The notes below the pieces were generated by a model, which worked only from the letters and a program-made list of their open reading frames with translations, had not been told where the DNA came from and did not search any database. Shown piece by piece: positions 1 through 20,000 of a stretch of DNA of 20,000 nt. This DNA comes from an uncultured virus (IMG/VR IMGVR_UViG_3300024518_004509) (lineage: Duplodnaviria > Heunggongvirae > Uroviricota > Caudoviricetes), in IMG/VR virus record IMGVR_UViG_3300024518_004509. One strand, 5' to 3'. Position 1 is the stretch's first letter, and each line of letters starts with the position of its first letter. A program made the translations under genes and the position numbers.

Positions 1-2
1 GT

Positions 3-413
3 AAGGTTCTTTATGTATTTGGTTTTAGGAAAGAAGAAAGTCCAGCCAGAAGTAAGAAATTAGTTTTAGCTCCTAATAAAATGCTCACTACTAAAAGAAG
101 AACTGTAGATGATTATTTACCTATACATACATGGAAAGTTGACCGAGTCTGGAGAGTTATCAAACACAATAGTTTACCTTATCATTATGCATATGACTTG
201 AAAATGCCGAGACTATCTTGCGTATTTTGTATTTTCTCACCATTTGATGCACTGGTTGTAGCAGGTAAAGCTAACCCGGAATTATTAGACCGGTATATTG
301 AAATTGAACAAAAAATAAATCATACCTTTAAAAATAAATTCGCTATTGTAGAAGTCAGAACAGCTATAGAAAATAATTATGAACCTAAAAATATTCCTGA
401 TTGGACAATGTAA
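3..413 (+). CDS. PAPS reductase (phosphoadenosine phosphosulfate reductase) family protein, C-terminal part; 5' end lies outside the window
   Basis: The frame is open from base 3 (KVLYVFGFRKEESPARSKK...), upstream of the ORF-track start. It has the G-x-R-x-x-E-S-x-x-R motif, YLPIHTW, and the RLSCVFC Cys motif typical of this family. Confidence 0.85.
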   Translation, partial: KVLYVFGFRKEESPARSKKLVLAPNKMLTTKRRTVDDYLPIHTWKVDRVWRVIKHNSLPYHYAYDLKMPRLSCVFCIFSPFDALVVAGKANPELLDRYIEIEQKINHTFKNKFAIVEVRTAIENNYEPKNIPDWTM

Positions 414-1000
414 TGAAAAAATTAAATAATCCTACACAAGAAGAATGGTTTGATTTCTGGTGTCAGGAAATGATAGAAGCCGGTTTCATTGAAAGAGTTG
501 ATACTCCTGTAGATTATGGAGTAATTAAACTTTTCGAAAAAATAGTTAAATCTGCTAAAGGAAGAAATTATGTTATACTTGAATCAATCACCTATAAACC
601 TGACAGGGTTCTATGGTGGACTCAAAAAGGATGGAATAAGATTTGGTCTACAATGGATCAATTTGAAGGTACTTATTTTATAGCACATCAAGAACCTACA
701 ACAGAAAAATACTTTTCATTAGTAGAGGTTAAAGCTCCACCAGGTTACGGAGGTCGAAATACTTCAGATGCATCTTTTAGAGTAAAACAAAAATGGGTAT
801 GGGAAAAAATGGCACTGTATGTAAATAAAGTATACAACTACCCTATGGGTAAAACTAAAAAAGGAAAGTTTAAAGCAGAAGGCCCATATCTTTGGATGAG
901 AACCTTTACACCTACAAGGTATTTCTTTACAGACAAAACCTTTACAGCAAAAAGCATTAAAAATTGGAATGCATTACCTATTGATAATTGGTTAAACTGA
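413..1000 (+). CDS. Putative PD-(D/E)XK nuclease (T7 endonuclease I / DUF1064-like)
   Basis: N-terminal EEWF, then TYKPD...LVEVK and FRVKQKW motifs. The likely start is ATG 413, in a TAATG overlap with the upstream stop (ORF track starts at 401). Confidence 0.55.
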   Translation: MKKLNNPTQEEWFDFWCQEMIEAGFIERVDTPVDYGVIKLFEKIVKSAKGRNYVILESITYKPDRVLWWTQKGWNKIWSTMDQFEGTYFIAHQEPTTEKYFSLVEVKAPPGYGGRNTSDASFRVKQKWVWEKMALYVNKVYNYPMGKTKKGKFKAEGPYLWMRTFTPTRYFFTDKTFTAKSIKNWNALPIDNWLN

Positions 1001-1032
1001 TACAAATTACATAAAATTAAAACATACTTATT

Positions 1033-1113
1033 ATGAAAGAAAATATACCGTATAATTATGCTACAGATTGTAGTATTGACTACTCTAACAGAGAAGAATT
1101 TTTAAAATATTAA
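1033..1113 (+). CDS. Micro-ORF, 26 aa (MKENIPYNYATDCSIDYSNREEFLKY)
   Basis: Hand-translated. TTATG start; the stop lies in the motif variant TAAATTGTAA. Confidence 0.4.
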   Translation: MKENIPYNYATDCSIDYSNREEFLKY

Positions 1114-1132
1114 ATTGTAAAATTTAAAGAAT

Positions 1133-1348
1133 ATGAACAAATTTGAAACAATAAACATGGTTGACACTTACGAAGTTGACGGAACAGAAACTAAAGGACT
1201 TAGTTCTGAAAGACCTAAAATAAGAATTACAAATCATTGGAATAGGAAAGAGTTTGTTAATGTTGAAATGAATGGTAAAACATATACTGTTTTAGCTGAG
1301 CAATTAAAACGAGCTATTGATAACGCACAAAATGCACATTCTTATTAA
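1133..1348 (+). CDS. Hypothetical phage protein, 71 aa
   Basis: ORF track. A-rich start; the stop lies in TAAACTGTAG. Confidence 0.75.
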   Translation: MNKFETINMVDTYEVDGTETKGLSSERPKIRITNHWNRKEFVNVEMNGKTYTVLAEQLKRAIDNAQNAHSY

Positions 1349-1358
1349 ACTGTAGAAT

Positions 1359-1655
1359 ATGGAAATTACGACAAAACAGAGAAAAGCACTTGAAATTTTA
1401 GCAAGTAAAAGACAGGTTTCAGCAAGAGATTTTGCATTAAGAATGTGGACTGATAGTAATATGCATAAAAAAGTGTCAAATCAAGGAAATGGGGCTACCA
1501 GAGGTAAAGCGGGCTGGTTGTGTGGAGGAAGTTATTTATCTAAACTCGAAATATTAGGATTGGCAAAAAGGTCAAGGTGGGATGAAAACGGCAACCATAT
1601 TAGCATTTCTACTTTTGAAATTACTGAAAAAGGAAAATTATTAATACAAAATTAG
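1359..1655 (+). CDS. Putative winged-helix DNA-binding protein
   Basis: Pattern TTKQRKALEIL...SARDFA...YLSKLEILGLA...FEITEKGKLL resembles a wHTH fold with a MarR/PadR-like wing end. Confidence 0.6.
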   Translation: MEITTKQRKALEILASKRQVSARDFALRMWTDSNMHKKVSNQGNGATRGKAGWLCGGSYLSKLEILGLAKRSRWDENGNHISISTFEITEKGKLLIQN

Positions 1656-1662
1656 TGTAATT

Positions 1663-1803
1663 ATGATAACAGAACAAGATTTAAAAAACGCTTTTAATAG
1701 TGGTAGGTCATATTCAGGTATGCCAAATGGATTTAATGATTTTGTACAAGAAAAATGGAAATATGAAAATTTTGAAGATTATAAAAAACACCTAAAACTG
1801 TAA
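1663..1803 (+). CDS. Micro-ORF, 46 aa (MITEQDLKNAFNSGRSYSGMPNGFNDFVQEKWKYENFEDYKKHLKL)
   Basis: Hand-translated. It fills the space between two junction motifs exactly and ends AAA CTG TAA. Confidence 0.7.
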   Translation: MITEQDLKNAFNSGRSYSGMPNGFNDFVQEKWKYENFEDYKKHLKL

Positions 1804-1805
1804 TT

Positions 1806-2108
1806 ATGAGAACGTGGAGTTATTACAATAATGAATTTAAAACAGGAGTGAAAGAAAAAGCATTATTTAAGTCTTTTGATTATCAATATACGTTTAAAGG
1901 ATTAACTCTGTTAGAAATTTCAATAGCGTACAGAAGTAATTTAAGAACCAATAAAGATTATAGGGAATATGATATGGGTAAAAAAGAGATTAATTACTCA
2001 TTTGATAATTTATGGCTAACACTTTTTTCTAACAAGTATTATTTCTTGTATGTAAGTTGGTCTTATTTTCATAAAGCAATAGAATTTTTTAAACCAAAAT
2101 ATAAATAA
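1806..2108 (+). CDS. Hypothetical aromatic-rich protein, 100 aa
   Basis: ORF track. Starts and stops in junction motifs. Confidence 0.7.
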   Translation: MRTWSYYNNEFKTGVKEKALFKSFDYQYTFKGLTLLEISIAYRSNLRTNKDYREYDMGKKEINYSFDNLWLTLFSNKYYFLYVSWSYFHKAIEFFKPKYK

Positions 2109-2117
2109 ACTGTAATT

Positions 2118-2258
2118 ATGGGAAACGATGTAAATATAATTGACAAAGCTATTCGGAATACTAGAAGAAAATTAAATGCAAAATGGTTTACCTATGGATT
2201 TATAATAGGAGTGATGTTTTGCGTTGCAACTATAATGATAATAACATTAATACTGTAA
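2118..2258 (+). CDS. Micro-ORF, 46 aa, basic N-terminus plus C-terminal TM helix (MGNDVNIIDKAIRNTRRKLNAKWFTYGFIIGVMFCVATIMIITLIL)
   Basis: Hand-translated, motif to motif. Hydrophobic C-terminal ~24 residues. Confidence 0.7.
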   Translation: MGNDVNIIDKAIRNTRRKLNAKWFTYGFIIGVMFCVATIMIITLIL

Positions 2259-2260
2259 TT

Positions 2261-2422
2261 ATGAAGAAAGGACAAATGTATTTTTATTTAGGTAGAATAT
2301 TTATAGCAAAAAAAATAAGTGGTAATGATGTTTTACCGACTAAATCGTGGGGTGCAGCAATGAGTTGGCATCCGATTAGACATTGTAAAATAATAGAAGG
2401 AATTATTAACTTTAAACTGTAA
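2261..2422 (+). CDS. Micro-ORF, 53 aa (MKKGQMYFYLGRIF...IEGIINFKL)
   Basis: Same frame as ORF-track 2183..2422, but the start is reassigned to the motif ATG at 2261. Confidence 0.65.
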   Translation: MKKGQMYFYLGRIFIAKKISGNDVLPTKSWGAAMSWHPIRHCKIIEGIINFKL

Positions 2423-2424
2423 TT

Positions 2425-2547
2425 ATGGAAACTGCTAATAAGTGGAAAGAACGAGCAAAAAGAGATAGGAAATATAGAAAATATTATCAGTTGAGAAATA
2501 AGGTAATTCTATTTATGGCTGATATAAAAGATAACTTAAAACTGTAA
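2425..2547 (+). CDS. Micro-ORF, 40 aa, highly basic (METANKWKERAKRDRKYRKYYQLRNKVILFMADIKDNLKL)
   Basis: Hand-translated, motif to motif. Confidence 0.65.
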   Translation: METANKWKERAKRDRKYRKYYQLRNKVILFMADIKDNLKL

Positions 2548-2642
2548 TATTCTTATGTGACTGTAATGTGACTAAGCGAGTAAAATAGAGAAAATTCACT
2601 CACAAAACCTATGTGATAGGGATGTGACTAAATACTGTAATT

Positions 2643-2726
2643 ATGACATATTTCCCAGAAATAGAGCAATTCACGATGTATGAAGATTATCATACCACAA
2701 CAGACGATAAAACAACAATCAAATAA
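2643..2726 (+). CDS. Micro-ORF, 27 aa (MTYFPEIEQFTMYEDYHTTTDDKTTIK)
   Basis: Hand-translated, motif to motif. Confidence 0.55.
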   Translation: MTYFPEIEQFTMYEDYHTTTDDKTTIK

Positions 2727-2735
2727 ACTGTAATT

Positions 2736-2861
2736 ATGAGAAAATATTTCACCTACTACAAAAAAAGAGTAACGGTAGAATTTGCTAAAAAAAGATGTTG
2801 GCGACATATTGTATTGAAACACAGTCCTTGTAAGAAAGATTGTGGTGCAAGTATTTGTTAA
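2736..2861 (+). CDS. Micro-ORF, 41 aa, basic with 4 Cys (MRKYFTYYKKRVTVEFAKKRCWRHIVLKHSPCKKDCGASIC)
   Basis: Hand-translated. Starts at a motif ATG and ends just before palindrome copy 1. Confidence 0.6.
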   Translation: MRKYFTYYKKRVTVEFAKKRCWRHIVLKHSPCKKDCGASIC

Positions 2862-2864
2862 AAA

Positions 2865-2892
2865 GTCCAGTTAATTAGTTAAAAAACTGGAC
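2865..2892. repeat. Palindrome copy 1: GTCCAGTT-N12-AACTGGAC
   Basis: Perfect 8-bp inverted repeat; spacer AATTAGTTAAAA. Confidence 0.9.
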
Positions 2893-2921
2893 AAAAGAAT
2901 AATTTTAAAACTGTAATAATC

Positions 2922-3041
2922 ATGGAAAAATCATTAAGTCCTAAACAGGCGAAAAATAGAAGATATAAAAAAGTTGGTGGTGGTGGTTGTATGGTTACAA
3001 TCGTAATAGGAATTATATCAATACTATCATTAATACTGTAA
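2922..3041 (+). CDS. Micro-ORF, 39 aa, basic N-terminus plus C-terminal TM helix (MEKSLSPKQAKNRRYKKVGGGGCMVTIVIGIISILSLIL)
   Basis: Hand-translated, motif to motif. Confidence 0.65.
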   Translation: MEKSLSPKQAKNRRYKKVGGGGCMVTIVIGIISILSLIL

Positions 3042-3043
3042 TT

Positions 3044-3226
3044 ATGTGGGAATATAAAACTGAATATAAAGGAGTTCACGAAGTAAATCTTTCACATATG
3101 GAAACGTATTTAAACAAAAAAGGAAAAGAGGGTTGGGAATTGGTGTATATCATATCAAAGAACTTTAGGGATAATGTACACGAATTTGCTAACCACACTT
3201 TTATTTTTAAAAGACAATCTAAATAA
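3044..3226 (+). CDS. DUF4177-like protein, 60 aa
   Basis: MWEYK...LNKKGKEGWELV...FIFKR matches the DUF4177 pattern. The family N-terminus begins exactly at the motif ATG (3044), not at the ORF-track start 2987. Confidence 0.8.
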   Translation: MWEYKTEYKGVHEVNLSHMETYLNKKGKEGWELVYIISKNFRDNVHEFANHTFIFKRQSK

Positions 3227-3245
3227 ACTGTAAATACTAAATATT

Positions 3246-3434
3246 ATGAAAGTTAATAAAAATTATTACAATAAAAATTGGAAAATTTTGCGACTAAAAG
3301 TTCCAAATGATCCAATAGGAATAAAAGAATGGTTATGGATGATCTGGGGATTTGATATATTTTTTGGTAGAGTGCCCTTTTTAAAAGTTATAGTACTATG
3401 TAACATTTTAATATGGGTATTTTTATTCTTGTAA
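3246..3434 (+). CDS. Small membrane protein, 62 aa
   Basis: ORF track. Hydrophobic C-terminal half; last gene of the array. Confidence 0.6.
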   Translation: MKVNKNYYNKNWKILRLKVPNDPIGIKEWLWMIWGFDIFFGRVPFLKVIVLCNILIWVFLFL

Positions 3435-3435
3435 A

Positions 3436-3465
3436 TGTCCAGTTAATTCGATAATAAACTGGACA
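3436..3465. repeat. Palindrome copy 2: TGTCCAGTT-N12-AACTGGACA
   Basis: Perfect 9-bp inverted repeat; spacer AATTCGATAATA; same arms as copy 1. Confidence 0.9.
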
Positions 3466-3471
3466 AAACTG

Positions 3472-3498
3472 AAAAAGCCCCACCGAAGTAGAGCTTTT
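3472..3498 (-). terminator. Intrinsic terminator, minus strand
   Basis: The minus strand reads AAAAGCUCUAC-UUCG-GUGGGGCUUUUU: a cUUCGg tetraloop, G.U pairs that form only on this strand, and a U tail. Confidence 0.8.
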
Positions 3499-3540
3499 GA
3501 ATCAAGAATAACTTTTTGTTTAACTTAAAACCTTATGAAC
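3472..3540 (-). ncRNA. Candidate small RNA 1 (~70 nt)
   Basis: Lies between a minus-strand TATATTTG (-7 element, 3545-3552) and the minus-strand terminator, with no ORF. Confidence 0.45.
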
Positions 3541-3544
3541 TATA

Positions 3545-3552
3545 CAAATATA
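3545..3552 (-). promoter_or_regulatory. Bacteroidota -7 promoter element TATATTTG
   Basis: Matches TAnnTTTG; no clear -33 TTTG at the canonical spacing. Confidence 0.5.
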
Positions 3553-3596
3553 GTGTATTTTAATTAAATGTTATAACTTTACCTAAAATAAAAATC

Positions 3597-3890
3597 ATGG
3601 CTACAGAAACCTTAACAATAGAAGAACAGTTCCTCTGGCATCAGGATCCTCTACAAGAATGTGCAGGACAACCTGTTATTGCTCAGCACAGCTTTGAATC
3701 ATTAGCTACAGAACTTGTAGAGTATACAGAAATTACTTACACAGCAGATGAATTAGTTGCATTGTTCTTCGAGATCTCTAAAAAGTATACTGCTTGTGGA
3801 GCAAATAACAATGAGAAGTACGCTATTATAAGAAAGAACCCGGAAAAAGGGTGGACTAAAATAGTTGCACAAGTACAGGAAACACCATAA
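3597..3890 (+). CDS. Hypothetical acidic protein, 97 aa
   Basis: ORF track. A-rich start; followed directly by a terminator; possible weak -7 element TAACTTTA at 3574-3581. Confidence 0.75.
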   Translation: MATETLTIEEQFLWHQDPLQECAGQPVIAQHSFESLATELVEYTEITYTADELVALFFEISKKYTACGANNNEKYAIIRKNPEKGWTKIVAQVQETP

Positions 3891-3924
3891 AAAAGAGCCA
3901 GCGTTGTTAGAACTGGCTCTTTAT
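3889..3924. terminator. Bidirectional intrinsic terminator
   Basis: AAAGAGCCAG (3892-3901) pairs with CTGGCTCTTT (3913-3922). The A6 run on the left gives a U6 tail on the minus strand. Confidence 0.75.
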
Positions 3925-3969
3925 AGCGTGACGAATGCTAAGAATGTATCAAAGTATTTTATCCTTTAC
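3889..3969 (-). ncRNA. Candidate small RNA 2 (~80 nt)
   Basis: Full minus-strand promoter upstream, a terminator with U6 downstream, and no ORF between them. Confidence 0.5.
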
Positions 3970-3974
3970 AAGTA

Positions 3975-4006
3975 CAAATGTATAATAAAATATTTTCATA
4001 CACAAA
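3975..4006 (-). promoter_or_regulatory. Bacteroidota primary-sigma promoter
   Basis: Minus strand TTTG (4006-4003), N20, TACATTTG (3982-3975). Confidence 0.7.
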
Positions 4007-4027
4007 TAAAATTAAAATATAATAAAT

Positions 4028-4058
4028 TTTGTTATGAAAATAATTTCTTGTATTTTTG
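4028..4058 (+). promoter_or_regulatory. Bacteroidota primary-sigma promoter for the 4088 gene
   Basis: TTTG (4028-4031), N19, TATTTTTG (4051-4058). Confidence 0.75.
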
Positions 4059-4087
4059 TTCTAAATAATAACTTAAAATTTTAAAAC

Positions 4088-4324
4088 ATGGCGAAACAAG
4101 CGCGAAGAAAAGCCCCAGTTAAAAAAGAAACGCCGGTAAAACAAATGCCGCAAAAAGCACCAACACATTATTTAGTACCTGCTCAAACAGTCACAGCACT
4201 GGTAGGTGCTCTAAACGAACTGTTGTTAGGAAAAGAACATACTAAAAAAGTCTTTTTCGACATCATTAATGGAGGATTTCAACCTTATGATCCTCCGGCA
4301 ACAGAAGATGCTGCTGAAAAGTAG
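4088..4324 (+). CDS. Hypothetical protein, 78 aa, Lys/Pro-rich N-terminus and acidic C-terminus
   Basis: ORF track. Has its own promoter and terminator. Confidence 0.8.
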   Translation: MAKQARRKAPVKKETPVKQMPQKAPTHYLVPAQTVTALVGALNELLLGKEHTKKVFFDIINGGFQPYDPPATEDAAEK

Positions 4325-4349
4325 TTGATTTTATTTTATTTATGTGAAT

Positions 4350-4375
4350 AAACCCTGTCAGCAATGGCAGGGTTT
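4350..4375. terminator. Terminator hairpin between convergent genes
   Basis: AAACCCTGTCA-GCAA-TGGCAGGGTTT with a GNRA loop, lying between the stops at 4324 and 4382. Confidence 0.75.
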
Positions 4376-4381
4376 CTCATT

Positions 4382-5869
4382 TTATGTACATGGTGAATTA
4401 GTCCAACAACCCGGTCCAGTTCCTATGATATTCTTATAGACTGTACCTATTTCTCCGTTGGTATCCACATAGATATATTGAGTAATTGTATAAATTACAT
4501 TGTTGGTAGAATCCCCGTTAGACCATAACAGTACACCTGTACCACCAGGATAATCATGAGAGACTGTCACATTTGTAAGTGATATGAAGTATTGTGAGCC
4601 GTCCCATTCCCATTTAGCTCTTGAAAGAATATTTATATTTATATCAAATATCTTGATCATTCCTGAATCATAAGCATCAAATCCACTTGCTATAAGTGGG
4701 TATTCTATACTCTGGTCTGCAGATGATTGTCCTGTTAAGAATTCCATCATGGAAATTACATTAGGTGCATTCTCTGCTCCATCCCATACAATCTTTGCTG
4801 AGCCACTCGTATAACTTGTGACAAGAGCTGTCATAGTTCCAAAGGTTTCAGGTGTAATGGTTTCAAACTCATCAGTATAATGAGCCCAGACATACATTCC
4901 TGTAGGCGCTTGTACTGTAGCAGCATCATCCAACCACACACGAGCACCCACATTAAAGGTATCACCATCAGATATGAACAAAGGTGTAGGAACACCTCCA
5001 TTACCTGCAAAGAGTCTTGTATCTTCAATCTCATTACATGTATTGACCATACATGGTACGTCATTTATCTGAGGTTGATGGTAAGCCTGACCAATTGGAT
5101 ATGCCGGATCTGGTGAGACTGGATTGTATTCAGCTTCAGTTATAAGTGTGCTGATAGTAGGAAGAACTCCATAATATGGTTCTTGAAGAGTCAGACTGTA
5201 CACCACTTCAGCTCCTTGATCACCGGAAAGTCCATTCATATCTGAAGAGAAATACATCTTATTGTTAGGAAGTGGTATCCATATTGAAGCACCCACTGCT
5301 CTATAATGTGAAGTAACTGTTTCTCCTGCTGCTATTTGAAGTTCCCATACTTCTATGGAACTGTCAGGATGTGTAAAGGTAATTGTATACTGGAAAGCAT
5401 AAGGCATTGCCAAATTCAGTGTGACGCTATGTGCCCAAATGGTATATAATCCTGAATTGGGTCCTATTGCACCTTCATATGTCCAGTCATTACCACTTGT
5501 AGCAAGAACCTTCTCAAGAGCATGGCCTGCTACTGTAGCTGTCGGGTATCCCCTGAATGCCATCATATCCCCGGGACGCTTGTGATGAGCATCTTCATTG
5601 AAACCGTAGAGCATTTCCCTGATCACAAAATATGTACACCTCAACAGGTCTAAGATGCCATTCTCAGCATCACTTAGACTGCCTGCAGGAAAAGTATTAT
5701 GTAAAATCCATGTATGGTATACAGCTTTGTTTACAGAACCTTCCTTCCAGTCTGCTCTGGTACCGTGAAGTGCACAACCCTTGCCCGGAACCCCTGTATC
5801 ATTAATAGGGACTCGTTTGCCGTCGTGCAAATCATTCCATACTTGGTTCTCAGCATTAGTATATGCCAT
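4382..5869 (-). CDS. Hypothetical 495-aa protein, probably virion-associated
   Basis: Long ORF coupled to the lysis genes; Gly/Thr/aromatic-rich. It contains a segment resembling the domain in 8056..8406. Confidence 0.7.
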   Translation of the reverse strand: MAYTNAENQVWNDLHDGKRVPINDTGVPGKGCALHGTRADWKEGSVNKAVYHTWILHNTFPAGSLSDAENGILDLLRCTYFVIREMLYGFNEDAHHKRPGDMMAFRGYPTATVAGHALEKVLATSGNDWTYEGAIGPNSGLYTIWAHSVTLNLAMPYAFQYTITFTHPDSSIEVWELQIAAGETVTSHYRAVGASIWIPLPNNKMYFSSDMNGLSGDQGAEVVYSLTLQEPYYGVLPTISTLITEAEYNPVSPDPAYPIGQAYHQPQINDVPCMVNTCNEIEDTRLFAGNGGVPTPLFISDGDTFNVGARVWLDDAATVQAPTGMYVWAHYTDEFETITPETFGTMTALVTSYTSGSAKIVWDGAENAPNVISMMEFLTGQSSADQSIEYPLIASGFDAYDSGMIKIFDININILSRAKWEWDGSQYFISLTNVTVSHDYPGGTGVLLWSNGDSTNNVIYTITQYIYVDTNGEIGTVYKNIIGTGPGCWTNSPCT

Positions 5870-6429
5870 TATTTCTTAGGTTTTATAAGATTTGATACTC
5901 CTGTAACTATGTTGGCAGGTCCGGTAGCTACTTGTATGATCGGTTTTAAAAACTTCCATATAGTAGGCCACAAAAAGATAAATAGAGCAAGCCACAAATA
6001 CCAAGGCATTGTTGTAATCTTCTTCTTAAAGTATTCATTTTGCTGCTCTTCAAAAGTCTTTTCAATCTTTTCACTCTCATTGACATCTGTCTTCTCAGAG
6101 GATGTCTCACCGATCTTAAATTCTTCTATGAGTTCTCGTGTCTTTTGGTCGTAGTAACGCTTGTAGGAATTGTCTCCTGAGCTCTTGGACGTATTCATAG
6201 CTGAAAGCAATGCATCAAATCTTGCATCCATCTCAGCGTTACCAGTCTGTGGTACTGGTGTGACGATCTTATCATCAATTGCCTTGTTGGTATCCTTGGT
6301 TGAAACAGAGTCTTTTACCTTTTCAGATTTATCTACTTCCTTTGTAGCAATAGAAGATTCACTAACCGTTTTAGAACCTAAACAATTAGTGAATATTACC
6401 AATATAATTATATAAAATAAATTTTTCAT
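5869..6429 (-). CDS. Lipoprotein with C-terminal TM helix; unimolecular spanin-like
   Basis: Signal MKNLFYIIILVIFTN-C, a hydrophilic linker, then WYLWLALFIFLWPTIW; located in the lysis cassette. Confidence 0.65.
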   Translation of the reverse strand: MKNLFYIIILVIFTNCLGSKTVSESSIATKEVDKSEKVKDSVSTKDTNKAIDDKIVTPVPQTGNAEMDARFDALLSAMNTSKSSGDNSYKRYYDQKTRELIEEFKIGETSSEKTDVNESEKIEKTFEEQQNEYFKKKITTMPWYLWLALFIFLWPTIWKFLKPIIQVATGPANIVTGVSNLIKPKK

Positions 6430-6815
6430 TGTTCTTTGAGTTGTCTGATTTCATCTTTAATCTGATACATTTGGTCAGCATTCAATATTACAATTGAATC
6501 TGTTCTTTTTCTCGCTTTAGCTTCTTCCAATCGTAATTCTACTTCCAGTTTATAGAGAGAATCTCTCTTGTTTCTTGATTTTATCCTATGAGTTTTTTCA
6601 ACACTATCAAGAATATAAGCTCGCATGTTTTGAGCAGGAGAAGGTTGTTGATCCATGTAAGATTCAGTTTCAATCCTCTTTTCTGGTGTAGTAAATAACC
6701 TACTTTCTTTTTCTACACTAATTCCACCCTGAGTGAAAATCCACCCAATAGCCCCTATCACAGCCATCAAGACAGCATATAATATCCAATATTTTTTTAA
6801 ATTATTCATTACCAT
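6426..6815 (-). CDS. N-terminally anchored membrane protein (holin/antiholin- or i-spanin-like)
   Basis: TM segment YWILYAVLMAVIGAIGWIF followed by a charged helical domain; overlaps both neighbours. Confidence 0.55.
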   Translation of the reverse strand: MVMNNLKKYWILYAVLMAVIGAIGWIFTQGGISVEKESRLFTTPEKRIETESYMDQQPSPAQNMRAYILDSVEKTHRIKSRNKRDSLYKLEVELRLEEAKARKRTDSIVILNADQMYQIKDEIRQLKEQ

Positions 6816-7393
6816 TCTTTTAAAAGTGCATAATCAACAGTTCTTGCTCGCGCCCAAGTTGCTTTTATCAAAGCCCTGTAATCAGTCATTCTGTTCCAGA
6901 CCTGACAGGCAAAGCTCCACCCATTGATATTTTGTTTTATAGCTGTACTGAAAGGGTCATAATCCACTCCATGCATATTGGCCCATATATTCGCATAGTA
7001 TAGTTTTCCCTGCTCTTCAGCCTTGGAATCCTTGTCACTATCCCTGTAATAGTAAATAGGTTTGTTGGCTCTAAGAGCCTTCATCCTTCCTTTATGGTAG
7101 CCAGGCTTAAAACAATCCAGTACAAATTGATTTGTCTTCCACACTGCAGCTCCACTCAAATTGTATTGATTGAAGTAGAACAATACTGTCTTTCCTGCGT
7201 TGGTGGTACCGGTACTCCACATGACAAATTTAGATCCATCATACACATAGAACTTATCATCAAATATATTGAAATAATCTTCCAATGATTGAACCCCTAT
7301 AACAAGGTATTTACCTCTGTTGGGAATAGTTCCTCCTACTTCTTCAACTCTTTCCAAGAGTTCTTTGTCTGTGAATTGTCTTACTGCACTCAT
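6809..7393 (-). CDS. Putative endolysin with a YkuD/L,D-transpeptidase-like His...Cys motif
   Basis: Soluble protein flanked by membrane genes. NMHG-x17-SFACQV resembles the HxX14-17(S/T)HGC catalytic motif. Confidence 0.55.
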   Translation of the reverse strand: MSAVRQFTDKELLERVEEVGGTIPNRGKYLVIGVQSLEDYFNIFDDKFYVYDGSKFVMWSTGTTNAGKTVLFYFNQYNLSGAAVWKTNQFVLDCFKPGYHKGRMKALRANKPIYYYRDSDKDSKAEEQGKLYYANIWANMHGVDYDPFSTAIKQNINGWSFACQVWNRMTDYRALIKATWARARTVDYALLKEW

Positions 7394-7659
7394 TAATCAA
7401 GTTTATTTTCAATTCTGTCTAATTGGTCCTTTATATACTTGAATTCTTTTTCAAGTTCTATCCTAGGTACAAATACTTCTATTTTCTTTTCGAAAGGCAT
7501 ATGAACTGTTTCATCTCCTGCATGTACCTGCAGTACTTCAATATCATCATCAGTCTTTTGTTTCCAAGAAGATAAGTTTATAATAATACCTATAAGTAAT
7601 ATTAAATTAATTCCTGAAAACCAATTCTGTTTGATATAATTTTTCGTTGCTTGTGTCAT
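7393..7659 (-). CDS. Single-TM coiled-coil protein, holin/XhlA-like
   Basis: TM segment GINLILLIGIIINL; C-terminus IKDQLDRIENKLD; TAATG-coupled to the endolysin candidate. Confidence 0.55.
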   Translation of the reverse strand: MTQATKNYIKQNWFSGINLILLIGIIINLSSWKQKTDDDIEVLQVHAGDETVHMPFEKKIEVFVPRIELEKEFKYIKDQLDRIENKLD

Positions 7660-7671
7660 ATCCCTTATATT

Positions 7672-8034
7672 TTAATGTTTGTTTTTATGTGAATGATGTG
7701 GATTATCTTCAGAATAAAATTCTGACTCTGAACCTGAACCCCCAAATTTATTATTAGCTTTACCCATCCAGTCCTTGCCTAATTTGGCCATCGCCTGAAC
7801 ATGATTGAGCCAGTATATTCCAAGTATATAAAGCAACGCTATAAAACCCCACATGTCACCACTGATCTTACCCCCATCAACAAGCCAGGTTGCAATGATA
7901 AGAACCTGCAATTTCCTGCTCATGGTTTTACCTAACAGCAAATCAATAATAGGTTTTGTTACTTTTTTCTCTGTAACATCTAACACTTTGTTAGTAAAAT
8001 CCTTTGTTCCTTGTAGTGTCATAATAGCATGCAA
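7672..8034 (-). CDS. Putative holin (two hydrophobic segments)
   Basis: SRKLQVLIIATWLV...WGFIALLYILGIYWL; first gene of the lysis cassette. Confidence 0.55.
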   Translation of the reverse strand: MHAIMTLQGTKDFTNKVLDVTEKKVTKPIIDLLLGKTMSRKLQVLIIATWLVDGGKISGDMWGFIALLYILGIYWLNHVQAMAKLGKDWMGKANNKFGGSGSESEFYSEDNPHHSHKNKH

Positions 8035-8055
8035 GTTACGATTAATATTTAAATT

Positions 8056-8406
8056 TTATGGGCATGCAAATTTGTTTGCCACTACCCCTGTTCCTAATCC
8101 TATATTCCCTTGAGACCCTCCACCTAATTGGTAATATTTAATTGCATTTCCGGGATGTGTTGTCAACCCACCTGCATTTGTATATATAATATCGCCATTA
8201 ACTGGGTATGCTCCAACTCCATCATGCCACATTTGAGTATCTTCTGCATCAGCACAAGCTTGTGTAGGTGTAGTCCAAGCCCCACTTCCCATTAAGAAAG
8301 ATGTAAGTCCTCCCCATATTAAGTTAGAACCCTGATACACAGCACTTATTTGTGTAGAGCCCAGTTTGATATCTGGTATGTCCGTGGATCCTATCTTTAT
8401 ACTCAT
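8056..8406 (-). CDS. Small tail-fibre tip/partner protein
   Basis: N-terminus IKIGSTDIPDIKLGSTQISAVYQGSNLIW is the type of module seen after fibres ending in T-x-AEY...TLY; ATGA overlap with the upstream fibre gene. Confidence 0.6.
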   Translation of the reverse strand: MSIKIGSTDIPDIKLGSTQISAVYQGSNLIWGGLTSFLMGSGAWTTPTQACADAEDTQMWHDGVGAYPVNGDIIYTNAGGLTTHPGNAIKYYQLGGGSQGNIGLGTGVVANKFACP

Positions 8407-10901
8407 ATCACAAAATAAAGGGTGTTGGCATCCGGTGTCCCTATTGCACCATACTCAGCTGATGTAAGGGTTATAATTTTTTGTGCGTCAGGATGAGATG
8501 AGTACGTATCTGTATCATTCATCACAAGTTCTGTCTCATCCGATATTTGACTGGTTGATATACTCAGTGCAGCTTCATGTTGGGTTACACTTGCCTCTGT
8601 GATATTGGCATCTGGAACATTTGCCCAAGTCACTGAAGCTGACAGGTCATTTACTTCAGCTATAGCAGTTATTGCAGCATCCAGATACTCTTTTGTGATA
8701 AGAGCTTTATCTCCACCCCTGTCAATATCCACCATTGCAATATCAGGTGCAAGCAATACATCCTGATCAATATCCACTGACATACTGCTTCCTATTGGAC
8801 GACCTGTAAACCACCCTGCGTGCAGTAATTTATTTCCCCTTGCATTACCATTACCACCTACGTTATAAGAGTATACGCCGAACGGTATAGTGCCAAACGG
8901 CTCATAGTTCAATCCTCTTCGGTACAGGATACTGTCTACCGGTTGAATTGCATCAGGTGTGTGTGAACCATAATTGTTTGGACGCATGATAAAAGTACCT
9001 CCACCACCTGACCAGGAACCATACATCTCAAAATTAAAGTATGCATTGTTTCCGTTGGTAAGCGATATATCCCCACCGTCCACATTAAGGTCTTTTCCGA
9101 TACCTAATCCACCTGCAATTACAACAGCTCCAGTTGAAGAAGATGTGGACTCAGTGACATCCTCAAAGGTTTTCACACCTGCCCAAGTTTGAGCACCAGT
9201 AGTGACAAGTCCTGCCAAGGCATTGGTAGCAGCATTTATTACTGCATTGGTACCTGTATCAGATTCAATGGTTACAGTAGTTGTAGTATATGCTGCTGTA
9301 AGATTTGCAATCCCTACTGCATTGAATGTAATGGTATCTGCAGAAGTTGTTATGGAATCCATACCTGTTCCTGATACGAAAGTAAGTACATCATCATTGT
9401 TATCTGCAACCACTGTAGATTGTCCTGAAACTGCAATGTTCTTGAATATATTTTGAGAAGAACCCTTATCTGTATTGTTGAATGTCAAATCCGTACCAGT
9501 GGACCATACTACTTCAACACCATCTCCGTCTCTGAAATCCACATTGTTTCCTTGTGTGATATTATCTTTGAGTACACCATTTTCATACAATGCCCAAGAG
9601 GTATAATGTGTTGTAGCAATATGTGAGTCTATCTGAGCATGTGTATTAGATCCTATATTAGAAAGCAATGTATGGTCAGTCACACCTAAAGGAGATGTTT
9701 CCCAAGATGGTACGCCTGCTACAACTGTAAGAACTTTACCATTGGCACCTATCGGCAACCTGTCATCTGAAGAACTGTAGTAAAATATGTCACCTTGAGT
9801 AGTAAGTGGGCTTGAATACCCTGCCCCAGTCAAATACTCTCTGGTCACCAGAACCCGACCAGTCGCCTCAGCATCAATCATTGTAGTAGTAAGTGATGGA
9901 GCTATAAGTTCTCCTGCTCGTAGTATATGGAATGCATTGCTTCTTACTATTGCAGGCCAAGGATTTGAACCTGAATATGTACCATTACCCACTACAAGAA
10001 TTCTATCAGTAGCTAATGGTGTACCACCACCACCTGTATATAATTCATTGGCAGCTCCAAACATAGCAGAGCCCCAGTTTGCATCATTGTTCAAACTTAA
10101 CCCAGCTGTAAAAGAGGAAGCTGAAGAAGAATCATTATTGGTCCCAAATGTGTAACACTCAAATAATCCTGTAGCATTACTACTGTATCCGATAGCCCAA
10201 TTATTATAATTAGTAGCAGTATTTTCAAGACCAACTGCCCAAGCCAATGTTCCATTTGCAACACATAGATTACCTTGTACAAAAGACCCCCACCCTGATG
10301 CAATATTATCTTCTCCGAATGCTACTGCAGAAGCACCTGTTGCTCCAAGCAATCCTGTTACGTCAGCATATCGAGAACTGAAATCTATGGCTTGATCTCC
10401 TATATTACCAAAGTGTGTAGGGTTTCTTCCTATAAGTCTCCAACCTGTATTTGTAGGTTCTTGAATAGCTTCCAGACCTGAATTTACATAACCTGGATGT
10501 GTATGATCCCCGGGTGCCGCAACTGTTGAGGTAGCCCCAAGAGCCACACCAATTGAATCTGCGCCCACCACAATGGTACCTATCGTACCTGCTGAGCCTG
10601 CATGGGATACCACATCAACAACCGGATCCGATGCCGTACCGGTATCTACCAGTCCATCACCTGCTGTTACACTTGCAACACCTGCACCTGAAGCTGTAAT
10701 GGTAAGCTGAGAACCTACCCAATTAAATGTGATACCTGTTCCTTCTACTAATTTCCCACTTGCTCCATCGCCCATAAGGAAATCCTCTGCACCTGCAGCA
10801 TCTTTAATGAATCGTGCTGCAAGGACATCTTGCCCATGAGCATCTACAAGCCCCAGAGCGTATAAGGTATCAATTACTGTTAATGTATAATGCGAAGCCA
10901 T
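8403..10901 (-). CDS. Tail fibre protein, 832 aa, with YadA-head-like repeats
   Basis: AVAFGEDNIASG-type repeats, AGLVTTGAQTWAGVKTF, TGAVVIAGGLGIGKDLNV, and C-terminal LTSAEYGAIGTPDANTLYFVI. Confidence 0.8.
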   Translation of the reverse strand: MASHYTLTVIDTLYALGLVDAHGQDVLAARFIKDAAGAEDFLMGDGASGKLVEGTGITFNWVGSQLTITASGAGVASVTAGDGLVDTGTASDPVVDVVSHAGSAGTIGTIVVGADSIGVALGATSTVAAPGDHTHPGYVNSGLEAIQEPTNTGWRLIGRNPTHFGNIGDQAIDFSSRYADVTGLLGATGASAVAFGEDNIASGWGSFVQGNLCVANGTLAWAVGLENTATNYNNWAIGYSSNATGLFECYTFGTNNDSSSASSFTAGLSLNNDANWGSAMFGAANELYTGGGGTPLATDRILVVGNGTYSGSNPWPAIVRSNAFHILRAGELIAPSLTTTMIDAEATGRVLVTREYLTGAGYSSPLTTQGDIFYYSSSDDRLPIGANGKVLTVVAGVPSWETSPLGVTDHTLLSNIGSNTHAQIDSHIATTHYTSWALYENGVLKDNITQGNNVDFRDGDGVEVVWSTGTDLTFNNTDKGSSQNIFKNIAVSGQSTVVADNNDDVLTFVSGTGMDSITTSADTITFNAVGIANLTAAYTTTTVTIESDTGTNAVINAATNALAGLVTTGAQTWAGVKTFEDVTESTSSSTGAVVIAGGLGIGKDLNVDGGDISLTNGNNAYFNFEMYGSWSGGGGTFIMRPNNYGSHTPDAIQPVDSILYRRGLNYEPFGTIPFGVYSYNVGGNGNARGNKLLHAGWFTGRPIGSSMSVDIDQDVLLAPDIAMVDIDRGGDKALITKEYLDAAITAIAEVNDLSASVTWANVPDANITEASVTQHEAALSISTSQISDETELVMNDTDTYSSHPDAQKIITLTSAEYGAIGTPDANTLYFVI

Positions 10902-10913
10902 ATTTTTATATCT

Positions 10914-13871
10914 TTAATATCCTAATAACCAACTTGTAGCTGTTATTTTTCTAATTGTTCTCATTCCATATTGAGGAATTGTTAAACCTCCTAATTCTGT
11001 ATTCAATGTATCTGTAGTTATACTTACAGTTACTACCCCAGTTCCTTTATTAGCTAATACTATTTCAGTTCCTATTGGAAAAGCAACAGAAGCATTTGCA
11101 GGAATTACACATGAAATTGCACCTGCATTACTCATAGTTACAATTGTATCTCTATCAGCTAATGCAAGATTTCTTGTAGTAGAAACATCATCACTTACAG
11201 CTTTATGTGACTGTATAGCTCCTGCTATTTCAACTTGTACAAGACCACTATGACTCGCTTCAAAATTATCATAACCAATTCCTATTTCTCCACCTTTTAA
11301 TATTGTAAAAGCATCATGCCTTGTTCCAACTGCTGTACCTATTCCTATATTAAATAGTCTATCATCATTATCCCATGCAAATGTAGAACCAGGAGTGTAA
11401 GCTGTTCCCCATTGCCCCATTGAAATTTCAAAGTAAGAGTAGGCATTTGTATCTCCATCAGTACCTATTGCAATAGATTTACTACCAGACGATACTGCAA
11501 AAGCACCTAAAGCTACTGACCTGTATCCTGACGCAGTTGAACTGACACCTATGGCAATACCACCACTACCAGTACCACCTGATGCAGCTGATTTACCTAT
11601 TGCAATTCCCTGTGATTGAGCAACTGATGCTCCTGAGCCTATTGCTATTGCTCCATCTCCTGCTGCGCCTGCACTTGATACCGTTGCCCCAGTAATTGCT
11701 CCACCACCAATTGCTATGGAATCATTTCCTCCAGCATCCGAGTTTTTACCAAAAGCTACAGCATTTATTCCTCCTGCATCTGCTGAAGAACCTATAGCTA
11801 CTGCACTTACTGCATCTGCCAATGTACCATCTCCAATAGTAATAGCATAAGAAGATGTGGCCGAACCACTACCCAATGCTATACTTTCTGATCCACTTGA
11901 TAAAGCACTGTACCCAAATGCAATTGCATCTGAGGCTGTAGCTTCTGCACCATCCCCAATAGCTACAGAATAATCTCCTGATGCAACTGTTCCATATCCT
12001 ATTGCTGTTGCATTTTGTCCTGATGCTTCTACATCTTCTCCTGCTGCAAAAGATGCATATCCGGTAGCTCCAAATACACTGGAAACTCCACTAGAGTATG
12101 ATAGATCTACTGCGAATTGTCCTACGTTTCCATAATTACCAGCAGTTCTACCTGCAATTACCAGACCATCACCATTACCCTCATCCAATAATTCTGTTCC
12201 ACCTCCACCAGTTGCAGGAACAATCCATTTCAATCCTGTAGGTTCTGTAGCATCAACAGACAATACCATTCCCAACGTAGCACCCACTGCAAGTCTTTGA
12301 TCTGCTGAATCATATGTCCATATATCTCCTTTTGTTGTCAATGGACTGCTGAGTGGTGTTATCCAGGTTCTTGACCCAGCTATAGTTGATGAAAGAACGT
12401 CTCCATCAGAAGATGGATTACCTAGCACCGGTTCATATACTCCAACCGGTACACCACCAATCATTGCAGTCGCCCGTCCTGTAGCTGCTGTGGAAAAATA
12501 TATCTCAGCAGTAGTATCACTCAATGCCCTGATGTATGTAGGATATACCACTTCACCATTAACTGTTTTTGCATCCCATACTGAAAATTGAGGATTCTGA
12601 AATCCCAGTCCATGTACAAAGGTCCATGTCTGTGAAGCAATGTCCTGATCATGTACCACCATTCCTCCTGATACTGCAGAGATGTATGGTCTCCATGCCG
12701 GGTTACCTGCACCATCAGTTGCCCACATGTAATTATAATTTGACCCTCCTGCAGATACATACCCTTCCTGTGCTTGTGTGTTTGCCTGCCATGTATCCGT
12801 ATGGATAGAACCGTCAGCTATATGAGTATCAATCTGTACATGAGTATTTGTACCTATATTGGTCAGAAGTGTGTGGTCTGTAATTCCAGATGACGTGGAA
12901 TTAATTGTCACTTTTCCTCCAGCTCCATAAGATACAGTAATGTCTGTTCCTGCTATGATGTCAAGTATATCACCTGCACCTATAGTAGTTCTTTGCACAC
13001 TATCAGTTTGCAAATTAAAGTAGGCATCAGAAAGCAGAAAATGTATTGTTGAGTCTGCGATATGGGAATCAATCTGAACATGAGTATTGGTTCCGATATT
13101 TGTAAGCAGAGTATGGTCGGTTACACCTATAGTGGATGCATCTACCCAAGTTCTCACTCCTGCTACTGTGGATACAAGAACGTACCCATCACCTGCAGGA
13201 TTATCTAACCACCATTCATAATTATGATTTGAGATAGCATGTGCATAAGCCATATCCCACTCACTTATATCACCAGTTGTAATTGCTTTTACATGTGCCG
13301 GTACAGTAGGGTCAGTTTCAATATAACTGACTACCTGTGTAGTTGGGTTCAATGAAAAATCAGGCGAGAACTCTATGGTCTCACCATCTTCAATAAGTGC
13401 TGAATTTGTACCATCTGTTATGGTAAAGTTACTCATTGTACCTTGAAAAACACCAGTTGAATCGTCAGAACCTACCAAGATATAGTTGATTGCTTCATGT
13501 TCTCTTACCCAAGTCACTATTCCATCTATATCATAAATATCAGCAGGCCAGTGTCCATGTGGACATACTGGATCAGGACACGGATGAGTGTGGTCAATAG
13601 GTGCATAGTTGATAACAAGATAGTCTATAAGGTCTGTCTGATTTGTAATATCACCTGTAATCTCTCCCCATACTGCTCCATAGTTCCTTGGAACCCATTC
13701 AGGTATTTCTGCATGATAGATATAGTCCAACTCTTCATCTATCACATGACAGATCATATGATCATACTTGATGACAATTGCATCCAGTCCGGCATATGTT
13801 GCAACCTGCATCCGTACGTCAATAGGTGCAGGCGCAAGTATGTGGAAATTGGTGTTTAAAAGGATAGACAT
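10914..13871 (-). CDS. Tail fibre/adhesin, 985 aa, with a long YadA/Hep_Hag-like head-repeat block
   Basis: More than 10 consecutive ~14-residue (A/S)(I/V)A(I/L)G repeats (~11450-12060), ETDPTVP, and C-terminal IPANASVAFPIGTEI. Confidence 0.85.
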   Translation of the reverse strand: MSILLNTNFHILAPAPIDVRMQVATYAGLDAIVIKYDHMICHVIDEELDYIYHAEIPEWVPRNYGAVWGEITGDITNQTDLIDYLVINYAPIDHTHPCPDPVCPHGHWPADIYDIDGIVTWVREHEAINYILVGSDDSTGVFQGTMSNFTITDGTNSALIEDGETIEFSPDFSLNPTTQVVSYIETDPTVPAHVKAITTGDISEWDMAYAHAISNHNYEWWLDNPAGDGYVLVSTVAGVRTWVDASTIGVTDHTLLTNIGTNTHVQIDSHIADSTIHFLLSDAYFNLQTDSVQRTTIGAGDILDIIAGTDITVSYGAGGKVTINSTSSGITDHTLLTNIGTNTHVQIDTHIADGSIHTDTWQANTQAQEGYVSAGGSNYNYMWATDGAGNPAWRPYISAVSGGMVVHDQDIASQTWTFVHGLGFQNPQFSVWDAKTVNGEVVYPTYIRALSDTTAEIYFSTAATGRATAMIGGVPVGVYEPVLGNPSSDGDVLSSTIAGSRTWITPLSSPLTTKGDIWTYDSADQRLAVGATLGMVLSVDATEPTGLKWIVPATGGGGTELLDEGNGDGLVIAGRTAGNYGNVGQFAVDLSYSSGVSSVFGATGYASFAAGEDVEASGQNATAIGYGTVASGDYSVAIGDGAEATASDAIAFGYSALSSGSESIALGSGSATSSYAITIGDGTLADAVSAVAIGSSADAGGINAVAFGKNSDAGGNDSIAIGGGAITGATVSSAGAAGDGAIAIGSGASVAQSQGIAIGKSAASGGTGSGGIAIGVSSTASGYRSVALGAFAVSSGSKSIAIGTDGDTNAYSYFEISMGQWGTAYTPGSTFAWDNDDRLFNIGIGTAVGTRHDAFTILKGGEIGIGYDNFEASHSGLVQVEIAGAIQSHKAVSDDVSTTRNLALADRDTIVTMSNAGAISCVIPANASVAFPIGTEIVLANKGTGVVTVSITTDTLNTELGGLTIPQYGMRTIRKITATSWLLGY

Positions 13872-13892
13872 ACTTAACTGTTTAAAATGTTT

Positions 13893-14213
13893 TTATTCTC
13901 CCAAATAAGGTGTTCTCCTTAATGTGAGTCTTATTATTTCTTGACTTATTACACTGTAATTCCAACTTTCTTTTAGTATTCTGTAATCTGGATCCATTTC
14001 AATCAACTTAAACACATTCCCATCAGCTTCTACAGCAAGTCTTAAATATATACATTCATATCTGGTTTCTGAAGCTCTGTGCCAAAGTTCTGTATTTCCC
14101 AACTTTGGATGATGAGAATAGCCATAAACTACAGGTGGTTCTACATATGTAGAATCTTGTGCACTCATTTGAAATGCTATTAGAACGAATATTATAAATA
14201 TTAATTTTTTCAT
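13893..14213 (-). CDS. Secreted protein, 106 aa, Sec signal peptide
   Basis: MKKLIFIIFVLIAFQMSA|Q: basic n-region, hydrophobic core, and Gln at +1 as is usual in Bacteroidota. Confidence 0.7.
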   Translation of the reverse strand: MKKLIFIIFVLIAFQMSAQDSTYVEPPVVYGYSHHPKLGNTELWHRASETRYECIYLRLAVEADGNVFKLIEMDPDYRILKESWNYSVISQEIIRLTLRRTPYLGE

Positions 14214-14971
14214 AATCCAAATCTTGCTTTGTCAATATTAAAATCCCCTAATATATCTGCTGGAGTAAATCCCTCTGAATAGAATTGAACTTGGTTCATT
14301 AATCCATTAAAACTATAATCAGTAAGACCATTTAAAATTGCTAATCTAAAAGAATAGGTTGGAGTAACAATAGCTGTTGTAATAGCAATTGTATTTTTTA
14401 CTACCCCATTTACTAAAATACTAATTACATTATCTTTTCGTGTAACAGAAATTTGATTCCAATTACCAAGAGTTGTTGTAGTTGATGATGTAACTTCTTT
14501 AAGTCCAACTGCATCATAATACGTAAATTTAAGATTATATTCTGTAGTAGATGCATATGTAATGTAAAGAAAAAATCCATCTTCAGCAACTTGAGGGAAA
14601 TTCCAACATCCTAATATAGCTCTTCCACCATATGTATTAGGAGCATATATAGGTTTAACCCAAGTTTTTATTGTGAAATTACCATTTCCAAAATCAGGTT
14701 TATATGTACTCCTCTCACCATAACAATTTGGAATCCAAGTTATATAATCTGGAGTTCCAGCCACTCTTGTTGGCATTTCATTATTTACAGTATTATTTCT
14801 CCAAAGATTTATACTACCAGCTCCACTTCCAGCATAATCAAACCAAATTTTTGCACCTTCATCATAACTAACATCATCAGCTACATCTAAATCATAAAAT
14901 AAATTAGTAATAGGAAGTAAACTTCCAGATGGAATCTGCTGTTGTCTTAATTTTTCTAATAGATGTATCAT
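14210..14971 (-). CDS. LamG/concanavalin A-like domain protein
   Basis: NFTIKTWVKP...GNWNQISVTRK...ILVNGV...FNGLMNQVQFYS matches the LamG-like pattern. Confidence 0.8.
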   Translation of the reverse strand: MIHLLEKLRQQQIPSGSLLPITNLFYDLDVADDVSYDEGAKIWFDYAGSGAGSINLWRNNTVNNEMPTRVAGTPDYITWIPNCYGERSTYKPDFGNGNFTIKTWVKPIYAPNTYGGRAILGCWNFPQVAEDGFFLYITYASTTEYNLKFTYYDAVGLKEVTSSTTTTLGNWNQISVTRKDNVISILVNGVVKNTIAITTAIVTPTYSFRLAILNGLTDYSFNGLMNQVQFYSEGFTPADILGDFNIDKARFGL

Positions 14972-15759
14972 ACTTGTCTACTTAATGTTGTTTGATATGC
15001 TTGTACTAATGTATTTAAATTAGCTACATCTGTTCCATCTAAACCATCTCCTATACTTGCAAATGCACATAGTTTATTGCTTCTTTCAGTCGCGGTATTT
15101 CTAAATAATGTAATAAAAGAAGATGATGGTGATGATGAAGTGGCTGATGGATTAGCTACTAATGAGCCATTTTTATACTTATCTAATGAACCACTTACAA
15201 TTCTACTTGAAACCCAAAACCCTTGGTTTGAGCTATGTGCATAGGATGATGAACCAGTATTATTTATATTACTTATAAAATCTAAACCAACTAATACATA
15301 ACTAATTGCTAAATAAAATACACTTCCTGATAATAAACCAATTTCTACACTACCTGATGTGTCGTTAGCTTGTTTATTATAGAATGACATATGGACTGAA
15401 TTTTGAGCCATATTATTAGGTGCTAAATGTGTGTGAGCATAAGTTCCTGCTGTACCATTTCCACTACAACCATCGCTTGAATGATTAAACCCACCATTAA
15501 ATGTTAATCTATAAGCACCATCTGTATCTTGTGGATCTTTCAAATTAAATTTATGAGTAGTCGCTGTACCACCCACAAAAGGATAAATGGCTTTCATTTT
15601 AGTCCATAAACTATCAGCCTTCAAACCCACAACCAACGTATTAATAGCTCCTTGCTGTGTAGGGTCAGTTATACCAGCATTTGTAATAAATGCTTGAGCA
15701 TCTGCGTCAAATACTACAGAACTCTGTTGTTGTCTTAATTTCTCAAGTAGGTGAATCAT
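14968..15759 (-). CDS. Virion-associated protein, possibly with a ConA-like fold
   Basis: DADAQAFITNAGIT...LWTKMKAIYPFVGG...ASIGDGL...VQAYQTTLSRQV, a pattern I recognise from Bacteroidota phage tail regions. Confidence 0.65.
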   Translation of the reverse strand: MIHLLEKLRQQQSSVVFDADAQAFITNAGITDPTQQGAINTLVVGLKADSLWTKMKAIYPFVGGTATTHKFNLKDPQDTDGAYRLTFNGGFNHSSDGCSGNGTAGTYAHTHLAPNNMAQNSVHMSFYNKQANDTSGSVEIGLLSGSVFYLAISYVLVGLDFISNINNTGSSSYAHSSNQGFWVSSRIVSGSLDKYKNGSLVANPSATSSSPSSSFITLFRNTATERSNKLCAFASIGDGLDGTDVANLNTLVQAYQTTLSRQV

Positions 15760-15763
15760 TGTT

Positions 15764-16810
15764 CTATATTTCTAAAAACCAAAATTCTGTTGTTGTTCCA
15801 TTATGTCTTACAACTAAATACATATTTGTTGCTGTTACAAATGTTGCACCTCCTATTTTTGTAGCATTTGTAACATCTGGCTCATTAGTTGTATTAATTA
15901 ATGATTGTGCCCAACCACCTGTAACAGCACCACTAAATGTGTATGTTTCACCAGCATTAGCAGAAGCCATATTGTAATATTTACCAATAGCACTAGCTAA
16001 ATCTAATGCAACACCTGTTTTTGTTTCAGAAGCTACATTAAGTTCTTTTGTAATATTTACAACTTCTGTAGCTGTTGTATAAGTTAAAAAATCTCCTGTA
16101 GCATTTCCAGCTAATCTAAATATTTCATCACTAGCTCTTACTCTATAATATTGCTCAGTTCCATCATCAGTTGCACCATTCCATATTCTTAATTCACCTC
16201 CAACTGTGGTACCACCACCATTTAATTCTATATATCCTACTGTATTAGCATATTTTCCTACATAAAGATTAGAACCAGAAAATGTTAAATTATCTTCACT
16301 TTCAAGTGTACCGTCCCCAGTCCACACAGCCAATTCATTATTAACTGGAGTACCTACCTTGGTAACATCACCAGTACCACCTAAAGCAGCAATAGCCTGT
16401 GCCACTCTTTCTGCTGTCCATATTTTTGAATCCGTTGCAGTGCCAGCTTCAGCATCTACCTGAGAGATTACATCAGTCACCATAGTATCCAGATCTACTG
16501 CACCTGTAACAGTGATATAATCTGTAATTATCTTACTTGCAGCCGAATTAGTTGTATTCAATGCTACATCATCATCAAGAACATCGAAAGCTTTCTGAGC
16601 ATTATCCTCAGTTGCACTCAACGCCCCGTTGAAGCTGGAAGTATCCAAAGTAATTGTTGAACCAGAGCCGCCTTCCGGCTGAGGTTTCCCATTCACGTCA
16701 TACACATACAAAGTATATGTATCGAAAGCTACGAATATTGATCCGGGTAGATCTGACGCAGGTTTATCTGCATCATGCCCGAAAAGTTTTTTTGGTATTA
16801 TGTCTTTCAT
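15764..16810 (-). CDS. Tail fibre-related protein, 348 aa
   Basis: Shares the GDVTKVGTPVNN...WTGDGT module with the upstream fibre; also SQVDAEAGT...WTAERVAQAI. Confidence 0.75.
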   Translation of the reverse strand: MKDIIPKKLFGHDADKPASDLPGSIFVAFDTYTLYVYDVNGKPQPEGGSGSTITLDTSSFNGALSATEDNAQKAFDVLDDDVALNTTNSAASKIITDYITVTGAVDLDTMVTDVISQVDAEAGTATDSKIWTAERVAQAIAALGGTGDVTKVGTPVNNELAVWTGDGTLESEDNLTFSGSNLYVGKYANTVGYIELNGGGTTVGGELRIWNGATDDGTEQYYRVRASDEIFRLAGNATGDFLTYTTATEVVNITKELNVASETKTGVALDLASAIGKYYNMASANAGETYTFSGAVTGGWAQSLINTTNEPDVTNATKIGGATFVTATNMYLVVRHNGTTTEFWFLEI

Positions 16811-19800
16811 TTTATTTTATTTTAGTTTATAGCTCCGTTATTACCAGTGTAAAATTCCTTATAATTGTATTTCCAGCAGTATCATTATTTGCAAATGCAA
16901 ATGATATTTTATCTCCTACAGCTATAGTGACCAAAGCTGTTTTACCAAATTCACCATAATCTGCACCTGTACCAAATTTCCTTCTTGATTTACTTCCTAT
17001 TATATGAGAAGCGTTCTTCATTAATTGCCAATCAAAAATTTCATTAGATGTAGCAGATGTTGCTGAAGCTCCCCAAGAAATTTCAATAGTCCCTGCTACT
17101 TCAGATTCAAGGGTTGCTGCCTGATCCATTGTCCCCGTACCAGTAGCAGTATAAACTGCTGCCACTTCATATTGTGTTGCTGATATAATTGCTTTAACCT
17201 GGAATATACCTGTATATGCAGCATCAGCTAAATTAGTGTGAGATACAATATCATCTACTGCAAGTCCGTGAGAACCTGTAGTAGTAACTTCAATATCAAC
17301 ACCTGTAGCTACACCATCAGCTATACTTGCTATTGGAAAAGATGTACCAGCACCACCAGCATCAAAAGTGAAACCAGATAGATTTGCTCCTGCTAATGCA
17401 TTTGTATGATATGAATGTAAATCTAAAGTAGCATTTACTACATAAGCATCTGTGTTGTCTTCATCATACATCATTGCATGATTATGTGTATCACCTGCAT
17501 CTACATATTCTTTAGTTGTAAGAGCTGTGTTTCCTGTAGAGTCAATATTAGCAACTGATTGGTCAGATGTAATTGCACCTAATGTTCCTATAACTTGAGT
17601 AGCAGATGTATATGTTAAGAAGTTTCCAGTAGATGCTCCACCTAATGAAAATACCCCATTACCCCCATTAACTCTATAGTAATCATCATCATCATCCGTT
17701 GCACCTCCAGTATATATATCTAATACTCCACCACTTGCACCTGCATTACCAAATACTTGTATTTGACCAGATGAGTTATTGTTTATTCCAAAACTTACTA
17801 AACCATTAGAACTTGATGTAAATCCAGTGGTTCCTTTTAATTGACCTGCAGTCCAAATACCTACTTGATTACTAGATGGAGAACCTGACGTAACTACATC
17901 ACCTATAGTTAATGGTTCTTCAATAATATTACCACTCACATCAACAGCTAAAGCATAAGTTCCTGTTCCTGTAATTGTGCCTCCACCATAATCATTAAAA
18001 GTTATTATTTTAGATGTTGAATTTCTATTAAAAAATGTTCCTGTAGAATTTCCACTTATTATAAAATCACCATTTGTTCCTACACCTGTGCTAATTGTGA
18101 ATAAATCATCACCTACCATAGCACCACTTCCATAAATTGTAAGTACACCACCTGCACCAGATAACGTACCTTCCAAAGTTAACCAACCAGCTACTGCATT
18201 TGAACCTCCTATCTTTAAACTACTATCAGTATAAGTAAACCTTTGATGCCCCTCTATTGTACCATCCCCAGTCCATATACCCACTTGGTCATTAACTGGT
18301 GTTCCCACTTTAGTGACATCTCCTGTTGCTAATGCTGTCTCAACTATATTCCCTGAAACATCAACAGCTAGGTTATAAGTTTCTGTTCCTGTAATAGTTC
18401 CTCCACCATAAGAATGTAAAGTTGTACTCCCACTCTTCAAAATTGTAAATGCATCAGACCTTGCACCAGTACCAGTTCCATTTCCTATATTCAGTAATCT
18501 ATCACTAGCATCATAAGTTGATACTCCCGCTGGAGCATAATCTGTCCCAAACATCCCTAATGCGTTCTCTCCCATTGACCTTGAAAAGTTATCCACTCCT
18601 GCAGCAAAAGCATATGTCCCTGAAGCTTCATTATTAGCCCCAATTGCATGAGATGCAACTCCACTAGCTGTATTGTTAAACCCAATAGCCATTGTATACC
18701 ATGCAGTAGCATTATTATCTCTCCCAAGAGCAATTGAACCTCTTCCTCCCGAGGACACATTAAAATAACCTCCAGCAACAGAAGCCTCTCCAGAAGCTGT
18801 ATTATATTGTCCTCCAATAATTGTTGAATAAAGACCACTTGCAACCTCCGATTGAGTAGACCTACTCATTTGTAAATCAACCGCATACTGTCCCCTTTTA
18901 TTTCCTCCTGAAATAAGATTATCAGGAATACTAGCAAGTATAGCTCCACCACCTTTTGGTATAATAGCAGCATCAACATTTGTAGCACCATTAGTTGCAG
19001 TAAAAGAAACTACAGGTATAGTAGCATTTGGTGCTGCTATATTTACTGCTTCTGTCCAATTAACTAGTCCAGTAGCTACAGCTCCTTCTATAATATTACC
19101 ACTAGCATCTACATTTAATGTATAAGTTGGAGTTCCTGTAATTGTTCCACCTCCATACATAGGCAGAGCAAGTTGGTCACCAGACAAGGGTTTAAAAGTA
19201 AAAAATTCATCATTATCTGAAAATATACTAAATTGCCCTTGAGTTCCTGTTTTGAGTTTGTATGTATTTGTCTGACCATCTGCACTTGAACCATTATACA
19301 ATCTTAATTCTGCACCAACAGTAGTATTACTACCATATAATCTCAACAATCCTTGAGAAGTATCACTTACCCCTATATCCAAAGTATTAGCACTAGGGGA
19401 AGTTAATCCTGTATTACCTTCAATTGTCCCATCGCCTGTCCAAACTCCTATCTGATTATTTACAGGAGTTCCAACTTTAGTTACATCACCAGTAACTACA
19501 GCAGTTTCAATTATGTTTCCTGAAACGTCAACAGCTAGTGAGTATGTTGGAGTTCCTGTGATTGTTCCTCCACCGTAAGAGCTCATTGAAATTGTACTTG
19601 TCGGTAAATCCAAATTTCCAGTTGTTGTCCTATATGTTAAAAATAAACCTGATGTAGAGCCACCCATTGAAAAATAACCACCAGCTAAACTTTTAATATC
19701 TATAGATTGGTCTACTGAATCATTACCACCTCCCATAAATAATTGTAATTGACCACCATCATTACCACCTCCTCCAAACAATTGAATACGTCCTACCGTA

Positions 19801-19937
19801 GTATCATTTTGTCCAATTGTTAATATTCCTACCCCACTTGTACCAAACACCATTAAAGGATCTCCCTCAATAGTACCATCTCCTGTCCAGACTCCTACTT
19901 GATTATTTACTGGTGTTCCGACTTTTGTGACATCGCC
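16298..19937 (-). repeat. Coding repeats GDVTKVGTPVN..WTGDGT and YGGGTITGT..L.VD.SGNI.E
   Basis: First module at ~19865-19937, ~19417-19490, ~18249-18323, ~17835-17903 (degenerate) and ~16298-16373. Second module at ~19505-19578, ~19085-19158, ~18339-18410 and ~17919-17990. Confidence 0.9.
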
Positions 19938-20000
19938 GGCAATCTGCACATAGACAGAACCAGTCCATCTATAACAGAACCCAGTGTCTATTGTGACATA
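16827..20000 (-). CDS. Long repetitive tail fibre; 5' end lies outside the window
   Basis: The frame stays open to base 20000 (YVTIDTGFCYRWTGSVYVQIAGDVTK), so GTG 19949 is not the start. It has four ~140-150-aa repeat units and a YadA-like block. Confidence 0.85.
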   Translation of the reverse strand, partial: YVTIDTGFCYRWTGSVYVQIAGDVTKVGTPVNNQVGVWTGDGTIEGDPLMVFGTSGVGILTIGQNDTTVGRIQLFGGGGNDGGQLQLFMGGGNDSVDQSIDIKSLAGGYFSMGGSTSGLFLTYRTTTGNLDLPTSTISMSSYGGGTITGTPTYSLAVDVSGNIIETAVVTGDVTKVGTPVNNQIGVWTGDGTIEGNTGLTSPSANTLDIGVSDTSQGLLRLYGSNTTVGAELRLYNGSSADGQTNTYKLKTGTQGQFSIFSDNDEFFTFKPLSGDQLALPMYGGGTITGTPTYTLNVDASGNIIEGAVATGLVNWTEAVNIAAPNATIPVVSFTATNGATNVDAAIIPKGGGAILASIPDNLISGGNKRGQYAVDLQMSRSTQSEVASGLYSTIIGGQYNTASGEASVAGGYFNVSSGGRGSIALGRDNNATAWYTMAIGFNNTASGVASHAIGANNEASGTYAFAAGVDNFSRSMGENALGMFGTDYAPAGVSTYDASDRLLNIGNGTGTGARSDAFTILKSGSTTLHSYGGGTITGTETYNLAVDVSGNIVETALATGDVTKVGTPVNDQVGIWTGDGTIEGHQRFTYTDSSLKIGGSNAVAGWLTLEGTLSGAGGVLTIYGSGAMVGDDLFTISTGVGTNGDFIISGNSTGTFFNRNSTSKIITFNDYGGGTITGTGTYALAVDVSGNIIEEPLTIGDVVTSGSPSSNQVGIWTAGQLKGTTGFTSSSNGLVSFGINNNSSGQIQVFGNAGASGGVLDIYTGGATDDDDDYYRVNGGNGVFSLGGASTGNFLTYTSATQVIGTLGAITSDQSVANIDSTGNTALTTKEYVDAGDTHNHAMMYDEDNTDAYVVNATLDLHSYHTNALAGANLSGFTFDAGGAGTSFPIASIADGVATGVDIEVTTTGSHGLAVDDIVSHTNLADAAYTGIFQVKAIISATQYEVAAVYTATGTGTMDQAATLESEVAGTIEISWGASATSATSNEIFDWQLMKNASHIIGSKSRRKFGTGADYGEFGKTALVTIAVGDKISFAFANNDTAGNTIIRNFTLVITEL

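Follow-up and report, generated by a model that had tools for sequence, protein, structure and literature searches.

Micro-genes chained by a shared stop/start connector in a probable marine crAss-like phage

Many anti-defence and host-takeover functions of phages are found among their small accessory genes, and how such genes are cleanly traded between phage genomes is only partly understood. The question addressed here is the role of one short sequence that recurs at the boundaries of a head-to-tail series of unrelated micro-genes. The window analysed, i.e., the whole stretch of 20,000 nt, belongs to a 41,332-bp record representing 44% of the genome of what is probably a marine crAss-like phage; contigs nearly identical to it, up to 95,437 bp in length, retain the same proteins.

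The array of micro-genes joined by a shared motif is a real observation (Table 1). The first-pass annotation had counted about 13 unrelated ORFs of 26-100 aa; 13 ATG-ORFs of this size, without similarity to one another, were found, covering 2166 of the 2402 bases of positions 1033-3434 (90%; shuffled sequences, mean 14.5% and maximum 35%; opposite strand, 21%). The statement that these ORFs fill the space between the motifs holds for the overall coverage, but the stretch 2548-2642 is non-coding and a hairpin lies within 2862-2921; therefore, the array consists of three blocks and is not seamless.

Table 1. Features of the micro-gene array and of its borders (positions in the window; exact junction copies are exact matches to AWACTGTAATTATG).
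Feature	Position	Strand	Remarks
Left-flank conserved gene, 195 aa	413..1000	+	homologues 28-38% identity: L129/L141, L137, L142, L144
Weak motif copy AAACTGATA	994	+	AAACTGA (994-1000) holds stop of 413..1000 gene
Micro-ORF 1, 26 aa	1033..1113	+	preceded by TTAAAAC box, not motif
Weak junction copy AAATTGTAAAA	1112..1125	+	
Micro-ORF 2, 71 aa	1133..1348	+	identical protein on 3 contigs; 90%-cluster variant P0012
Junction variant AAACTGTAGAATATG	1347..1361	+	
Micro-ORF 3, 98 aa, probable winged-helix protein	1359..1655	+	9 homologues; structure model
Junction variant TTAGTGTAATTATG	1652..1665	+	right end of X6 joint
Micro-ORF 4, 46 aa	1663..1803	+	C-terminus is motif-coded LKL, then stop
Exact junction copy	1795..1808	+	
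Micro-ORF 5, 100 aa	1806..2108	+	six representative clusters, E <= 0.001
Exact junction copy	2107..2120	+	
Micro-ORF 6, 46 aa	2118..2258	+	hydrophobic C-terminal segment; ends LIL + stop
Exact junction copy	2250..2263	+	
Micro-ORF 7, 53 aa from motif ATG	2261..2422	+	ends FKL + stop
Exact junction copy	2414..2427	+	left breakpoint of cassette found in other context
Micro-ORF 8, 40 aa	2425..2547	+	cassette also found beside other neighbours
Junction variant, then ATG-TGA, second core at 2560	2539..2567	+	right breakpoint
Non-coding spacer with three ATGTGACT copies	2548..2642	+	
Exact junction copy	2632..2645	+	
Micro-ORF 9, 27 aa	2643..2726	+	
Exact junction copy	2725..2738	+	
Micro-ORF 10, 41 aa, Cys-rich	2736..2861	+	
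Hairpin copy 1, GTCCAGTT...AACTGGAC	2866..2893		fold -10.9 kcal/mol
Junction variant AAACTGTAATAATCATG	2908..2924	+	
Micro-ORF 11, 39 aa	2922..3041	+	hydrophobic segment; ends LIL + stop
Exact junction copy	3033..3046	+	
Micro-ORF 12, 60 aa, DUF4177	3044..3226	+	PF13783
Junction variant: core ACTGTAA, 12 nt, then ATG	3225..3248	+	
Micro-ORF 13, 62 aa, hydrophobic	3246..3434	+	
Hairpin copy 2, GTCCAGTT...AACTGGAC	3428..3455		fold -12.2 kcal/mol
Terminator-like GC hairpin closing array	3473..3498		
Right-flank conserved gene, 97 aa	3597..3890	+	homologues L137 (43% identity), L129/L141 (31%)

The array genes are real and of diverse origin. The product of micro-ORF 12, previously described as DUF4177-like, matched that family above the Pfam cut-off (E 5.5e-6; 26.9 bits vs 25). 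The homologues of the 98-aa protein share 49-71% identity, and its structure model (pLDDT 82) resembles MarR/PadR-like folds (TMq up to 0.64, E about 1e-3), pointing to a probable winged-helix protein; the clusters of the 100-aa family show 27-67% identity. Two homologues of the 98-aa gene (L280 and L281) are found in different surroundings that lack ACTGTAA on both strands; the motif is therefore a feature of the array, not of the gene. In 16 related loci, 12 of the 13 micro-ORFs have no match, and micro-ORF 1 has a marginal one of 23 aa (L142, E 0.002).

The 14-mer AWACTGTAATTATG occurs in seven exact copies in the window, where none is expected and none appeared in 200 dinucleotide-preserving shuffles; all seven copies previously listed were recovered, on the plus strand only, spanning 1795-3046. 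The variants reported at 1347, 1652, 2539, 2908, and 3225 are also present, as are the copies at 994 and 1112, which are weak; a further core copy, at 2560, was absent from that list. It lies 19 nt from the core at 2541, with ATG-TGA in between. The core ACTGTAAT was found 11 times in the window vs 1.66 expected (shuffle maximum, 5), with 10 copies within 1797-3042 and the remaining one at 13953. The 12-mer ACTGTAATTATG is even more confined, all seven of its copies in the 41,332-bp record being embedded in the array, and so are 11 of the 14 copies of ACTGTAA on the array strand. Outside the array, the motif is not a start context in general use, as it was found at 0/41 other gene starts across the 41-kb record (plus strand, 0/23 upstream and 0/2 downstream; minus strand, 0/16, in agreement with the first-pass annotation); tightly packed core genes have overlapping TAATG or ATGA junctions in its place. 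The condition under which the first-pass annotation would have been refuted, a motif ahead of most genes genome-wide, thus does not hold in this record.

The consensus of this connector, 14-17 nt long, is (T/A)(T/A)A(A/T)ACTGTAATTATG. Eight of the 13 micro-ORF starts directly adjoin (A/G)(C/G)TGTAATT, three have the core 4-12 nt upstream and two are weak; the stop codon and the next start are 2-10 nt apart in 8/12 junctions. The connector contains TAA in two reading frames, and the following ATG comes 2 or 9 nt later, suggesting that it would therefore end the preceding gene and restart the next one. In one frame, it encodes the last residues of the upstream protein, L-(K/I)-L. Apart from the inner TAATTA, the junctions are asymmetric.

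A different reading is that the motif is purely an expression signal, i.e., that the accessory genes have in common a sequence-specific operator or processing site, in the form of a start-associated sequence, a site on the mRNA for a translational repressor or an endoribonuclease, or a "stoperator"-type DNA site; its uniformity would derive from selection by the binding factor, and recombination would be incidental. The strict one-strand orientation, the fixed abutment of the ATG at eight starts, and the seven exact 14-mers, more uniform than ordinary initiation contexts, are consistent with such a signal, for which the SAS of Cluster K mycobacteriophages, as far as described in PMC3203893, would be a precedent. 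The predicted winged-helix protein encoded within the array is also in line with it; as regards a comparison with stoperator or RegA-type systems, the homologues of this protein occur without the motif. Other observations argue against it. With the flavobacterial 16S rRNA of Maribacter as a proxy, which may not be the host's, Watson-Crick pairing with the motif extends over at most 6 consecutive nt, and the duplex energy falls within the range of shuffled motifs. The Rfam search gave no family match, and eight aligned junctions share no consensus RNA structure. Moreover, the ATG spacing differs in three junctions while the stop-associated core is kept, phage relatives and homologues of the cassette genes manage without the motif, and an expression signal by itself leaves the breakpoints of the seawater contigs (see below) unexplained. 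On balance, this reading is possible but rather unlikely.

The comparison with relatives concerns the origin of the array. The two flanking genes have homologues in L129 that are just 74 nt apart, with a terminator hairpin alone between them; in L137, the distance is about 500-600 nt (507 nt counted from the extended stop, 600 nt between the matched segments), with one 133-aa ORF in between; L142 and L144 harbor different genes at this position. The content of the array position differs in every relative, and gene order is not fixed there. Five related whole records gave chance-level single matches to the motif only, and none of the 16 related loci contains a motif cluster. These sequence comparisons mark the array as an insertion that the relatives lack, and therefore as a lineage-specific, AT-rich accessory region. 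In a contig of 1,644 bp with a GC content of 30% (L168), three micro-ORFs are chained by the same core, AACTGTAA, which is the only detectable similarity to the array record; the conservation of this core in an otherwise dissimilar contig would also fit an expression signal. It might be argued that the array was acquired whole from an AT-richer phage lineage using the motif as its ordinary junction, and that nothing moves now. The GC content of the array (28.3% vs 36.7% and 38.7% elsewhere in the record), the same junction between other genes in L168, and the absence of the motif from the remaining record would agree with a block acquisition. However, no donor-type genome emerged (the viral collection gave 0 matches to the two-copy motif pattern, and none of 39 prokaryote loci was an array), the question of the motif's role would only be shifted to the donor, and contigs from seawater populations differ by single cassettes and include a joint at the motif that reorders genes. 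We regard a block acquisition as very unlikely.

These population data are a small number of low-depth Logan contigs (assembled, depth 2-6) from four seawater runs of four studies. The segment 2414-2547 comprises a motif, the 40-aa ORF, and the next motif through its TAA. In run X4, unlike sequence borders it on both sides, for 99 letters ahead of 2414 and for 188 letters past 2547; in the latter, a new ATG-ORF begins 3 nt past the TAA. In run X6, position 2414 is the start of one contig, and another, of 151 nt, leads from 2542 back to 1656 via six shared motif letters. Among the matches listed, 4/4 such breakpoints fall inside motif copies, which with a 3-nt margin represent 11.5% of the region. 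Contig ends at motifs, again among the matches listed, are weakly enriched (6/20, p 0.02); the end at 2547 in run X5 is accounted for by a SNP bubble (2517+30), leaving 5/20. This distance fits an assembler word length that we take to be 31, and the G>A difference at 2517 agrees with the M31I variant P0032 of micro-ORF 8. The motif is shorter than this assumed word length, and on that basis the breakpoints would not be repeat-induced misjoins. In run X3, contig breaks at 1254-1264 and 1451-1476 lie off the motif; runs X3 and X6 contain a hairpin similar to that at 2866-2893 in different surroundings. The alternative contexts could stem from a second array in the other 56% of the genome, in which case cassettes would still have been duplicated, but within one genome. 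As far as contig sequences can tell, these data suggest that whole genes are exchanged at the motif in seawater populations, in keeping with the earlier proposal that each unit behaves as an exchangeable cassette.

Such an exchange might be carried out by a dedicated site-specific system, either integron-like or of the target-duplicating insertion type, recognising ACTGTAAT and inserting or excising circular cassettes. Direct copies of one core do flank every cassette, the joint going back 887 positions would be expected from a circle or a tandem copy, and the two neighbouring cores surround what looks like an empty ATG-TGA slot. Nevertheless, scans of 50 ORFs (Pfam) and 47 ORFs (PHROGs) of the record, which covers 44% of the genome, revealed no integrase, transposase, or other site-specific recombinase; the junctions have no attC-like inverted repeats, and hairpins are located at just 2/13 boundaries. 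We consequently give very little credence to a system of this kind. The earlier remark that no recombinase is visible is correct for the window, but a Sak4-like annealase (E 1.3e-38) and a 5'-3' exonuclease (E 7.8e-33) are encoded further upstream, about 12 kb and 5 kb from the array, respectively.

The explanation that we favor, with a probability of roughly 0.55, is that the motif is a dual-coded stop/restart connector that is also a short-homology crossover point for gene gain, loss, and reordering. Located at the 3' end of the replication-gene block, the 2.4-kb stretch would be a hypervariable accessory region in a phage whose host presumably works without Shine-Dalgarno sites. The connector would terminate any gene placed ahead of it and supply an unstructured restart site for the next gene; since its letters recur at each boundary, it would also offer short homology. 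Through recombination or copy-choice from one connector to another, within one genome or between co-infecting phages sharing the connector, whole genes might then be moved, duplicated, deleted, or replaced, with an intact stop and start always rebuilt, the phage's own annealase and exonuclease being the candidate enzymes. Repeated exchange would keep the connector uniform, and genes of diverse origin would become "formatted" with it. Some points weigh against the crossover: 14-17 nt is short for homologous recombination, the cores at 2541 and 2560 are not expected from a clean motif-to-motif crossover, and strong selection by a sequence-specific binding factor could just as well account for the uniform motif.

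If the connector does combine stop, restart, and crossover, this minimal element would explain how foreign micro-genes stay expressible after each exchange in a phage whose host lacks Shine-Dalgarno sites. The sequence of the connector offers a simple means of detecting such gene pools in metagenomes. A broader and quite doubtful idea is that AACTGTAAT(T)ATG is a "connector standard" of several unrelated marine Bacteroidota phages, including this crAss-like phage and the L168 lineage. Were this true, flanked micro-genes could be passed between co-infecting phages and expressed at once, on an integrase-free cassette exchange platform possibly served by a dedicated ACTGT-recognising factor.

As for known systems, integron arrays carry at the 3' end of each cassette an attC imperfect inverted repeat with R''/L''/L'/R' boxes, next to an intI tyrosine recombinase gene with attI and the Pc promoter. 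The array shares with them promoterless, unrelated small genes that follow one another head to tail and are bounded by a repeated sequence; it differs in that its junctions double as translation stop and start. An identity with integrons was rejected, as the junctions have no attC-type inverted repeat, so that the integron-like array of the first-pass annotation is an analogy only. Neither attI nor an intI integrase was detected in 41 kb (44% of the genome). The interpretation of that annotation is partly supported overall, for the exchange but not for the integron wording. The short stop-to-start distances recall termination-reinitiation coupling, which at adjacent stop and start codons needs no fixed sequence; for the ACTGT part, we know of no role in translational coupling.

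The SAS of Cluster K mycobacteriophages is a 13-bp sequence found 3-7 bp ahead of the start codons of non-structural genes, with a Shine-Dalgarno core inside and extended pairing with the 16S rRNA 3' end, conserved across the whole phage cluster, and its function is given as unknown (Pope et al. 2011, PMC3203893). Like the connector, it is asymmetric, highly conserved, in one orientation, and a few bases upstream of the ATG, sometimes includes the upstream stop, and serves non-structural genes of different families. Unlike it, the array motif shows no complementarity to the proxy 16S rRNA, is absent from relatives (five whole records, 16 loci), and has its copies contiguous in one array.

The closest precedent for recombination between short repeated junction elements, which the array resembles, is represented by the PeSL (promoter-early stem-loop) cassettes, which occupy hyperplastic regions of T4-type phages. 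As far as they are described in Arbiol et al. 2010 (PMC2839356), these are longer composites that combine a sigma-70-type promoter with a stem-loop terminator and a Shine-Dalgarno site, and whose recombination shuffles whole genes and can yield small circles. In both cases, short repeats separate small ORFan genes in a variable accessory region, and the element runs from the upstream stop to the downstream start. The element described here is shorter (14-17 nt), has neither a recurring sigma-70-like promoter (24 promoter-like sites vs 20.8 expected, with no promoter-like hexamers recurring at the junctions) nor a stem-loop (eight aligned junctions), and is in part coding, the genes staying linked in a single polycistronic series; as regards the mini-circles of PeSLs, a single back-joint in a metagenome contig was observed. 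Gene shuffling at repeated junctions being already known from T4-type phages, the connector would be a variant of this theme, which, if true, would extend the PeSL idea to crAss-like phages of marine Bacteroidota.

Thirteen ATG-ORFs of 26-100 aa cover 90% of the region 1033-3434 on the plus strand, compared with 14.5% (maximum 35%) in shuffled sequences and 21% on the opposite strand; base composition alone would leave all these frames open together with a probability of about 10^-32. The thirteen ORFs are not paralogues, in agreement with the first-pass annotation, which had described about 13 unrelated ORFs lying head to tail. Its further statement that the ORFs fill the space between the motifs holds at the level of this coverage, with the exception of two interruptions of the chain, i.e., a 95-nt non-coding stretch (2548-2642) and a hairpin (2866-2893). 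The DUF4177-like protein was confirmed at 3044-3226. The 98-aa ORF has nine homologues (49-71% identity), carried among others by contigs of 52.8, 40.6, and 91.8 kb, and a confident winged-helix model, resembling MarR/PadR at the fold level only, and the 100-aa ORF has relatives in six representative clusters; judging from such similarities, the array ORFs are not all ORFans. The grouping of the 53-aa ORF with 705-aa proteins by cluster look-up was discarded as spurious, no similarity being detected by BLASTP. No DNA match to 1000-3500 was found among GenBank phages, and no RNA run containing the stretch was listed.

The 14-mer AWACTGTAATTATG occurs in seven exact copies (1795, 2107, 2250, 2414, 2632, 2725, and 3033), as had been reported, and in none of 200 shuffles; the variants at 1347, 1652, 2539, 2908, and 3225 and the weak copies at 994 and 1112 are also present as described. 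The core ACTGTAAT was observed 11 times versus 1.66 expected, and 10 of the 11 copies fall within 1797-3042 on the plus strand. In the whole 41,332-bp record, a 12-mer of the motif is restricted to the array, and the motif is found at none of the other gene starts (0/23 upstream and 0/2 downstream on the plus strand, 0/16 on the minus strand), the last count bearing out the earlier remark that minus-strand starts lack it. The generic initiation context that had been envisaged as a refutation is therefore not what the scan revealed: the motif is not a general start signal. Where core genes are tightly packed, they have overlapping TAATG or ATGA junctions, and start contexts, inspected by eye, are A/T-rich and without a Shine-Dalgarno sequence.

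The conserved stretch of the junction runs from two A's 5' of ACTG through the ATG. In five cases, the stop codon of the upstream gene is the TAA within GTAATT, the protein then ending in L-K-L, F-K-L, or L-I-L and the next ATG lying 2 nt downstream; in five cases, it is a TAA or TAG immediately 5' of the core, at a distance from the next ATG of 9 nt at two exact copies and of 7, 10, or 19 nt at variants. The ATG directly abuts the core in 8 of the 13 genes, and three junctions keep the core with 4-12 other bases between it and the ATG. The spacer 2548-2642, possibly a slot that has been emptied or else a regulatory region, harbors three ATGTGACT copies, one of which makes an ATG-TGA start-stop directly before an additional core copy, the second one, at 2560; in the seawater run X4, this position is occupied by an ORF after the motif instead. 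The hairpins at 2866-2893 and 3428-3455 share an identical 8-bp stem (GTCCAGTT/AACTGGAC). The 3' arm and flank of both open with (A/T)AAACTG, as does the junction motif, and runs X3 and X6 contain a similar hairpin embedded in unlike sequences. The array is closed by a GC-rich terminator-like hairpin (3473-3498).

The analysis of other sequence collections disclosed the single 14-mer in at least 120 stretches of viral contigs, with no more than two core copies each among the matches listed. The two-copy pattern gave no match in the viral collection, 39 stretches but no array in prokaryote genomes, and 92 stretches in metagenome contigs, where an array look-alike was found only in L168 (a contig of 1,644 bp), in which three ORFs, 50, 54, and 17 codons long, are linked by ATAACTGTAATTATG, TTAAACTGTAATTTATG, ATAACTGTAATATTCATG, and AAAACTGTAAAT; L168 has no further similarity to this record. 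The other metagenome stretches were rejected as satellites, coding repeats, a segmental duplication (L187), or chance pairs. The core common to L168 and the extreme uniformity of the motif would suit a purely regulatory site of the SAS, RegA, or stoperator type, for which, however, neither pairing of the motif with a flavobacterial 16S taken as proxy nor an Rfam family speaks (no match in the array, and a single sub-threshold one outside it); we regard this explanation as rather unlikely. No consensus RNA fold of the junctions was obtained. As for promoters, the resemblance of TAATTATG to the Bacteroidota -7 box consensus was discounted, since a transcript from there would be without the ATG, with no upstream box being recurrent. 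An early promoter was also rejected: for phi14:2, a preprint describes the sequences 5' of early transcripts as being without a shared motif (10.1101/2020.03.07.982082).

The population data for bases 1-6000 of the window come from Logan contigs (depth 2-6, not raw reads) that belong to four seawater runs, each of a different study. In X4, unlike sequence is found immediately 5' of 2414 (99 letters), its end frame being again K-K-L-stop through the motif, and immediately 3' of 2547 (188 letters), where a new ATG-ORF opens 3 nt past the TAA. In X6, one contig begins at 2414, and a 151-nt contig joins 2481-2542 to 1656-1744, the six letters TGTAAT being common to both. Among the entries listed, four of four breakpoints lie inside motif copies; a margin of 3 nt included, these copies represent 11.5% of the region. 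Since the repeat (14-17 nt) is shorter than the assembler word length, which we take to be 31, misjoins are not expected from it. Against an exchange at the motif speak the low depth of the contigs and the fact that contig ends as a whole show no more than a mild enrichment at motifs (6/20 among the entries listed, p 0.02). These six include the X5 end at 2547, where a SNP bubble closes, as fits the presumed word length; without it, 5/20 are left. The G>A change at 2517, found in three runs, matches M31I, a stored variant of the 40-aa protein. The X3 breaks at 1254-1264 and 1451-1476 are unrelated to motifs and bound a lower-depth contig; these breaks (window 1264-1476) and the stored variant P0012 of the 71-aa protein, several residues of which are unlike P0011, represent strain-level divergence within cassettes and not at motifs. 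The 30-letter loose-end consensus from the variant context of cassette 2425-2547 had no match in viral contigs. The alternative contexts might be located in the 56% of this genome that the record does not cover; whichever their origin, the same cassette has different neighbours, with homology stopping at the connector. Outside the array, several loose ends, together with an insertion polymorphism of 6 nt behind 4027, are grouped at 4011-4054, within the intergenic interval 3890-4088, which suggests a further mosaic breakpoint.

Bases 1309-21308 of the IMG/VR virus record, read on the minus strand, make up the window; the record is rated 44% complete. A plus-strand block (window orientation), which begins about 20 kb upstream and ends at 4324, converges with a minus-strand block of tail-type genes starting from 4382. 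Proteins resembling rIIA (E 3e-15) and rIIB (E 3.8e-5) are encoded within a crAss-like replication module; the YadA-head repeats (E 9.7e-20) belong to a 985-aa tail protein, and the phage tail tip domain is the end of the adjoining 832-aa protein. The 15 best matches listed for the polymerase among GenBank phages are all crAss-like (24-27% identity), micro-proteins identical to those of the array are present on a 95,437-bp contig, and the stretch is wholly or partly contained in seven seawater runs (at least half of its words in five of the seven); the phage is therefore treated as marine crAss-like, with a marine flavobacterium as the putative host. A second recurrent upstream pattern, TTAATAAC followed after a few bases by TTAAAA(C/T), was noticed by eye 7-25 nt before several plus-strand starts and is possibly the promoter of the replication-module genes of this phage; the first array gene (1033) is also preceded by a TTAAAAC box.

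Location of the main features in the record and in related loci (L008, locus with genes upstream of the window, in negative window coordinates where preceded by a minus sign; L137, L142, and L144, related loci)
Feature	Location	Strand
Family A DNA polymerase with 3'-5' exonuclease, helicase, primase, ATP-dependent ligase, 5'-3' exonuclease	plus-strand block	+
C5 cytosine methylase, PAPS-reductase-like protein	plus-strand block	+
rIIA/rIIB-like proteins, Sak4-like single-strand annealing protein	plus-strand block	+
rIIA-like protein	L008 6707-9229	locus minus
rIIB-like protein	L008 5560-6729	locus minus
YadA-head repeat protein, laminin-G protein, phage tail tip domain	minus-strand block	-
985-aa YadA-head tail protein	window 10914-13871	-
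TTAATAAC...TTAAAA(C/T) pattern	window 3567-3596, 4058-4087	
TTAATAAC...TTAAAA(C/T) pattern	L008, before genes at -19550, -11893, -11135, -9228, -6728	locus minus
Slot 3' of the 195-aa gene, different small genes per relative	L142 11097-12398; L144 1751-2131; L137 13226-13627	

Sixteen related loci were reached via the flanking 195-aa gene, the PAPS-reductase-like gene, and the ligase; none contains a motif cluster or another repeated junction word (9-mer), and five whole related records have single motif matches at chance level only. In the related locus L129, only 74 nt, corresponding to a terminator hairpin, separate the homologues of 413-1000 and 3597-3890; the two flank homologues of L137 are about 500-600 nt apart, with one 133-aa ORF inside, and L142 and L144 carry different genes at the array position. 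Twelve of the thirteen micro-ORFs have no match in the related loci. On this comparison, the array position is thus a hypervariable slot within the phage group, which one lineage has filled with the motif-linked array. The slot genes of L142, L144, and L137 are linked through stop and start codons that overlap in the ordinary way, and the 195-aa homologues of the same loci have a C-terminal K-L-stop. The GC content is 28.3% in the array versus 36.7% and 38.7% for other genes. An import of the array en bloc from an AT-rich donor, with which this difference would agree, is considered improbable. Homologues of the 98-aa protein in two other viral contigs are embedded in other contexts, from which ACTGTAA is absent; therefore, the connector belongs to the array and not to the genes.

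The reading that we prefer, with a probability of roughly 55%, is that of a dual-purpose connector, acting both as a stop/restart joint and as a short-homology crossover point. In a host lacking Shine-Dalgarno sites, it would represent a compact, unstructured joint within a polycistronic chain, and crossover at the connector would allow whole genes to be gained, lost, duplicated, or reordered, with a stop and a start always being rebuilt. The search beyond the window for a recombinase or annealase disclosed the Sak4-like annealase (E 1.3e-38) in the plus-strand block but no integrase in 41 kb; this annealase and the 5'-3' exonuclease of the phage might act at the connector. A dedicated site-specific system is very improbable, given that no integrase was found in the 41 kb and that attC-like repeats are absent. 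The exchange of cassettes proposed in the first-pass annotation is supported at the motif, in contrast to its integron-like label; the array is not an integron. In Cluster K mycobacteriophages, the SAS (PMC3203893) are alike in form, whereas Shine-Dalgarno content and cluster-wide conservation are features of SAS only. The closest published system found is that of the PeSL of T4-type phages, in which repeated promoter/stem-loop elements between ORFans are reported to lead to modular shuffling and mini-circles (PMC2839356). The location and the proposed role are the same, whereas the array junctions have neither the promoter nor the stem-loop that define a PeSL, so that the array would function in the manner of a PeSL but does not itself belong to that class.
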